Below, piece by piece: positions 1-64,000 of a stretch of DNA of 64,000 bases. Source of the DNA: a virus (lineage: Duplodnaviria > Caudoviricetes); the IMG/VR virus record IMGVR_UViG_2654587994_000003, positions 44,557-108,556 of that record; one strand, written 5' to 3'. Under the pieces are notes generated by a model. That model was not told the origin of the DNA. It saw only the letters and a program-made list of their open reading frames with translations, and did not search any database. Each line of letters opens with the position of its first letter. Position 1 is the first letter of the stretch. A program made the translations under genes and the position numbers.

Positions 1-405
1 GCGTGAGCGCCAGAGGTTTGTCCAGAAGTCCTCCCCCATGCACTTGCGGCCCCATTCAGTGCCAAGCGTTTGCATAGCGTAGCGAGGCGTGCGTCCGGAC
101 AGCATTGCAAGGTCGGTTTCTTTGTGCGCTCCTTCGATGTGGCCTTCACCAAGACCTATGGCCCGCAACATGTCTTTCAGCGGCCCTGCGAACTTCACCA
201 GTTGGTATCCGTGCCTCTCAACCAGGTATTTGCTGGCCGTGCTCTTACCGCTGCCAGCAAGGCCGGTGAGCGCGATGACGGTTGGCAGACTGGTGCTAAC
301 CTTCCCAATCGCCGCGCCGAGCGCGCGCAGTTCTGCTGGCACATTATCGTTCGCCGGTACGGCTGTGAGGCAGCCGGTGTCTTTGGATGTGATTGCGTCT
401 ACCAT
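1..405 (-). CDS. Deoxynucleoside monophosphate kinase (runs off window; absent from ORF track)
   Basis: Manual translation from ATG 405: MVDAITSK...IALTGLAGSGKST (P-loop)...KFAGPLKDML...TPRYAMQTLGTEWGR, typical phage dNMP kinase motifs; GGAGG RBS. Confidence 0.85.
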   Translation of the reverse strand, partial: MVDAITSKDTGCLTAVPANDNVPAELRALGAAIGKVSTSLPTVIALTGLAGSGKSTASKYLVERHGYQLVKFAGPLKDMLRAIGLGEGHIEGAHKETDLAMLSGRTPRYAMQTLGTEWGRKCMGEDFWTNLWRSR

Positions 406-662
406 AAATCCTCCGAATAGAGCTGGGGGCCATTGGTGGCCGATTTGATTTGGCCTGCCGCATGCGCGAGATAGAATGCCTCAACGCGGTTCACGAAACG
501 ACCTCTATCTGTGATGAATCCTTGCGCCTGAGGCGTCGCCACCGCGCCATCTATGCTCATTTGGGTGTCCATCGTTTGGATGATGGTGTGATGTCTGGCA
601 GGCGGCGGGAGCGAAATCGTTGCGCCGAACTGGATTGCCGCGGCGGCTATACGCTCTAGCAT
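399..662 (-). CDS. Phage hypothetical protein
   Basis: 87 aa ORF overlapping both neighbours in the operon. Confidence 0.7.
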   Translation of the reverse strand: MLERIAAAAIQFGATISLPPPARHHTIIQTMDTQMSIDGAVATPQAQGFITDRGRFVNRVEAFYLAHAAGQIKSATNGPQLYSEDLW

Positions 663-889
663 TTGTCTGCCTCAGCGAGCGCTTCAAATATTACTTCTTC
701 GTTCAAGTAATTCTCTCGCGCCAGACTTGCGAAATCCACTTCAGCAGGGCAGTGAACGATCGCCGCTGCAATGGCCTCCCTCGACCGCTGGAGGTATCGA
801 AGTCGCTCTGCTCTTGGCATCCCCATCCACGACCTCTTATCAAAAGAGGAGTCCGATTTTGCCATCGCTGCAATGACCTTAGCTAACAT
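656..889 (-). CDS. Phage hypothetical protein
   Basis: 77 aa, overlapping start/stop, GGAG RBS. Confidence 0.6.
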   Translation of the reverse strand: MLAKVIAAMAKSDSSFDKRSWMGMPRAERLRYLQRSREAIAAAIVHCPAEVDFASLARENYLNEEVIFEALAEADKC

Positions 890-1167
890 ACCGTCTCCTT
901 AATCCTCTTCTTGCCTTCGACATTCGGCTTCACCACCGGCTTAAACCGGCGCAGCGCGAACGGTGGATCCTCATCGCCGAACTGCGGACACACGCCACGG
1001 TTCACGCCCGCCAGCCTGATGCCGGCGTAATCTCCACCGAGATACGTGCGGCACATGCCCACCCACGTCGCCGTGTAGATCTCCCCGGCACGAATGCCGG
1101 GGTATTGCTCAGGAAGGGTGGTGTCGTCGACGCAGACGACTTCGTCGCCGGGTTTGATCGCATTCAA
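883..1167 (-). CDS. Phage hypothetical protein
   Basis: 94 aa, coupled to upstream ORF, GGAGG RBS. Confidence 0.65.
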   Translation of the reverse strand: MNAIKPGDEVVCVDDTTLPEQYPGIRAGEIYTATWVGMCRTYLGGDYAGIRLAGVNRGVCPQFGDEDPPFALRRFKPVVKPNVEGKKRIKETVC

Positions 1168-1364
1168 GAGACGGCCTCCTCCCGCGTCATTTCACCAAGG
1201 TAGCTCACTGCGATTGGGCACGCGTCGGCGCCTCCCAAAACAGCATTCCGCGCTTCTCGAATCCGCCCCTCGTTCACGTATTTGTCGGGCCACCCCATCG
1301 TGACGCGCGCAAACGTTCCATTCGCTGCCGCGTAGCTGAACATGAAATAATGGAGCTTCTTCAA
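1164..1364 (-). CDS. Phage hypothetical protein
   Basis: 66 aa, 4-nt overlaps on both sides. Confidence 0.6.
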   Translation of the reverse strand: MKKLHYFMFSYAAANGTFARVTMGWPDKYVNEGRIREARNAVLGGADACPIAVSYLGEMTREEAVS

Positions 1365-2092
1365 GCCGCCCTCCCCGCCATCAACGCATCAAACGTCGCC
1401 AGGAACTCAAGCTCCGCCTCCTCCGGCGACCAGTACCGCAGCTTCACGCCCAGCTCTTTCCCGGCGTACCGCGCATGCCACGGCATCTCCCGCAGGTTGA
1501 CCAGCTCGTCGGCGATGATGCTGTTGTCGGCGTCGTGAACCTCGCGCGGCAACTCCTTCGGCAAACCAAACCGCGCCGCGATAGCCAGCCAGTTGTCTTG
1601 CTCGATCGCACGGTAGTTCGTCAGGTACGGCTTGAGTGGGCGCGGAATGTCCACGCAGTATGCTTCAGGGGCATCGTGCAGAAGGCCAGCCAAAGCCACC
1701 TCCGGCGCGTGCTTGGCTGCAAGGTGACGGGCAATCAGAACTGAATGTTCGGCGACGCTGTAGAACTTGATGCAGTGCCCTGCGTAGCGGCATTGCAGGC
1801 CGAGCGAATGCGCGATGTCTTCGATGTAGACTTCGTGCGGGCGCGGCGACATCGGCCAATATTTGCGACCGGTGAAGGTTTGCATGAAATCGCCGGCGCG
1901 GGGTGGTTCGGCTGGTGTGTTGCGGGTTAGGCCGATGTATTGTCCGTTGTCCTGGGACTGAGGACGGTTGTCGTTGGCGGCAACTGGGGTACACCTTGTG
2001 CGCTCTTCGCGCAGCGCCATTGCAGCCTTAAAGGTGGCGATCTTTTTATCTGCGATCTCTCTCGCGTCTATCACTGCAGCGTATGGCATCAA
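1361..2092 (-). CDS. HD-domain 5'-deoxynucleotidase (YfbR/YfdR-like)
   Basis: DIAHSL..CRYAGH..FYSVAEHS..LLHDAPEAY..DIPRPLK motifs. Confidence 0.85.
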   Translation of the reverse strand: MMPYAAVIDAREIADKKIATFKAAMALREERTRCTPVAANDNRPQSQDNGQYIGLTRNTPAEPPRAGDFMQTFTGRKYWPMSPRPHEVYIEDIAHSLGLQCRYAGHCIKFYSVAEHSVLIARHLAAKHAPEVALAGLLHDAPEAYCVDIPRPLKPYLTNYRAIEQDNWLAIAARFGLPKELPREVHDADNSIIADELVNLREMPWHARYAGKELGVKLRYWSPEEAELEFLATFDALMAGRAA

Positions 2093-2517
2093 AACGCCTT
2101 CCCACCAGCCATAAGCCGGTTTTCGATTTTGTGGTCAGGGCGGTTGGCGTTGAATGCCATCTTCTCGACGGCGGCGCCGCCGAGGTCATAGCCAAGGAAC
2201 GCAGCCAGATCGCCGATCCGAATCATTGCGTCAGCAAGCTCCACCTCAGCCATAGGTCGGTGCGGCAGCTTGTCGTCCATCAGCACTTTACCGGGCTTGG
2301 ACTTGCGATAGCCCTCCATCGCTTCGCTGATCTCGCTGTGAATCAGGCAAAGCATCTCAGGCACGTTGCGGTCCAGCGCCCTGCCTGTGGCGAGGTCAGT
2401 GTACCAGCCTGCTCTACGGCTTGCTGCGTGGCAGTCGGCTGCAAACAGGTTGATCGCTGCGGCGTGGTGGAATTCCACCTCCGCAGCAATTTTTAAAGTC
2501 ACGACGTTGTCACTCAT
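2089..2517 (-). CDS. MazG-like NTP pyrophosphohydrolase
   Basis: LIHSEISEAMEG..EVELADAMIRI (EXXE..EXXD) all-alpha NTP-PPase motif. Confidence 0.8.
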   Translation of the reverse strand: MSDNVVTLKIAAEVEFHHAAAINLFAADCHAASRRAGWYTDLATGRALDRNVPEMLCLIHSEISEAMEGYRKSKPGKVLMDDKLPHRPMAEVELADAMIRIGDLAAFLGYDLGGAAVEKMAFNANRPDHKIENRLMAGGKAF

Positions 2518-2723
2518 TCTTGTCTCCTCAGTGGCGGTGGTTGACCGCCAGTTGGTAGCTGGCGGCTGGTTGGGGATTGCTGGGGAAGTCGCTGTATAAA
2601 TGCTAAAAAAACCCGAATTTGCCGGTTGTTTCGGTGGTTATCCCCCATTGGCAATTGACCTTCGGCCCGTAGGGAGTCCTTATTGCCATTGTGGTGCCAG
2701 CGAATCTTTCACTGGAGCACCAA

Positions 2724-2873
2724 ATGAAGACCTTCCTTAAGTTCAGGCACGGTAAAACCGAAGGTGAAGCGAACAACACTCTCGGAATGTTGCTGCTTAC
2801 GATCATTGCCGTAACCTACAGGCTTGCGCCGTTCATCGCGCTGGGCGCTGGCGGATACTGGTATGTTCGCTAG
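2724..2873 (+). CDS. Small membrane protein (moron)
   Basis: 49 aa with hydrophobic segment, GGAG RBS, opposite strand to operon. Confidence 0.5.
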   Translation: MKTFLKFRHGKTEGEANNTLGMLLLTIIAVTYRLAPFIALGAGGYWYVR

Positions 2874-2877
2874 GGCG

Positions 2878-4131
2878 TCACGCCACCGCCCTCGCCGGCT
2901 CATTGTCATTGGCCGCCGCATATCGCCCCGCGACCATCTCCGGACGCAACGTGGCGCGGGCAACTTCGCCGAAGCGGCGAGAATACGTGATAACTTTGGC
3001 AGACCGGCCCGACAGCCATCCGCCGCCAGCAGCGTATGCGTCAGGCGCGGCAAGCGTTTCGTGGCGCTCGACATACATCAGCGCCGACTTGCGGCCCTCA
3101 TCGCTGTGCAGGTGCCCGACATGCGCGAAGGCGTACTTCGATGCGCCGAACATTTCGCGGAACATGCCTGCCAACGTCGCATCGACCTGGGCCACGCCAC
3201 GCTTATGGCCGTGGTGATAGAACAGCGCTGTGTCGCCCCACTTGTAGGCGTAATAAAGCATAGGGCTGGTATCGACCGACACGCGCGGCTCGTTCTCGTA
3301 GATCGTCGCCAACAGCTCGCGAACCCATACGGACGAGGCCGGGTCATGGTTGCCCGAAGCCATGACGACGTGAACGTGCTTGTGCTTTTGCAACAGCATA
3401 TCAACGACGCGACGCAGAGTGCGAATAACGACGCGGACCACCTTATGCAGGCGGGAATCGGCGTCGAGAACGTGCTTATGCGCAGGCGTCACGCTCTCAA
3501 GAGCGTCATGGTGCAAGAGGTCGCCGAGCTGCGCGAGAACAGCTGTGTGCGCCTGCGGAGCGCCAGCCACAGCGGCGGCAAACCAATCCAGCAGCAACTG
3601 TTCGGCCAGCCTTAGATCGTAGTCGGCGCCCGTTTCCTCGCGATGGGCCAGCATGCCAAAATGGCTGTCGGTCACAACGAACTGGTTGAGGAGGTCTTCT
3701 TCGATGTGCTGCGGCGCAGGCATTATCGTGATGCGAGGCAGATTTTCCTTGAGGCCGTCGACAACGGCGCGGAACGCGGCCAACTGCCCTTCGGCATCCA
3801 CCGCCGTCTTCTGCCACTGCTGGATAACGCGCCCCTCAGCATCAACGAGGGCAGACACACCTTTGACGACGTGGCCAGTCGGCACCGCGAACTTCTCGCC
3901 CCGTTCCGGCGTCTGCTGGATGAACGTGCCGCTCGGAGTGTTGCTGATACGGCTTATGCGAAAGCCAGGAAGGACAGGCTCCGTGCCAAGAAGGCCAGCT
4001 TCGGCGGCGCGTTTGATGCTCTCGGCAAGAGCGGACTTGCCGATGCCAAGCACGGCGGCAGCCTTCACGAGCGTGCCGTGCTCTTTGTAGGCATCGGCTC
4101 TCCGGCGTAGTTCTTCTATGGGTAGAGGCAT
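2878..4131 (-). CDS. Calcineurin-like metallophosphoesterase with N-terminal HTH
   Basis: TDSHFG, GDLLH, GNHD, HHGH, GHLH motifs; start set at ATG 4131 behind GAGGAG. Confidence 0.8.
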   Translation of the reverse strand: MPLPIEELRRRADAYKEHGTLVKAAAVLGIGKSALAESIKRAAEAGLLGTEPVLPGFRISRISNTPSGTFIQQTPERGEKFAVPTGHVVKGVSALVDAEGRVIQQWQKTAVDAEGQLAAFRAVVDGLKENLPRITIMPAPQHIEEDLLNQFVVTDSHFGMLAHREETGADYDLRLAEQLLLDWFAAAVAGAPQAHTAVLAQLGDLLHHDALESVTPAHKHVLDADSRLHKVVRVVIRTLRRVVDMLLQKHKHVHVVMASGNHDPASSVWVRELLATIYENEPRVSVDTSPMLYYAYKWGDTALFYHHGHKRGVAQVDATLAGMFREMFGASKYAFAHVGHLHSDEGRKSALMYVERHETLAAPDAYAAGGGWLSGRSAKVITYSRRFGEVARATLRPEMVAGRYAAANDNEPARAVA

Positions 4132-4183
4132 GCAGTCTCCTCGATGTGGTGGTGAAGGCCGCTTGGTGGGCGGCCTGATTATT

Positions 4184-4849
4184 TTACTTACGCGCCAGCA
4201 ACTCACAAACCGCAGTCGAAGGCACGACATAGCCATAGCCAACCAGCGAGCCTGAGAAGCCAATAGGCGCAGCCATGACGCCAACAGTGATGCCGATCAG
4301 GTCGCCGTTGTCTGCGTAGACGGGTCCGCCTGACTGGCCCATCACAGTTGTGATGTCTGTCACATAGACCGATTTCCAAGGACCTGTTTCGCGGGACTCG
4401 CCAGCGATCTTTCCGTATGCGGCAACGAATTCGATTTTCAGAGGATTGCCGTAAGCAACGATAGGATCGCCAACATTCACAGCGTGGCAGGCCAGTTTTG
4501 CGACGCCGAGGCCGTCCGACGACGTACGCAGCAGTGCAATGTCATTGGCTTTGTTGACCCAGAGGACATCAGCCTTGCGAAGAGCTCCGCCCTTCGCTTT
4601 CAACTGAACTTCCTTCGCGTCGCCGACGACGTGCGCAGCAGTGACTATGAAGCCATCGCCGATATGAACGCCGGAGCCGTGGCCGTTTTCAAGCTGGATT
4701 TTAACGGTGGCTGTTTCTGTTGCTGCGGGTGTTGGTGGAGGAAGGAGCGCATAGGCGGCCGCAGATGTCGCGGCGATGACGAGGAATAAAGCAACGAGGA
4801 ATGCTGTTGGCGTACGCCGCGACGCGGCATGCAGGAATCGTCTGAGCAT
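4184..4849 (-). CDS. Trypsin-like (S1) serine protease with N-terminal signal/TM segment
   Basis: GSGV, TAAHVV, DIALL, GQSGGP catalytic triad motifs. Confidence 0.85.
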   Translation of the reverse strand: MLRRFLHAASRRTPTAFLVALFLVIAATSAAAYALLPPPTPAATETATVKIQLENGHGSGVHIGDGFIVTAAHVVGDAKEVQLKAKGGALRKADVLWVNKANDIALLRTSSDGLGVAKLACHAVNVGDPIVAYGNPLKIEFVAAYGKIAGESRETGPWKSVYVTDITTVMGQSGGPVYADNGDLIGITVGVMAAPIGFSGSLVGYGYVVPSTAVCELLARK

Positions 4850-4929
4850 GATTATCCCCTCTTTCTGGCGACCGTGCGCCAATGTGGTGGTCTCGGTTGG
4901 TTGCCGAGCGGCTGGTGAGGCCGACAATC

Positions 4930-4961
4930 AAGCTATACTGTTTTTACAAATTTGTCAAGAT
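4930..4961 (-). promoter_or_regulatory. Repeated phage promoter/operator, copy 1
   Basis: TTGACA-17-TAGCTT on minus strand with palindrome ACAAATTTGT; identical 32 bp at 47462-47493. Confidence 0.75.
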
Positions 4962-5003
4962 TTGCGGCCGCCTCAGAATCCCGATTGACTCTTTAGAGCA
5001 TGA

Positions 5004-5018
5004 GAACATAATAAGAAC
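5004..5018 (+). promoter_or_regulatory. Alphaproteobacterial LexA (SOS) box
   Basis: GAAC-N7-GAAC downstream of TTGACT (4985), in front of the SRAP operon. Confidence 0.8.
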
Positions 5019-5021
5019 ATC

Positions 5022-5225
5022 ATGTCTCACAAGATGCGAACACAAGCAATGAAACAGTACAGATTTCGGGCTGGGCGCTGGATCGTAACAGTGCGCGCGC
5101 CGACCTTTGCCCACGCTAAAATAGCCGCCGCAGCAAAGCTGGATCAACGGGCAGCGAAGCTTTTCGCTAGTCCGCCTGCATGCGGCTGGAAGCTTGAACG
5201 ACTAGCAGACACCACCAGAGGATAG
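5022..5225 (+). CDS. Hypothetical protein, first gene of SOS operon
   Basis: ORF directly after the LexA box; start uncertain (5022 or 5049). Confidence 0.5.
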   Translation: MSHKMRTQAMKQYRFRAGRWIVTVRAPTFAHAKIAAAAKLDQRAAKLFASPPACGWKLERLADTTRG

Positions 5226-5229
5226 TCCT

Positions 5230-5430
5230 GTGCGCCCAAATTCAAGAGAACCGCAAGCTGATCCGGTTGACCACATCATTGCATGGCATGACGGCGATAG
5301 CCGCGCCGCGATTGAGACGCTGATGGAAGACATCCAGCACTTGCGGCTGCAGCTTGCGCTGGCGACCGCAGCGATGGGAACCGGCTTCACGAGAGGATGG
5401 AAGCCGGACGCCGACAGAAATGCCAGGTGA
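5230..5430 (+). CDS. Small hypothetical protein
   Basis: 66 aa, GAGG RBS, helical DPVDHIIAWHDGD..LMEDIQHLR. Confidence 0.65.
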   Translation: MRPNSREPQADPVDHIIAWHDGDSRAAIETLMEDIQHLRLQLALATAAMGTGFTRGWKPDADRNAR

Positions 5431-5896
5431 AGGAGCTTATCTGCTTTCGGACTACGGCGGCGAGCCTGTCGGCGTTATATGTGAGGAATGCGAGCTCCTG
5501 AAATTCATTAGTTCGGCCGAGCTAATGGTCGAATTTGGCGACCTGTCGATGCCGACGATGCTGCGGCGCATTTCCCAAGAAGTGATCAAATGCGCTAGGC
5601 CGATGGAGGGCTTTTCAGGCCGCTGCATGCTTCATTACCACGCGCGCGCCGGCAGTCAGATCGATGCATTGAAACAAGCGACGCCGCCGGCCGTTAGAGT
5701 GAAGGAAATTCGAAACTGGGAGATTGTCGTTGCCAAGTGCAACTACTGCGGCCACGTTTCAAATATCCCGCACTGGCAACTGAACCGCGCGGCGAAGACG
5801 GACACTACGGTGGACGAAATTGCCAAGCGACTGAAATGCAAACGATGCAGCGTGAAGGGTGATGTGAAAATCACCATAGCCAAGATGCCGAGGTGA
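5420..5896 (+). CDS. Double zinc-ribbon protein
   Basis: CEEC..C..C and CNYC..CKRC. Confidence 0.65.
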
Positions 5897-5898
5897 GC

Positions 5899-6672
5899 AT
5901 GTGTAACTTGTATCGCATGGAGGACAAGGACTGGGTCTCGAAATGGGCTCAGGACGCCGAAAGCTTTATCAACCTGATGCCGGCCTATCAAATGAACCCC
6001 GATCAGATGGGCCCCATCGTCCGCAACACTGCGGATGGCAAGAAGCAGCTTGTGCATGCGCGCTGGGGCCTGCCCTCACCGATTTTCGTGCAGAAGAAGG
6101 CTGCGGAAGCTCGAGCGGATAAGCTGAGGGCCAAAGGCAAGGCCGTCGATATGGATGAACTCATCCGGATGGAGCCGGACCGCGGTGTGACGAATGTGCG
6201 CAAGCTCAATCTGCCTCACTGGACGCGCTGGTTCGGCGTCGAGCACAGGTGTCTCGTCCCGGTCACCAGCTTTGCCGAGCCGGATCCGGCAAGCAAACAG
6301 GAAGGTGGCAATGTGCCTAATGCCTGGTTTGCCCGAGACGAGGCAAAATCACTCATGTTCTTCGCGGGCATCCACGTGCCGCAATGGAAAAGCGTTCGCA
6401 AGGTGAAGGACGGAATGACCACGGACGATCTCTATGGCTTCCTGACCACGGATCCCAATGATCTCGTTAGGCCCATCCACGAGAAGGCTATGCCCGTTCT
6501 TCTGTTGACGAAGGAAGAAACCGACGTCTGGATGCGGGCGCCTTGGGATGAGGCAAAGCACCTCGCCCGCCCACTGCCAAACGATGCCCTGATTGTGCTG
6601 TCGCGTGAACCTTATGGCTCAACGATTGTTTCGCGAAGCGGAGAACCGGTGGAGCAAGGAAGCCATTTATAA
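5899..6672 (+). CDS. SRAP/YedK-like abasic-site protecting protein
   Basis: N-terminal [28 protein letters not shown]. Confidence 0.9.
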
Positions 6673-6745
6673 CCGGCGGCCGCCGCCAGATGAATGCATG
6701 TCAATGAGGAGAGTAAGCCCACTATTCGGATAGAGGAGGAGGAAG

Positions 6746-7159
6746 ATGCATATTCGCCCCTACATTCTCGAAAATCACGGTGTCTACCCAAAGCGGTTTC
6801 TGGAAGATGGCGACTTCTTCGGAGTGCAAAAAGCCATTCACGAGGATCTGGACGCGCGGCTGATCGCTGAGGTGGATCGAGAATCCGACCTCACCGCCTA
6901 TTCCGGATACGTCGCGATGGAACTGTGGGCCGATGACGACGACATACCGACGGGCGCGAAGATCGAGATGTTGTTCAGTGAACGGAAAGGCATCGCCGCC
7001 GTCCTCTACGACCATCCGAAAATATCCGATGCTTTCATTGAGTGGGTGTTTTGCAACTCGCCCAACGACGCATTGACCAAATGGAAGAAGAAAGTTCGTT
7101 GGCCGCTGATGGAAACATCACGGGGGCCGGTCGACATAACCGGAGAGGCCCAACAATGA
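6746..7159 (+). CDS. Hypothetical protein
   Basis: 137 aa, strong GGAGGAGG RBS. Confidence 0.7.
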   Translation: MHIRPYILENHGVYPKRFLEDGDFFGVQKAIHEDLDARLIAEVDRESDLTAYSGYVAMELWADDDDIPTGAKIEMLFSERKGIAAVLYDHPKISDAFIEWVFCNSPNDALTKWKKKVRWPLMETSRGPVDITGEAQQ

Positions 7160-7323
7160 GCGACCAGACCAGCAAGGCCGGCGACGGCATCCACGAGAAT
7201 CACTGGTGCGAGCATCCGGGCTGTCGTAAATGGGGTGGTTTCGGCTTTAGCCGAAATAAAGTTGAGAAGTCATCCTGGCATTGCTGGGAGCATTATCCGT
7301 TCAAGGAGCAGCGCGGCGGTTAA
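7156..7323 (+). CDS. Small Cys/His-rich protein
   Basis: HWCEHPGC..WGGFG..WHCWEH; ATGA overlap. Confidence 0.7.
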   Translation: MSDQTSKAGDGIHENHWCEHPGCRKWGGFGFSRNKVEKSSWHCWEHYPFKEQRGG

Positions 7324-7355
7324 CGAGCTGCTGCGCCAATCTCAATCACTTTTAC

Positions 7356-7380
7356 GGAACGCCCGGCTTATTATCTCGTT
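7356..7380 (+). promoter_or_regulatory. EcfG/RpoE2-type general stress promoter
   Basis: GGAAC-N16-CGTT upstream of 7415. Confidence 0.65.
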
Positions 7381-7414
7381 CGTCAAATTACAGACGAGAA
7401 CAGGGATTTAGGTA

Positions 7415-7684
7415 ATGCCGCGGTACTACTTTCACGTTCGAGACGCCGAAGGTCTGTCCGTGGATTTCGAGGGCGCTGATTTCGCTAGTGACGAGCGAGC
7501 CTGCGACGAGGCGAAGCAAGCTGCAAAAGAAATGCTTGCGGAGAGAATTCTGAGAGATGAGCTTCTGGACGGCACCATGTTTGAAGTGTTCAAATCAGCC
7601 GGCGTTTTGGTCGCGAAAATCCCGCTGATGTCTGTAATGCGTTTCAAACTTTCGATCAGTCAAAGATTTGACGGTCGCGAGTGA
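7415..7684 (+). CDS. DUF6894-like small protein
   Basis: MPRYYFHVRD..D.EG..F..A..EA pattern. Confidence 0.75.
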   Translation: MPRYYFHVRDAEGLSVDFEGADFASDERACDEAKQAAKEMLAERILRDELLDGTMFEVFKSAGVLVAKIPLMSVMRFKLSISQRFDGRE

Positions 7685-7732
7685 ATCCTGCACCATCGCG
7701 AATGTGTAGGCAGGATTGGAGGGCATCGGCTC

Positions 7733-7841
7733 ATGATGATCATGAGCGAAGAGGACATTCCCGCTTTTGTTGAAGCTTGAGGCGGCTCTGGGAACGGATG
7801 AGCTTGAGCGGATGAAACGGGACGAGGTGAAGAAGCAGTGA
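7733..7841 (+). pseudogene. Frameshifted remnant sharing its C-terminus with 7855-8127
   Basis: MSEEDIPAFVEA/EAALGTDELERMKRDEVKKQ split by a frameshift; compare LEQMKRDEVKNQ. Confidence 0.4.
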
Positions 7842-7854
7842 GGGGCCGCCGAAA

Positions 7855-8127
7855 ATGATGAGCCTGGCACGTCTCATTTGCGGACTTTTTGCGGTTGTGG
7901 CCATCGTTATTTTTATTGGCCTGCTGACGGTAGATCGGTGGTTTACCATCGGGGAACGAGCGCAAGGTGATTACCCGACACGGACGCAGGCAGAACAAGC
8001 CGAGGCTGAAGCTAGGGCGAGCGCAGCGGCCGCGGAAGCTCGTAAGGCGGCTGGGAATGCTTTAAAGGCGTCAGAGGAGACAAACGGGCTTGAGCAAATG
8101 AAACGCGACGAGGTGAAAAATCAATGA
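7855..8127 (+). CDS. Membrane-anchored hypothetical protein
   Basis: N-terminal TM helix, Ala-rich coil. Confidence 0.6.
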   Translation: MMSLARLICGLFAVVAIVIFIGLLTVDRWFTIGERAQGDYPTRTQAEQAEAEARASAAAAEARKAAGNALKASEETNGLEQMKRDEVKNQ

Positions 8128-8173
8128 GCGGTGAAGGGGTAATTTTCGGTCCTGTCACTGGGGAAGCAAAATA

Positions 8174-9178
8174 ATGCGCTCGATTCTACTTTTCCTTTGT
8201 TTCTCGGCATTCTCCTGCCTTCACGCGAACGCCGACGATATTCAGGCCGGTGGTGAACAGTGGCAAGACCCGACATGCAAAGATGTGGCGCGCGCAATCA
8301 TCATGACTGAGATCTATCCTTCTTATTCCTACGAGATGCCTCTTGTGCGAGAAGACGGGACATATCGCCCTTTCATCGAGAGGAAATTTTCACCGACCGA
8401 ACGCCAGGAAAAGCGGCATTTTGAGAAGGAGTGGAGATCAACTCCTCGCCTTGGCGTCGAGTGGTCGTCTTGGGACAGATATGAGCCCACCTTGACAAAC
8501 TGCAAGCTGGTTGGCTCGGAAGTGGACGCGAGAGGCGTGGTAATTCACTACCGGATGAACTGGACCAGCCTCCCTTACCGAGCGGAAATGGATGCGTGGG
8601 TTTCGCAAGACCATCAGATGTTAACGCGTGTTACACGTCGCTACCTCGGCGGTGGATTAGAGTTCCCCGAGGAACGAGTGGCGTTTCTGTTCAAGTATGA
8701 CGGCCTCTTGATCACCTCGCCACTGAGGAGCCCAAGACCTTCCGACAGCCTCACATCTTGCGATCGGGTGAAACGGATGGTTGCGAAATTCAATGAGACG
8801 CAAGCCGTCCAAATGACGATGCGATTCGTCAATAATGGCGAAGGAGAACCTTATTTTGGCCAGTATTTGCACGTTGGCGCAAAGGAGTACTCGCGAGATA
8901 CAGGATGGCCGTGGGAAGTCCGGGATCGTGTATTCGTCCCTACAGAGATAATTAACAAATGCAAATTGCTCGGCTTTCAAGAAGTAAATGGCATTGCAAC
9001 TTCATTGTATGAATACGAAAGGCCAGACCTTCGAGACGGCGAACTGCGTATCCTGACCTGGATTTCTGACGAAACCCATCTGCCCGTAAAGGCCCATTTC
9101 ACACGGCCAAAGCCCGTCGATGGTTTCGAGGTGTACATCACCTATGCATTCGACCCGGACGTGAAAGCGCCAATCTGA
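8174..9178 (+). CDS. Secreted protein with two tandem similar domains
   Basis: Signal peptide; internal repeat TC..NCKLVG..WVS versus SC..KCKLLG..WIS. Confidence 0.7.
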   Translation: MRSILLFLCFSAFSCLHANADDIQAGGEQWQDPTCKDVARAIIMTEIYPSYSYEMPLVREDGTYRPFIERKFSPTERQEKRHFEKEWRSTPRLGVEWSSWDRYEPTLTNCKLVGSEVDARGVVIHYRMNWTSLPYRAEMDAWVSQDHQMLTRVTRRYLGGGLEFPEERVAFLFKYDGLLITSPLRSPRPSDSLTSCDRVKRMVAKFNETQAVQMTMRFVNNGEGEPYFGQYLHVGAKEYSRDTGWPWEVRDRVFVPTEIINKCKLLGFQEVNGIATSLYEYERPDLRDGELRILTWISDETHLPVKAHFTRPKPVDGFEVYITYAFDPDVKAPI

Positions 9179-9316
9179 CACGGCCGCGTGATTTTGACAT
9201 CCCTGAAGGGCAACTTGCCGCCCCGGATACGCTTGGGTTGCTAGTGTTGCCTGCCCGCTACAGCATATTTCATCGAGTTGTTGTTTAGTGGAGGCTCAAA
9301 TTTAGGAGTTCAGACC

Positions 9317-9979
9317 ATGAAAAAGACACTCGCGACCCTGGCTTTTGTTTTGGCAGCGTCCACCGCTATGGCTGCTGACGCGGTTTCTGAAGTACCAGCA
9401 GCGCCTGTTGCTGATGTAGCACCAGCATTCAGCTGGACTGGCTTCACCATCGGTGTTCAGGGTGGCTACAACTGGAACAACCAGGACATCGAAATCAGCG
9501 GCACCGCAGGTAGCTTCTCAGAAGATTTTGACGGCGGTATCCTCGGCGGCTTCGTTGGTTACAACTATGACTTCGGCAACAGCTGGGTAGTCGGTCTTGA
9601 AGCTGATTTCGATAAGAACTGGGCAGACAACACTGCGTTCGGCGGCGCACTCACCTATGGTTTCGACTGGCAGGGTTCGGTTCGCGGCCGCGTTGGATAC
9701 GCCTTTGACCGCGCTCTCGTGTACGGTACTGCCGGCTGGGCTTATGCTCGCGGCTATGCGGACGTAGCGGGCTTCGGTGAAGAGAAAGAAACCTTCAACG
9801 GCTACACCCTCGGTGTTGGCCTTGATTATGCCTTCACGGACAACGTTTTCGCCCGTCTGGAATATCGCTACACCGACTTCGGCGACAAGACGTTCGATTT
9901 CGGCGGCACTGGTGGCGGCACCATCAACTCTGACATCGATCAGCACGCTATCCGTGTCGGCCTCGGCGTAAAGTTCTGA
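9317..9979 (+). CDS. Omp25/RopB-family outer membrane beta-barrel
   Basis: Signal peptide, AAD..FSWTG, RGRVGYAFDR, RLEYRYTDFG, C-terminal F. Confidence 0.9.
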   Translation: MKKTLATLAFVLAASTAMAADAVSEVPAAPVADVAPAFSWTGFTIGVQGGYNWNNQDIEISGTAGSFSEDFDGGILGGFVGYNYDFGNSWVVGLEADFDKNWADNTAFGGALTYGFDWQGSVRGRVGYAFDRALVYGTAGWAYARGYADVAGFGEEKETFNGYTLGVGLDYAFTDNVFARLEYRYTDFGDKTFDFGGTGGGTINSDIDQHAIRVGLGVKF

Positions 9980-10000
9980 TAGCCATTCGCTATGATCATG

Positions 10001-10030
10001 AAAAGCCCGGCCATAGTGTCGGGCTTTTTG
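10001..10030. terminator. Bidirectional intrinsic terminator
   Basis: AAAAGCCCGGC..GTCGGGCTTTTT between convergent genes. Confidence 0.8.
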
Positions 10031-10033
10031 TCT

Positions 10034-10378
10034 TTACCCAGACCTCGTCGTCCTTGGCTTCGACTGATTTTCAACAATCCTATCGACGCGCATGGTCATC
10101 TTGTCGACGGCGTCCTTCACGGCGCCGATAGCGCCCATGATCTGCTCCGTCTGCTCGCGAAGGCCGGATTTGGAAACATACGTTTCGGCGACGTGGAGCC
10201 TATGGGCGGCAAGCTCTTCCCTCGCCAGAGAAGCCATCGCCGAGGCCGCAGACGCCGCTGCAGACGCCTCCGTCTTTGCCGCACCGATCTTCGCGTCGAC
10301 GTACTTCCACAGGCCGAAGAAGAAACCGAAGAGCATCACGAAGAAACCCGCAACCGCCATGATCTCGGCGCCGGTCAC
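10034..10378 (-). CDS. Putative holin / lysis-cassette membrane protein
   Basis: Single N-terminal TM plus coiled coil, last gene of lysis cassette. Confidence 0.55.
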   Translation of the reverse strand: MTGAEIMAVAGFFVMLFGFFFGLWKYVDAKIGAAKTEASAAASAASAMASLAREELAAHRLHVAETYVSKSGLREQTEQIMGAIGAVKDAVDKMTMRVDRIVENQSKPRTTRSG

Positions 10379-10566
10379 GGTTTCACCCCGCACAGTTTCA
10401 TCAGCTTCTCATTCTCAGCCAAGATTTGCCGCTTTGTTTCTGGCGTCATCTGGTCATCGACAGAAGGACGCACCGGGCGCGCGATATCGCAGTAGCTACC
10501 GCTTGTCGCGCATCCACTTGCCAAGAGCGTCATCAACGCCAGCGTCATCCAAATTCCTAATTTCAT
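10375..10566 (-). CDS. Putative o-spanin (Rz1-like lipoprotein)
   Basis: Lipobox LASGC, overlaps the i-spanin in another frame; start uncertain. Confidence 0.7.
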   Translation of the reverse strand: MKLGIWMTLALMTLLASGCATSGSYCDIARPVRPSVDDQMTPETKRQILAENEKLMKLCGVKP

Positions 10567-10735
10567 TTTCGACATCCCCGGCCTTCTTGATGGCCTTGGC
10601 ATTTGCTGCGGCCTGTTCGTCTTTTGCCGCGGAGCGCCCTGCCCTCTGGCCATACAAAAAGACGCCCGCGAGGATCGCGAGCGCCGTACCGATTGCGGCT
10701 AGATAGCCTTTGAGTTTTGCCCACAAGAGGATCAA
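10496..10735 (-). CDS. Putative i-spanin (Rz-like)
   Basis: N-terminal TM plus helical domain directly after the endolysin. Confidence 0.65.
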   Translation of the reverse strand: MILLWAKLKGYLAAIGTALAILAGVFLYGQRAGRSAAKDEQAAANAKAIKKAGDVENEIRNLDDAGVDDALGKWMRDKR

Positions 10736-11658
10736 ACCACCACCTCCTTCCCGCGCCAGCTATTCCAGCGGCGAGCGATGACATCGCGATTGCGATAGGC
10801 GACATAGGCAACAGCAGCGACAGCGACGCCGGCGACGATCCACCACCATGGAAGGCCTGCCACGAAAGCGAGTAAGCCTGAGCTTGCAGCTGAGCCAACA
10901 CCCTTCGTGACAGCTTCCCTTGCTGTCGATGCGTCGCGCCGAAGCTGTGCGAGCGTGGCGGGACCGATGATGCCATCGGCGATCAGGTGTGGGTGCGCCT
11001 TCTGATACGCGATCACAGCGGCCTTTGTCTTCTCGCCCATCCAGCCGTCGATGGCGCCGGGATTGAGGCCAGCCGCAGTCAGCAGCTCCTGCGCTTCCTT
11101 CACAACCGGATCAGGCTGGGCGGGCGGCTCGGCGGTAGCCTCCTTGGTTGCGCTACCTACGCCGGTGTAGATGCCCTTTTCGAAGAGCAGGGCCTCTTCC
11201 TTGCGGCGGCGCACGAGACCTGGAAGCTTCTTGCCTTTCGCCGTGTTGTAGTTGGAGGCAAGATGAGCAGCTGCCTTCTTAATCTGGCCTTTGCGCCAGT
11301 AGTCGGCCCATGTCCAATTCATGGCGCCGACGCCGAGATTGAAGGTGACAGAAGTGGCCGCGTCGAGCTCGTGCTGCTTGCGGTCCGCGGGAGAACCGGC
11401 AACGACAGCTGGCACGTACTCAGCGGCGAGCACAGCGTCGAGGATGGCATCGCTTTGCGCAGCTGTGATCTTGGTCTTGCCTGGCACGAGCTTCGTGATG
11501 CCGATTTTGGCCAGCTCGCGGCGAACGGAATCGCTGCGCATCGTGAATCCGGTTCCGATCGTCGGAACACCGACAGGATCAAGGTAGGCGGTAAGCGGAT
11601 TGCCCTCATGCAGGCGCACGAAAGCCCTCCCCTGTGTGGAGATTTTGGTGATTGGCAT
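10732..11658 (-). CDS. Endolysin: GH24 lysozyme, PG-binding domain, C-terminal TM
   Basis: HEG..AYLDPVGVPTIG, GLVRRRKEE, IDGWMG..T..AVIAYQ..ADGIIGPAT. Confidence 0.9.
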   Translation of the reverse strand: MPITKISTQGRAFVRLHEGNPLTAYLDPVGVPTIGTGFTMRSDSVRRELAKIGITKLVPGKTKITAAQSDAILDAVLAAEYVPAVVAGSPADRKQHELDAATSVTFNLGVGAMNWTWADYWRKGQIKKAAAHLASNYNTAKGKKLPGLVRRRKEEALLFEKGIYTGVGSATKEATAEPPAQPDPVVKEAQELLTAAGLNPGAIDGWMGEKTKAAVIAYQKAHPHLIADGIIGPATLAQLRRDASTAREAVTKGVGSAASSGLLAFVAGLPWWWIVAGVAVAAVAYVAYRNRDVIARRWNSWRGKEVVV

Positions 11659-11684
11659 TGATTTTCCTTTTTAAGGGAGCGCTG

Positions 11685-11709
11685 GGAACATTAAGGCGGC
11701 CTTCGCGTT
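11685..11709 (+). promoter_or_regulatory. EcfG/RpoE2-type promoter
   Basis: GGAAC-N16-CGTT. Confidence 0.6.
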
Positions 11710-11714
11710 GAAGC

Positions 11715-11783
11715 CGTCGCCATGTCCCCAACTCCATGGCCTAAAGACCCGCGCACACATCCCCCCGCTGCGCGGGTCTTTTG
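11715..11783 (+). ncRNA. Candidate stress-induced sRNA with C-rich loops
   Basis: Hairpin CCATG-TCCCCAACTC-CATGG, then terminator AAAGACCCGCGCA-CACATCCCCCCGC-TGCGCGGGTCTTTT; no short ORF. Confidence 0.5.
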
Positions 11784-11821
11784 CTGCTATTGATACAGCC
11801 GATACTTGCAGATATGGGAGA

Positions 11822-11899
11822 AGCGCCGCACGTCCCCTGAAACAGGCTGCGGTATTGAGGCCTCGGCGCTTGCGAGGAGCGACGGGCCTCTTTTGTTTT
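11822..11899 (+). ncRNA. Candidate sRNA, paralog copy 1
   Basis: TTGATA-17-TATGGG upstream; hairpin containing TCCCCT; GAGGCC..GGCCTC-TTTT terminator; near repeat at 12510. Confidence 0.55.
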
Positions 11900-11983
11900 G
11901 TGGGTTATGGGTGCCGGGTTACGCTGCCTGCTCCAGGGTCATTCACCCTCCGTTCAGGCCCGGCACAGCACTATCGAGCTTGT

Positions 11984-12008
11984 GGAACCGAAGTCACAGG
12001 CGCACGTT
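11984..12008 (+). promoter_or_regulatory. EcfG/RpoE2-type promoter
   Basis: GGAAC-N16-CGTT upstream of the lipoprotein gene. Confidence 0.65.
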
Positions 12009-12034
12009 TGATTGCGTTATTGGGAGATAAGATC

Positions 12035-12295
12035 ATGAAGCTTCTGACCGCAGCAATTGCGCTCGTATCAGTCGGTATTCTTAGTGGATGCGTAGATGAT
12101 AGCGGATATCGCTCAGGCGGGTATTACTCGTCGGGTGTCTATTATCGCTCATACGATAGAGACAGGTATTACCGGGATTACGACCGCCGAAACTGGCGTC
12201 ACCACAGAGAATGGCGCGATCGGCGGGAAGGAAGGGGTGATTACCGCTACCGCCCGCCGCGTGATGGCCAGTTATATGGCCGTCTGATTAATTGA
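12035..12295 (+). CDS. Small Arg/Tyr-rich lipoprotein
   Basis: MKLL..ILSGC lipobox; GGGAG RBS. Confidence 0.75.
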   Translation: MKLLTAAIALVSVGILSGCVDDSGYRSGGYYSSGVYYRSYDRDRYYRDYDRRNWRHHREWRDRREGRGDYRYRPPRDGQLYGRLIN

Positions 12296-12509
12296 CAAAG
12301 TCTCGTTGTTTGGTTGGCCTAAACGGCCGGCCAAGCGATGGGAGCGATTTCCGTTCGTATTGACCGTCTTAGTTTGGTCGGACTGCACTGATCCGACATA
12401 GCCGCCCTAGTGACCAAACATAAGGTCAAGAGCGACGGGAAGCGTTTCCCGAGCCATGATAGTCTCCTGATTGTTGATTTGACGGCGAGACAGTTGGTCA
12501 CCATACCAG

Positions 12510-12587
12510 AGCGCCGCGCGTCCCCTGAAACAGGCTGCGGCATAGAGGCCCAGGCGCTTACGAGGAGCGACTGGCCTCTTTTGTTTT
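12510..12587 (+). ncRNA. Candidate sRNA, paralog copy 2
   Basis: TTGACG-17-CATACC upstream; same two-hairpin structure as copy 1. Confidence 0.55.
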
Positions 12588-12734
12588 GCGGATCAGGCTA
12601 AGCCGTCGCTAACCCCCTGAATTTTAGTGGGTCATAATTCACGCCATAGCTGTTTATTTTGCGAAGCGCCGACAATTTTCCGTTGTCTTCAGCATTCCTA
12701 ATATGTCAATAAGGAGGCGGAAAAGGGGCGTTTT

Positions 12735-13376
12735 ATGGATCGGCAAATTCTCTTTCACTGTCGCAGGTTAGCAAATATTGTTGGAGCGGGCCCAAAACGC
12801 ATAGCGCTGGTCGGCAACGGCGAAAACGCTCGCGGATTTGGCTCCGAAATCGACTCTCACGATTTCGTGGTACGGATGAACCGCGCAATTCATTTCGGCG
12901 AAGCAGGCACAAAGACAGATGCTTTAGCAGTCATTAATTGGAGCGGGCCCGGTCGATGGATGACCAACGGAGAAACCCCCATCAACGCCGAAGCTTTAAG
13001 GGCGGCTAAATCGATCTGGCTACCAATGCCTCCTGAGGATATGGAATCCGTGAAAAATGACCAACCAGGCACCTTTGAGTGGCCGACGTACGTCGACTTC
13101 ACGTCAGAGGTGATAGATAATCTGGTTGACGGACGTCCCTATATTAAGTTCCCACCGAATATTTGGCGGTCTCTAACAAAAGAACTTCGCGGCTTAGGGG
13201 CGGCCAAGACGCAGGCCTCCAGCACTGGAGCACTCGTGCTGGCTTACTTGGTTAGGGTTTGGCCTAGATCAAAAGTCACGCTTTATGGCTTCACTCACGA
13301 GGGGTGGGATGGGCATCCTTGGGAGCAAGAGAAGGCGTGGATCCGGAATCTGGATCGAGTCCCGTATAAGCCATAG
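12735..13376 (+). CDS. GT29 (sialyltransferase-like) glycosyltransferase
   Basis: IALVGNG..IDSHDFVVRMN..GTKT (L-motif-like), SSTG..TLYGF (S-like), HPWEQE (VS-like). Confidence 0.75.
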   Translation: MDRQILFHCRRLANIVGAGPKRIALVGNGENARGFGSEIDSHDFVVRMNRAIHFGEAGTKTDALAVINWSGPGRWMTNGETPINAEALRAAKSIWLPMPPEDMESVKNDQPGTFEWPTYVDFTSEVIDNLVDGRPYIKFPPNIWRSLTKELRGLGAAKTQASSTGALVLAYLVRVWPRSKVTLYGFTHEGWDGHPWEQEKAWIRNLDRVPYKP

Positions 13377-13850
13377 CTACAGTATGATTGGCCAAGCGAT
13401 GGGAGCAATCTCGTCAAGGAACTTCTCGACGGTCGGCTGCGCGCGCTGGCCCGCCTGCACTTTGGCCAACTCGCCGTAGGAGTACCGCCAAACATTATCG
13501 CGCCATGCGACGAAAGCCATAGCCTCTGCCGCCCACCTTGGAATTGTTGACCCGATGTAGGAGGCGAGCGTCACGCCGTCGCGGAACTGCTTCTCACGCG
13601 CAGTCTCATCGACAAGGTTCTGGATGGCGTTTTCGTAGTCGGTGATGGTGGGTGGCGCGGCGGTCGACTCGACCACGACAACCTCCCCATCCACGTAACG
13701 ACGACTACCGGAATTTTCCAGAAATTCGAGGTGCTGCCCTTCTGTGATAACAACTGCGTCCGTTGGGATGACTGCTTCTGGATCGCTGCATGCCGCCGTA
13801 ACCCAGAAGCCGAGCGGAAACCCCAACTCATCGAATTTTGCATAGATCAT
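13377..13850 (-). CDS. Tail fibre assembly protein
   Basis: Follows tail fibre; SY..STIPRWAAEA..FVAWRD.VW..IAWP. Confidence 0.75.
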   Translation of the reverse strand: MIYAKFDELGFPLGFWVTAACSDPEAVIPTDAVVITEGQHLEFLENSGSRRYVDGEVVVVESTAAPPTITDYENAIQNLVDETAREKQFRDGVTLASYIGSTIPRWAAEAMAFVAWRDNVWRYSYGELAKVQAGQRAQPTVEKFLDEIAPIAWPIIL

Positions 13851-15367
13851 GGCGCCAGTCCTATTGCTATCCAGTCGACTCTGGCCGCTCCAGACCCGAA
13901 CGCGGCACCAGTAGACCCAATCTTGCAGGAAACTATTACCCCGGTTGCCTGAGGCCAGGGGCTTGTTCTGTATTGAGATAAAACAAGATTACCTCCAGCC
14001 GTTGCACTTTCCCCATTCCAGCAAACAAAGTTGTAAGACGATGATGAGGAAAACGCGGTTGGAAACGTAACGATTCCATTTCCTGCGCCATCGGTTGTTA
14101 TTACGGTCGTTCCCCACTGCATCAACCGGCCGTTCGGCAGCTTTGTCCAGCCTGTGCCTGATGTCGCCCCCATGGTTGCAAACATCGTCGCGCCATCAGC
14201 GTCATCGAGCAGCGAGCGCGCCAATGCCGTGAGATCGGTCAACGATGCTGCACCAGCTCCTGTGAAATACGGAAGCTTGTTGGCGGCGGGCGTCAAAGCA
14301 TGAAGAGCAGCAATCGCACCGGTGATAGCCTTGATGAGCTTCCCAGTGGTCGTGTCGAACGCCACAGGGAAATTGTCGACCGCACTTGACGGCCCGACAA
14401 CATCACCCGTGCCCGACCCATCCGTGCCTTTGCGCGCCAGCAGACGCCAGTAGGCATTACTCTCGGTCGGCAAGGTCGGAGGCGCATTGCCCGTGGTCGG
14501 CTGGAGCGCAATCCACGTGGAGCCGTTATTGAGAACGATATCATTCGCAGCATAAGCCGTCGCAGCACTGTACGCGCCGCGATCCACCACGCCCTGAGTG
14601 CCGGAGCGAGCGAACAGCAGCCATTGTGTGTTCTCGGTTGTCGGAATCGTCGGCGGCGCGTTGCCCGTCGTGGCAACCTTGGCGATCCACGTCGATCCGC
14701 CATACTGCACGATATCGCGGATAGCGTAGGCCGTGCCTGCGCTATAGTTGCCGCGCTGATTAACGCCAGCAGGACCGACAGGACCAGTGATATAGGACGG
14801 CGCACTCCAGTCACCCGACGTGGCCGAGTTCTTGAAATAGAGCGCAGACCGGCCGTCTCCAATGTCGATAACGAGAACGGAGAAGCCAGCGGCAGCGCCG
14901 TTGTATGCCGCCCTGCCCGCAAGGTTCGCCACCCAAGCATCATACTGAACGCCCTGAACCAGAGCCGCCTTGTTGATCGTGCCAAACACACCCGGTCCAA
15001 TGCCAATCGGAATATCATCGGTGCCAACCGAGATTTCAGACAGGCTGTCGAGGTTGCCATTCGACAACGAAGCCAGCAGCCGGCGCATGGCCTCGACTGC
15101 GGCAATCGTTGGCGAGGTCAGTTCGACCTTGTAAGGCGCGTCCGTCTGCGCAGGACCGGGCCAATCATCAGCAAGCAACAGTTCCGTATCGCTGATGATC
15201 TGCTCGATAACGATCGGGCGGCCGACATGAATGCCAAACTTGTCTCCAACCTTGATCGGCGTCAGACCAGCAACTTCCGTCAGCCAGCCCGTATCCGTGC
15301 CGGTGACAGTGCGAGAGCCGACAGCAACGGTAGCCGTACCGTCGCCGTACCATGTGGTGTTAGCCAT
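13847..15367 (-). CDS. Tail fibre / receptor-binding protein
   Basis: N-terminal GT..V..GS..VTG, two carbohydrate-binding-like repeats (RG.YSA.TAY..DIV..GSTWIA), C-terminal KLPNG.LMQWG..FPTAF domain. Confidence 0.85.
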   Translation of the reverse strand: MANTTWYGDGTATVAVGSRTVTGTDTGWLTEVAGLTPIKVGDKFGIHVGRPIVIEQIISDTELLLADDWPGPAQTDAPYKVELTSPTIAAVEAMRRLLASLSNGNLDSLSEISVGTDDIPIGIGPGVFGTINKAALVQGVQYDAWVANLAGRAAYNGAAAGFSVLVIDIGDGRSALYFKNSATSGDWSAPSYITGPVGPAGVNQRGNYSAGTAYAIRDIVQYGGSTWIAKVATTGNAPPTIPTTENTQWLLFARSGTQGVVDRGAYSAATAYAANDIVLNNGSTWIALQPTTGNAPPTLPTESNAYWRLLARKGTDGSGTGDVVGPSSAVDNFPVAFDTTTGKLIKAITGAIAALHALTPAANKLPYFTGAGAASLTDLTALARSLLDDADGATMFATMGATSGTGWTKLPNGRLMQWGTTVITTDGAGNGIVTFPTAFSSSSSYNFVCWNGESATAGGNLVLSQYRTSPWPQATGVIVSCKIGSTGAAFGSGAARVDWIAIGLAP

Positions 15368-15585
15368 TATTCGGACGCTCCGTTACCGGTGTCGACGGCG
15401 TCGCGCGCCAGGCGCAGATCGGCTTCAAGGCCGTTGATCTTGTCGAGGAGGGTTTTGTTTTCCTGCTTCTGCATTACGAGATGCTGAGCGAGCAGCAAGG
15501 TCCGCTGCTTCAGGAATTCTTCGCGCACTTCTGCTTCCTGCAGGGCGACGAGGGCGTCGACCTGCATCTGATTGCCGGTTGTCAT
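15367..15585 (-). CDS. Small coiled-coil tail-associated protein
   Basis: 72 aa between tip and fibre genes. Confidence 0.65.
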   Translation of the reverse strand: MTTGNQMQVDALVALQEAEVREEFLKQRTLLLAQHLVMQKQENKTLLDKINGLEADLRLARDAVDTGNGASE

Positions 15586-15587
15586 GA

Positions 15588-18455
15588 TTACCTCTTGAGG
15601 ACCATTGCAATGATCTTGTTCGACTTGAACTTTAGGGACGATCCACCCTGAAGCTGAAGCCTGTAGGTGGTCTGCGTTCGGCCAGAAGGAGGGTTATGTA
15701 CAGCCATCCAACTGACAGGGCTCGACCCACCGCTTCCCTGCAGCGCCTCAAGGCCAGCGTTGCCTGTTTGGTCGCGAATGACGAACGACCACACTCTCGG
15801 CGTTCCACCGACATCGTCCAGCACATAGCTCTGACCAGTGACAAGTATCCTTGGGGAGCCTGCGCCATGGTTTATGGTTACATCGAGGTTGTAAAAGCTG
15901 GATCCATCGGACGTGATGTCACCCATCGTTGCGGTCTCGACGACTGTGATCGCCCCTGGATCGATATTCGATGTGCCAACGGTCAGTGTGCCGATATAGG
16001 CCTCGGAGATGTTGACGTTTCCAAGCTCGCTCGAAAATGCCGAGAGCTTGTTCGCCCTGATATCGTTGGCGTAAAGCACACCGCCTTGTACGGTGAAGGG
16101 CTGCTTGATCACACTGCCGTCGTCGCTCGCTACAACAAACTGGCCAGCCTGAACAATGACGCGTGTTGGCAGAGCCGGATTGGCAGGAACATCAAGCAGC
16201 AACGATGCCGCGCGATATGCCCCATCATTGACTGCGGCCGTAACGCCGTACCGAGCTGCATATCCTGATGGAGCCGCGATGGCAGCCCATGCCACATTGA
16301 CGAAGGCTGAGCTGCCACCTAGCGCCGCCGTCAGTGTTTCGACCTTGCCTGCAACGGCCATGGTCTCATTCACGGCAAGTTGGATCTCTTCCTTGTATTC
16401 AGCGCGGGCCTCGCCGAGTTCGACAGACAGTTCTCTGGCAAGTTTGCGCGTGTCTTTGTACGCGACCGTTGCCAATTCCATCTGGGCGGCGATGAGGCCG
16501 TCGATGGCATCCTGTGCAGTTCGGGTGCTGTTGCGCAGCCAGCCCAGCGCCTCTTCAATGCCGGTCAGATCGATGTCAACAAACACATCCTTGTCAGAAA
16601 GCAGGATGTTCGGCGTGATGACGGGAATAAACCCAGACCACAACACCGGCCTGTCGCCGCCAGGAATGTATCGCCCACGGACGACGTAGCTTTCGGCCGG
16701 AAGGAGGCTTTGCGAGATAAGCATCGAGCCGACCTGCGGCTGGTCTGTGCGGCCTTCGGAGACCTTCTCCAGCGTGGCCTGTAGTCTCACCTCGTATTCG
16801 ATGCCGATCACGTCATCGAGGCGCCCATCGCTGTTATCCCAGGTCAGCCGAATAGCGGGTCGGCGATCTTCACCAGAACTGTCTTTGACCGTGGCCGGCT
16901 CTGCGAACCAATCGACAATAGGCTGTGGCGTCGGGCGAATGACGCCAAGCTGACCGTCAACGGGCGGCTTGAACTCGGTATCGCTGCTCCAGTCGTAATC
17001 GGACGGGTCAACCTCAGTGATGTCTATCATCACATCGAGATTGGCGCGATCGGCAACGCCGTCGATCCGCATCAGCTTGGCGATGTAGCCGTTGCGCTCT
17101 GACGTCCACGAAAACACCGTTCCCGGTGTTGCGTAGGCCCAGAACTTCGGCGGCAGGACAATAGTATGTCTGCGGAAGCGTCGAGCCTCCTCAAGCGCCG
17201 ATTTCATCAAGCGCTGAACCTGCTCCGGATAGGGAACGAAGTTCAGGTCGACGTCGGCCATCAGGCGGCGGTTGCCGTCGATCGCTTCAAGGTCCGTCCG
17301 ATAGAGCGGCGGTGCGGTTTTGGCGACCCAGCCATCTGACGGCGAAGGATAGTTTGCCGAAACCCCGTTGATGGTGTCCGCCAGCCCGAGGAATGGCGTG
17401 AACTCCTGCTCTTCCGTCGACAGGATATCATCGTCGGTGAAGGCAATAACGGGAGCGTCAGGTGCACCGGAGTGCAGATAGTAGACGCCACCGACTTCCG
17501 AAATCCTGCCTTGGCAAGCCGTCAGCAATGCTTCAACTGCGGAGGTCAGTGGCGCATCAACCTGAATTTCACCGCCGCTGCGGTAGGTGTTTACCCAGCC
17601 GGTCGACTCCAGTGTGCCGGCGCGATGCTTCTCGATCTGCGCAATCCACGCTGCGGCAGGCAGGCGTGAAGAGGACAGGTTCTGGAGACCATAGAACCAC
17701 TGACCGTTATAGGTGATGCCGCGCAGCAGATTGTATATCTGCACCGCCGGCAAGAAGTCACCGTCGCCGCCCCAGGTCGAGGGATCGACCCAGCGATGAC
17801 CGCCAACTCCGCCAACCGTGCTGTCTCGCGACGGGTCGTAAAGCCGCATGCCCTCAAGCACGAACTTGAAGGACGGCACGCCGGAGAACATGTTCTTCGA
17901 AACGCGAGCCGTGACGATCGCATAAGCAACGCCGCGCCCGATGCGATCCGGGTTCCACCACCTGTTGCCGTTCGAAACCGACGTGAACAGGAAGCTGTCA
18001 GCGGTCGTCTGCGTGCCGTCATAGAACTTGATCCAGAGGCTGTCCGGATACTCGTTGACCGCATAGCCGCGATCAGTCAGACCGCCGAGCGTCACGAGCT
18101 CGCCATTGACCCAAACCTCGGCAAGACCGCGAACGGGCAAATCCGACAGCGCGATAACCTGCGTCAGGTATGCGTTGGGAGTGTCGCCGTCCTGCCCCCA
18201 GGTGTTGACGAACACGAGGGAGCCAGCGGTAGCAGTGCGACCCATGACGAAGGAGCGCGGAACATCGCCGCCGCCCTGCAGTGTGCCGTTAATCGAGAAC
18301 GTCGGATCTTTGGGCTCGCCAGCGAGAGATTGCGCGAGAAGGCTGAGGCCAACGCCGACGGCGGTCTTCAGCAGGAACGCGCCTACTGCGCCAAGGCCGC
18401 CAATAAAACTCGATATCCCACCGATGATCGCAGTGGCGAGTGAAAAGATTGCCAT
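15588..18455 (-). CDS. Tail tip / central fibre protein (J-like)
   Basis: 955 aa, position in tail module, LYDPSRDS.GG.G.HR..DPSTW motif. Confidence 0.85.
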   Translation of the reverse strand: MAIFSLATAIIGGISSFIGGLGAVGAFLLKTAVGVGLSLLAQSLAGEPKDPTFSINGTLQGGGDVPRSFVMGRTATAGSLVFVNTWGQDGDTPNAYLTQVIALSDLPVRGLAEVWVNGELVTLGGLTDRGYAVNEYPDSLWIKFYDGTQTTADSFLFTSVSNGNRWWNPDRIGRGVAYAIVTARVSKNMFSGVPSFKFVLEGMRLYDPSRDSTVGGVGGHRWVDPSTWGGDGDFLPAVQIYNLLRGITYNGQWFYGLQNLSSSRLPAAAWIAQIEKHRAGTLESTGWVNTYRSGGEIQVDAPLTSAVEALLTACQGRISEVGGVYYLHSGAPDAPVIAFTDDDILSTEEQEFTPFLGLADTINGVSANYPSPSDGWVAKTAPPLYRTDLEAIDGNRRLMADVDLNFVPYPEQVQRLMKSALEEARRFRRHTIVLPPKFWAYATPGTVFSWTSERNGYIAKLMRIDGVADRANLDVMIDITEVDPSDYDWSSDTEFKPPVDGQLGVIRPTPQPIVDWFAEPATVKDSSGEDRRPAIRLTWDNSDGRLDDVIGIEYEVRLQATLEKVSEGRTDQPQVGSMLISQSLLPAESYVVRGRYIPGGDRPVLWSGFIPVITPNILLSDKDVFVDIDLTGIEEALGWLRNSTRTAQDAIDGLIAAQMELATVAYKDTRKLARELSVELGEARAEYKEEIQLAVNETMAVAGKVETLTAALGGSSAFVNVAWAAIAAPSGYAARYGVTAAVNDGAYRAASLLLDVPANPALPTRVIVQAGQFVVASDDGSVIKQPFTVQGGVLYANDIRANKLSAFSSELGNVNISEAYIGTLTVGTSNIDPGAITVVETATMGDITSDGSSFYNLDVTINHGAGSPRILVTGQSYVLDDVGGTPRVWSFVIRDQTGNAGLEALQGSGGSSPVSWMAVHNPPSGRTQTTYRLQLQGGSSLKFKSNKIIAMVLKR

Positions 18456-18513
18456 CGATTTTCCTTGGGATGCGCGATGCGCGCGGGGCGCGGATGGCGC
18501 CGAAGGAATGCCG

Positions 18514-18942
18514 CTAGAGCGGCTTCATGAAATGTGTTTCGACAGCGCTGTAGCCGCGCCGCTCGTAAAGGCTGGAGACGTCGTTGGTCGCGAGCGAAGC
18601 CATGCCAGCGGAGACGCAGCCAACCGATCGCGCCCACGCTTCATAAGCGTCGAGCATCCTGATCGCTCCCCGACCGCGTGCCGCTGGCGACACGAACCAG
18701 ACCGTTTCCTTGGCAATGCGACCAGCGCCGAATGGGTGCTCGAAAGCACAGGCCATTAGGACGCCCTGCGCGGGCTTGCCAGCAACAAGAACGCAGGACG
18801 CTGGCGACGCCAGATGCTGCTGGAATAGCCGATCGGCGTAGGCTGCCTGGAATGGAAAGGTAAACCCGGCGGCTTCATGGCTCTCACGCAGGAGCGCCAC
18901 AACACGGTCGCGGTCCTCAGCAATAGCGAAGCGGACGTCCAT
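18514..18942 (-). CDS. GNAT acetyltransferase
   Basis: WFVSPAARGRG motif A, LYERRGY. Confidence 0.8.
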   Translation of the reverse strand: MDVRFAIAEDRDRVVALLRESHEAAGFTFPFQAAYADRLFQQHLASPASCVLVAGKPAQGVLMACAFEHPFGAGRIAKETVWFVSPAARGRGAIRMLDAYEAWARSVGCVSAGMASLATNDVSSLYERRGYSAVETHFMKPL

Positions 18943-19478
18943 CACAGAGGGATCCAAGTTTTCATCCGTCTGATCATGCGAATGTTTGCTGACGTCACAC
19001 CAAATCGGCGGGCCACATGCGGATTCGGTTCAGAAGACTCTCGGATATCGTAAACATCATCCCAGGTCAGCTTTCGGAGGTGCGATCGTTCGCCCCTGTT
19101 ATGAGTTCCATGGCACTCTCGGTCGCGCTGATTTTCGGCTGGAGTAGCCCAGCGCAAATTCTCGGGCGTATTGTTTGTAAAGTCCCCGTCATTGTGCGCG
19201 ACCATACTCTTCTCAGGCGTCGGCTGCGGCCCATTAAACGCTGCGCAAACGAGCCTGTGGACATATCCCTTGAATGATCTACCCTCTGCTTGCATGCGGA
19301 CCGTCGCGTACCCATCGCGATAATCAAACTTCATGATGGCACCGCGTCGGCGCACTGTCGTTGTCCGACCGTCGCCGTAATCTCGCGTTACCGTTCGATC
19401 TACGGAGCGAACACGCCCAAGGTTCGAAACCTCATAGAATCCTTCAAAGCCGCAGACCGGCAGCCAAGCCTCAGCCAT
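18942..19478 (-). CDS. NUMOD4-HNH homing endonuclease
   Basis: W.PV.GFEG.YEVSNLGRVRS; VHRLV..AF..VAHNDGD..NN..ENLRW. Confidence 0.9.
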   Translation of the reverse strand: MAEAWLPVCGFEGFYEVSNLGRVRSVDRTVTRDYGDGRTTTVRRRGAIMKFDYRDGYATVRMQAEGRSFKGYVHRLVCAAFNGPQPTPEKSMVAHNDGDFTNNTPENLRWATPAENQRDRECHGTHNRGERSHLRKLTWDDVYDIRESSEPNPHVARRFGVTSANIRMIRRMKTWIPL

Positions 19479-19490
19479 CCAGAAGCTCCT

Positions 19491-20159
19491 CTAAAATAGA
19501 CCTAAAAATTTGCGGCGTTTCTTCGGCTGCGTCGCGACCTTGCCTTTTTCGGAGCCCCAGAAGAATTCCCACTCGGACGAGGTGTCAGCATCGGTGTAGA
19601 AAGCATCGCCAGCCTGCCGCAGCACCTGCGTGGCGTGACTGCGCGTCGACGGGTTGGAACGCGTCATCTCTTGAGTGTGGCTGGCGCAAACCATCGTCAC
19701 GCTGCCTTCCTCATTCTCGGAAGGGGTGTTGATCGTGATTGTGTCGACGAACCCCACGAAGCGGCATTCCGCCGGCGCCACCATCTGGCGGCTGTCAGGA
19801 TCGAACAGGCCTCGGTAGATCTCGACGCGGGCCTGACGGCAGTCATACTGCCGCACCAGCGTCTGCACGTGCTCGCTGACCTGCGAGAGGCGGATATTGA
19901 CGTTCTGCACTGAAAGGTTGGCAACGAGCGGAATGTCGTCGATCTGCACCAGCGTGCCGGAACCGTACCAGTCACGCGTAACCGGCAGTCCCGTGTCAGG
20001 GTGCACGATGGCCGCCGACACGTTGCCGACATCCGACCACATGCCGTCGGTGACTGGCGCACCAGTCGCGCGATCGCGCGCAACGAACCAGAGGAAGTCA
20101 CGCGCCACCAGCTGCCGCGCCTCAAGCGCAGCAAGGTTTTCTGCTGAGATGTTTCTCAT
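19491..20159 (-). CDS. Minor tail (hub-type) protein
   Basis: Position after distal tail gene. Confidence 0.7.
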   Translation of the reverse strand: MRNISAENLAALEARQLVARDFLWFVARDRATGAPVTDGMWSDVGNVSAAIVHPDTGLPVTRDWYGSGTLVQIDDIPLVANLSVQNVNIRLSQVSEHVQTLVRQYDCRQARVEIYRGLFDPDSRQMVAPAECRFVGFVDTITINTPSENEEGSVTMVCASHTQEMTRSNPSTRSHATQVLRQAGDAFYTDADTSSEWEFFWGSEKGKVATQPKKRRKFLGLF

Positions 20160-20168
20160 TGATTTCCC

Positions 20169-20813
20169 TTAGCGGGCTTCGATCGCCTGAAACGTGACCG
20201 TGCCGCGACCGGTGGCCATGTCGGCTGTTGTCGAGATCGAGCCGGGCACGATCGCCATGATGCAGGAAGGCTTTACCAGCGTCGCCGCCACAGGCGCCGT
20301 GACACCAGGCCATAGATGCGGACGAACCTCAAACTGCGTTGTCACTCCGCCTGCGCTGGCCGTCATAGGCTCCATCACCATATGCAGGTCTTTGTCGCCA
20401 ATCTGGACGTAATCGCCTACCGAGACCTTGTAGCCAGCGGGAAGACCCGACAGCGAGATTGCCTTGCGGTTACTCGCAATCGTAGCCACCTGCCCTACCC
20501 CGGCAAATGCGCTCCCGGTTGGCCAACTGCCATTCGGATAAGCCACCGGGAAGCAGCGAGACTTCGGGAATGCGCGGAACGTCTTGAGCCCGTTTTCCAA
20601 GCTCGTCAGCCGCGCTCGCCAGTAATCCAGCTCGTTCGGCTTCATCGAGCGCGATTGCGCCGTCATCTGCCAGAGCGGCGATCCCATGTCTTTGACCACC
20701 GTCTGGCCGCCTGCTGTGCGCGACTGCTCCTGCCGCCAGAGCAGATTGAACTCTGTCGACCAGCCGGGGAACTCATCGAAAAACGAAGTTGGGAGCGGGT
20801 ATGTGATTGTCAT
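20169..20813 (-). CDS. Distal tail protein
   Basis: First conserved tail gene after the tape measure. Confidence 0.7.
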   Translation of the reverse strand: MTITYPLPTSFFDEFPGWSTEFNLLWRQEQSRTAGGQTVVKDMGSPLWQMTAQSRSMKPNELDYWRARLTSLENGLKTFRAFPKSRCFPVAYPNGSWPTGSAFAGVGQVATIASNRKAISLSGLPAGYKVSVGDYVQIGDKDLHMVMEPMTASAGGVTTQFEVRPHLWPGVTAPVAATLVKPSCIMAIVPGSISTTADMATGRGTVTFQAIEAR

Positions 20814-21175
20814 CAAGATCGCCTTGCGTTTCGACGCTGGGCGGACGCAATTGCTTCCTCGACACGCTTCGCAAAAGTCGAATTCAATTCATCCAGCTTG
20901 CGGCGTAGTTCGGTCATCTGTTCGGCGCACGCTCCGCCCACATCACATAATGATACGATCTTCACCGGCAGAGGCTCGACAACGTGCTCGGAGATAGCAA
21001 CGGCCTCCATGATGATGAACGATTCGCCCGGCTCTAAGCGAGCGCGACGATCAGCCTCTTTTTTGGCTCCATCCAACTCGTAGTGGACAAAACTGTCAGA
21101 AGCATAGATTGCGTAACCATCATCCGCCACATACGGCTTGCCAACGACAACGTAAGCTTTCATTGTGTTCCTCAT
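20813..21175 (-). CDS. Hypothetical protein ending in a copy of the tape-measure C-terminus
   Basis: RVEEAIASAQRRN versus TMP RVEAAVRSAQKRN. Confidence 0.55.
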   Translation of the reverse strand: MRNTMKAYVVVGKPYVADDGYAIYASDSFVHYELDGAKKEADRRARLEPGESFIIMEAVAISEHVVEPLPVKIVSLCDVGGACAEQMTELRRKLDELNSTFAKRVEEAIASAQRRNARRS

Positions 21176-21197
21176 TCATCTTAAGGGGGAATTTTCG

Positions 21198-21353
21198 ATG
21201 TCGGTAAACAATCTGCGGTCTCTCGCACAATCAGCCGCTAATGCTGTTGAGCCCAAAAGCCGGGCGGCGGTGTATCAAGCGCTTGAAGCAATGGCGAAAG
21301 AGATCATCAAGCTCAGGAATGAACTTGATGATCTGAAAGCTAAAGTGGGCTAA
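21198..21353 (+). CDS. Small coiled-coil moron
   Basis: 51 aa, AAGGGGG RBS. Confidence 0.5.
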   Translation: MSVNNLRSLAQSAANAVEPKSRAAVYQALEAMAKEIIKLRNELDDLKAKVG

Positions 21354-23699
21354 TCACCCCAACTTCACGTTTCGTTTCTGAGCAGACCGAACGGCCGCTT
21401 CAACACGGCTTTGGAGCTCGCCCTGCATCTTGGCCAGCGCCTTTTCCTGTCTCGCGACGGCTTCAACAGACGCGCCGCGATTGTCGACGACTGGATTGAA
21501 GTTGACGACGACACCGGCAGATTGCGCGGACATGGATCTCAAACTCGGTACACTCGGGACCGAAATCCCGACCGGGCCGCCGTTGGCGTAGCCTTTACGG
21601 AGCGCTTCAACCGCCCCTACTCCACCGGCCCGCGCCACGTCGGCCTGGGACCACACGACTTCGCCTTTGTGCACGATGCCGGCAGGCTGATATTTGCCGC
21701 CCGGACCAGTGAAGCCGCCCTCTGAGAAGAGGCCGCCTGACAGCCCGGCGTAGCGAGATGCCCCACCGCCAAAAAGGCTGAACAGGCCACTCAATAAACC
21801 GCCACTGCCGCCAGCCGCACTGTTGACCTTGAAGATGCTATTGAGCACATCGTCCAGGAGCGCATCTGCGATGCGGCTGAGCGCGCCAGCAAATGCATCC
21901 GCGGCACTCTCACCATGGATCAAATCGTCGATGAAGCCGCGCGTTGCGTCTCTCGCGACGTTGTTCCACTCGTTCAGCTTCTGCTGTTCCTCTTGCGCTT
22001 TTCTAAGCGCCTCAGATTGCCGAGCATATGCAGCAGACTCCTGCTCTATTGCAGCTATCTTGTCGGGCGAAAGCTTGATGCTTTCGAGGTCTTTTTCGCC
22101 CTTCTTGCGAGCCTCTTCGCGAAGGTCGGCCAGCGCCTTCTGCTCCAGGTCTAGCGCTGTACGGCGCTTAACTTGAGCCTCATTGGACAAGCCAATAAGG
22201 TTCATTTCCTGGCGCAACGCCTCAGTCCTATCTCGGACAGCCTGAAGGTCTTCCGCGAAGCGGTCAGATGCGGTCTTTTTGGGAGCCCTTGGCCGCTTCG
22301 GCGTACCAAAGCCTCTGTTTTTGTCTGTGTCCAGATCGGATGGGCGGCGTTCTGGTGTGGGGCCGTTGTCCGGTAGGGGAAACTGCGTTCCTTGGATTGT
22401 GGCGTCCGCGCCGAACTGGGAATCCTGTTGGCCTGCTCCGCGCCACGTCCTCGGATCATTGATCCTGGAGGTCGCAACAGAGGTGACCTCATTGACCTTT
22501 TGGACGCTATCCGCGGCAGTCAACGCTGCCGCAGACAGTGTGGAGAAGTATTTAGCGAACTCAGCGAGTGCAGGAATGCCAGTGCTGTTTATCGCCGCAC
22601 TTAGAGCGGCCTGCACACGGTCGACATCTTCAGTCTGCGCCTTACCTTCTTCGGCAGCCTTCGCGAAGTCATTGAATGCTGACTGGAGGTTCTTGATAAC
22701 GTCAGCTTCTTCACCTGCAGACTGGAGTTGCGAAACTAGATCGGCAATGGTGGCACGCGTACTTTCAAGCTCTTTGCGAACGTCAGCGAGCGTATTGGTA
22801 TTTACAATGTCGGCGCCCTTGGTGAGGTCGGCATTGTCCTGCGCTCGTTTCAGCTGGTCGGCGTAGTCGCGCAAAGCGGGAACGGCATCGCCCCAGCGTT
22901 CGGCGACCGCAGCAATCAGCGCAGCCTGCTCTTTGAGCACTTCGGCGGACTTATCGCCTTCGCTCATAATCGTCGAAAAGTACTGAAATGCCGCTGTGCC
23001 TGCGGCGATGACGCCAATCGTTACCAGCGACAACGGAGAAATCACCGACGCGAAAGCAGCCGCAAGACCTTGGCCGACACCCTGCCCGCTATCCTTTATC
23101 TGCTGCAGGACGGCCGAAAGCTGGGTGCCCTGCTGCAGGGCGATCTGAATGGGAGACATCCCCATCGCTGCGGTCACGCCGATGTCCTGGAACTGAGCGG
23201 CAATGTTTGCGGTATTGAAGCTGTTGCCGCTACTGGTAGTGACCGTAGCCTTTAGCGCTGCGTTGCGACCCTTAATGGCCGCGGTCGACGCAAGTGCCGC
23301 CTGTCGCTCCCTCTGAATCGCAGACGCCATCTCGTTGGCAGAAATTGCGCCGGCGGCATGGGCCTGCCGAATTTCGGCGACCGCATTCTTATAATTCGAA
23401 ATTGTTGCGAACAACGGGCTGTATTTGGCGCGGAGGCGATCAAGCTCTTTCTGCTGATCAGCAAGAACCCCGTTCCATTCTTTTGCTGCCGTCGTACCAA
23501 TGCCCACCATGCTGTTGATGCGATCCTGCATCGAGGTGGTGAGGGAGTTGTTGATAGACTTACCGGTAGCGGCAAAACGTTTCTCAATGCCGTTGGATGC
23601 TGCGCCTACGTCCGACACCAGCCGATTTAGCGCACGCTTTACGGTTGCAAGATCGGTGCTGATTGAGATAATCAGATCATCACTGTTGTTGCCGGCCAA
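21354..23699 (-). CDS. Tail tape measure protein
   Basis: Ala-rich 781 aa, NIAAQFQDI..ALQQG motif, GGFTGPGGKYQPAGIVHKGE. Confidence 0.92.
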   Translation of the reverse strand: MAGNNSDDLIISISTDLATVKRALNRLVSDVGAASNGIEKRFAATGKSINNSLTTSMQDRINSMVGIGTTAAKEWNGVLADQQKELDRLRAKYSPLFATISNYKNAVAEIRQAHAAGAISANEMASAIQRERQAALASTAAIKGRNAALKATVTTSSGNSFNTANIAAQFQDIGVTAAMGMSPIQIALQQGTQLSAVLQQIKDSGQGVGQGLAAAFASVISPLSLVTIGVIAAGTAAFQYFSTIMSEGDKSAEVLKEQAALIAAVAERWGDAVPALRDYADQLKRAQDNADLTKGADIVNTNTLADVRKELESTRATIADLVSQLQSAGEEADVIKNLQSAFNDFAKAAEEGKAQTEDVDRVQAALSAAINSTGIPALAEFAKYFSTLSAAALTAADSVQKVNEVTSVATSRINDPRTWRGAGQQDSQFGADATIQGTQFPLPDNGPTPERRPSDLDTDKNRGFGTPKRPRAPKKTASDRFAEDLQAVRDRTEALRQEMNLIGLSNEAQVKRRTALDLEQKALADLREEARKKGEKDLESIKLSPDKIAAIEQESAAYARQSEALRKAQEEQQKLNEWNNVARDATRGFIDDLIHGESAADAFAGALSRIADALLDDVLNSIFKVNSAAGGSGGLLSGLFSLFGGGASRYAGLSGGLFSEGGFTGPGGKYQPAGIVHKGEVVWSQADVARAGGVGAVEALRKGYANGGPVGISVPSVPSLRSMSAQSAGVVVNFNPVVDNRGASVEAVARQEKALAKMQGELQSRVEAAVRSAQKRNVKLG

Positions 23700-23752
23700 G
23701 TCGGTGTCCTAACGTGAAAAAGCCCGCCAATGGCGAGCTGGGAGGCGATCCA

Positions 23753-24088
23753 ATGGATAACTGGTTGAAGGCGCTCGTTGCGTGCGCGTGCGTCGTCATC
23801 ATTTCTGGCGGCGGCTATTATGCTTGGGGAGAGTACAGTGCCCACCAACGCGAGAACGAACGGCGCGAGAAGTCTAACCGCGAAGCCTCACTTAAGAATC
23901 AGGCGACGCTATTAAAATCCAAATTTTCGGCAGCTGAGTGCATCAGGATGGCGAAAGAAACCCTGCCAGACAAAAAAGGCGAGCCGGTTAAGACGACAAA
24001 GTATAACGGCGACTTATCTATATGCGATGACCTCCAAATGTTCGACCCGACATGGAGGCAAGCACTCGATATGGCTGGCGTGTTCTGA
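23753..24088 (+). CDS. Membrane-anchored moron protein
   Basis: N-terminal TM, GGGAGG RBS, opposite strand to tail genes. Confidence 0.65.
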   Translation: MDNWLKALVACACVVIISGGGYYAWGEYSAHQRENERREKSNREASLKNQATLLKSKFSAAECIRMAKETLPDKKGEPVKTTKYNGDLSICDDLQMFDPTWRQALDMAGVF

Positions 24089-24265
24089 TGGACAAGACGG
24101 CAAACTGTTGCCCGCCGTCAACTTGACCCATCCTGGGGGGACGCAACCCTATCTTCACTCCATGTTTTGCCATGGTGATCTTCGTCATTCGGGGCTCAAC
24201 ACAGAATCTGGCTAGACAACCCATCATTGAATTTTGCATCCTCGACAAATGAATGGGGGCGCAAC

Positions 24266-24976
24266 ATGCATAAGCAATACCACCTTGAAAACTCCACCTA
24301 TCCCGACACTCACCGCATCTACGAAGAGCGGCTATCCATCGCTGGTATTCACCATTATCGGAAGGATGCCATTTCGTTTTGCAGATCCAGAGAGAAAGCC
24401 ATCTATTTCGATCTGGATGCGGCCAATCCTTACGATAGGAACGCAATCAGAATCATGGGCCGATGGAAAGGTCTGTGGGGTACGAAGGTTAAAATACTGG
24501 GATACGTAGACGCAGACACAGCTAGTAAGATAGCTGCATTGGGTATTCAAAACGATATTCTTCCACGACTACTCAAGACATATGTCGGCGAAGACGACTA
24601 CGTCGAGATTATGTACCAAATCGTCGGCCCCAAAGATGGGTACGCAGAATACTCCCCGCCACGGATAACACCAGTATCGACGGCCAAGAAACTCATGGAG
24701 GCTGGAAACGATGTTGAAGCTGTAAAAGCGCTGCTCGCCGACATTGACAAGGAAGAGATTGAGGCGAAAAAATCGGGCGGTGGTGTAGCGGCCAGATCAT
24801 ACAAAGCGCTTGCGGACTTTTACAAAAAGCAAAAAAGCTACGATGAAGAATACGCTATCCTTGAGCGGTTTGTGTCGCAGAGGCGCGCAAGGGGTGTAAA
24901 CCAAGATAAGTTGGCCGAGCGATTTTTGAAGGCCCGCGAATCGCGAGATAAACGAAACGCTTCGAAAACTCCGTAA
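24266..24976 (+). CDS. HIRAN-like domain plus helical domain moron
   Basis: IAGIHHY..NPYDRNAIRI..LGYV; lower GC. Confidence 0.65.
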   Translation: MHKQYHLENSTYPDTHRIYEERLSIAGIHHYRKDAISFCRSREKAIYFDLDAANPYDRNAIRIMGRWKGLWGTKVKILGYVDADTASKIAALGIQNDILPRLLKTYVGEDDYVEIMYQIVGPKDGYAEYSPPRITPVSTAKKLMEAGNDVEAVKALLADIDKEEIEAKKSGGGVAARSYKALADFYKKQKSYDEEYAILERFVSQRRARGVNQDKLAERFLKARESRDKRNASKTP

Positions 24977-25058
24977 CTTGCTTTTGAAAGCAAGTTTCCA
25001 GACGCCTTCGAAGAGAGTTCGTCGCCGCCACGGGTACAGCGGTCAAGCTGAAACCAGC

Positions 25059-25292
25059 CTAACCACCATACTTCTTGATCAACTCATCCATCTCTTCGTC
25101 AGACGGTGGCGCCACGGACTTTTTGGCTCCGTTCGCTTCGGCCTTCCCCTTCACCGCAAGGGTGAACTCGGTCAAGCTTGACGACCAGAATATTACTGGG
25201 GGCCAGCCGAGGCCGCCGAATGCGATCTTTTGCCAATCGCGCCAAGGGAAAGGTTCTTCTATGCCGCCTTTAGAGCGGCTTCCCCGTTTCCC
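25059..25292 (-). CDS. Tail assembly chaperone, -1 frameshift (GT) extension
   Basis: In-frame slippery G GGA AAC (25286-25292); -1 frame reads ..GLGWPPVIFWSSSLTEF..DELIKKYGG*. Confidence 0.8.
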   Translation of the reverse strand, partial: GKRGSRSKGGIEEPFPWRDWQKIAFGGLGWPPVIFWSSSLTEFTLAVKGKAEANGAKKSVAPPSDEEMDELIKKYGG

Positions 25293-25618
25293 TCGTCGTC
25301 CTCATCAAAATGATGAGACAGCGCCTCGGAAATCGCCTTGGCAACGGCGCCGAAGTGCTTCAGCTTCAGCGCACCAATTGCCGCGACTTTGTCGCCGCGC
25401 ACGGTAAGCAGGTCGAGTGCGGCCACAGTAGCGGCCGGCTCGACGCCTGAAAGGCGAAGAAACAGATCAGACATGCTCTTGCAGGAAAGGCGCGAAGACA
25501 CAGCGGCAAGACCGCCCATCTCGGCAACGATAACCAGCGGCACCTTGCCAACGAACAGGCCGACTTCGCCCCGCGCACCATTCACTTCAAGCGGGAACGG
25601 CTTTTCAGCATCAGCCAA
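25259..25618 (-). CDS. Tail assembly chaperone (G)
   Basis: Between tube and TMP; NGARGEV motif; probable TTG start. Confidence 0.8.
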   Translation of the reverse strand: MADAEKPFPLEVNGARGEVGLFVGKVPLVIVAEMGGLAAVSSRLSCKSMSDLFLRLSGVEPAATVAALDLLTVRGDKVAAIGALKLKHFGAVAKAISEALSHHFDEDDEGNGEAALKAA

Positions 25619-25619
25619 A

Positions 25620-26051
25620 TTACACCTCCGCAACGAACGTCAGAACGCCGGCAGCAACGAACGTGGCCGTGAATTCCATGTTGCCCTCCATCTCGCCGCT
25701 GAACTCGAATTCAGAAACGAACCAAGGGCCGGTGTAAGTACCCAGGCCAGGAACGATCACCTTGGCATTGAATTTGGTAGCATCATTGACGTGCGTCATG
25801 AACGCGGTGTTCGAAGCGCTCTTAACGAACTTGCCGGAGCCAGAGAACGTGCGGTTCTTGATGCCCGGCTCTGCTGTTTTCTGTGGCGTATTCTCTGGAT
25901 TGACGCAGTCCGTGATGGTCGTGTCGACCTCATTGGCGGACATATTGAAACTGCGGGTCGTGAGACCGCACAGGTTCGAAAAGACTTCAGGAGTTTCGCC
26001 GTCACCGATCTGGATGAGCAGCGTACGACCAATCTGTTGACCGTCGGCCAT
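25620..26051 (-). CDS. Major tail tube protein
   Basis: GRTLLIQIGDG..LCGL..SANEVDTT..GSG. Confidence 0.88.
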   Translation of the reverse strand: MADGQQIGRTLLIQIGDGETPEVFSNLCGLTTRSFNMSANEVDTTITDCVNPENTPQKTAEPGIKNRTFSGSGKFVKSASNTAFMTHVNDATKFNAKVIVPGLGTYTGPWFVSEFEFSGEMEGNMEFTATFVAAGVLTFVAEV

Positions 26052-26085
26052 TTGTAAACCTCAAAAAGTAGGGGTTGGTGGCCAA

Positions 26086-26496
26086 TCAGGCCGGTGTCTC
26101 GACGCGCGCGACAAACTCGACGACACCGTGGGTCGTGACTTCGTCCGGGTCTTTGAAATGACGGGTGTCTTGCCGCGTGATCGATATCAATCGATGTGAG
26201 GGCAGCACTAATGGCGCTTCATCCAGAGCCTCGACGACCTCGTGAATGAGTTCCTTCAGCTCCTTGAAGCCTCCGGAGTATTGCGACCAAACGTGAATCG
26301 TCACGTAGATGAGGTTCGACTTTAAACAGCCGACATCATCCCTGATGACTTGGCTTTCGCCGTACTCGACGTACGGAAACGGTGCGTTGGTCGGCGGTCT
26401 GTCATAAATTCTTTGGGCCACCTTCGCCGTCAGACCTGCTCGCGCCTTTAGCCTCGCAACGATGGCACCCTGGAGTTCGAGATCGGGGTTAACCAT
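26086..26496 (-). CDS. Tail terminator (DUF3168-like)
   Basis: LQGAIVARL..RIYDRPP..FPYV..HVWS..HGVV. Confidence 0.85.
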   Translation of the reverse strand: MVNPDLELQGAIVARLKARAGLTAKVAQRIYDRPPTNAPFPYVEYGESQVIRDDVGCLKSNLIYVTIHVWSQYSGGFKELKELIHEVVEALDEAPLVLPSHRLISITRQDTRHFKDPDEVTTHGVVEFVARVETPA

Positions 26497-26990
26497 TATT
26501 TTTTCATGGCCTCCCTCACGCCTCGCCAGACGGCGTCGTTGATGCGTTTCTTCGCTTTGGCCCTAAATGCTCGCCACGTTGGAAAAATATGCGGTTGCGC
26601 CCGCGTGCCAGGGTGCATCTTTGCGCCGGCCGCCTGCTTCTTGCCGGCAACCGTACCGCCACCCTTCGCAACGTTATGCGGCCGCGTGCCGAACTCCAAA
26701 AAATGCCAAATCCACGCAGCGAAAACGCCAGTCGCATCAGGATCCTTGCTGGCAGATGCACCGACAAGCGCTTTCGCAGACGGTCTGTCAGAGATCTTGG
26801 CGCCCTGTATGGAGGCAGCGTAGTCGCCAGCCGTTGCGCTGTTGCTTATCGGCGCTCGGTCGGAGATTTTATCGGCGGCTTCGGTAGCGATCTGTAGCTT
26901 CGCTTCGGCGGCATACTTGTTGGCGAGAGGAGCGACCTGATTCAGCTTCTTCGTCAGCGCTTCGCGGCCTAAGACTTTTGCCTTGATCAC
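26496..26990 (-). CDS. HK97 gp10-like tail completion protein
   Basis: HFLEFGT..AQPHIFP; GTG start with GGAGG. Confidence 0.85.
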   Translation of the reverse strand: MIKAKVLGREALTKKLNQVAPLANKYAAEAKLQIATEAADKISDRAPISNSATAGDYAASIQGAKISDRPSAKALVGASASKDPDATGVFAAWIWHFLEFGTRPHNVAKGGGTVAGKKQAAGAKMHPGTRAQPHIFPTWRAFRAKAKKRINDAVWRGVREAMKK

Positions 26991-27343
26991 GACGCCTCCC
27001 CGTGTACCACAAACAGCTCGATCCACTGGTTGCGTTCGTCGATGTTGACCGCAGCCTTGATCGCATAGAGCACACCGGTGCGCTTGTTCCGCGCCCGCCA
27101 AGCTGGCGTGATGATGCGCGTGCGCTCGTTGCTGCGGACAGTCATGGTGTAGGGCTGCAAACCTTGAAGGCGGCTGGCAATTACCGTCTCGCTGCCGACG
27201 CGCGGTTCAAGGCGGGCTGGCTCCACGAATTGCTCAGCAAAGCCGACCACTACACCGCCATACCCATCATCGCCCTCACCCTCGGCCTCAAAGCCGATGC
27301 GTTCACCCAGCGAGCCTGCGCCCGCCCTCCTGCGTTTTGGCAT
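26987..27343 (-). CDS. Head-closure / head-tail adaptor
   Basis: AGSLGERIGF..DDGYGG. Confidence 0.82.
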   Translation of the reverse strand: MPKRRRAGAGSLGERIGFEAEGEGDDGYGGVVVGFAEQFVEPARLEPRVGSETVIASRLQGLQPYTMTVRSNERTRIITPAWRARNKRTGVLYAIKAAVNIDERNQWIELFVVHGEAS

Positions 27344-27515
27344 TCGGTCGATCCTTGGTGGGTTCGGCAGCCTCGGCCGCTATTGCAGCCGCGGCGCACT
27401 TGCGCGTGACGTTGTAAAGACCGATCGAATAGGCAATCGTGAAACCCGGCTGGCGCCAGTCGAACGGTTCATGGAAGCGGAGCCACATAGTCATCCGCCA
27501 CTGTTCGCCAGACAC
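27303..27515 (-). CDS. Small hypothetical protein
   Basis: WLRFHEPFDW..YNVTRKCA; start probably internal. Confidence 0.55.
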   Translation of the reverse strand: MSGEQWRMTMWLRFHEPFDWRQPGFTIAYSIGLYNVTRKCAAAAIAAEAAEPTKDRPNAKTQEGGRRLAG

Positions 27516-27816
27516 GCCACGGAGCCAGAAGCATCCGTACCGCTCGCGGAAGAACTGCGTCGCCCGTTGCCTTTGGGTCAGGCTCTCGCACCTCGTAGAG
27601 ATCGCCGGTCACGAGAAGGATCGCCGACACGATCGCGGGCGTTGCTGCAATGCCGTCGGTGACCGTGGGCGTTTCGCCTACGGCTACAACTTCGCGATCA
27701 AGATGCTGCGTAACGATGCTTTCTGCAGCATCACGGTAAAGGCCGATCTCCGCGTCTTCATCATCATGAAAGACACGTAGATGCTTCTTTACGGTTTCGA
27801 GATCGACGATTGGCAT
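27469..27816 (-). CDS. Head-tail connector (gp6-like)
   Basis: LETVKKHLRV..DEDAEI..AILLVTGDLYEVRE. Confidence 0.88.
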   Translation of the reverse strand: MPIVDLETVKKHLRVFHDDEDAEIGLYRDAAESIVTQHLDREVVAVGETPTVTDGIAATPAIVSAILLVTGDLYEVREPDPKATGDAVLPRAVRMLLAPWRVWRTVADDYVAPLP

Positions 27817-27817
27817 A

Positions 27818-28159
27818 TCAGGCCGCCACTACTGCGGCAGTAGGCGCGCTTGTGACGGGCACGCTGCCCTTGTCATTGGTGGCTGTGACGCGAACCGTGA
27901 TGGCCTTACCAACGTCGCCGGCGACCGGCACATATGTAGCCGCAGTGGCGCCAGAAATCGCGACGCCAGCAGCAAACCACTGCCGCGCGTAAGTCGGCGA
28001 GCCGGACCATGTGCCGGTTGTCGACGTCAGCGTCTGGCCAACCTGTGCGGTGCCTGTGATGGCAGGTGCAACAGAATTCACCGGTGAGCCGATACCGTTG
28101 ACGATACCAGCGCCGATATAGGATGCTACCCTGCGCTTACGAACCTTCGTTGACAGCAT
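27818..28159 (-). CDS. Ig-like putative decoration protein
   Basis: PAITGTAQVGQTLT..GTW..YARQW..DVGKAITVRVTA. Confidence 0.7.
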   Translation of the reverse strand: MLSTKVRKRRVASYIGAGIVNGIGSPVNSVAPAITGTAQVGQTLTSTTGTWSGSPTYARQWFAAGVAISGATAATYVPVAGDVGKAITVRVTATNDKGSVPVTSAPTAAVVAA

Positions 28160-28403
28160 CGGGTTTGTCCTTCTTCTTCGTCGAGCGAGCAGAGGAGATC
28201 ACAGGCTTGTCAGCGGCTTCATCCGTGGCGTCGTCTTCAACGGCGGCCTGCGCCTCGCCCACGATGTCGACAAGACCCTGCGCCTCGAGCTGCTTCGCCT
28301 CGCCTGCCTCGACCTTGAACGGATCGCTCTTTTTGGTTTTCAGTTCTTTGCCCACCGCAAACGTGCGCTTGGCCTTCACTTCCAGAAAATCGGTCATGTT
28401 CAC
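28137..28403 (-). CDS. Small head-associated hypothetical protein
   Basis: Directly after the capsid gene, GGGAG RBS. Confidence 0.65.
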   Translation of the reverse strand: MNMTDFLEVKAKRTFAVGKELKTKKSDPFKVEAGEAKQLEAQGLVDIVGEAQAAVEDDATDEAADKPVISSARSTKKKDKPDAVNEGS

Positions 28404-28444
28404 TCCCTTTCAAGAAAGGGGAGCCGAAGCTCCCCATAGGTCAA

Positions 28445-29653
28445 TCAGGCGCCTTCAACGTCGCCGGTCACGAAGGACTCAGGGCGATAGACTGCGAACG
28501 CCAGGCGCTCTTCGGCGCGGATGGTGAACATGTTCTTCTCGAAGTCGTCGACGTTCTCGCTGGAAAGCAGAACCTCGATTTCCATGCGGTCGAAGATCTG
28601 GGCTGCGAAGCTGAACGCACCGGTGAGGAACTCACCTGCGGCCATGGCCTGCGTCGAAACGACCGGCAGGTTCCAGAGCGTCGGAGTGAGCGAGCCCTGC
28701 GGATTGCCGATGATGTAGTTGCCGCCGGCATCCTTGGTCAGTTCGATCTTCGCCCAGTCGATGGGGTTAAGCACGAACGCAGTTGCCGGATACTCGGCGA
28801 GAACGACCTGCAGAACAGCCAGACGGAGACGGTCAATGCCCGTTTCGTCAGCGGCAGCGAACGCCGGGTTGAACGCGGTAGCCTGCGGAACCAGGCCGTG
28901 GATGTTCTGGCCGGTGCCAGAGCCATTCAGCAGCTGATTTTCTTCGGCGAAGCGCAGACCGTAACGAGCGCGGCCGTCGATGTAGGAGCGAAGCGCGGGC
29001 GCGTCATCCAGGATCTGGCGAGAGGCCTTGAACAGGTGCGCGATCGTGCGAACCGGCGCGGACGTCATGTCGAACGTCAGATCCGAATAAGGCTTTGCAG
29101 TCGTTTCAGCGACCGGCGCAGCATTGTTCGTGTAGCCCGTTTCCTTGACGTACTCGATCGAGCTCGAAGCAGTCTGACCCGGCAGAACGAGATCGCGGAT
29201 CGTCAGCTGGCGCTCAGGCAGGCCGAAGATGCCGGGAACACGCGCGCCGGGGACCAGAGACGTACCCTGAGAGCGGCCGGCGCCGACAGTGGTATTGGCA
29301 GAGGTGATTGCAGCACGATCAGCCTTCACGCGGATAGAGCCGCGAGATGCACCGGTGAGCATACCGGCCTTGAACTCGGCAGAATCGATGACGAGGTCAC
29401 CGAGCGACTTCTGCTCGTTTTCGCCGATTTCGTTTTCTCGAGCGGCGCGCTTCTCAAGGTCACCGAGGCGGGTCGTAACGTCGCCGAGTTCGGAAAGTGC
29501 CTTGTCGGTCTTTTCCTTCAGCTCAGCGGAAACTTCGCCGTTGGCGGCAAGCTTCGTGGTAAAGTCGGTTGCGAGATTGCCCACCTGCTCCTTGATGGAC
29601 GCAAGCGAAGTACCGAGCTCGCCGATCTTATCGGCAAGTTGATTATCAGCCAT
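28445..29653 (-). CDS. Major capsid protein (HK97 fold)
   Basis: SRQILDDAPAL, ENQLLNGSG, DFEKNMFTIRAEERLA. Confidence 0.95.
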   Translation of the reverse strand: MADNQLADKIGELGTSLASIKEQVGNLATDFTTKLAANGEVSAELKEKTDKALSELGDVTTRLGDLEKRAARENEIGENEQKSLGDLVIDSAEFKAGMLTGASRGSIRVKADRAAITSANTTVGAGRSQGTSLVPGARVPGIFGLPERQLTIRDLVLPGQTASSSIEYVKETGYTNNAAPVAETTAKPYSDLTFDMTSAPVRTIAHLFKASRQILDDAPALRSYIDGRARYGLRFAEENQLLNGSGTGQNIHGLVPQATAFNPAFAAADETGIDRLRLAVLQVVLAEYPATAFVLNPIDWAKIELTKDAGGNYIIGNPQGSLTPTLWNLPVVSTQAMAAGEFLTGAFSFAAQIFDRMEIEVLLSSENVDDFEKNMFTIRAEERLAFAVYRPESFVTGDVEGA

Positions 29654-29664
29654 GAGTGGCTCCT

Positions 29665-30783
29665 TTATCGAATGAGTGGTGATTTTGCTTCGGCGATTAG
29701 CCGGTCGATGGCTGCCAAAGCAGCAGCATCCGCATCGACGTCAGGAGCCCCCTGACCATCCTTGAGGTAGAGCCGAGCGGCCCGCTCTGCCTCAGAGCCC
29801 GACAACCCCATCAGTCCCCTGATGCCGTTTTCGAACTCGCGTTTGGTGATTTGCTCGCCGGCCGTCATCTTCGCGACCAGCGTTTGTGCGGCATCCGCCT
29901 TTGCGGCGTTCGCGGCCTTGATGCGCTTTACCGGCGCAGGCTCGACGTCGGCGCCGTAGCGGGCCAAGGTCTCGTCAAGCGTCGCAATGCGGTCGACCAT
30001 ACCGCGGTCCATCAACGCTTCCGCGTAGAAAACTCGGCCTTGGCCATAATTATCTTCGACCTTGCTGACAGTCACGCCTCGCCCTTCGGCGACGGCTGCG
30101 ACGAAGCGATTGTATGACCGGTTAATACCGTCCTGCACATGCGCCAGCGCTTCCTTGCCGAGCGGTTCGGTCTCGTTGCCTTCGACCTTGTGCTTGCCAG
30201 CAGAAATGTACGTGCGTTTGATTCCGCGCTGCTCAAGGGCAGCAGAAAGATCGTCGTGTGCAGTGTAAACGCCGATCGAGCCGGCGCGGCCGGAAGGCGT
30301 GACGACAATTTCGTCGGCCGACGCCGCAATCCAGAACGCCGCACTTGCAGCCAGGCTATTGACCTGCGCGATGATCGGCTTATCGCCACCGCGAAGCTTG
30401 CGAATTTCGGTTGCGAGCTCGTCGGTGCCTGGGACCGTCCCGCCGGGGCTGTCGATGTCGAGCACGACAGCCTTGATATCCTCGTTCGAAAGCGCTTTGT
30501 GCAGCGCTCTCTTGATGCCGGCATAGGAAGTGCCGCCGCTCATCGCGGAAAACAGGTCCATTTTATCGGCCAGAACCCCGTAAACCGGGATTACGGCGAC
30601 GCTGCCGCTGGTTTCAGCAATTTCCTTGGCGCGCGCGTCGTCGATTGATGCCGCGAACTCGGACGAAAACAGCTTCTCACCTTCGGCCCGCGCCACCAAA
30701 ACATCAGCCAAAACGCCCAGTTTTTCGCGCTGAATAGCCCAAGGTTCGGCCAGAAAGGCCGAAATCAGGTGTTCAAACTTCAT
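29665..30783 (-). CDS. S49-family prohead protease
   Basis: LDIDSPGG, AASAAFWIAS, GSIGV. Confidence 0.9.
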   Translation of the reverse strand: MKFEHLISAFLAEPWAIQREKLGVLADVLVARAEGEKLFSSEFAASIDDARAKEIAETSGSVAVIPVYGVLADKMDLFSAMSGGTSYAGIKRALHKALSNEDIKAVVLDIDSPGGTVPGTDELATEIRKLRGGDKPIIAQVNSLAASAAFWIAASADEIVVTPSGRAGSIGVYTAHDDLSAALEQRGIKRTYISAGKHKVEGNETEPLGKEALAHVQDGINRSYNRFVAAVAEGRGVTVSKVEDNYGQGRVFYAEALMDRGMVDRIATLDETLARYGADVEPAPVKRIKAANAAKADAAQTLVAKMTAGEQITKREFENGIRGLMGLSGSEAERAARLYLKDGQGAPDVDADAAALAAIDRLIAEAKSPLIR

Positions 30784-30792
30784 GATTTTCCC

Positions 30793-32022
30793 TTATGCAG
30801 CGCGCGCTGCTGGCGTTGGCGCCGGAGTTTCTGTCTTGCCGAGCGTATCGAGGCGCGTCATCGTGCCATTCACGATGGCTTTGTTGCCGCCGTCGACTGG
30901 CGCCTTGTCTTCGTAAGATCGAGCCTCATCGACGAGGTAGATGCCGTTCGTGACCATCTTCGACAGGAATTCTGCTCGCGCCGTGCTGTCGCCGCGCAAG
31001 AGCTCTTCCATGTTGAATTTCACCTTCGTGGTCTTCCTGGTCTTTGCGTCCAGCAGGTCACGATAGATTGCCGCCTCGATGCGCTTGAGCATCGGTCGCA
31101 TGCAGGTCTTGGTGAATTGGAGGATCAGTTGCTCGATGCCGCTGCCCCAGGTGGTCGTGCCGTTGGCTGCGTGCCCGATCATAACTGGCGGCACGCCGAA
31201 GATGCGGCAGATCTGCTCGACGCTGTACTGCCTCGCCTCCAGGAACTGAGCGTCCTTGGGGTTGATCGACATCGGATAGGGCTTGAAGCCAGCCTCCAAT
31301 ACCGTCACGCCGCCAGCCTTCTCGGCGCCCGCGAACTGCGTCAGTGTGTCGGCGATCTGTTTGCGTTGCTCAGGCTTTAGGATCTGATCCGAGCTGACAA
31401 TGAGAGACGAAAGCAGGCCGTTCTTGAACATCCGGCCAGCGACCTTTTCGCCTGCCAATGCACTCCCGACCGTATTGCGCACAACCGCGATCGGCGACAT
31501 GCCACGATCACAGCCCGGCAGTCGGACGCCGCGGACATGAAACATCTTGCCTTCGGGCACACGGCGCTTTTTGCCGTCTTCCGTCACCTCGTAGTGGCGC
31601 GTATTGCGACCGTCTTTCGACCGGCACACATCAACGCTAAGAGGGTGAAGTGGGTTGAGCGCAACGAGGCGCTCGCCGTTCATCTTCTTTTCCGCGAAGA
31701 AGTTGCCATCTAGCAGCAAGCACATCGCTGCCATCGACCAGAACTCTGGCGCCGTGTCGTCCATGTTCGGCATGTCGTGCAGAAGCTCGTAAAGCGGAGC
31801 GTTCTTATCGACCGTCACGCCGTCCTCGCCGTAAACGATGCAGGGAAGCGTGCCGGCCGCGTTCTGCACGAGGTTGACGCACGCCCAAACCGCATCAAGC
31901 GACAGGGAACTCTCAATTGTGACTGTCTCCCCGGACGTGGTGCCGAGGCCAAAGAAGCCTCGCCAGAACTCGCCGTCGGTGAGCTTGATAGGCCTTCCGA
32001 CCCATCTCTCAAAAAAGCCCAT
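30793..32022 (-). CDS. Portal protein (HK97 family)
   Basis: AVWACV, GMSPI, DAQFLE.R, ICRIFGVPP. Confidence 0.95.
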   Translation of the reverse strand: MGFFERWVGRPIKLTDGEFWRGFFGLGTTSGETVTIESSLSLDAVWACVNLVQNAAGTLPCIVYGEDGVTVDKNAPLYELLHDMPNMDDTAPEFWSMAAMCLLLDGNFFAEKKMNGERLVALNPLHPLSVDVCRSKDGRNTRHYEVTEDGKKRRVPEGKMFHVRGVRLPGCDRGMSPIAVVRNTVGSALAGEKVAGRMFKNGLLSSLIVSSDQILKPEQRKQIADTLTQFAGAEKAGGVTVLEAGFKPYPMSINPKDAQFLEARQYSVEQICRIFGVPPVMIGHAANGTTTWGSGIEQLILQFTKTCMRPMLKRIEAAIYRDLLDAKTRKTTKVKFNMEELLRGDSTARAEFLSKMVTNGIYLVDEARSYEDKAPVDGGNKAIVNGTMTRLDTLGKTETPAPTPAARAA

Positions 32023-32046
32023 CAGGCCTCACCACTAGGTTGCCCG

Positions 32047-33690
32047 TCACCAGGTGACAGAGATGATATTGTTGACGAAGTCGTCGAGGTTGCCGCTATC
32101 GCCGCCCTCGTAGGTCCCGGCCATCGCCGTTGCCATTGCCAAGGCGACTGCGCCGTCGATGCGGCGTTCGCGATTGTGTTTGACGAGCTTTCGATTTCCA
32201 GCAGGATCCGCCTTGACGGTGGCATTCATCATGCACATCGTAAGCACCGGATGGTCCCCGTGGGCCAGATTGCCGTTCAGGATGATGCTCTCAAGCTCGC
32301 GAAGTGCCGGAGACATCGACTGGAAGCCCTGCCCGAAAGGCTGGAAAACAGCATCATCGCCCTCAAGCTGATCGTCCGTGAAGCCGACCTTCTGCAGCCA
32401 TGGCTTCAGGTGCCTGAAATTCCATCGGTCGAAAGCGATCTTGCGGATATCCATCTCTTCGAACCGGTCGCGCAGGTAATGCGCAACAAACTCGTAGTCG
32501 ACGGTTCTGCCTGGAGCGGCTTCGAGATGTCCATCCGTATGCCAGACATCGTAAGGCACGCGGTCGGCTTTTGCCTTGGCGCGTATCCCGTCGCCGGGCA
32601 GCCAGAACGTCGGCTTCACGTGCCAGATGGTTTTGCCTTCCTGCTCCTTCGGCGCCATGAGCACCAGAGCAGTCAGGTCGCTCACCTCAGAAAGGTCGAG
32701 CCCACCAAAGACAGGGAGACCATCAAAGTCCACAACTCGAGCGTTACACGCTCGCCAAATAGCCGGCGACACAAACGGAGCATTGGCATCGATCCTTTGG
32801 TTGAGATGGAGCCAGCGGAAGCTGGCCTCCTCAGTCGGCATTCGTGCCGCGCGCTCCGCGTCGTCTCGCACCGATGAAACGGACTTGAACTTACCAAGCG
32901 CAGGGTTCGCGGCCTTCCACGCTTCCTCGTCGAGGACGTCGCAATCAGCCGGAGCCGTGTAGAGGTGCGAAACCGTTCTTGGTGCTTTCGACGTCTCGGC
33001 ATCGTCCAGCCATCGCGAGAACAAGTCGCCGTCGGTTGCCGCCTGCGTCGAGATGGCGAAGATCATCGCCTTATCGCCGTAGGCGCCTTGCGACGTCACG
33101 ATCGCTTCAACGAAGTCATCGTGCGGACCTTTGATCTGGCCGACCTCATCGAGGATGGCGACCAGTGGCGAACCGCCGTGCGCGCTCTTGGCTTCCGCTG
33201 AGCTGGCGCGGTAAACGACGTTCTTGCGCAGACCGACAATCATCTTGCCGGACGGGACGATGCGATACAGCCCTTTCAGGCGCGGCGACATCATCAACAT
33301 CTTGCTGGCGTAGTTGAAAACTTCCGCAGCCTGGTCGCGAGAACGCGCGCCCGACATGATGCGGCTGTTTGGAAACGCCTCAGGGCCAATAACGTGGCCG
33401 AGCAAGAGGCAGGCGATAGTGGCCGTCTTGGAGTTCTTTCGCGCGATCGACAAATACGCTCGCGACGTGCCGTTCGGGTTGTCATAGACCGACAGGATGA
33501 AGGCCACCTGGAAGTCCAGCAGCCTGATCGGCTGCCCAACCAGCGCACCCTCTGGTACGACCAAATACTCTTCGATAAAGCGGCACATCTTCTCGCCGCG
33601 GGTGAGCTCCGACGTCGGCAGTCCGCGCCAGTCGCGCAGAACCGGGATCGGGCCGCACTTGATGGCGCCGACCACGGCCTCAGAAAGCAT
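32047..33690 (-). CDS. terL: Terminase large subunit
   Basis: ARKNSKT Walker A, ILDE Walker B, GLDLS, RIDGAVA nuclease motifs. Confidence 0.95.
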   Translation of the reverse strand: MLSEAVVGAIKCGPIPVLRDWRGLPTSELTRGEKMCRFIEEYLVVPEGALVGQPIRLLDFQVAFILSVYDNPNGTSRAYLSIARKNSKTATIACLLLGHVIGPEAFPNSRIMSGARSRDQAAEVFNYASKMLMMSPRLKGLYRIVPSGKMIVGLRKNVVYRASSAEAKSAHGGSPLVAILDEVGQIKGPHDDFVEAIVTSQGAYGDKAMIFAISTQAATDGDLFSRWLDDAETSKAPRTVSHLYTAPADCDVLDEEAWKAANPALGKFKSVSSVRDDAERAARMPTEEASFRWLHLNQRIDANAPFVSPAIWRACNARVVDFDGLPVFGGLDLSEVSDLTALVLMAPKEQEGKTIWHVKPTFWLPGDGIRAKAKADRVPYDVWHTDGHLEAAPGRTVDYEFVAHYLRDRFEEMDIRKIAFDRWNFRHLKPWLQKVGFTDDQLEGDDAVFQPFGQGFQSMSPALRELESIILNGNLAHGDHPVLTMCMMNATVKADPAGNRKLVKHNRERRIDGAVALAMATAMAGTYEGGDSGNLDDFVNNIISVTW

Positions 33691-33702
33691 TCACAACCTC
33701 GA

Positions 33703-34158
33703 TTAGGCTAGGAGTTCGTCATCCACGCTCGCGCCCGCCTCAATCTCCTTGGCATGGTCGCGCCGCTTGGCTGCGTCCCTCGCCTCGCCCTGTACGGCGC
33801 GCGCATGCAGCGCCAGCGATCGGCGGAACGAAAGAATGGAAGAAGCATGCATCTGGACCACGGACTTGCGGGGGTTCGCGACCGGAGTGCCTTTTTCGGT
33901 GACGGCGACCGAACCCTCTGTGCGTAGCAGATCCTGCTCCCTCACAAGGTCGGCCATCGTGCGAGCAAGCATCGCGGCAATCTCAAGCTGGTGCGCCGAC
34001 CAATCGGCGCGGGCGTATTCAGCGATGACGTTCTTGAAAAACGGGACGTCACCGTCGTCGAGCGGCACGTTTTCGGGAAACTGGATCTCCTCAGATGCCG
34101 CAGAGGCAATCCTTATGGCCTCATCAACGCTGTCGACGCGGCTTTTCTTCTCAGACAT
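33703..34158 (-). CDS. terS: Terminase small subunit
   Basis: Directly upstream of terL, EG..GTPVANP. Confidence 0.8.
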   Translation of the reverse strand: MSEKKSRVDSVDEAIRIASAASEEIQFPENVPLDDGDVPFFKNVIAEYARADWSAHQLEIAAMLARTMADLVREQDLLRTEGSVAVTEKGTPVANPRKSVVQMHASSILSFRRSLALHARAVQGEARDAAKRRDHAKEIEAGASVDDELLA

Positions 34159-34276
34159 GCGGAATCCCCTCGCGCACGCGCGCTTGCGCACGCGCTAGGC
34201 AAAAATCTGTGTTTGCATTTGCGTTGTGCTGCCCTCACGGTCCTGCGGTGGTCGGTCGGCCACTTTCGAGGCACCC

Positions 34277-34597
34277 CTACCCACCAACCTCGACCGGATA
34301 TCCGTCAACGCCGATGACCACGGCCTGCTGGCCTCGCTCGAGGCGAGCCTTCAGCTTGTCGTGGCATGGAGCGCACAACGATTGCAGATTGCTTGGGCCG
34401 TAGAACAAAGCCTCATCACCCTTATGCGGCTCGATATGGTCACACACCGTAGCTTCAGTGACGTCCTCAATGGCTAGGCAGAACCGACACAAGGGCTCGG
34501 CAGCAAGCTGAGCCTCGCGCAGTCGCGCCCATCGTGCCGTCTTGTAGAGGCGACGGTAGAGAGCGGCTTCGGTCGAGCGGCCGTAGGGTTTGGGCAT
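34277..34597 (-). CDS. HNH packaging endonuclease (gp74-like)
   Basis: PLCRFC..DHIEPH..NLQSLC..CH upstream of terS. Confidence 0.88.
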   Translation of the reverse strand: MPKPYGRSTEAALYRRLYKTARWARLREAQLAAEPLCRFCLAIEDVTEATVCDHIEPHKGDEALFYGPSNLQSLCAPCHDKLKARLERGQQAVVIGVDGYPVEVGG

Positions 34598-34657
34598 TGC
34601 ACTACACCCTTATGACGTGCATTCTTCCTTACATTCTATCGCTGACTGGGGAACAGA

Positions 34658-35080
34658 ATGGACATTGTTGGATCAATTAGCGCCGTTACATCGGCTATTT
34701 CTCTCGTGAAGGAACTTAGGGAAATTGACGCCCAGTTCGACAAGGCAGAGATGAAACTCAAAGTTGCCGAACTTACTGAAGCTCTGTCGGACGCGAAGTT
34801 AGGCCTCGTGGATGTTGCTCAATCGCTGAAAGAGAAAGATGAGCAAATCAACAAGCTGAAGGCCTCGATCCAACGTCGAGAAGAAACGGTCGAGAGAAAT
34901 GGGTATCGGTACCGCAAAGGCGAAAACGGAGAGCCAGTCGGTAAGCCTTTTTGTCCGGTTTGTCTGGAGGAAGGCAACTTCATATTGACGGTCAACAGCT
35001 TCGATGACGGCAGGCCGACAAAATGTCCGCGATGCAAGGCGAACTTTGGAAATGTGACTGGCTACCGAGAACAATCCTGA
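34658..35080 (+). CDS. Coiled-coil plus zinc-ribbon moron
   Basis: Coiled coil, then PFCPVC..CPRC. Confidence 0.7.
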   Translation: MDIVGSISAVTSAISLVKELREIDAQFDKAEMKLKVAELTEALSDAKLGLVDVAQSLKEKDEQINKLKASIQRREETVERNGYRYRKGENGEPVGKPFCPVCLEEGNFILTVNSFDDGRPTKCPRCKANFGNVTGYREQS

Positions 35081-35179
35081 ACAGCGTCATCGAACGCTAA
35101 AACAAAAGCGCCGGGCTCAACCACGATGGGGAACCCGGCGCACGATCACCATGCAAGCGGAGGAGAACGCGCATGGGAT

Positions 35180-35256
<77 letters not shown>

Positions 35257-35388
35257 TGATAGTTACCCGCTGCGTTCAGCGGCTGCACCGAATGCAGCAT
35301 GACGGCGGGGCGGTCGTAACCGCAAAGGGGCGAAGGTATCTTTCGATACCCTCTCACCCCTCGGGGATTTGAGTGCGCGTGGCGGTCC

Positions 35389-36333
35389 CTATGCTGCGCG
35401 GTCACGGAAACGGCTGAGTGCCAACTCTGCTAACCTTGCCTCGCGTTTATCGATCTCCTGCCACCTAATGCTCACAGTGCCTATTGCCATGCCAACCAAT
35501 GCGCGACCAGCAACAGCTGGCTTCAAGACCTCACCCCTGCGCTTTCCTATTTCGGAGTAGCTCTGGCCGCCCAACACCGCATCCTCGAAAGGTTCGACCA
35601 GCGGTCCTAGTGACGACCGAAGCTCCGCCAGGATCGGTTTGGCGTCGATATATTCATTCAGGATTTCATCGGTGATCTTCACGTGTAAGCTTTCCGTCTT
35701 GATCACACTGCCTGAAGCCACGTTGTCGTTGGCTGCGACCACAGTCCTCCGTGGCGGTATCGAATGCGATCCCTTGCTCTTCTTGACCTTCGTAGAGATT
35801 TTGATCTCGCCACTCGGCATTTCCTTCCAGTCGGACGCGGCGGCTCGGTCAATGTCCGATTCTGGCGTAAGGCGTTTGGTTTCCCTGACCACCTCCCCTC
35901 CGTCAGCCTTGCTGTAGTCCAACCCTTTCAGCGGCTCAGCCTCACAAAGCGCCACAAGCCGGCGATATCGAAGGACGACAGCTACAAGATCCTCACGCTC
36001 ATCACGGCGAAGCGCCTCAAGCAACGGAAAGTCCTCGCCGCGGCTCTGAACACAAGAGGGATCACCAATCGACTGCCGCTTCACTATCGCCCTCCGAACC
36101 TTCGCCATTTTCCTCGCCTCGTCAGCCGCTTTGGCTTTTGCTCGTTCTCTGCCTGCCGCCCTCTCCTCTGCAGTCTGCGGGATTTTGAGAACGTCTCTTG
36201 TTTTGGTTTCCTCGATTGGCTCCCACTTTCCATCCACCTTACGGAAGCGAGTGTTGGTCCTGTATGGATGCGGCTGGTCGCCGGTGAAGGCTACCCTGCC
36301 AGTGGCGTCGATGATCTGGTCTTCCTCGTTCAT
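35389..36333 (-). CDS. Hypothetical protein, possible late-transcription regulator
   Basis: Q-like position before tRNA and packaging genes; C-terminal HTH-like GQSYSEIG. Confidence 0.6.
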   Translation of the reverse strand: MNEEDQIIDATGRVAFTGDQPHPYRTNTRFRKVDGKWEPIEETKTRDVLKIPQTAEERAAGRERAKAKAADEARKMAKVRRAIVKRQSIGDPSCVQSRGEDFPLLEALRRDEREDLVAVVLRYRRLVALCEAEPLKGLDYSKADGGEVVRETKRLTPESDIDRAAASDWKEMPSGEIKISTKVKKSKGSHSIPPRRTVVAANDNVASGSVIKTESLHVKITDEILNEYIDAKPILAELRSSLGPLVEPFEDAVLGGQSYSEIGKRRGEVLKPAVAGRALVGMAIGTVSIRWQEIDKREARLAELALSRFRDRAA

Positions 36334-36370
36334 TGCTGTCTCCCCTGTGGTGCTCTTACTGCTGCTGCGC

Positions 36371-36844
36371 TTACGTTGGATGATTGTCGTTATCGGCCAG
36401 CCATCCTTTGACGAGTGCCACTGCCTTGTCGGCCGCTTCTGTCGTGGATGTGAACCGCACCACTTCCACTGGGTGCCCTAGCCGCGCCAGCGACGCATGC
36501 CGCTCAACCTGAGCCGGAGACAGGCGGCCTTTGCCGACTTTGTTCTCGATCATCCGCAGGGTGCCGCCCTTGAGGTAGATCCGCAGGTCAGCTTCTCCCG
36601 GCGTCATGCCAGTTGCGATTGCGTCAGCCTGGGCCCGTGGCCCGCGCTTCGCGCTGTTCATGTCGCCTGCCAGCAGGAACTGGCGGCCGTACTCCGGCAG
36701 CGACCGCAGGGCGCGAACCTGGGCCGCCTGCCCTTCACTTTCCTTGATGGGTGCGTCTGCGACAGTGACCTTGCCTTTTGGCGAAGTACGGATGACGACG
36801 CGCTTGCCATTGATGCGGGTGGTTTGGCTTGTGGCTCTGCCCAT
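36371..36844 (-). CDS. VRR-NUC nuclease
   Basis: GMTPGEADL..IENK..GRLSPAQ. Confidence 0.82.
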   Translation of the reverse strand: MGRATSQTTRINGKRVVIRTSPKGKVTVADAPIKESEGQAAQVRALRSLPEYGRQFLLAGDMNSAKRGPRAQADAIATGMTPGEADLRIYLKGGTLRMIENKVGKGRLSPAQVERHASLARLGHPVEVVRFTSTTEAADKAVALVKGWLADNDNHPT

Positions 36845-36948
36845 GGGCGTCTCCTCGTGGTGCGGTGTCGTGGTGGCGACACACTTACTTTCCGAGAGAC
36901 GAGCGAAAACGGGTAGTCGAATTTGAAAATATTTTTGGGTGAGCATCA

Positions 36949-37165
36949 GGTTGCACCCGGACCGCCCCTCTGGCCGGTGCACGTTGCCCGAATAAATCAT
37001 CTTGAGAACCGTGCGCGCGGCACACCGCCCTGCACGGTTGCACGTGTAGGGGTATATATAAATATATACCCTACTAAACGTGCACTAACCGGGCAGCGCT
37101 GTGCAGGTGTCTCCGCCCGGACGTGCACAGTTACTGCACGGATAAAATTTTGTTATCCGGGCAAA
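36949..37165. other. Putative replication origin
   Basis: Non-coding; many TGCAC and CCCGG repeats around AT palindrome GGGTATATAT-AA-ATATATACCC (37050-37071). Confidence 0.55.
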
Positions 37166-37211
37166 CTTTAACGCGAATATGATGATGCGTTTTGGTTGTA
37201 TTGCCGGTCGC

Positions 37212-38159
37212 TTACGACAGCTCTTTTTCCGATTTCGACAAGAACAAGATTGTGGACGCTGTCATATGCATTATGTACTCGACGACACTATCGTCAACGT
37301 CAACCGGAGTTGCACCCTGGCCATGCCCAGCGTTCTTGTTGCGGCCGGTGGGTACCCCACTCTCTAGGAGCGCTTTTAAATTCGATAGATTGTTTTGCCA
37401 ATACGAAGGCACGAGACCCTTATCAAAGCATATTGTAATGAGGTCTTTTGCCGTGGCCCTTCCCTTATCATAAGTCCACCCGCGCTTGTCGCAGATCGCC
37501 TTCATCGTGCTCTCGAATGCCTTAAGGCAGTCTACAATCGCTTGCTTGTGTTCGCCAGCACGGTAATGTTTGTGCGCACTGAGGAATTCCTGTCTTGGTC
37601 CAGCGTACATTGCGCCATTCAGGAAGGATAGCGCAGGCTTTACAATCTCCGCATGCACAAGCTCGGAGTCTATGCGAACGATTTGATCGTTTAGCCACTC
37701 AAACCCTACGCCGTTTTCTTTGATTCTATAGTTTATTTCTTTGATAGCTTCGTCGCAACGATGCGCCGCATCTTCCAGCGCGCGATAAGATTGTGATCTG
37801 CAAAAAACATTAATGGCAGTTATGCCAACTTCAACCGCATCTAAATAGAAATCAGCCGATTTAGATGATAGAATATAGTTCAAGTATTCCAGCCGGAAAT
37901 CATCATCGTATGACTTCGAGCCCGAGAGGCGCATTACCCCATGCTCTCTGCGGAGAATTCTAACTACTTCCTCATAGCATCGATGCACATTCACGGCGCG
38001 GTCGTCGCTGCGATAATAGTCATCTGGATTGCCAAAAATCTCATCGAATATCTGTACCGTCTGCACCTTGAGCTTTTGCGGAATATTTTCGTATTCGTAA
38101 ACGTCAACTACGTTCCCAGATTTCTTGGCCGCGCGCTTTGAATACAGTTCAAATATCAT
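37212..38159 (-). CDS. Abortive-infection-like protein (AbiJ-N type N-terminus, HEPN-like C-terminus)
   Basis: FELYSKR..DVYEYENIP.KLKVQ..AFESTMKAIC..RNKNAGH (RX4-6H); low GC. Confidence 0.7.
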   Translation of the reverse strand: MIFELYSKRAAKKSGNVVDVYEYENIPQKLKVQTVQIFDEIFGNPDDYYRSDDRAVNVHRCYEEVVRILRREHGVMRLSGSKSYDDDFRLEYLNYILSSKSADFYLDAVEVGITAINVFCRSQSYRALEDAAHRCDEAIKEINYRIKENGVGFEWLNDQIVRIDSELVHAEIVKPALSFLNGAMYAGPRQEFLSAHKHYRAGEHKQAIVDCLKAFESTMKAICDKRGWTYDKGRATAKDLITICFDKGLVPSYWQNNLSNLKALLESGVPTGRNKNAGHGQGATPVDVDDSVVEYIMHMTASTILFLSKSEKELS

Positions 38160-38388
38160 GGAAAACTACCCCAGCAAACCAAAGACAATTCACCTATCCT
38201 CAATACACCTCAAAGTTTATCTTTCAGAGTAAAAAGCCGCTCAGTCCACAACAAAAAAGGCCGGTGCATCACTGCCCCAGCCTTCCTGTCGCTCGCCGCT
38301 GCTGCCAGTACATGCGTGGTCAGTGCGCAAGCTACTTGGCGTTATGAATGCGTGGAGGCTGGTTTGGTTCCTCCTTCTCGCTTAGAAT

Positions 38389-39756
38389 TCAGAAAGTTCT
38401 CGACAACACTTTCTGAACGACTCCCTCAATAACTTTCTCCGAAAGGCTGTGCCCTCCGAAGCTTGAAAGCATGGGATCAGTTGCGCTTTTGATGAGAGGA
38501 GCAAGGGAGTTTATCGGGGTGTCACACCTCATCTGAACATAACCAGTTTCGCTATCGACGTATGACGGATCCCATGCTGAAATGTAGCGGCTCCAGTCAC
38601 TCCAAGCTTCCAACTCCCTGCCTGCGATACCCGACCATTTAAATAAAACATGAATCTCTGCATCATCGCTAGCGCCCAATTCGCGCGCAAACGCAAGAAG
38701 CACAGCCAATGTTTCTGCAACGCGCCAGAGAACCAATATTGGATCAAGTTTTGTTCTCGGCGGTACCTTGTCTGTTAAATCATCTTGGAGAATACGCCAC
38801 AAATAGAACTCTCCCGTCTTCCGAATTCGATAGAAATCTACATGACCGGATAAGATCGTAGTCTCCCAGTGGCTGTTGACTTTTCTTGGCTTCCATCTTT
38901 GGTCATAAAAATTTCGGGAATCTAGCCAAACAGGCCATCCGGTATACCTTGGGTTACTCGAAGCGACCTTGTTCAAGAAATCAATGTCGTTTCCCTCGCT
39001 TATCGGCGGGTCGATTATTGCCATTGCGCTCCATGAACCCATATCAGCAAACGGACTGTAATCTGTTGCAAAGTCGGATGAACTGAGGACTTGATCTCGT
39101 CGATCCTCGTTTTCTGCCATAAGGACAGTCAATCTTTCCAACATAGTTGGTGGAGCGGGTGCGGCTCCGAATGACTGCAAGAGAGCGGTAAGCGATTCCC
39201 CGCCAAGGTGCCTGCGAAGAAATCTACCGATGTCGGCCTCACGGTTATCGAAACAGATATCTACAATATCTTTCCAATCGGAAGCCAGAGCTGGCGCCGA
39301 ACTTACTCGACCGTTTGAGTTGAGCGTCCTGAAATAAACCCTATCTTTCAGCACACTGTTTCCACCTGGCACCGTCAATTCACGCTTCGTGGCTACAGGC
39401 ACTGTAACGCCCGCAGGGACTTTTATTACTGGGTATGGTCGGTCTTTAAACCTGGCGAAACCTACAAGAACTTCGAATGGTATCGACGCGTATTTTGAGA
39501 CAATTCCCTGCACCACGTCCGCATGAAATGCTTCAAATACGTCTGTTAGTTCATTTTCCAGATCAGGCAGTAGAGTGGTGTCATCGAAGCCGACAACAAG
39601 ATAACCCCCGTTTCTATTTCGAAGCGCGATGGTAGCTTGTATTATTTTTGCTGCCCCTGAGGGTAAACGTGGATCAATCCATCTCTTAACCTCAACACTT
39701 AGCGACTCAGAAAGGCTGGAAACAAGTCCATCTATCTCGTCTTGCGTGATATCCAT
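38389..39756 (-). CDS. AlbA_2/Schlafen-like domain protein
   Basis: ESLSVEVK..IALRNRNGGYLVVGFDD..VYFR; low GC. Confidence 0.75.
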   Translation of the reverse strand: MDITQDEIDGLVSSLSESLSVEVKRWIDPRLPSGAAKIIQATIALRNRNGGYLVVGFDDTTLLPDLENELTDVFEAFHADVVQGIVSKYASIPFEVLVGFARFKDRPYPVIKVPAGVTVPVATKRELTVPGGNSVLKDRVYFRTLNSNGRVSSAPALASDWKDIVDICFDNREADIGRFLRRHLGGESLTALLQSFGAAPAPPTMLERLTVLMAENEDRRDQVLSSSDFATDYSPFADMGSWSAMAIIDPPISEGNDIDFLNKVASSNPRYTGWPVWLDSRNFYDQRWKPRKVNSHWETTILSGHVDFYRIRKTGEFYLWRILQDDLTDKVPPRTKLDPILVLWRVAETLAVLLAFARELGASDDAEIHVLFKWSGIAGRELEAWSDWSRYISAWDPSYVDSETGYVQMRCDTPINSLAPLIKSATDPMLSSFGGHSLSEKVIEGVVQKVLSRTF

Positions 39757-39836
39757 TAGTCCCTCCAGCATTGTTCGCCTACGAATAAGAACTTTATTTG
39801 CCTGGGGTAGCAAGATGCTGTAGCGACACCTCCGCT

Positions 39837-42059
39837 TCACGCCGCCCTCACAAACACCGCCAACTCTCGCCGCACAGGATCCCGCTCCTCCCGCTCGACA
39901 AGCGCGCCTTCACGCATAAGGGCGCCCACAAGGCTGGCCGCCCGCTTGCGCTGCACGTTGTCGTCCAAATCCAGCCCCACAGCGTACGCTACAGCGCCTC
40001 CGACCCAGTTCTTGGCCTTCGGTGACTTCTTGTAGTCGGACGCGCTTACGGCCGCCAGGATGGACGCGCGCTGGTCTTCCGTGAGTTCGCCCGCTACTTC
40101 CGCAGCGCTTGGCCACTGCCACTCCGTGACGACCGGTGCGAAGTCCTGCGGCTGAGCAAGGCCGGTCCCGTTTCCAAGCGGCGTCGAGACGAGATGGCGC
40201 CACTCGGCCTTGTGCGAAAGCGGCGTCAGGTTCGACTTGCCATAGGTGGTGTAGAAATAGCCGAAGCGGTCAGCCTTATCGATACCAGCCTCGCCTGCCT
40301 GCTCCTCTGACATGCGGTTCAGGACGCGCACCGAACGCGCCGCGCCTATCAGTGACACCGCACCACGCGCATCTTCAACCGTCGCCTCTCGGTCAGCGAC
40401 CTTGCGAAGGTGGTGCACGATGTCGATTGAGCAGTTGGTGTAGTCAGCAATTTGGGCCCAAAGCTTCGCCACCTTGTCGATCGCACCGTTGTCGTTCTCA
40501 TTGACGCCGTGCGTGGACACGAACGGATCGACAATCATGACGTCGATGCCATTGCGCTCGATCTGCTCGACCACCGCCTCGACGATCGGTTGCTGAATCC
40601 GAACGCCAGCCTTCTTGTCCTCGATGGCGACGCACAGTTCCTGCTCACGACCGCTGTCCAGGAAGAGATGGCCTTCGAGGTCGGCAGGCTTCAGTTTGTA
40701 GTGGATGCAGGCCGCCATGATGCGCCGCTCCATTTCGTCGCGCGGATCCTCGGCGTTGAATATCCACGTGCGCAGACGCTTCGGCGGCTTGGTGCCAAGC
40801 AGCGCCCTGCCCGACACCATGGCAAGCGCCTCAGCGATGCTGCTGGACGTCTTGCCTAGGCCGCCAGGCGACACCGTGACGGACACGTATTTGCGGATGA
40901 AGTGCGAGCCGTATGCGAACTCACGGCGCGGCAGTGTCTTGGGATCGATCCACTTGAAGGCAGTTGCGGTGATGGGTGACGGAGGCGTGTTGTCGTTGGC
41001 GGGCTCGATATCACCAGCGGGTGATACGACTTCCTGCTCGGGAATATCCGTGCGGTTCTGCGGCACGGCTTCCACCACGACATCCGCTTCCACCGCAGCC
41101 GCCTGCTCGCGCAGCCTGCCTTTTTCAAGGCCTCGCTGGATCATCCGCGTAATGTCCACCAGACGCGTGTTGTCGTGCGCCGGGAAGTCGGGCTCAGGAA
41201 TGTGGCGCGGGTTCTGGATGCCAGCCTTAAGACCGTTCTCGATGGTCTTGCAGCAGCGCGACCAGTCCCTGCCCCAGCCGCGAGCAACGTCCTGTAGCAG
41301 CGCACGCGCCTCCGCCTCGCTAAGTGCACCAGCGCCGACGATAGTGCCGATTGAGAACGCGGCATCGTTGAGCGCATTGTTACGCGTCCCCATGGGAGCG
41401 CCAGCAAGGTCCGCCAGCTCACGGTCGACGGCGGCATCCACATAAGCGTTGTTGGTAGCTGCCGACAGGCTGTACTGCGTGTGAGCGGGCGCCGACTTCG
41501 GCAGCAGCAGGTCAAGCAGCCAGGCCGGCGCGTCCGCGATTTCGCGCGTGTCTGTTTCCCACTTGTATGATCGCCCATTCGCCATCGTGCTGCCAGCGGC
41601 CAGCACGTAGCCGCCCTCGGACCGGATATCGACGCCAGCACCAAGCGCGCCGCGGTTGCGCGTGCCCACGACGTACTTGAAGTAGATATGCAGCCCGCCG
41701 TTTGGGCTCGTAACGCGTGCCGTGTCTGGCAGCGGACCGTGCTCCGCTTCCATCTCGGACAACCAATCGAAGCCATTCGCGCCGCCGGGCTTATTGTCGA
41801 TGTCCAACGCGAAGAAGCCCGTCTTTTCGCCCGTCGGAAGGCCAACGGCGGCATCCGGCCAATCCGACCACCATCTCTCGATGATGCGCGGAAAACGCGT
41901 CGCGCCCTTGAAGCCATTGGGCGTCAAAGGCGTCTTTTCGCCAAGCGTAATGATCTCGCCGGTTGCCTGGTCGACGTGTTCCTCGGCGTGTGAGCGGCAT
42001 GGAAATACGGGCCAGCCTTGGGCGACGTAGTATTGCGCTAATTCAAGCGGGGTTTGCAA
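39837..42059 (-). CDS. Primase-polymerase fused to AAA_25 helicase
   Basis: GWPVFPC, LDID, GGLHIYF, DIRSEGGYV; PGGLGKT, IVDP, VHHLRK. Confidence 0.9.
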   Translation of the reverse strand: MQTPLELAQYYVAQGWPVFPCRSHAEEHVDQATGEIITLGEKTPLTPNGFKGATRFPRIIERWWSDWPDAAVGLPTGEKTGFFALDIDNKPGGANGFDWLSEMEAEHGPLPDTARVTSPNGGLHIYFKYVVGTRNRGALGAGVDIRSEGGYVLAAGSTMANGRSYKWETDTREIADAPAWLLDLLLPKSAPAHTQYSLSAATNNAYVDAAVDRELADLAGAPMGTRNNALNDAAFSIGTIVGAGALSEAEARALLQDVARGWGRDWSRCCKTIENGLKAGIQNPRHIPEPDFPAHDNTRLVDITRMIQRGLEKGRLREQAAAVEADVVVEAVPQNRTDIPEQEVVSPAGDIEPANDNTPPSPITATAFKWIDPKTLPRREFAYGSHFIRKYVSVTVSPGGLGKTSSSIAEALAMVSGRALLGTKPPKRLRTWIFNAEDPRDEMERRIMAACIHYKLKPADLEGHLFLDSGREQELCVAIEDKKAGVRIQQPIVEAVVEQIERNGIDVMIVDPFVSTHGVNENDNGAIDKVAKLWAQIADYTNCSIDIVHHLRKVADREATVEDARGAVSLIGAARSVRVLNRMSEEQAGEAGIDKADRFGYFYTTYGKSNLTPLSHKAEWRHLVSTPLGNGTGLAQPQDFAPVVTEWQWPSAAEVAGELTEDQRASILAAVSASDYKKSPKAKNWVGGAVAYAVGLDLDDNVQRKRAASLVGALMREGALVEREERDPVRRELAVFVRAA

Positions 42060-42136
42060 TGGGGGTCTCCTTGGCTTGATAAGGCGAGACGGCGGCTGCT
42101 ACACAACGCAGACACGCATTTTGGCTAGGGGTGGCT

Positions 42137-42958
42137 ATGTCCTGGGGATTCGATAAAGGTCGCATTTACAACAGACGCGCGAGCATTCACGCGCCGTTCG
42201 GCGGTCAGCAGCAGGGCGGCATCATCACCCCTAAGAAACATAATCTGGTGATCATCGTCACAGGCGAAGAAGGTCACGAGCATGGCTACAATGACACGTG
42301 GTCCCCAGATGGTAGGTTCGATTACTTTGGCGAGGGCCAAGTCGGCGACATGAAGATGGAGAAGGGCAATCTCGGCATTGCCAGCCATTCGGCCCGCGGC
42401 AAAAGCCTCTTGCTCTTCACTAAACTAAAGGCAGGCCTAAGGTTCGAAAGCGAGATGGTTTATGAGGGCCATAAGATCGTCAGAGCTCCCGACCGTCTGG
42501 GAAATATGCGTGACGCCATAGTGTTCGCCCTTCGCCCGATCGACACGGTGTTCGAGCACGTCGAAAGTGTGCCTGTCGCCTCGCCACAGACGGCCAAATC
42601 CTTGGATGATCTCAAGAAGCGTGCCTTTGCCGCATCTGTCCAGAAACCGGCAAAAAATCAGGTGACTACGAGCGTCTTCGACAGAAGTCGTGACGTGCGA
42701 GATTACGTGGTTGCGCGATCTCTCGGCAAATGTGAGGGCTGTGGGAACGACGCTCCCTTTACCCGGCCGAATGGTGTGCCCTACCTCGAGCCCCATCACA
42801 TCCGCCGCCTCACTGACGGAGGGCCAGACGACCCGAGATTTGTGATTGCGCTCTGCCCCAACTGTCATCGACGTGTTCATTCCGGGAGTGATGGCGCCGA
42901 TTACAACGGGACGCTTCTTGAGAAGATGAAGACTATCGAGCTGGGCGTGCCCAGTTAG
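42137..42958 (+). CDS. SRA-like plus HNH endonuclease (McrA-like type IV restriction)
   Basis: GGQQQGGI..GYNDTW..YFGEGQVGDM..GN; CEGC..YLEPHH..ALCPNCHRRVH. Confidence 0.8.
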   Translation: MSWGFDKGRIYNRRASIHAPFGGQQQGGIITPKKHNLVIIVTGEEGHEHGYNDTWSPDGRFDYFGEGQVGDMKMEKGNLGIASHSARGKSLLLFTKLKAGLRFESEMVYEGHKIVRAPDRLGNMRDAIVFALRPIDTVFEHVESVPVASPQTAKSLDDLKKRAFAASVQKPAKNQVTTSVFDRSRDVRDYVVARSLGKCEGCGNDAPFTRPNGVPYLEPHHIRRLTDGGPDDPRFVIALCPNCHRRVHSGSDGADYNGTLLEKMKTIELGVPS

Positions 42959-42963
42959 CCGGC

Positions 42964-43338
42964 TCAAAATGGCGCCTCGCTCAACGCCGCCCTTAGCCCC
43001 CGAGCGCAGCCCTCCCACGCTGCCTTGACCATCATGCGCTGCATGAGCTCGTCAAAGTGCGCCAGGTCAGTAACACCATGCTCGGCGATGTATTCGCCGA
43101 CGGCATCAACGCCTGCATCCAGGGCGCGCAGCTCGTAGTCATCGAGGCGATCGATTTTCTTGTAGTTGTCGATGCCCACGGCGCACCTCCGGCAGATGTA
43201 GTTAGGGTCCTTGTCTCGGCCGTTGGCGTTCACGCCGATACCGAAGGCGTGCATGCCGCAGACAAAGCATGTGGTCGGATTATGGTCGGCGTCGACCGTT
43301 GGCGTGTGTTGTCTCGGGGTGGTTGGGAGTTTGGTCAT
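42964..43338 (-). CDS. Zinc-finger hypothetical protein (DUF6511-like)
   Basis: CFVC..CRRC, ends EAPF. Confidence 0.65.
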   Translation of the reverse strand: MTKLPTTPRQHTPTVDADHNPTTCFVCGMHAFGIGVNANGRDKDPNYICRRCAVGIDNYKKIDRLDDYELRALDAGVDAVGEYIAEHGVTDLAHFDELMQRMMVKAAWEGCARGLRAALSEAPF

Positions 43339-43568
43339 GCCTGCGCCTCCGCCCATTCGACCCACGCCAGCAACTTCTCTGCAGGAAAGCTGCTAAGACG
43401 GCTGCCATCATCCTTGATCTGCAACAGGTATCCGCGCGGGAACCTGGGCGGTGGCTTGAAGCCTTCTGGCAAAACCAGCGAAACGCTGGCCTTGCTCTCA
43501 TCCAGACCTAGTTCGCGCGCACCGGTAAGGCTTGCGTTGCAAGCTTCTTTCATCTCGGCCGAGGTCAT
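43335..43568 (-). CDS. Hypothetical protein
   Basis: 77 aa, ATGA overlaps on both sides. Confidence 0.6.
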   Translation of the reverse strand: MTSAEMKEACNASLTGARELGLDESKASVSLVLPEGFKPPPRFPRGYLLQIKDDGSRLSSFPAEKLLAWVEWAEAQA

Positions 43569-44623
43569 GCTGCCACCTTGGCAACAGCATGATTATCGTT
43601 GGCGGCAGAGAACAGATCGGCCACCGGCTGCTCTTTCGTGCCAAGCGACGCGATGTTCTTCACTGCCTGACGGAAGTATGAAGGCTTGAGCTCGAAGCCG
43701 ACGCCCTTGCGGCCCATCTCGACGGCTGAATAAACCTCGCTGCCAATCCCGAGGAACGGCGTAAGCACTGTCTCACCGGGCAGGCTCCACAGATCAATGC
43801 AACGTTCGATCACGTCCAGCTGCAAAGGCGAGATATGCTGTTCGTCTTGCTCATCTCGGGCGGATCGGTATTGCAGTGTGCGTGTTTGGCGAATGTCGCT
43901 CCAAACCGGCGATGCGTATCGCTGCCAGACGAATACGGAGCGCCACTGCTCGAAGCTCCAGGGCGTGCGACCATCGGCAATTGTTTCTGCGGCGTGACGG
44001 TCATAGGCCTCGCGGCTGATGTCGAGACTTTCGTCGCCCACCCACATATCGAACATGCCATCGACCGGTTCAGAGTTTTCGCCCGGCTTTCGGAACGAGA
44101 CGATGTAGTCGGCAAGCCCCTGCCCGCTGATGCAGCTGTCCTTCGTGATCTGCTTGTGCAGCAGGCGAATGGATTTGGTGCGCTGCTGGGCAACTACCGG
44201 GTCTTTCCAGATGCAGACTTCGGAATGAAAGATCCAGCCGGCGTCCTCATAAGCACGGATGATCTCACCGCGGAAATCGCGCATGCCGATAAAGCCGTTG
44301 CGTCTCTTGCTCGTCGGCAGCTGCATGCAGTGAACGCTATGAATGCGTCCCGGTTTTGTGACGCGCAACAGTTCTTGGATAAGAAACGCGTAATGCTCCC
44401 AGAATGCGCCGCCCTCATTGTTGCTGATGTCGCGGTCAAAGCTCGAAAACTTGTAGAGGCCTTCGAACGGTGGAGAGTGGATGCCGAAATGCACGCTGTC
44501 ACCAGGGATAGCGCGAATGAGCTCACACGAGTCACCTTCGTAAATGGCGTAGTTGTCGGTGATGACCTGGTTCACGGCGTTGATGTCGGCGGTCAAGGCC
44601 GCAGTATTCTGTGCGTTCGTCAT
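43565..44623 (-). CDS. N4-cytosine/N6-adenine DNA methyltransferase (beta class)
   Basis: SPPF motif IV precedes TPFLGIGS motif I. Confidence 0.88.
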   Translation of the reverse strand: MTNAQNTAALTADINAVNQVITDNYAIYEGDSCELIRAIPGDSVHFGIHSPPFEGLYKFSSFDRDISNNEGGAFWEHYAFLIQELLRVTKPGRIHSVHCMQLPTSKRRNGFIGMRDFRGEIIRAYEDAGWIFHSEVCIWKDPVVAQQRTKSIRLLHKQITKDSCISGQGLADYIVSFRKPGENSEPVDGMFDMWVGDESLDISREAYDRHAAETIADGRTPWSFEQWRSVFVWQRYASPVWSDIRQTRTLQYRSARDEQDEQHISPLQLDVIERCIDLWSLPGETVLTPFLGIGSEVYSAVEMGRKGVGFELKPSYFRQAVKNIASLGTKEQPVADLFSAANDNHAVAKVAA

Positions 44624-46032
44624 TATGCGGCACCTCCTAGCCATGATGGGATTTGCATCGGGATTTTCGGGTCGTAGCTAGCCTTCTCACGCGCCTGCGC
44701 ATTGATCGCCTGCTTGGTGATATTGGCTGTGTGGAGCACCATCGCTGCGGCCATGCGGTCGGCGTCGGCCTCCTTGCGCTTAAGGTTGGCAACCACAGCG
44801 CCTTCGGTCTCGGCGGCGATAAAGTGAGCTGTGACCTCTTTCTGCTGCCCAAACCGGTAGAAGCGGCGAACCGCCTGATGGATCTGCTCGAAGCTATCGT
44901 TGAGACCAACAAATCCAGTGTCTGCACAGTGCTGCCAGTTCATGCCGAAGCCAGCGATCGAGGGCTTGGTTACGAGCACGCGAATCCGGCCTTCGCTGAA
45001 GTCGATGAGCTTGCGCTCCTTCACATCCTCTTTATCCGAACCGCGCACTTCGACCGCGCCGGGGATGGCCTTGGTCAGAGCCTCGCTCTCGGCGTTGAGA
45101 TTGCACCACCACACGAAAGGCCTGTCCTTCGGCGTCATCGCGGCAGCGAAGGCTACGCGATCATCCACACTGTCACGACGCGCCTTGATGCGCTCTTGGA
45201 GCGTCGATGCACGGCTGCCCACGAGATCACCGACAGCAACGGGAGCTGTCACCGTGTGGTGAATTTGATGCAGCGCCGGCAGCAAATAGGCGCCATCGTC
45301 GTATCCAAGATCGGAAGGCTTGCGAAGCATGACTGCCCACGACGCCATCCAGCGCCAGAAGTCGTTTTCGGCGTGACCTTTGAGCCGCCACTTCTGCGTT
45401 TCCCCGCCGTCGTGAGTAAAGAAGGTCGCTAGCATGTCGGAGTAGGACATGATGCCGAGAAATTCAGCGTGGTTGCCAAGCTCCATAAAATCGTTCGGTG
45501 CAGGCGTAGCAGTAGCAGCCAGCCGGAACGGTATGCCGTGGCACGCCTCGACTAGCTCGTTGCGATAATGGCCAGTCTCGGATTTCAGAATGCTGCTCTC
45601 GTCGAGAATGACGCCAGAGAACTGCGACAGGTCGAAAGCATCAATCTTCTGATAGTTCGTGACGTTAATGCCTGAGCCGATGTCTGACTGTGATCGCACG
45701 TGTCTGGCGGGGATGCCGAACTTCTCAGCCTCGCGCACCATCTGCGCCGCGACTGCCAGAGGCGCGAAATGTAGGACATCGCCCTGTGTCGACGCACTGA
45801 CCGCCTGCCCCCACGCAAGCTCCATGAAGCTCTTGCCGAGGCCAGTGCCGGCGAAGAGCGCAGCGCGGCCACGCTTGAGAGCCCAGGTCACGATGTCGCG
45901 CTGGAACGGGAATAGCACCGATGGAAGATCTGGAATCTCGGTTAGACCCGTCGGCGGGTCTAGAATGGCTTTTCTAGCCAAGAACGCAGCATAGGCGTTC
46001 GCTTGCGCACTGAGCGCAACATTCATGTTCAT
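44623..46032 (-). CDS. SNF2-like helicase
   Basis: GTGLGKS, ILDESS, ATATP, QAVRRFYRFGQ. Confidence 0.88.
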   Translation of the reverse strand: MNMNVALSAQANAYAAFLARKAILDPPTGLTEIPDLPSVLFPFQRDIVTWALKRGRAALFAGTGLGKSFMELAWGQAVSASTQGDVLHFAPLAVAAQMVREAEKFGIPARHVRSQSDIGSGINVTNYQKIDAFDLSQFSGVILDESSILKSETGHYRNELVEACHGIPFRLAATATPAPNDFMELGNHAEFLGIMSYSDMLATFFTHDGGETQKWRLKGHAENDFWRWMASWAVMLRKPSDLGYDDGAYLLPALHQIHHTVTAPVAVGDLVGSRASTLQERIKARRDSVDDRVAFAAAMTPKDRPFVWWCNLNAESEALTKAIPGAVEVRGSDKEDVKERKLIDFSEGRIRVLVTKPSIAGFGMNWQHCADTGFVGLNDSFEQIHQAVRRFYRFGQQKEVTAHFIAAETEGAVVANLKRKEADADRMAAAMVLHTANITKQAINAQAREKASYDPKIPMQIPSWLGGAA

Positions 46033-46112
46033 ATTGTCTCCTCAGACTGTGGTGTTCCCGCCGAAGCGGAAGCCGCGTTGGTGGCGCGGCGGGTGATGTG
46101 GTAGTGTTGCCG

Positions 46113-46883
46113 ATGGGGAATCGGGGTCGGCAAGTGGTTGAAAAAATCAAACGTTATTGGTGGCTTGCTGCATGCCTGTGGGCACTTCTCGCCTTTGTGT
46201 CCTGGCACTTTGAGAGCACATGCGGGGTGTTTTTCTTCTCCGCGTGCCTCTCCGAGTATTGGGCAGGAATTCGGTGGATCGCCTTGCTCAAATGGGTTTC
46301 TCCCTATCAGGCACTACTAGCTGGCATTGCGGCTGTTGTCGGCGGATACTTTGTCCTCCTTTCCCAGCGGCTTCAGATCGATGAGGCGCGCCGCGTTGGC
46401 GTCGCATCGAAAGATGCCTCATTTCGCGCAGCTTTAGCGACTGTGCGTTCTGAATGCCTGCACGTCGCCGATCAGCTGGGCTCTGACGAGCTTCATACAT
46501 CGACCAAGACCCTAGATTTCACACGCGCGTCATTTCCTATCTTCGCCGATCGAGATCCAAGGCTTCTTCATATAACTATGAGCGTGACCCACCGTCTTGA
46601 GAAAGCTCTAGAAGAGAAGAACAAGGGACGGGAATCTGCTTTCTCACAAACAAAACTTTTGTGGTACTCAAGCATTGGAATGGCTTTTGCAGAACTCCTG
46701 ATACAAGTCAGCGAGAAGTTGAACGCAAACGAGGACGCCAGCGTCAGCTACGCGTCTTTCGATGGCCACCGACTCTACAGTTTCCTAGAAAGGAGAGGCC
46801 AAACCCCGAGCGTTTTGTTTGAACTCGGGGCATATTTTAGTTGGCCGGTGGAGCAACATATGGAGGATGAGTGGCGCCCATAG
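46113..46883 (+). CDS. Membrane moron protein
   Basis: N-terminal TM segments, opposite strand; start uncertain. Confidence 0.6.
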   Translation: MGNRGRQVVEKIKRYWWLAACLWALLAFVSWHFESTCGVFFFSACLSEYWAGIRWIALLKWVSPYQALLAGIAAVVGGYFVLLSQRLQIDEARRVGVASKDASFRAALATVRSECLHVADQLGSDELHTSTKTLDFTRASFPIFADRDPRLLHITMSVTHRLEKALEEKNKGRESAFSQTKLLWYSSIGMAFAELLIQVSEKLNANEDASVSYASFDGHRLYSFLERRGQTPSVLFELGAYFSWPVEQHMEDEWRP

Positions 46884-46886
46884 CCA

Positions 46887-47414
46887 TCACGCCACCCTCA
46901 CCGACAGCTGCTCACCCGCCTCGCCCATCTTTGCGCCGCGCACCTTCTTGCCAGCCTGCAACGCCTCCTTGATGGCGGTCTTGTCGGGCGATGTCGAAAC
47001 GCGCACGTAAGCCTTTGGCAACGCGGCTTCGTCGATGATCTCAACCGATGCAGCCTTCTTGCCGATGGATATCGTCGCCTCGGCCAGCGGCACGCGCGGC
47101 ACGCCGGCAGCCTTCAGCAATTTTAACATCAGGCTTCGCATGGCCTCCTTGCGTCGCTCTGCGCGCGACTTGCGCGCTTGCAGATCGGAAATGCGGAGCG
47201 CAACTGACTTTGCCAGGCTGTCGGCGTCGCGCTCGCCGTTGACGAGGCGCGTCAGGACGGCGTGGAAGTTGGTCTCTCCTTCCAGCATGTCTGCGCGCAG
47301 TTCTTCGTCTGTCTCAAGCTCCGGATAAGCGGCCAGCATGTCGGCGAAAAGCGCTTCGAGGTTGGCGACGTCGGCGGCCAAATAGTTGTCGTTGGCGGAT
47401 CTTCTCTCGCTCAT
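46887..47414 (-). CDS. Siphovirus Gp157-family protein
   Basis: Coiled coil, then IIDEAALP..PDKTAIKEAL..G..V.GA. Confidence 0.82.
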   Translation of the reverse strand: MSERRSANDNYLAADVANLEALFADMLAAYPELETDEELRADMLEGETNFHAVLTRLVNGERDADSLAKSVALRISDLQARKSRAERRKEAMRSLMLKLLKAAGVPRVPLAEATISIGKKAASVEIIDEAALPKAYVRVSTSPDKTAIKEALQAGKKVRGAKMGEAGEQLSVRVA

Positions 47415-47461
47415 TTGTGTCTCCTCAATGTGGTGACGCCATTGGTGTGGCGTAGAGTTTG

Positions 47462-47493
47462 AAGCTATACTGTTTTTACAAATTTGTCAAGAT
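47462..47493 (-). promoter_or_regulatory. Repeated phage promoter/operator, copy 2
   Basis: Identical to 4930-4961. Confidence 0.75.
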
Positions 47494-47580
47494 ATAACAT
47501 TGAATGCAGTTTTTGTGATTGCGCGAAGTTGAAACCACCCACAACTTTTCCTACGTATTTTGTGTAATCAACTACAGGAG

Positions 47581-48036
47581 ATGAAATTGGGGCTTCGGGA
47601 CAATCTGAAAAACATTATCGACGATCAACAGAGAGCGGCGGATGAGGCGGCAGAGCGAGCAAAGCGCGAAGCCGCAATCGCTCGGGCTAAATCTCTCGAC
47701 ACGGCAATAAAGTCTTTTTGCCGTCTCCTGGATGAAGGCACGGTGCAGGAGATCATTGAACATCACATTAAGAGCATCCGTGGGATGCGGGTAGTAGTAC
47801 TCGGGTGTTCCCGTGACCGAGCTGTGATCTACTTAGATCCGGAAAGCAATGTTCCTCGTCAGTTCCCGCTAGACATCGAATTCAATGCTGACCCATTTGT
47901 CATGAATGAAGCTATCGAATCCGTGGAGGTCCAAGCCGCGATTGAAGCTCTGAAGAAGGAGGGTGTGATTGTGACAGCCGGACGAGAGCAAGGAAATGGC
48001 GCAATCCGCGTGACGCTTGACTACAGGAATATCTAA
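47581..48036 (+). CDS. Hypothetical moron
   Basis: 151 aa, opposite strand. Confidence 0.6.
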   Translation: MKLGLRDNLKNIIDDQQRAADEAAERAKREAAIARAKSLDTAIKSFCRLLDEGTVQEIIEHHIKSIRGMRVVVLGCSRDRAVIYLDPESNVPRQFPLDIEFNADPFVMNEAIESVEVQAAIEALKKEGVIVTAGREQGNGAIRVTLDYRNI

Positions 48037-48068
48037 AATCGTCGGCGGGGCAGAGCCCCGCCTTTCCC

Positions 48069-49823
48069 CTAAAATGGCACGTCATCGTCCATCAACACCC
48101 GCCAATCCTCTTCTTCCGGCGCGTTGTCATTCGCCGGCGACACGCGATTATCATTGGCCGCTCCAACCACGTGACCCACGACATCCCAGTATTTCTGGCG
48201 CGGCTTCACCGTGATCTCCACCGTGTCGGCCAGCTCTGACTGACGCTCAATCCACTCCAGAACCGTCTTGGGAAACGGCATCTTGCCGCCATGCGCGCGC
48301 CAGTAACGGTCGGCCTTTGACTTCGGGAATCCGCTATGTTGCGGGCAAACCCACTCGTTGATCGCCGTCATGCCGACCATGTAGCTGACCTTCACCGACG
48401 GCGGCTTATCGCCCTTCCCTTCGTGGTAGTAGAAGCTACGCGAAGTGACGGTGCGGGGTTCTGGTTCTGCCGTCGACATGATCGGCGTATCAGCAGCCGT
48501 CGCCGTAATCTTAGGGCTGTCATCGATATCGAACTCATAGCCGCAGCAAGAGCACGTGCGCGCTGAGGCATGCACCTTCTCGCCACAGCCGAAGCGACCA
48601 TTCTTGTCCTCGACGTCGAACGGGCAGACCTTCACTGGCGCTTCCCCGTCGCCCTTGTTGGGCGTCTTTGGCTGCACCATGTCGACCGGTCCGTGCTTGT
48701 CGACGAGACCGGCGAAGTCCAGCACAAGGCACGAGGGTTTCGGACCAGCCTTAATCGCGGCAATGCGCCCCTGAGGCGTGTCGAGAGGCATGCCAGGCGC
48801 GTATATCACGCGAGTGCCGCGGCCCATCATCTGCACGTACAGCGAAACTGACAACGTTGGCCGAAGGGCAGCAATCAGGTCGACACCCTTGTGATTAAAT
48901 CCGGTGGTCAGAACCGAGTTGTTTGTCAGCGCGCGGATCTTGTAGGACTTGAAGTCCTCGATAATGCGACGGCGCTCATCCTTCGGTGTTTCGCCGCTAA
49001 TCATCTCGCAGGAGATGCCGCGTGAACGAATCTCGTCACGCACATGCTCGGCGTGCTCGACGCCGGAGCAGAAGCAAAGCCATGACTTGCGGTCGGCGCC
49101 CTTTGCGACGATCTCATCGACGGCGGAACGCGTGACGTCCATCTTGTCCACGGCAGCCTGCAGCGCGGACTGCTTGTAGTCGCCGCCCTGCCTTCCGACG
49201 CCCTTCATGTCGAAGGTCGTGGCAGTGGCCTTGGACGAAAGCGGCGCGAGATAGCCGTCAGCAACGCCGTCGGCGATGCCATAGGTGTAGACGATCTGGT
49301 CGAACAGCCGATCGTCGCCCTCATCCAATCGGCCTGTATCCAGCCGGTAAGGCGTGGCGGTGAGGCCTAGGATTTTCATGTCGGGATTGATGGCACGCAG
49401 GGCCGCGATGAAGCGACCGTACATCGTGTTGCTGTTGGCGGGGATCAGATGGCACTCGTCCACCATCAGCACGTCGATGTGCCCGATGAGCGCAGCTTTG
49501 CTGTGCACGGTCTGAATGCCGGCGAAGATGATCTGGCTGCGCGCGTCACGACGGCCAAGGCCGGCCGAGAAGATCCCCGCCGGAGCAAATGGCCAAATGC
49601 CGAGCAGCTCAAGGTAATTCTGCTCGATTAGCTCAGCGACATGGGTGGCGACAAGGATGCGCATGTCCGGCCAGCCTTCAACCAGCCTCTTGATGAGCGA
49701 AGCCATGAGCAGCGACTTGCCGCAGCCGGTGGCAAGGTCGACGAGCGGATTGCCGGCCGTCGTTGACCAATAGTCGAAAACGGCGTTTTCTGCTTCTTCT
49801 TGGTAGTGGCGCAGTTGGAGCAT
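48069..49823 (-). CDS. SF2 DEAD/DEAH helicase (RadD/UvsW-like) with zinc finger
   Basis: ATGCGKS, DECH, TATP, QMMGRGTR; ends MDDDVPF. Confidence 0.9.
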   Translation of the reverse strand: MLQLRHYQEEAENAVFDYWSTTAGNPLVDLATGCGKSLLMASLIKRLVEGWPDMRILVATHVAELIEQNYLELLGIWPFAPAGIFSAGLGRRDARSQIIFAGIQTVHSKAALIGHIDVLMVDECHLIPANSNTMYGRFIAALRAINPDMKILGLTATPYRLDTGRLDEGDDRLFDQIVYTYGIADGVADGYLAPLSSKATATTFDMKGVGRQGGDYKQSALQAAVDKMDVTRSAVDEIVAKGADRKSWLCFCSGVEHAEHVRDEIRSRGISCEMISGETPKDERRRIIEDFKSYKIRALTNNSVLTTGFNHKGVDLIAALRPTLSVSLYVQMMGRGTRVIYAPGMPLDTPQGRIAAIKAGPKPSCLVLDFAGLVDKHGPVDMVQPKTPNKGDGEAPVKVCPFDVEDKNGRFGCGEKVHASARTCSCCGYEFDIDDSPKITATAADTPIMSTAEPEPRTVTSRSFYYHEGKGDKPPSVKVSYMVGMTAINEWVCPQHSGFPKSKADRYWRAHGGKMPFPKTVLEWIERQSELADTVEITVKPRQKYWDVVGHVVGAANDNRVSPANDNAPEEEDWRVLMDDDVPF

Positions 49824-50374
49824 ACGAAATTCCAGACCTTGAGATAAACGATTGGATTGCAGGGTTATCTGCGCTCGCCGCTATGCTCGCGGCTGCTTTT
49901 GCTTTCTCGTCGGCCCGCCAAGCCAAAAGACAAGCGGACGCGGTTCTCGGAGACGTAGAGCCTGTATTCAGCGCCTATCAGCTACCAGACGATGGGAAAA
50001 ACTATCGCCACAGGGTCGCCATCGAGATAGTCAACCACAATCGGCTACCGCTCTATGTCCAAAGCATCAGGTTGGAGTACCCTGACTGGGTGCTTATTCA
50101 CCGTGGAGCGGAAGAGGTTCGCGATCTTGTTGCCGCACTTTACGACGTAGTCATCGAGAAAAAGCGTGAGCACGTATTTGACGTTCCTTTCCGTCTCGCT
50201 GGGCGCTTCTCGAGTGATATGCCTGCAGTATCCACAAGCGTTTTCAATGTGAGATTTCTCGACCAGAACCAGCAGGGCGGTTTTGTACTAGGCTTCATCG
50301 TCCATTATCGCATGCATGGATCGAAGCGGGTTCGAGTTGCGTTTGCCTCGACAGGATTCGACGTTTTGGACTAA
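49763..50374 (+). CDS. Membrane-anchored moron
   Basis: TM segment followed by ARQAKRQAD; true start probably downstream of 49823. Confidence 0.55.
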   Translation: MTNSRKRRFLLLLGSGAVGAYEIPDLEINDWIAGLSALAAMLAAAFAFSSARQAKRQADAVLGDVEPVFSAYQLPDDGKNYRHRVAIEIVNHNRLPLYVQSIRLEYPDWVLIHRGAEEVRDLVAALYDVVIEKKREHVFDVPFRLAGRFSSDMPAVSTSVFNVRFLDQNQQGGFVLGFIVHYRMHGSKRVRVAFASTGFDVLD

Positions 50375-50907
50375 CCAGCCTCCCGCAGCAGCCCAAGCAC
50401 CCTCGCCCGCTCCTTGATGACGATCTGGCGAACGCGCTCTTTGGTGAGGCCGTGGTCATTGCCGATGGCCTCCAGCGTCTCGCCCATCGCCCTGCGCATC
50501 AGCATCGTGCCATTCCGGCCTTCCAGCAGGGAGACAACGCGCGATAAGTCGGTGCCCTCCTCCTGGTGCGGATCAGCAGAACCCGGCAGCTCTTCGAACG
50601 CGGAGAGACTGCAGACCTCAGCGGACCGCGACTTGGTGGAATTTGTGCGAACGAATTCCTGCGCCGTACCCCGAACACAGAGGACGGCCCATGTCCAAAA
50701 GGTCTCAAGCCGGCATTCCCGATGACGGCGCAACATGACGACCATCGCCGACTGAAAAAGTTCGTCGGCCGCGTCTTCGTTCTTGGTGATCTTTCGCGCC
50801 AGTCTTCGTAAAGCCGGCTCGTAGGCCAGAAGCTTGCGGTCGAACTCGGGACTGCGCAGATTGTTATCATTGGCAGCGACAAGCGGCGTGCGTGCAACAA
50901 GCGGCAT
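50371..50907 (-). CDS. ECF-like RNA polymerase sigma factor
   Basis: LRRLARKI..AADELFQ..WA (region 2); ETLEAIG..LTKERVRQI (region 4). Confidence 0.8.
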   Translation of the reverse strand: MPLVARTPLVAANDNNLRSPEFDRKLLAYEPALRRLARKITKNEDAADELFQSAMVVMLRRHRECRLETFWTWAVLCVRGTAQEFVRTNSTKSRSAEVCSLSAFEELPGSADPHQEEGTDLSRVVSLLEGRNGTMLMRRAMGETLEAIGNDHGLTKERVRQIVIKERARVLGLLREAG

Positions 50908-50927
50908 GGTGGTCTCCTCATAAGGTG

Positions 50928-51857
50928 TTAGGCGTTGGTGGCGCCATCTATCCATGTCGTGCCGTCTCGCAGCACATAAGTGATTGTCTCAGCTTCCTCA
51001 TCGCAATCCGTTTGCGTGCCGGGGACGAGGGCCGGGATCGTCAGATGCGTGGGGCAGCCTTCCTTTTGCTCGTCGAATGAAATCGGCTTTGCCCAGCGTG
51101 CGCAGGACCAATGACCGCCGCCGCCCATTTCCGGCGACGAGTGAATGCAGGATCGACAGGTGACGCGTGGCCATGCACTCTCCTTGCATACAGGCTTGTG
51201 CTTGCAGAAGGTGCATTCGAACCAGTCCGGCGCATCGTTGATGCGCGACGGGGGCTCTGGCGAATTGATGATCCGTTCTAGCCGCGCCAGCAGACGCAGA
51301 CAGAACTCCGGATCGTATTCGATGCGCTCGGCATAAAGCGTGTCATCATCCTTGCAGCTGACGAGGTAGAGGCAGCGCGATAGACCGAACGCGTGCATTC
51401 CAAGCTGGCACTGTCCGTAGTGGAGCGGTTTCGCTTCCTTGCAGCCGTCCTTCACAATCAGTTTCATGCCCTTGGCGTTGCTCGACTTGAATTCGAGCAG
51501 GTGCTCTGTCTTCGGAGCCTCTACGACACCCATTGCCTTGCCGTCGCACTTTCCGCGCACGTGCCCCTGCACCAGCCTGATCTTGTCTTGCTGGCCGTAG
51601 ACATCGACGCCGATGCGCTCAAGGTCTTCAACCAAGCGCGATTCCTCAAGATTGCCGGTTTCGAACAGACGCAGCTGGCGGCCGTGATGCTTTTCCAGTG
51701 GTGAGGCCCATCGGAAGGCATACCAGAGAGCGCGATCGCATGGATTGTTGGCCTCACCAACGGATATGCCGAGGCTATCCCATGACGAGGCTGCGGCTTC
51801 GTAGGCGGCGTAGATGGCACGGACTGTGCTGGATTCTGGCTTGGGTAGTGGGGCCAT
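50928..51857 (-). CDS. PD-(D/E)XK (Cas4-like) exonuclease
   Basis: CDRALWY, GKCDG, LEFKS, QCQ, C..C..C cluster. Confidence 0.82.
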   Translation of the reverse strand: MAPLPKPESSTVRAIYAAYEAAASSWDSLGISVGEANNPCDRALWYAFRWASPLEKHHGRQLRLFETGNLEESRLVEDLERIGVDVYGQQDKIRLVQGHVRGKCDGKAMGVVEAPKTEHLLEFKSSNAKGMKLIVKDGCKEAKPLHYGQCQLGMHAFGLSRCLYLVSCKDDDTLYAERIEYDPEFCLRLLARLERIINSPEPPSRINDAPDWFECTFCKHKPVCKESAWPRVTCRSCIHSSPEMGGGGHWSCARWAKPISFDEQKEGCPTHLTIPALVPGTQTDCDEEAETITYVLRDGTTWIDGATNA

Positions 51858-51897
51858 TATGACCCCACCCCAGAAGAGAACATAAAAACGGCTACCA

Positions 51898-52953
51898 TCA
51901 GCCGACCCTCATCGGCATGCAAACGAGCGTCAGCCCCTCGAAGCCGTCGGACGTGATCAGCCCCGGCGTGCCGCCATCCTGCAAGGCCAGCTTGACCGGA
52001 CCAGACGGCAAAACGTTCAGAACGTCGCGGACGTAGGCAGCGTTGAATCCGATATCCATCGGCTCGCCGCTGTATTCTGCCTCGACTTCGTCATTTGCCG
52101 ACGCCTCGCCAGCCGCGACAGCAAGCGCGATGCTGCCTGGCGCGATGCTGAACTTCACGGCACGGCCGCGCTCAGACGACACGGTCGAAACGCGGTCGGA
52201 AGCCTTCATCAGCGCGTCACGATCAACGGTGATGACACGTTCGTTGCTCGTAGGAATGACGCGCTCGTAGTCAGGAAATGTGCCGTCGATCAGCTTCGAC
52301 GTGATGCGCACGTCGTCCGACACGATGCGGATTTTCTGCTGGCTGACGGCCACCTGCACCTTGCCCTTCGGAAGCAGGCCGACGGTCTTACGTGGCACGA
52401 TGACGCCATCGAAGGTTGGCAACTCAGGGCCGATGTTACGTCCGAGACGATGGCCGTCGGTGGCAACTGCTTCCGACTTGCTGCCGCCCTTGAAGAACAC
52501 GCCGTTCAGATAATAGCGCGTTTCCTCTGTCGAGATCGCGAACGACACCGGTGCAAACAGTGCGGCCAGATCGATCCCGAATTCAGCGTCGAACTTGTCT
52601 TCGCCAAGCGTCGGGAAGTCTTCTGCCGACAGCGTCGAAAGCGAAAAACGCGAGCGGCCGGACTTCACCGAAAGTTTGTCACCCTCCAGAGACATAGTAA
52701 TGTCGCCGGTCGCCTTGCGGGCGATGTCGTTGAGCAGCTTGGCGCTAACGCAGATGTTGCCGGGCTTGGCGACCTCCGCCGGCACGCCTGCAGTGGCGCT
52801 GATGTCGAGGTCGGTTGCAGTGATCGCGAGGCCATCGCCTGCGGCTGCAAGCTGGACACTCGACAGGATGGGGATGGTGGATCTTGCTTCGACGACCTTA
52901 GTCGTGGCGGCAAGCGCGCGCGTCAGGTCTTCCTTGTGAATGACAAGGTGCAT
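51898..52953 (-). CDS. dnaN: DNA polymerase III beta sliding clamp
   Basis: TIPILS, ATDLD, EETRYYLNG, ATDGHRL, LIDGTFPDY, MPMR. Confidence 0.92.
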   Translation of the reverse strand: MHLVIHKEDLTRALAATTKVVEARSTIPILSSVQLAAAGDGLAITATDLDISATAGVPAEVAKPGNICVSAKLLNDIARKATGDITMSLEGDKLSVKSGRSRFSLSTLSAEDFPTLGEDKFDAEFGIDLAALFAPVSFAISTEETRYYLNGVFFKGGSKSEAVATDGHRLGRNIGPELPTFDGVIVPRKTVGLLPKGKVQVAVSQQKIRIVSDDVRITSKLIDGTFPDYERVIPTSNERVITVDRDALMKASDRVSTVSSERGRAVKFSIAPGSIALAVAAGEASANDEVEAEYSGEPMDIGFNAAYVRDVLNVLPSGPVKLALQDGGTPGLITSDGFEGLTLVCMPMRVG

Positions 52954-53010
52954 GGGTGTCTCCTCGGTGATGTGTGGTGTGCCTGCCGTGGTGAGCGGCA
53001 GGCAGGTGAG

Positions 53011-53844
53011 TTAGGCTGCCCAAGGGGCCGGTTGACGCTTCGGCGGTTCGTAGCCGATTGGATAGCCGAAACCATCCTTGCCTTCATCGTACCGGCTCTC
53101 GTCGAACTGCTCGCCCTTCAACCCAGCGATCTTCTTGAACAAACCGATCGCGCTGCCTGGCTGCTCTTCGTTGTCGTTTGCCACCCACGATTCCTTGCCT
53201 TCATCATCGACGGTCAGGGCAGATATTGCCGCATCGAGAGAGAAAGGCGTGCCTTCCGTGCCGAGAACAACCTTCTCGCCATAAGCGCCGCCGATCTGGT
53301 CTTTCAGCTCCTCCCACGTGTCGATCTTCACCTTACGTCCTGCCAACACGATCTTGAGGATATCGCCCTTGCCGATCGTGTAGCCACGGTCCTGGTACTT
53401 GAGGACGCGAGTCGCCGACGCCAACGGATAGCGAGTGCCTGGATGGAATCGCAGGAATCGCTGTGAATTGTGCTTCAGGAAGTCGTCGTGAAATGAGAAT
53501 TCGTCACTGTCGAAATCCAGCGCACCCATGACGGCCGTGAAGTCGAACGCGTCGAAGATGTCCTGCGCCGTCGGGAAGAAATCGAAGTGCATGAACTGGA
53601 TCGGTGTGCCGCCGCTTTCTGCAAACGTCACGGCACGCTTTGTCGTTGAGACGCACCAGAAACCATTTTCGTAAGCGTCTGCGACTGCATATTCGAAGGC
53701 CTCGCGGCTCTTGAAGTAGACATCAACGTCGTTGATATCTCGATTGGTGAACACGCTTGTCACCGCTCCGCCGGCCGCGAATGCGCCGGGGATCGGGTAG
53801 CATTTCTCCGTGATCTTTCTGGCTTCCGCCTTGTAACTGCTCAT
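53011..53844 (-). CDS. Pol-beta-like nucleotidyltransferase (CCA/poly(A) polymerase head-like)
   Basis: AGGAV..DINDVDVYF..FDFT. Confidence 0.65.
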   Translation of the reverse strand: MSSYKAEARKITEKCYPIPGAFAAGGAVTSVFTNRDINDVDVYFKSREAFEYAVADAYENGFWCVSTTKRAVTFAESGGTPIQFMHFDFFPTAQDIFDAFDFTAVMGALDFDSDEFSFHDDFLKHNSQRFLRFHPGTRYPLASATRVLKYQDRGYTIGKGDILKIVLAGRKVKIDTWEELKDQIGGAYGEKVVLGTEGTPFSLDAAISALTVDDEGKESWVANDNEEQPGSAIGLFKKIAGLKGEQFDESRYDEGKDGFGYPIGYEPPKRQPAPWAA

Positions 53845-53904
53845 GCAAATCTCCTCAAACGTGGTGAAATAGCGGGCCGCTGGTGAGGCAGCCCGCGTTG
53901 ACGG

Positions 53905-54483
53905 TTACTTGCTGCCCCAAGGCCGACGCGTCGTGCCGGCGGCCGCAGCGGCAGGCTTGTTGTCATTGCTGGCGGCTGTGCGGCGGTTGTCGTTGGCTGC
54001 GGCTGGCGCAGCATCGACCTTCGGCTCAGGCAGGTTGCCCTCATCGGGGTAATAGTACTTCTTCACCTCGTTGCGGGCCGCGTACTTCGGCGTGCCGTCG
54101 GCGTTCTTCTCCTTGCTATCCTTCCCCATGCCGATGCGCGCCATGAAGGAGATGAAGTGGAGCTCGTCGGAGTCTTCTGGCGCCTCGTTCAAGCCGAGTG
54201 AGCGCAGGAGGCAGGCAAATTGGCGCTGACCGATTTCCTGGGTCTGAGGGTTTGGATGCTGCAGATTGTAGTTGTTGAAGACCTTGCGGCCTTTGAGTTC
54301 CTCTGGAGCAAGGACGTCGATGGTCACGCTCAGATTGATGGCGTGGTCGCGGGTGTCCTTGTTCTTTTCCTTGATCTCGGAGGCGCTGATTTCCAGCTGG
54401 TAGTCGCCGTTCGGCAGGTTGGTGAAATCGCGCTGTTGGGTGTTCTCTTCGGTCGCTTCAACTCTGACGCCAATCTTGGCCAT
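53905..54483 (-). CDS. DUF669-family ssDNA-binding protein
   Basis: LPNGDY..GRKVF..NL..N.VK..PW; follows Sak4. Confidence 0.75.
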   Translation of the reverse strand: MAKIGVRVEATEENTQQRDFTNLPNGDYQLEISASEIKEKNKDTRDHAINLSVTIDVLAPEELKGRKVFNNYNLQHPNPQTQEIGQRQFACLLRSLGLNEAPEDSDELHFISFMARIGMGKDSKEKNADGTPKYAARNEVKKYYYPDEGNLPEPKVDAAPAAANDNRRTAASNDNKPAAAAAGTTRRPWGSK

Positions 54484-54513
54484 GCGTAGTCTCCTTCAGT
54501 GGTGGTGTGGTGG

Positions 54514-54669
54514 TTAGCGGAGGTAGTAGCGGAAAGGTCCGCTACCGAATTGCGTCGATGCCTGGTCACGCCAGACATGAGTGAGCCAAACCCAGATCAG
54601 CTGGCCGGAGCGAGTGCGCGCCTTGACGGGGTGCCACGCGAACCACGATTCGCCGCGGAACATGGTCAC
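54514..54669 (-). CDS. Small Trp-rich protein (below ORF-track cutoff)
   Basis: Manual translation MTMFRGESWFAWHPVK..WVWL. Confidence 0.55.
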   Translation of the reverse strand: MTMFRGESWFAWHPVKARTRSGQLIWVWLTHVWRDQASTQFGSGPFRYYLR

Positions 54670-55439
54670 GCCGCCACTCCCGTGGGCGCCGGGAAGTGCT
54701 TCGCCAACTCCGCATAGCCCTGCCCTTTTCGATAAGGCACGGCGTCCGGCATCGAGTAGCGATTCTTGGCGTTGAAGCCTGCGCCCTCGACCAGATGGAT
54801 CTGGCGTTCCTTGCCGCCCTCAGCGTGAGCCACTTTCGTCTGCCGCGCGACTTCCTTTTCCTTGATGGAGATGCGGTAGTTCATGAAGGCGACGATGTCG
54901 GACTTCTCGCGGACCAGCGCATTGGCGCGCTTGTGCAGCTTCGGCTGATAGCGGCTATAGGGGTCTGTGACAGGGCTGTCGAAGCGGACGATCTCGGGGT
55001 GCGCAAGCATCACTACGCAGATGCCTCGTTGAGCCAGAGCAGCAACCGCTGCCATTAGCTCATTCCACTCTGTGTCTGTTTCGATGTAGCCGCGACCGTA
55101 GCCAGGCTCCTCGATCGATGCCACGCCGATGCGGCGGCAGGTAGCTGCCCAGACCAAAGGCTCCAGGCCGTCGAGGCTGTCGATAATAACCGTCTTACGG
55201 TCGTGCTCCTCGGTGAGCAGTTCGCCGAAAACGTCCAGCAGTTCGTCGAAGCTTTCAATGGTGCCAGGCGTGACGAGTTCAACGTCGGACGGTGTGCGCT
55301 CGCCTTCTGTTGGCAAATAGAGCGCGTCAGGAAATTCTGCGGCAAGGCTGGTCTTGCCTATACCGTCGACGCCGTAGAGCAGAATGACAGGCGGGTCCGC
55401 TCTCTTCGTCGACTTCAGGGACGAAAGTGAAATAGCCAT
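54666..55439 (-). CDS. Sak4-like AAA_24 recombinase
   Basis: LYGVDGIGKT, IIDSLD, GYGRGY, AKNRY. Confidence 0.88.
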   Translation of the reverse strand: MAISLSSLKSTKRADPPVILLYGVDGIGKTSLAAEFPDALYLPTEGERTPSDVELVTPGTIESFDELLDVFGELLTEEHDRKTVIIDSLDGLEPLVWAATCRRIGVASIEEPGYGRGYIETDTEWNELMAAVAALAQRGICVVMLAHPEIVRFDSPVTDPYSRYQPKLHKRANALVREKSDIVAFMNYRISIKEKEVARQTKVAHAEGGKERQIHLVEGAGFNAKNRYSMPDAVPYRKGQGYAELAKHFPAPTGVAA

Positions 55440-55504
55440 AAGGCCTCCTCAATGTGGTGCGGTTAAAATGATGGCGACGATGTAGGCAGCGGCTGTGATA
55501 ACGA

Positions 55505-55732
55505 TCAGCGCGCGAAAAGACGGCACAAGAGCCACCAGAATGCGCTGAGGACGGCGATCGCGACGAGTGCGAACGGAAAGAGCATGATGAGGCCGACGGC
55601 CGCTGCTGCGGTCAGCGCCGCGATGCTGCCGCGCTTCAGGCCACGCGTTACGTATTTGCGCGGCGTCGGTGTGACTGGCACGTGGTCGAGCGGAGGTGCG
55701 GTGATGGATTCGGTGTACCAGGGGGATGTCAT
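55505..55732 (-). CDS. Small membrane protein
   Basis: Two hydrophobic segments, ATGA coupling. Confidence 0.55.
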   Translation of the reverse strand: MTSPWYTESITAPPLDHVPVTPTPRKYVTRGLKRGSIAALTAAAAVGLIMLFPFALVAIAVLSAFWWLLCRLFAR

Positions 55733-55875
55733 GCCAGAGCTCCCAAGAAATAGAGAACGCCAACAGAAGGCAGGACAGCCAGCCATAGTACAAGTAGCGC
55801 AAAAGCAGTTAAGGTTAGCGCAGCCTCAGAGAAGCCAGACCAGAAGGCTGGCCAGTTCGTTGCGGGGCGCGTCAT
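55729..55875 (-). CDS. Small membrane peptide (below cutoff)
   Basis: Manual translation MTRPATNWPAFW..ALLVLWLAVLP..; ATGA coupling on both sides. Confidence 0.5.
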   Translation of the reverse strand: MTRPATNWPAFWSGFSEAALTLTAFALLVLWLAVLPSVGVLYFLGALA

Positions 55876-56183
55876 GCCGCAATCCTCACCTCGTCAGCCA
55901 AAGCCCTCCGACGAGCCGCGCTGTGCATGTAGATCGGCAGGCGGTGTTCGCTCACCTTTGCATTGGCTGCATCGCGTGCCGCCCGCTTGCGATCGCCCCT
56001 CGTTGTTCCATCAGCAAACTTGCGCACCTCTTTTTGGAAGTTGCTGAAGCCATCGCCGCCGGTGAGGACGGACATCAGGTGCATGCGACGGTCGAAATGA
56101 GCGGCGTCGGTGGAAGGCATGCCGAGCTTGGTGTCGTTCTCATGCTCACGCTGCGCAAGCTTATCGAATACGTTCTTAGACAT
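55872..56183 (-). CDS. Hypothetical protein
   Basis: 103 aa, GAGGAG RBS. Confidence 0.65.
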   Translation of the reverse strand: MSKNVFDKLAQREHENDTKLGMPSTDAAHFDRRMHLMSVLTGGDGFSNFQKEVRKFADGTTRGDRKRAARDAANAKVSEHRLPIYMHSAARRRALADEVRIAA

Positions 56184-56243
56184 ATTAGTCTCCTCAATGA
56201 TGTGGTGGAGCGCGGCTGGTTGGTGGCCAGCCGCTAGCGCTGG

Positions 56244-57137
56244 TTAGGCTGCTTGCTCGTATTCGATCCACGCCTCGACGGCGTCTTTGGCGCCCTTCAG
56301 TGTGAGACCCGCAACCGCCCGCAGCTCCTTGATCGCATCGATCTTGAGGCCCAGCGCAGCCATGTTCTGCCACTTGTGGTCATAGACCGGCGCGGCTTCT
56401 TCGTGCGTCGTGGTCAGGGTGAAGACGCCGAACTGCTTGCCTTTGTACTTTGCCGCGAGGCGCTTTGCTTCCTTCTCGGCTGCGACGGTGGACGCGTGTA
56501 CGTGCGGTGTCGACGATGGTTTGGGCTGGCCGTTTTCGATGAGGGCGACGATGGTGGTGGTGGTGGTGGTGGTGATTAGTTCGATGCTATCTATGGGGTC
56601 GGTCGCACCCCAACCCTCTTTCGTCCAGTGCGTGCGAACTGTGCGCTGGTCGACAACCTCTTTCACGACGCCCTCAAACTTGAGGGTCTTGTGGCGAATA
56701 AGGTCACCAACCTTGAACTTCGGCTGCGCGTTGTCGTTGCTTGGCTTGGCCACGGGATCGCCGATCCATTCGGCGATGATGTCGTTCTGCTCATGACCTC
56801 CGACGCCATTCCAGTAGTATCCATCGCGCCGCCACTGCTTGCCGTCAGCCGCGTAGATGTTGCCCCCTGCGTAAGTCACCGGCCCAACCTTCCGGCCATC
56901 GCGCGTTTTGTAGAACTTACCTTCCTCGATCTTGAGGGTGGAGGCAGAAGGTTCGAGGTTCGAGGCCTTAGCCCACCACCGTCCGGATTCAGAGAAATCC
57001 ACATAGTACGTGTGGTCAACGGCGTCGTACTGGATGACCGTGCCGAGCTCTCCGGTCTTTCCGTATCGACCGTGCCCGTTGTAATCTCCAGAATTGATCA
57101 GTCTAACTTCGTCACCCTTCTTAAACTTCCCCATCAC
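56244..57137 (-). CDS. Mosaic multi-domain protein with C-terminal bL12-like domain
   Basis: KF..GD.V SH3-like modules; KIDAIKELRAVAGLTLKGAKDAVE. Confidence 0.7.
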   Translation of the reverse strand: MMGKFKKGDEVRLINSGDYNGHGRYGKTGELGTVIQYDAVDHTYYVDFSESGRWWAKASNLEPSASTLKIEEGKFYKTRDGRKVGPVTYAGGNIYAADGKQWRRDGYYWNGVGGHEQNDIIAEWIGDPVAKPSNDNAQPKFKVGDLIRHKTLKFEGVVKEVVDQRTVRTHWTKEGWGATDPIDSIELITTTTTTTIVALIENGQPKPSSTPHVHASTVAAEKEAKRLAAKYKGKQFGVFTLTTTHEEAAPVYDHKWQNMAALGLKIDAIKELRAVAGLTLKGAKDAVEAWIEYEQAA

Positions 57138-57415
57138 GCTGCTCCTTCCGTTGTTGTCTCGGCGGTCATCGCGCGCCGTTGTGTGAAGTCGACCTTGACG
57201 ACGTTGGTGTCGTCATCCTCTTTTGCTGGCGGCTCGCCCTCCGGATCGTGTTCGATCTCGAAGCCGTGCCACCAGATCGTCGATGCGCCGTCAGCAAGTC
57301 GCACCTGGTACTCGCTGCCCCAGTTGCGATCGCCGATGACGACGCCAGTGAGATGAGGGTTTTGTCTGTTGCGGACCGGATCGCCGAAATTGAAAAATTC
57401 GCAATCGCAGCTCAT
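57134..57415 (-). CDS. Hypothetical SH3-like protein
   Basis: FNFGDPV..TGVVIG..YQVRL. Confidence 0.6.
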   Translation of the reverse strand: MSCDCEFFNFGDPVRNRQNPHLTGVVIGDRNWGSEYQVRLADGASTIWWHGFEIEHDPEGEPPAKEDDDTNVVKVDFTQRRAMTAETTTEGAA

Positions 57416-57762
57416 GCCGCCACCCGCTCACTACGCAGTGCGTAGTCGTTGACCGCCTGCCCCGCCGCCAGATCTTCAGCATTGTCATTTGCCGCGGCAA
57501 GAACGCGCGGGAGCGAAACCGGCATAAGGCCGGAAAGCGTGGAGCAACCGCCGTTGTGCGGCGCCAGGTGCGTCGTGCGGTCGGGATTGTTGTCGTTGGC
57601 GGCAATGATGGCGCGCTGCTTGTGCAGGCCGTATGTGCGCCGAAGCCGCTGGTATGCTGCCATTGGCTTGACGTTGTATCTGGCGGCGATATCTGCGACG
57701 CTCTCACCGTTTTCACGGCGCGCGTGCATATCCGCCAGCATTGTGCTGGTGATAAGCGTCAT
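57412..57762 (-). CDS. Small HTH protein (cro-like position)
   Basis: GESVADIAARYNV..AYQRL; first gene after promoter copy 3. Confidence 0.7.
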   Translation of the reverse strand: MTLITSTMLADMHARRENGESVADIAARYNVKPMAAYQRLRRTYGLHKQRAIIAANDNNPDRTTHLAPHNGGCSTLSGLMPVSLPRVLAAANDNAEDLAAGQAVNDYALRSERVAA

Positions 57763-57815
57763 GTCGTCTCCTCTGGGTGGTGGCCGCTTGTGGTTGACAA
57801 AGCGACAGGGTTATG

Positions 57816-57847
57816 AAACTAAACTATTTTTACAAATTTGTCAAGAT
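57816..57847 (-). promoter_or_regulatory. Repeated phage promoter/operator, copy 3
   Basis: TTGACA-17-TAGTTT with the same ACAAATTTGT core. Confidence 0.7.
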
Positions 57848-57864
57848 TTCACGAAGGTGGATGC

Positions 57865-58467
57865 ATGCCTGAAGTTAAGTCGCGCCTCCTGCAGTCGATA
57901 CTGAAAGAACAGAAGCGGAGAGCCGTAAAGGATCGCGCTGTCTACGAAGAGTTAGGCGTGCCTCAGCAGACCTTCAGCACCTGGAAAGCTGGCGTCATAC
58001 CGAGACCAAGACAATTCCCGGCGATTGCCGCCTTCCTCGGTGTCTCCGAAGAAGATGTGGCGGAGATGGCTCGCGAGGCGGCCGAAACAGCCCCGTCCAT
58101 CACGCCGATTACGGTTGCCCGTACCTACGGCAAGATTTCCGACCGCAAGGCTGGCAAATTCAAATTCGAACCAATCAACGATGGCCGCAAACGTATTCCT
58201 GAAGGCAGGTACGCGATCATCATAGACACGAAAGTGATGGAGCCTGTCTTCCACGTTGGCGTGAAAGCTTGGCTTGACCCTTCCCGCTGGCCCGCCGCCG
58301 GTGACGACGTTCTGGCCCATTCTGGCGGATTCGCCTGGATTGGGCGCTTCGAAGGAATGAGCAACGGCGCCGTTCAGCTTGGCCACTACGATGGATCGCA
58401 GCTTGAAGTGAAGAACGTGGAAGCTGTCCATGTCATCGTCCTTTCGGAGCGGGTGGTTACAGCATAG
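57865..58467 (+). CDS. XRE-HTH repressor with degenerate S24-like C-terminus
   Basis: ELGVPQQTFSTWKAG..P; VMEPVFHVG..WLDP. Confidence 0.75.
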   Translation: MPEVKSRLLQSILKEQKRRAVKDRAVYEELGVPQQTFSTWKAGVIPRPRQFPAIAAFLGVSEEDVAEMAREAAETAPSITPITVARTYGKISDRKAGKFKFEPINDGRKRIPEGRYAIIIDTKVMEPVFHVGVKAWLDPSRWPAAGDDVLAHSGGFAWIGRFEGMSNGAVQLGHYDGSQLEVKNVEAVHVIVLSERVVTA

Positions 58468-58491
58468 CGAGGTGGTGGCTCGGAATGCTGC

Positions 58492-58520
58492 TTGACAATT
58501 CCTACAAATTTGTGTAGGAG
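58492..58520 (+). promoter_or_regulatory. Promoter/operator variant in front of the candidate sRNA
   Basis: TTGACA-17-TAGGAG containing ACAAATTTGT within CCTACA..TGTAGG. Confidence 0.6.
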
Positions 58521-58524
58521 ATTG

Positions 58525-58656
58525 ATCGTCCGCTGTGGTGGCGGATATGGAATACGCGCTTTGATCCCGCCTTACGGCGAAGGTCTCCTCGGCGTGTTAG
58601 TACGGAGAAGGGGCGGAGTTACGGGTGGTGCCGGCTCATTACGCCCCTTTTCGTTT
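58525..58656 (+). ncRNA. Candidate trans-acting antisense sRNA
   Basis: Three stem-loops exposing TGTGGTG, GTCTCCTC and GTGGTG; last stem AAGGGGCG..CGCCCCTT followed by T-run. Confidence 0.6.
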
Positions 58657-58741
58657 TCTGCTGCATGCACGACAACGCCGGCAGAGCTTCATGCTCCACC
58701 GGCGCTAAGTTTTCGAAGTCATTGTTTGCGGTCTTTCTCAT
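58619..58741 (-). CDS. 40 aa peptide
   Basis: GGGGAGAC RBS, MRKTANNDFENL..; 3' end overlaps the sRNA terminator antisense. Confidence 0.45.
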   Translation of the reverse strand: MRKTANNDFENLAPVEHEALPALSCMQQKTKRGVMSRHHP

Positions 58742-58797
58742 AGTCGTCTCCCCTTCTGGCATTATTGGTTTTGTTATCGCCAGTTGGTTGCTGGCGT

Positions 58798-58941
58798 TTA
58801 CGGCGGCCCGGTCACTGGCCGCCATCTTCTTCTGCGATCGGGAGCTTCATGCTCCCATCTTCTTCTCGCCGTCATGGCGGTCATGCCGATCAGCGCTTGG
58901 GTCGTCGATCGTCTTCTTTCGCAATCCTTAAACATGCGCAT
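58798..58941 (-). other. AGA-run leader peptide / structured leader RNA
   Basis: 47 codons with three AGA runs interleaved with hairpins; AAGGGA RBS. Confidence 0.45.
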
Positions 58942-59014
58942 TCCCTTTCATGCTGCAGGTTCGTCTTGGGGTCTGTTGCCCTGTCGGCTTCTTGTTTGGC
59001 CGCTGTTGATTTTG

Positions 59015-59056
59015 GTTTTACCCGTATTTGGGTTGGTCGTCAACCCGAATATGCAT
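59015..59056 (-). promoter_or_regulatory. pR-like promoter with two repressor operators
   Basis: TTGACG-17-TAAAAC; operators ACCCGTATTTGGGT (59020) and ACCCGAATATGCAT (59043). Confidence 0.7.
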
Positions 59057-59090
59057 TTTACTTGCATTTATTTATGGGTTATCTGACATC

Positions 59091-59750
59091 ATGGATACTG
59101 TGGCCCTCACTCGAATGCTGATCTCACACTACGGCAATGAAGAAGCGTTGGCCGCCCTAGCCGGCGTGGGGCAGTCATCGGTAAACAGGTGGGCGAACGG
59201 CGGAAACATTCGGGGTAACCACCTTCTTCGCTTGATGGAACTAGCGCGTAGCGTTCCGTCTGCCGCGGACATCATTGCTGACGTTACTGACGTCGCCTCA
59301 CATAATGAAGGCTTCACGCCGACGGTCGTACCTGGTCGAGAACTAGTAGGCGAGAAAAATCTCCCTGTTTTCGCAGCCGCGATGGGCGGAGAGGGCCATC
59401 AGATCGTGACATTTGATGCGATCGATTATGTGAAACGACCATCCATCCTAGAGAACGTCAAGGATGCCTACGGCGTATACATCGTCGGAGAATCGATGAC
59501 TCCCGCCTTCGAACCGGGAGACATGGCGCTCGTGCATCCACACCTACCTCCGGCGCGCGACAAGAACGTTGTGCTTTACCATGTCCCTCCATTTGGGCAC
59601 GGAGAAGCAGAAGCGATCGTCAAGCGCCTGGTCAGGTGGAGCGACCGAGACTGGCACCTAAAACAGTACAATCCGAGCATCGAATTCACCGAATCTCGCG
59701 CGGACTGGAAGTGGTGCCATCGTATCGTAGGCAAGTATGAGGCTCGATAA
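59091..59750 (+). CDS. CI-like repressor (HTH plus S24 peptidase)
   Basis: LAALAGVGQSSVNRW; GESMTP and IVKRL catalytic Ser/Lys; no SD, possibly leaderless. Confidence 0.9.
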   Translation: MDTVALTRMLISHYGNEEALAALAGVGQSSVNRWANGGNIRGNHLLRLMELARSVPSAADIIADVTDVASHNEGFTPTVVPGRELVGEKNLPVFAAAMGGEGHQIVTFDAIDYVKRPSILENVKDAYGVYIVGESMTPAFEPGDMALVHPHLPPARDKNVVLYHVPPFGHGEAEAIVKRLVRWSDRDWHLKQYNPSIEFTESRADWKWCHRIVGKYEAR

Positions 59751-59760
59751 GCGGCATCCG

Positions 59761-59997
59761 TCACTCATAAGCAGGCAAATCCGCAATATGCTCTGGCACC
59801 TCACCGGCGCCAGCAACTAAAAAAAGCTCACTGGACGATGCGGCTATAGCGACTACGCAGACTTTCTCTGGGGAAATCCTGTCAACGATTTTCCTTGCGT
59901 GCGCGACTGAACCAACCTGCATTGGAGCATCCGGAGATACCCCTCCTCGCGTTGAACGCGTGAAACTCTGCACAATAAACACTTCGCTCAAATCCAT
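59761..59997 (-). CDS. Small LexA-boxed hypothetical protein
   Basis: 78 aa, GGAGG RBS, SOS box upstream. Confidence 0.65.
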   Translation of the reverse strand: MDLSEVFIVQSFTRSTRGGVSPDAPMQVGSVAHARKIVDRISPEKVCVVAIAASSSELFLVAGAGEVPEHIADLPAYE

Positions 59998-60032
59998 AAC
60001 CCTCCATTGCCAGAACACTGACTCCAAAACTA

Positions 60033-60047
60033 GAACAAAACAAGAAC
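60033..60047 (-). promoter_or_regulatory. LexA (SOS) box
   Basis: GTTC-N7-GTTC on minus strand. Confidence 0.75.
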
Positions 60048-60081
60048 TTTATTCCTGATTCGCGCCGCTGCATTTTTTGTT

Positions 60082-60122
60082 ATGCACATTAGGTTGACAA
60101 ATAACCCGTATACGCATATCCA
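60082..60122 (+). promoter_or_regulatory. pL-like promoter with operators
   Basis: TTGACA at 60094 flanked by ATGCACATTAGGTT and ACCCGTATACGCAT, similar to the 59020/59043 operators. Confidence 0.7.
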
Positions 60123-60193
60123 TTCTCTCGCCAGCACGAAGAAGCCCACCAGCAGATCTGCCGGCCCACCACCACCACAAGAGGAGATACACA

Positions 60194-60547
60194 ATGTACA
60201 GACCGCGTCCCGAAGAGTTTGACGATATCCATGTAGCAGCGTCCAGCGTCGAGCCAATGCTCCGCCCGGACCACAAAGCGAAGAAGCACGGCAAGCCCAA
60301 GACGAAATATGAATACCTGCGCCGCCTCCCCAAGAAGCCGCGCAATGGCGAGGAAGTCGGCGGTGGCCACTTCGTATTCCGCCGCGGCGACAGCACTGGA
60401 CGCATCCGTCCCTGCATGTGGCCCTTCGAGCACCCCTCCTACGATTCAGCGCTGGTTGAAGCCGCACGCCTTCACAAAGAGCATGGCGGCACCTTTGAAG
60501 TGTTCGTTCGCGTCGGCCGCGTCGAGACGCTGGAGGCCGGCGAATGA
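60194..60547 (+). CDS. Hypothetical early protein
   Basis: 117 aa, GAGGAG RBS. Confidence 0.7.
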   Translation: MYRPRPEEFDDIHVAASSVEPMLRPDHKAKKHGKPKTKYEYLRRLPKKPRNGEEVGGGHFVFRRGDSTGRIRPCMWPFEHPSYDSALVEAARLHKEHGGTFEVFVRVGRVETLEAGE

Positions 60548-60678
60548 GCGCGGCTGCCGCCGAGAAGCCGACCGTCCAGCAAATCATCACCGAAGAGCAC
60601 GCCGACCTGATGAAGGACATAGCCAGTTTTCTGGCTTTATCGCTCTTCATCACGGCAGTGCTGATCTGGGGTTATTGA
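60544..60678 (+). CDS. Small membrane peptide (below cutoff)
   Basis: 44 aa, ATGA overlap, C-terminal TM. Confidence 0.5.
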   Translation: MSAAAAEKPTVQQIITEEHADLMKDIASFLALSLFITAVLIWGY

Positions 60679-60689
60679 GGGAGGCCGGC

Positions 60690-60941
60690 ATGGCATATGG
60701 CGACTACAGCGGTCCGGATAAGGCCGACAAAGGCAAAGAGGGAGGCAGCTGCAACCGGCGTAGATGCCAATGCGCCCCAGCCAACTGGTATAACCACGGC
60801 TCCCTTTCTTGGTACTGCGAGGACTGCAAGGAGCAAATCTACGACCCGATCGGCCAGCGGTATTGGAAGCAGGACTTTCCGAACGCCACTCACCCGATGT
60901 TCGAAACACGCAAGATGATGGACGACCGCCAAGCGTCCTAA
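60690..60941 (+). CDS. Small zinc-finger protein
   Basis: CNRRRCQ..WYNH..WYCEDC; GGGAGG RBS. Confidence 0.65.
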   Translation: MAYGDYSGPDKADKGKEGGSCNRRRCQCAPANWYNHGSLSWYCEDCKEQIYDPIGQRYWKQDFPNATHPMFETRKMMDDRQAS

Positions 60942-60973
60942 CCACCACCAAACACCACACCGAGGAGACAAAC

Positions 60974-61186
60974 ATGTCGAGAAGACGCGACACCACCTAT
61001 ACCCCTGCCCCATACGCCGGCGACGGACTTGAGGTCCTAGCCAACCTTTCATCCGTAAGCGCACCGACGGCCGTTCTGGTTGCTGTCGCCAAATGGCACG
61101 AGCGCAGGAAGGATGCCCGCAACCGCGTCATCGCCTCCAAGCTGCGTGAGCTCGTCGCGGCGAATGACAATGGGAGGAGAAGATGA
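60974..61186 (+). CDS. Hypothetical protein
   Basis: 70 aa, GAGGAG RBS. Confidence 0.65.
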   Translation: MSRRRDTTYTPAPYAGDGLEVLANLSSVSAPTAVLVAVAKWHERRKDARNRVIASKLRELVAANDNGRRR

Positions 61187-61641
61187 TGTTTTGGAAGAAG
61201 CGCGAAAAGTCCGCCATCACCCTCAAGTCAGAGTATGAGCTCGTGCGCGAAGAACGCGAAGAGATGCAAAAAAAGAAGATGAAGGAAGATGCAGATGCCG
61301 TGCAGCGCTCTCTATCCTACGAGCCGCCGGTCCGAGTTGTTAAGGGGAAATACAATGACTTTCTTGAGGTGGCCTCTCCGTTCGGAAGGAAGGTTTGCGT
61401 CCCCATTCACCTGATTTCCGCCACGTCTATTCGATACGTCCCTGCGTCGCTGCGCTTTTACTCTCCTATGAATAGTCCGAGCGATATAGCTTCGATCATC
61501 ATCGAGATGAGTTCCGGCACCAAGCACGACGTCAGCGTGGAGGTTTCTTGTGCAGAGCTTCTCTTGGAATCCGTGAACAGGGTTTGGCAACAGCCTGCGG
61601 CCGCCCTAGCCAGCACAGGAGGCGAACACCATGCAGAGTGA
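61183..61641 (+). CDS. Hypothetical protein
   Basis: 152 aa, coupled to upstream gene. Confidence 0.6.
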   Translation: MMFWKKREKSAITLKSEYELVREEREEMQKKKMKEDADAVQRSLSYEPPVRVVKGKYNDFLEVASPFGRKVCVPIHLISATSIRYVPASLRFYSPMNSPSDIASIIIEMSSGTKHDVSVEVSCAELLLESVNRVWQQPAAALASTGGEHHAE

Positions 61642-62221
61642 CGCAGCCGCCAAGCTTGAACTGTGGTTCTTCCGCGACATGCTCGAAAGTAACCGTATCC
61701 GGCTTTTCGAACTATTTGGGTTCAAACCATCAGAGATGGATACGATGGCGAAACAGCAAATGGTATTTCGTCGTATACTCGACGCCTTATCGACGGACGC
61801 GGAGCCGGTAGGTTGGCAGTGGCGACACCCAAGGGCAACGGGCGGCGAATGGATGAATTGCCCTAACGGACCAAGGGCAGACAAGCTGTCGGAAGCCGAA
61901 TATCGGCCTGTCTACGCCGCCCCTCCCGCGCCATCCGTGGTCGTGAAGGCTTTGCAGGATCACGTGCTGGCGGATTTCACGCACCTGACAGATGCCCAAG
62001 CCCTGTCGGGACCGTATATCGTCAAGCGCATCAAGGAGCGCTTCGGGTCGTTCGCCCTCTCCGCGCAGGTGCAGGACGTGGCGGGGTGGCAGCCGCTTGA
62101 GACTGCGCCGAAGGATGGCAGCACTTTTATAGCGCTCGCATCCAAAGGACTGCTGACCCACTGGATGCCTCTCCTCGCAGCACCCGCAAAGCCGGAGGGC
62201 AGCCATGTCACCAGCCAATGA
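61631..62221 (+). CDS. Mosaic hypothetical protein (DUF551-like remnant)
   Basis: EPVGW..RPVYAAP..WQPLETAPKDG..THWMPL. Confidence 0.65.
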   Translation: MQSDAAAKLELWFFRDMLESNRIRLFELFGFKPSEMDTMAKQQMVFRRILDALSTDAEPVGWQWRHPRATGGEWMNCPNGPRADKLSEAEYRPVYAAPPAPSVVVKALQDHVLADFTHLTDAQALSGPYIVKRIKERFGSFALSAQVQDVAGWQPLETAPKDGSTFIALASKGLLTHWMPLLAAPAKPEGSHVTSQ

Positions 62222-62474
62222 CAACACCCCTCGCCTCATGGGCAGAAGAGAAGCCGCCGCCTATCTCGGTATAGGACAGTCAACGTTCTCGCTGTGGGTA
62301 TCGACCCACAAGATGCCGGCAGCTATTGCCGGCACTCGTAAGTGGGACAAGCGCGCGATTGACGCTAAACTCGATGAGATAAGCGGGCTGCTGCCGGCGA
62401 ACGACAATACCGAGGATGAATTCGAACGATGGGAGCGCGAGCAGAATGCGCGAAAAGCTCAAGGGTCTAGCTAG
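62205..62474 (+). CDS. Excisionase-like HTH protein
   Basis: LMGRREAAAYLGIG.STF..W..RKWD; overlaps int. Confidence 0.8.
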   Translation: MSPANDNTPRLMGRREAAAYLGIGQSTFSLWVSTHKMPAAIAGTRKWDKRAIDAKLDEISGLLPANDNTEDEFERWEREQNARKAQGSS

Positions 62475-63507
62475 GGTCAAGAAGCGGCTCGCGAGCGGCA
62501 AGACTATCACATACTGCTACGCCTGGCGCGGCGGTCCCCTGCTAAAGGACAGGGCTGGCCGTCCGCTGCAACCCGGCGACCCGCTGCTTATGCGGGCGTT
62601 TGTCGAAGCTACGAAGGATCGCTTCGTCGACCAGACCGACAACATGAACCGGCTGATTACCGAGTACAAATCGTCAACCGACTTCACCGGTCTCTCCCCA
62701 AAGTCGCAGAAGGAATACAGCCGCTACATCGACAAGGTGCGCGATGCATTCGGCACAATGAGCCTCGTCGCTATCCAGGACAAGCGAGCGCGAGGCAAGT
62801 TCAAGGAGTGGCGTGATGGCATGGCGGATAAGCCTCGCAGCGCTGACTTCGCATGGATGGTGCTTGCACGCATACTGTCGGTGGCAAAGGACCGTGGCCG
62901 TATTTCGATAAATCAGGCGGAACGCGGCGGGCGCATCTACAGCGTCGATCGCAATGAAAACATCTGGACCGAAGAAACATTGGAACGCCTTTTCGCCGTG
63001 GCTTCCGACGAGATTAAGGCCGCAGTCATCATGGCGTTGTGGACCGGTCAGCGTAAGGGGGACATCCTCAAGGCCCCATGGAGCGACTACGACGGTTCAT
63101 ACATCAAGGTGAAGCAGGGCAAGACCAACGCTCGCGTGAAGATCCCCGCTGGCGCCGAGCTCCGCGAGCTACTGGACAGCATGCCGCGGATATCGCCCAC
63201 TATCCTCACCAACAAGCGAGACAAGCGGCCGTGGACTTCCGACGGGTTCAACACAAGCTGGACGAAGGCAAAAGCCAAGGCCAGTATCACGAACCTAACT
63301 TTCCACGACCTCCGCGGTACGGCAGTCACGCGGCTTGCCATCGCAGGGTGTTCAGTAGCGCAGATCGCAGCGATCACCGGCCACAGCCTGAAAGACGTGG
63401 AAGGCATCCTTGATGCTCACTATCTCGGCGGCAAAGCCGCCCTCGCCGAGGAGGCGATAAAGAAGCTAGAGGATTATCGCGCAACGCCAAATAAGAAGCC
63501 CGCTTGA
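62446..63507 (+). CDS. int: Tyrosine integrase
   Basis: TGQRKGD, KT, FHDLRGT, ITGH, HY catalytic residues. Confidence 0.93.
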   Translation: MREKLKGLARVKKRLASGKTITYCYAWRGGPLLKDRAGRPLQPGDPLLMRAFVEATKDRFVDQTDNMNRLITEYKSSTDFTGLSPKSQKEYSRYIDKVRDAFGTMSLVAIQDKRARGKFKEWRDGMADKPRSADFAWMVLARILSVAKDRGRISINQAERGGRIYSVDRNENIWTEETLERLFAVASDEIKAAVIMALWTGQRKGDILKAPWSDYDGSYIKVKQGKTNARVKIPAGAELRELLDSMPRISPTILTNKRDKRPWTSDGFNTSWTKAKAKASITNLTFHDLRGTAVTRLAIAGCSVAQIAAITGHSLKDVEGILDAHYLGGKAALAEEAIKKLEDYRATPNKKPA

Positions 63508-63520
63508 TGCGGGCTTTTCC
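63495..63520 (+). terminator. Intrinsic terminator after int
   Basis: AAGCCCGC-TTGAT-GCGGGCTTTT. Confidence 0.75.
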
Positions 63521-63680
63521 ATTCCGCGCTTGCCACGGCAGGTTGAATAGACCTATTCTCAAAATACAGTCAGACAAATGCAGAGCAGTTTGCAAACGAA
63601 ATGTAACGTATTGATTTTCGGCAGCAGATATTAGAAGCAGTTTGTTTTCAGCTTTTCACAATCATTACATAAAAACCTAG

Positions 63681-63725
63681 CTTCTAAGCAGTAGGTCGCA
63701 GGTTCGAGTCCTGCAGGGGTCGCCA
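63681..63725 (+). repeat. att core: 3' half of tRNA-Arg(TCT)
   Basis: Begins at anticodon loop CTTCTAA, has T-arm GCAGG-TTCGAGT-CCTGC and ends GCCA; no 5' half upstream. Confidence 0.85.
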
Positions 63726-63781
63726 CCGCTTTCTTGAATTCCCCACAAATGACTGGTTTGGGTTCGATCGCAGATACGGTT

Positions 63782-64000
63782 TCAGTCCTTATTTGCGCTC
63801 CGGCGATCCTTCGCTCTTCTCCATTTTATGAGATAACCGAAACCCGGTCCGATCAGCGCGCCGCCGATAACCCATTCCACCAAAGTCAGAGGTCGCTCGT
63901 CCGGATCGTGGCCAGTCAGGTAAAGAAAGAGAAAAAACGCGATAACGCCGCCGATCAAGACGGTGATCGGAAACAACACACTGTCGCGAAAGCCTTTCAT
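63782..64000 (-). CDS. Host small two-TM membrane protein
   Basis: 72 aa beyond att; ATG sits at window edge. Confidence 0.6.
   Translation of the reverse strand: MKGFRDSVLFPITVLIGGVIAFFLFLYLTGHDPDERPLTLVEWVIGGALIGPGFGYLIKWRRAKDRRSANKD

Follow-up and report, generated by a model that had tools for sequence, protein, structure and literature searches.

We hypothesize, with a confidence evenly balanced between acceptance and doubt, that the first open reading frame downstream of the pR-like promoter in this 64,000-nt stretch of viral DNA (hereafter the window) is a translated leader short ORF (sORF) of the early (pR) transcript, a member of the same family as p069 of Rhizobium phage 16-3, and that this leader acts as a ribosome-mediated attenuator on early phage transcription. 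The comparative data directly support the sORF family, codon selection on AGA, the conservation of minus-strand hairpins and the placing of AGA runs next to hairpins or terminators. An initial annotation had described a minus-strand ORF at 58798..58941 as the first leader after pR; we recover the same 47-aa ORF with an identical translation, and it is indeed the first ORF past the cI-divergent promoter. The promoter and leader comprise the following features:

59013..59041, minus strand: pR-like early promoter, TTGACG-17-TAAAAC (-35 at 59036-59041, -10 at 59013-59018, predicted start near 59006)
58942..58948, minus strand: Shine-Dalgarno (SD) sequence AAAGGGA, 6 nt before the second ATG
58798..58935, minus strand: leader sORF, MFKDCERRRSTTQALIGMTAMTARRRWEHEAPDRRRRWRPVTGPP and a stop, 45 codons plus stop (47 codons if the ATG at 58941 is used)
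58912..58917, minus strand: AGA run 1, AGA AGA then CGA, in the context GAA AGA AGA CGA, invariant in 18/18 aligned sequences
58867..58879, minus strand: hairpin 1, CGCC-AUGAC-GGCG, weak and not conserved
58858..58866, minus strand: AGA run 2, AGA AGA AGA, within the repeat AGAAGAAGATGG
58840..58856, minus strand: hairpin 2, GGGAGC-AUGAA-GCUCCC, beginning 1 nt past AGA run 2
58825..58833, minus strand: AGA run 3, AGA AGA AGA, within the repeat AGAAGAAGATGG, preceded by CGC and invariant in 18/18
58802..58823, minus strand: hairpin 3, GGCGGCC-AGUGACCG-GGCCGCC (DNA loop AGTGACCG), beginning 1 nt past AGA run 3
58798..58809, minus strand: Gly-Pro-Pro-stop, GGG CCG CCG TAA
58778..58796, minus strand: hairpin 4, CGCCAG-CAACCAA-CUGGCG, directly past the sORF stop

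The promoter was identified by eye and by its position relative to Pr of 16-3, the consensus scan not listing it. A TAnnnn hexamer occupies the -10 position in every relative, at the very point where homology starts, and the placement of the promoter relative to the repressor is that of the annotated Pr relative to the C repressor of 16-3. The second ATG (58935), about 70 nt downstream of the predicted pR start, is likely the start codon, giving a peptide of 45 aa. The SD-to-ATG spacing is 6-7 nt in relatives, and the divergent ones have a better SD (GGAG at this position in L107 and L117). In the fold of the minus-strand RNA, AAAGGGA is placed in a hairpin loop. The peptide ends in Gly-Pro-Pro-stop in all 22 distinct relatives, irrespective of whether the stop is TAA, TGA or TAG and the preceding codon CCG, CCT, CCC or CCA, and the same ending is found in 16-3 and L129. 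Searches with the leader peptide gave no Pfam or PHROG match at E<=0.01, no predicted protein sharing three 5-residue words in a collection of 5.8 billion protein clusters and no match in the ESM Atlas. Rfam 15 covariance models gave no match at the gathering score; up to E=5 the sole match was VqmR on the plus strand (E 1.1), which is at chance level.

All three AGA runs reported earlier are present, codon by codon. AGA makes up 8 of the 12 Arg codons of the leader ORF, against a background of 109/1296 (8.4%) in 62 long ORFs of the window (binomial 9e-7), and its background share of Arg codons is 4.7-6.4% in 16-3, TM3_3_14B and L129. Both copies of AGAAGAAGA found in the 64 kb, with both strands counted, lie inside the leader, and the 12-mer AGAAGAAGATGG is seen twice against 0.26 expected, a count that 2 of 100 shuffles reach. 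Chance falls far short of accounting for these features, from the ORF with its AGA runs and hairpins to the lack of cro and the att core in tRNA-Arg(TCT). AGA is kept as AGA at 8/8 positions in L098, L109, L118, L119 and L120, and a single change of AGA to AGG (L111) is seen across the family; in the adjacent 200-aa gene, Arg positions that are conserved have an unchanged codon at 7/15 (L119) and 5/13 (L120). The synonymous rate dS is 0.60 in the sORF versus 1.43 in the neighbour gene for L119, and 0.32 versus 2.15 for L120. As read from these substitution patterns, the comparisons show AGA to be under codon-level selection in the leader sORF family. Programmed frameshifting at the AGA runs was considered and rejected, as the downstream ORF lies in the -1 frame in the window and in the +1 frame in 16-3; that AGA AGA is, by eye, not a slippery heptamer also speaks against it.

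The reading frame is intact in 21 of the 22 distinct close relatives, the exception being L110, which has an in-frame stop inside the sORF and yet keeps every RNA feature. Indels within the sORF are of 9, 18 and 54 nt, and 1-nt indels occur just 5' of the start. Seven comparisons gave a dN/dS of 0.16-0.43, and the sORF frame is the richest in synonymous variants (27 synonymous versus 45 nonsynonymous). A 100-aa plus-strand ORF (58784-59086) that has wobble positions in common with the sORF (25 synonymous versus 46 nonsynonymous variants) was rejected, having 1-nt indels outside the sORF span, crossing a mosaic junction and lacking an SD. The initial annotation had proposed comparing relatives for conservation of codon, residue or structure, and the comparison bears out both codons, with 8/8 AGA kept, and structure, with hairpins 2 and 3 conserved. 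Its three hairpins are all present, but hairpin 1, a stem of just 4 bp, is absent from 6/18 aligned relatives, where its columns are gapped; RNAalifold independently recovers hairpins 2 and 3 and does not return hairpin 1.

Hairpins 2 and 3 are conserved, and the compensatory and G-U changes in them fit a predicted minus-strand RNA. Aligned hairpin cells are paired in 98.6% of cases against 38-50% in slid controls, with 272/276 cells pairing as minus-strand RNA versus 263/276 as plus-strand RNA, and the RNA of 58770-59006 folds with z = -5.5 on the minus strand and -3.0 on the plus strand. One pair of hairpin 2 changes from A-U to U-G in five sequences and to C-G in one, and its loop is AUGAA or AUGAG in 17/18 aligned sequences, whereas L119 has a different stem where hairpin 2 sits. 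In hairpin 3, the 3' arm of which encodes Gly-Pro-Pro, 100% of cells are paired and C-G is replaced by G-C and by U-G in L118 and L119; the covariation amounts to few independent events, with double changes at two pairs. Within the window, hairpins with an AUGAA loop and a stem of at least 5 bp number two; this leader contains both, and the other early operon has none. The terminator scan placed 0 of 5 terminator-like sites on the minus strand of the window, hairpins 2 and 3 being without a U tract, and no alternative antiterminator pairing stood out in the minus-strand folds.

On sequence and gene order, the leader sORF is a homologue of p069 of Rhizobium phage 16-3 (NC_011103), which is annotated with the product name 'p069' and no function. 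Phage 16-3 is a classical temperate phage of rhizobia, the repressor and operators of which are well studied. It shares with the window the succession of C repressor, Pr, small ORF, convergent 200-aa repressor-like gene and early operon: beyond the annotated Pr/OR1/OR2 the first ORF is p069, and next comes a convergent 200-aa HTH gene 45% identical to that of the window. The plan of p069 is also that of the window leader, with MxKDxE, AGA AGA AGA, an AUGAG-loop hairpin, AGA AGA, a GCGGCC...GGCCGC hairpin and Gly-Pro-Pro-stop; the features of the p069 family (a first ORF, in-frame AGA runs, GC hairpins after the runs and a convergent gene) are all found in the window leader. There are differences too. 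The annotation starts p069 at an upstream ATG, making it 55 aa long (its core is 30 aa); p069 has two Arg runs where the window leader has three, and reads the loop AUG as AUG AGG rather than CAU GAA. Prophages resembling 16-3 are described as highly prevalent in Ochrobactrum (PMC5492332). In the 16-3 literature searched we found nothing on the stretch right after Pr, and 'p069' is not mentioned where checked.

The association of AGA runs with hairpins extends to divergent leaders. In a set of 41 distinct divergent leaders, the promoter strand carries 33 copies of AGAAGAAGA and the other strand one, and runs of at least three AGA are in frame behind an SD and start codon in 33/33 cases, with 0/33 in each of the other two frames; these events are not independent because the divergent leaders come from related phages. 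A GC hairpin follows within 15 nt in 25/33 divergent runs and the following hairpin carries a U-rich tail in 16/33, the stem sequences varying between lineages. The stop codon often falls 0-4 codons past the AGA run or inside the hairpin loop. In TM3_3_14B and L129 the hairpins after the AGA runs are scored as terminator-like by the scan, and a 1-nt difference between the two alters the peptide end and leaves the hairpin unchanged. No such sORF is seen at 13/43 divergent loci, four of which have less than 400 nt of flank.

The module around the leader comprises the following features:

59023..59053: inverted repeat with 14-bp arms, a putative cI operator overlapping the promoter
59091..59750, plus strand: cI-like repressor, HTH plus S24 peptidase (Pfam/PHROG search)
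58619..58741, minus strand: second small ORF of 40 codons with SD GGGGAG, of uncertain coding status
58673..58707, minus strand: 15-bp hairpin with AUGAA loop followed by UUGUCGU, inside the second ORF; positional counterpart of a terminator-like site of 16-3
58605..58665, plus strand: intrinsic terminator GGGGCG...CGCCCC then UUUUCGUUUUCU, probably serving the 200-aa gene
57865..58467, plus strand: 200-aa repressor-like gene, convergent with the leader (phrog_4, E 3.6e-8; 45% identical to p070 of 16-3)
63681..63725, plus strand: att core, the 45-bp 3' half of tRNA-Arg(TCT); the loose ends join the core to the tRNA 5' half

The absence of cro noted in the initial annotation holds, as no HTH ORF is present from the promoter to 58468 and the small ORFs there are without a Pfam/PHROG match. 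The second small ORF has a 1-nt insertion in L097, and its 5' part is replaced in L110, L118 and L119. Agrobacterium phage Milano has a 52-nt match to the plus-strand terminator in one of its intergenic gaps, in gene-sense orientation. A search with the cI protein reached 8 viral and 3 genome loci that have only 23 bp of the promoter region in common; this stretch, part of the inverted repeat, is the sole piece of the leader region shared by the relatives so found. In two Brucellaceae genomes reached in this way, a DNA search gave only chance-level matches, and L001 is without the entire 57800-59022 module. The exact double-repeat pattern has 71 matching stretches in viral contigs; most of these contig names are absent from the set of relatives compared, and the stretches were left aside. 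The 200-aa protein was found in 0/401 whole genomes of an order sample, 0/11 of the genus and 3/401 of a family sample, counts that describe these samples only. In RNA libraries the stretch is present as contigs in four runs of one study. In run X6 a contig covering 57582-60013 has a depth of 72 versus 2-15 for the flanking contigs, though contigs carry no strand, ends or level; in runs X5, X7 and X8 the whole 12 kb is one contig, from which strand and ends cannot be read.

Assignment of the att core to tRNA-Arg(TCT) is borne out, the same 45 bp being part of an intact tRNA-Arg(tct) located 64.7 kb upstream in the record. The link drawn earlier between an AGA-rich leader and integration into the AGA-decoding tRNA exists in this prophage but is not a general rule, for the annotated attP core of 16-3 is the 3' half of tRNA-Pro(CGG).

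We propose that the function of the leader would reside in the act of translating it. The tandem rare AGA codons and, in this lineage, Pro-Pro-stop would hold the ribosome before or on the GC-rich hairpins, which in most related lineages are probable intrinsic terminators. A parked ribosome would mask the 5' arm of the hairpin and RNA polymerase would run on; were the leader untranslated or translated late, the hairpins would fold and the transcript would be stopped or slowed. The pR transcript would cross the convergent 200-aa repressor-like gene in antisense before reaching the early operon, and the leader would therefore gate lytic entry, with the gate reading the translation capacity and the AGA-decoding capacity of the cell. 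Ribosome pausing, termination or pausing at the hairpins and the sign of regulation are steps that we infer. As the hairpins of the window are without U tracts, its own mechanism is likewise one that we infer, and its output could be pausing, termination by Rho or an effect on the following ORF. An attenuator had been among the readings offered initially, and the comparative data favour it: the short SD-led ORF lies right after the promoter, the regulatory codon run is kept as codons (8/8) and in frame (33/33), and GC hairpins adjoin the runs. A terminator-like hairpin with a U tract right behind the codons is seen after 16/33 divergent runs and in TM3_3_14B and L129, and the window has no minus-strand site of this kind.

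The trpL, hisL and pheL attenuators resemble the window leader: a short SD-led ORF follows the promoter directly, one codon is repeated towards the end of that ORF and a GC hairpin comes next, which in most lineages of the leader family has a U tract close behind it. Leader-peptide attenuation is described for S. meliloti trpL/rnTrpL (PMC6614838), a rhizobial example, and for pheL (PMC3082878). Unlike the window leader, which uses one rare synonymous codon, the classical systems respond through all codons of a limiting amino acid. Further differences are that no alternative antiterminator hairpin was found in the folds of the window leader, that its own hairpins are without U tracts and that it putatively controls a phage early operon. 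Leaders that act by coupling or arrest at the stop codon are exemplified by E. coli pyrBI and by TnaC, which has a C-terminal Pro and a neighbouring Rho site. The likeness to these is that a ribosome occupying the leader beside a termination signal would decide read-through, and the conserved Pro-Pro-stop, which has W (window) or F (16-3) as an aromatic residue 8 positions ahead of the stop, recalls arrest peptides; unlike them, the window leader suggests no ligand or nucleotide sensing, and any pausing or Rho dependence would be conjectural. Tandem AGA codons are described as making expression in mobile elements dependent on a rare tRNA for EcoVIII (PMC6456624) and for Hha/argU acting on prophage lytic genes (PMC2408971), and prophages at argU are also known. 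In these cases AGA lies in the regulated gene itself, whereas in the window it lies in a leader beside hairpins.

The peptide itself may act, as dN/dS below 1 and the conserved ERRRSTTQA and Gly-Pro-Pro would suggest against an attenuator. It would then be a trans-acting small basic protein, an Arg-rich RNA binder (an N-like antiterminator or autoregulator) recognising its own AUGAR-loop hairpins, which we consider fairly unlikely. The dN/dS range fits such a protein, as does Ser varying synonymously (TCG, TCA, TCC) within ERRRSTTQA; ERRR occupies residues 6-9, with further Arg runs throughout the peptide. The 27-aa peptide of L117, the shortest, and the 30-aa core of 16-3 follow one plan (xxDxE, RRR, a spacer, RRR plus W/F, four residues, GPP-stop), and the loop of hairpin 2 is nearly invariant. 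Lambda N, of about 107 aa, offers a likeness in that an Arg-rich peptide stands at the start of an early operon with pentaloop hairpins in the RNA. However, the peptides of the window family have 27-45 aa and no match to the N or any other family in Pfam, PHROG, the protein collection or the Atlas, the loops are not GNRA-like, and rare codons conserved as codons are unlike a product needed in quantity. Nut-like hairpins are not found on both early transcripts, the AUGAA-loop hairpins being limited to this leader, and no boxA-like element was seen by eye. The frame in which the loop is read differs between 16-3 and the window, the 1-nt indel between TM3_3_14B and L129 changes the peptide end while the hairpin stays, and type-T peptides resemble that of the window little beyond the Arg runs. 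The N-like reading of the initial annotation is thus not sustained, nor are the 'ACCA hairpins' it named as peptide targets, no such motif being found. A yield-throttling role for the rare codons, limiting a small protein harmful in excess with the hairpins unrelated, has a precedent in the rare Arg codon clusters that tune the mobile EcoVIII restriction enzyme gene (PMC6456624), but leaves unexplained the abutment of runs and hairpins (25/33), the terminators (16/33) and the stop falling at or in the hairpin; we hold it to be very improbable.

It is quite unlikely, in our assessment, that the leader is an RNA-only element with an incidental ORF, its purine triplets serving Hfq as an (ARN)n site or belonging to a structured leader that acts in cis (put-like, processing or stability). 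(AGA)3 fits the ARN motif of Hfq, and AGAAGAAGA twice provides at least three A-R-N triplets, a candidate site for Hfq. The compensatory changes in hairpins 2 and 3, the depressed dS in the sORF and the RNA features kept in L110 despite its nonsense codon agree with this explanation. It does not account for runs in frame behind SD and start, in-frame indels, dN/dS below 1 and a stop position conserved through three different stop codons; an ARN site would also tolerate AAN, AGG and AGC, against the single AGA to AGG change in the family, and no Rfam family matches. The structured Hfq-binding RNA of the initial annotation thus keeps its motif and leaves the SD-led frame unexplained. We assign barely any probability to a reading in which the hairpins, with UCUUCUUCU tails, terminate plus-strand transcripts of the 200-aa gene and the AGA runs are no more than the complement. 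The scan does list hairpins 2 and 3 as plus-strand terminator-like, with the tail ATCTTCTTCT, and scores the TM3_3_14B and L129 hairpins on both strands. However, on the plus strand the G-U pairs turn into A-C mismatches (272 versus 263 cells), a U tract has no need of a strict 3-nt periodicity that matches the frame of an SD-led ORF, and a stronger plus-strand terminator already stands at 58605-58665.

If the leader is a ribosome-mediated attenuator, it would be a conserved regulatory sORF missed by gene callers and a natural attenuator whose signal is a rare synonymous codon and not an amino acid. A wider proposal, which we regard as speculative and of low probability, is that in the 16-3-like clade of alpha-proteobacterial temperate phages, with no Cro or N directly after Pr, leaders sensing AGA decoding (tRNA-Arg UCU) would gate lytic entry; here this would be paired with integration at the same tRNA, and the prophage-supplied last 45 bp and downstream flank could tie the sensed tRNA level to lysogeny. 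Were this so, the lysis-lysogeny switch of the clade would hold a checkpoint that reads translation in place of a DNA-binding Cro.

The features listed below lie in the window, which spans the right-hand 64 kb of an IMG/VR provirus record 108.5 kb long.

62416-63507, integrase
59091-59750, plus strand, cI-like repressor (HTH and S24 peptidase)
59041-59013, minus strand, cI-divergent promoter TTGACG-17 nt-TAAAAC, read by eye
58605-58665, plus strand, long-loop hairpin GGGGCG...CGCCCC followed by UUUUCGUUUUCU
57865-58467, plus strand, second repressor-like gene, 200 aa
from 57762 downwards, minus strand, early operon (Sak4-like, SSB-like and others)
35180-35256, minus strand, tRNA-Met(CAT) gene of the prophage

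Support for the putative cI-divergent promoter is positional. A palindrome with 14-bp arms (59023-59053) overlaps it, a TAnnnn hexamer occupies the -10 place in all relatives, exactly at the onset of homology to the window, and in Rhizobium phage 16-3 the annotated Pr, OR1 and OR2 lie at the equivalent place; a consensus promoter scan did not include the site among those it listed. As the initial annotation held, cro is missing here, the ORF list and family searches giving no HTH ORF between the promoter and 58468, and the first ORF after the promoter (58798-58941, minus strand; hereafter sORF) is listed with exactly the translation proposed for it.

The AGA runs of the sORF read GAA AGA AGA CGA, GCG AGA AGA AGA TGG and CGC AGA AGA AGA TGG. 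Runs 2 and 3 are included in an exact 12-nt repeat, AGAAGAAGATGG, and a GC hairpin begins 1 nt after each copy. AGA accounts for 8.4% of Arg codons in the 62 long ORFs of the window and for 8 of 12 in the sORF (binomial probability 9e-7), to which AGAAGAAGA is confined on both strands of the window. The 14-mer GGAGCATGAAGCTC occurs twice on the minus strand (58673-58707 and 58840-58856); both copies cap a hairpin and specify EHEA in the frame read there, and they do not co-vary across relatives.

Comparison of relatives points to translation of this frame. The set comprises 26 sequences (25 loci and the window; 24 distinct), one of which is cut by a contig end (L104), leaving 22 distinct readable relatives. 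The frame is intact in 21 of these, the exception being L110, whose leader is otherwise 97% identical and has an in-frame TCG to TAG change at the Ser of ERRRS (homologue of 58905-58907). All 22 end in GPP and a stop, with TAA, TGA or TAG preceded by CCG, CCT, CCC or CCA. Indels within the sORF measure 9, 18 and 54 nt, and those immediately upstream of the start measure 1 nt. Of the two ATGs, it is the second (58935) that is conserved as a start; divergent relatives have lost the first and have GGAG 5-7 nt ahead of the second. Synonymous and nonsynonymous variants number 27:45 in the sORF frame, the most synonymous of all frames; a plus-strand frame with the same wobble positions has nearly as many (25:46), and was rejected as coding since it is not conserved beyond the sORF span. 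Seven pairwise comparisons gave dN/dS of 0.16-0.43, versus 0.03-0.07 for the 200-aa gene. We conclude from these sequence patterns that the frame is likely read by ribosomes and that the peptide is weakly constrained.

Constraint is also visible in the codons and in the RNA. Five relatives (L098, L109, L118, L119 and L120) retain AGA at 8 of 8 AGA codons, whereas at conserved Arg positions of the 200-aa gene the codon is retained in 7 of 15 (L119) and 5 of 13 (L120), and at the other conserved residues of the sORF it is changed in 7 of 15 and 6 of 18. The dS of the sORF is likewise lower than that of its neighbour, the 200-aa gene (0.60 versus 1.43 in L119; 0.32 versus 2.15 in L120). In an alignment of 18 of the 24 distinct sequences, the structure of three hairpins (58867-58879, 58840-58856 and 58802-58823) has 98.6% of 276 cells paired, versus 38-50% with slid partners, and 0 of 500 shuffles reached the observed covariation score. 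Only two pairs are altered on both sides: one in hairpin 2, where A-U becomes U-G or C-G, and one in hairpin 3, where C-G becomes G-C. The structure fits minus-strand RNA better than plus-strand RNA (272 versus 263 of 276 cells) because of G-U pairs. In hairpin 3 of L118 and L119, changes in the 5' arm alter amino acids (WRPV to WWAS), and those in the 3' arm are synonymous and keep GPP. Conservation across relatives holds for the AGA codons and for hairpins 2 and 3, which RNAalifold recovered independently, but not for hairpin 1, which RNAalifold did not predict and which falls in alignment gaps in 6 of 18 sequences.

The same arrangement is found in phage 16-3, whose gene order matches that of the window: C repressor, Pc/Pr with operators, small minus-strand p069, convergent p070 (45% identical to the 200-aa protein) and early operon. 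The core of p069, the sORF homologue, reads MIKDVEGTRRRRGAMRAHRRRFCGQRGPP and a stop, with Arg runs AGA AGA AGA CGC and AGA AGA CGA and hairpins GCGCU-AUGAG-GGCGC and, terminally, GCGGCC-AGAGAG-GGCCGC followed by CC-UAG. No description of an AGA leader after Pr was found in the surveyed portions of the literature on 16-3, attenuation and rare-Arg-codon control. Within the portions covered, 'p069' has 0 occurrences in the text of PMC10460002, whose supplementary tables may list the ORF, and the leader is not described in PMC11476347, PMC6456624, PMC2408971 or PMC5492332, the last of which reports 16-3-like prophages to be highly prevalent in Ochrobactrum.

Loci found through cI share with the window only 23 bp of the promoter region. 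In one of them, L001 (cI 72% identical), the block 57800-59022 is absent and the promoter is followed directly by the early operon's HTH gene, a junction from which we infer that this block, made up of a pair of small ORFs, conserved non-coding sequence and the 200-aa gene, is a cassette. A search with the 200-aa protein gave 29 viral loci, in 23 of which homology begins at 57700 and breaks off at 59009-59022; only L106 matches further in cI, and in almost every close relative the cassette adjoins an unrelated cI module. An insert of about 2.7 kb lies right behind the sORF stop, between 58647 and 58799, in L110, L118 and L119; its three minus-strand ORFs encode 193, 70 and 320 aa, and the 70-aa product looked, by eye, like a small HTH regulator. 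The proposed tRNA-Arg(TCT) att core was borne out: a 45-bp 3' half lies at 63681-63725, and the identical 45 bp closes an intact tRNA-Arg(tct) gene 64.7 kb upstream in the record. The prophage is integrated at tRNA-Arg(UCU), and the lysogen retains an intact copy of that gene. The AGA leader does not depend on this site, since 16-3 has such a leader too but its annotated attP core reads as a tRNA-Pro(CGG) 3' half, and since the cI module differs in nearly all close relatives.

The cassette also holds candidate control sites. The window part of the record has four copies of the palindrome ACAAATTTGT (57832-57841, 58504-58513, 4946 and 47478), and two copies flank the 200-aa gene, one overlapping TTGACA-17-TAGTTT on the minus strand, ahead of the early operon, and the other TTGACA-17-TAGGAG on the plus strand (58493-58521). 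These palindromes could serve the 200-aa repressor as operators, and TTGACA-17-TAGGAG is a candidate promoter that would drive a plus-strand RNA of about 130 nt antisense to the second small ORF. In RNA library X6, 57582-60013 forms a single contig at depth 72, against 2-15 for the flanking prophage contigs. In three further libraries from that study, one contig at depth 75-110 spans the whole 12 kb. This pattern, seen in strandless contigs, could stem from expression of the immunity region in the lysogen.

An alignment-based scan extended the family to 69 viral loci, of which 43, with 41 distinct leaders between them, are divergent at 23-62% identity. In 30 of the 43, the promoter side has at least one small ORF containing AGA runs in frame; none was found in the other 13, four of which have less than 400 nt of flank. 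Across the 41 leaders, AGAAGAAGA occurs 33 times on the promoter strand and once on the opposite strand. Each of the 33 runs falls in the AGA frame of an ORF with an SD and an ATG/GTG start, and none does so in the other two frames; a GC hairpin follows within 15 nt in 25 of 33, and 16 hairpins have a U-rich tail. AGA makes up 175 of 270 Arg codons in 37 distinct sORFs, a share inflated by the choice of the set for tandem AGA. The common type reads ...RR..APKGxxPPRRR, with the stop 0-4 codons further, often within the loop of a hairpin GCCGCC...GGCGGC followed by UUUCCUUUUUAU; L161 and L188 have different stems at the same place. Terminator-type leaders often begin with a mini-ORF of 9-10 codons (MLALLDDRRV and variants) with a strong SD and AGA AGA just before the stop, as in L164, L167, L172, L173, L191, L125 and L129; in L164 a small hairpin and a U run follow it. 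RHph_TM3_3_14B differs from L129 by one G, which alters the peptide end (RRRGRHEGGLSYL versus RRRGPP) and leaves the hairpin unchanged; a terminator scan scored that hairpin as terminator-like on both strands. In the NV1.1.1 type, the sORF ends in ...KGQPP, and a terminator-like hairpin follows after 7 nt. What recurs across these leaders is a putative slow-to-read signal, an AGA run or Pro-Pro-stop, with a hairpin directly behind it.

Of the readings offered initially, an N-like Arg-rich peptide is not supported by the tests applied: family searches gave no match, the peptide is small beside lambda N, the hairpins occur on one transcript only, and the reading frame of the hairpin loop is different in 16-3. 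Hfq binds the ARN motif, but an RNA-only element or Hfq site leaves the frame data unexplained. Hairpins acting as plus-strand terminators would not account for the 3-nt period of the AGA runs, and a good plus-strand terminator is already present at 58605-58665. This terminator is probably a module common to several phages: the motif GCCGGCACCACCCG in its loop is retained in 16-3, TM3_3_14B, NV1.1.1 and L001, and a 52-nt stretch is 86% identical, in gene-sense orientation, to an intergenic gap of Agrobacterium phage Milano.

The attenuator reading is favored by in-frame selection of AGA, by the adjacency of run and hairpin and by the U tracts of divergent lineages, but its weak point is the window's own lineage, where the terminator scan found no minus-strand terminator-like site in 57700-59400 and a U tract is missing from hairpins 2 and 3. 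Here the output may be a pause, termination by Rho on A/C-rich sequence beyond the stop, or control of the second small ORF, whose AUGAA-loop hairpin of 15 bp (58673-58707), with UUGUCGU behind it, takes the place of a terminator-like site of 16-3. Known mechanisms of ribosome-dependent leader control include those of pyrBI and TnaC, and tmRNA tagging occurs at rare codons and at C-terminal prolines. In the proposed attenuator, a ribosome held on an AGA run or Pro-Pro-stop would cover the 5' arm of the next hairpin, which would form when no ribosome is present and, in U-tract lineages, would end the Pr transcript before the convergent 200-aa gene. Early transcription would depend, in one direction or the other, on prompt translation of the leader and on AGA decoding.
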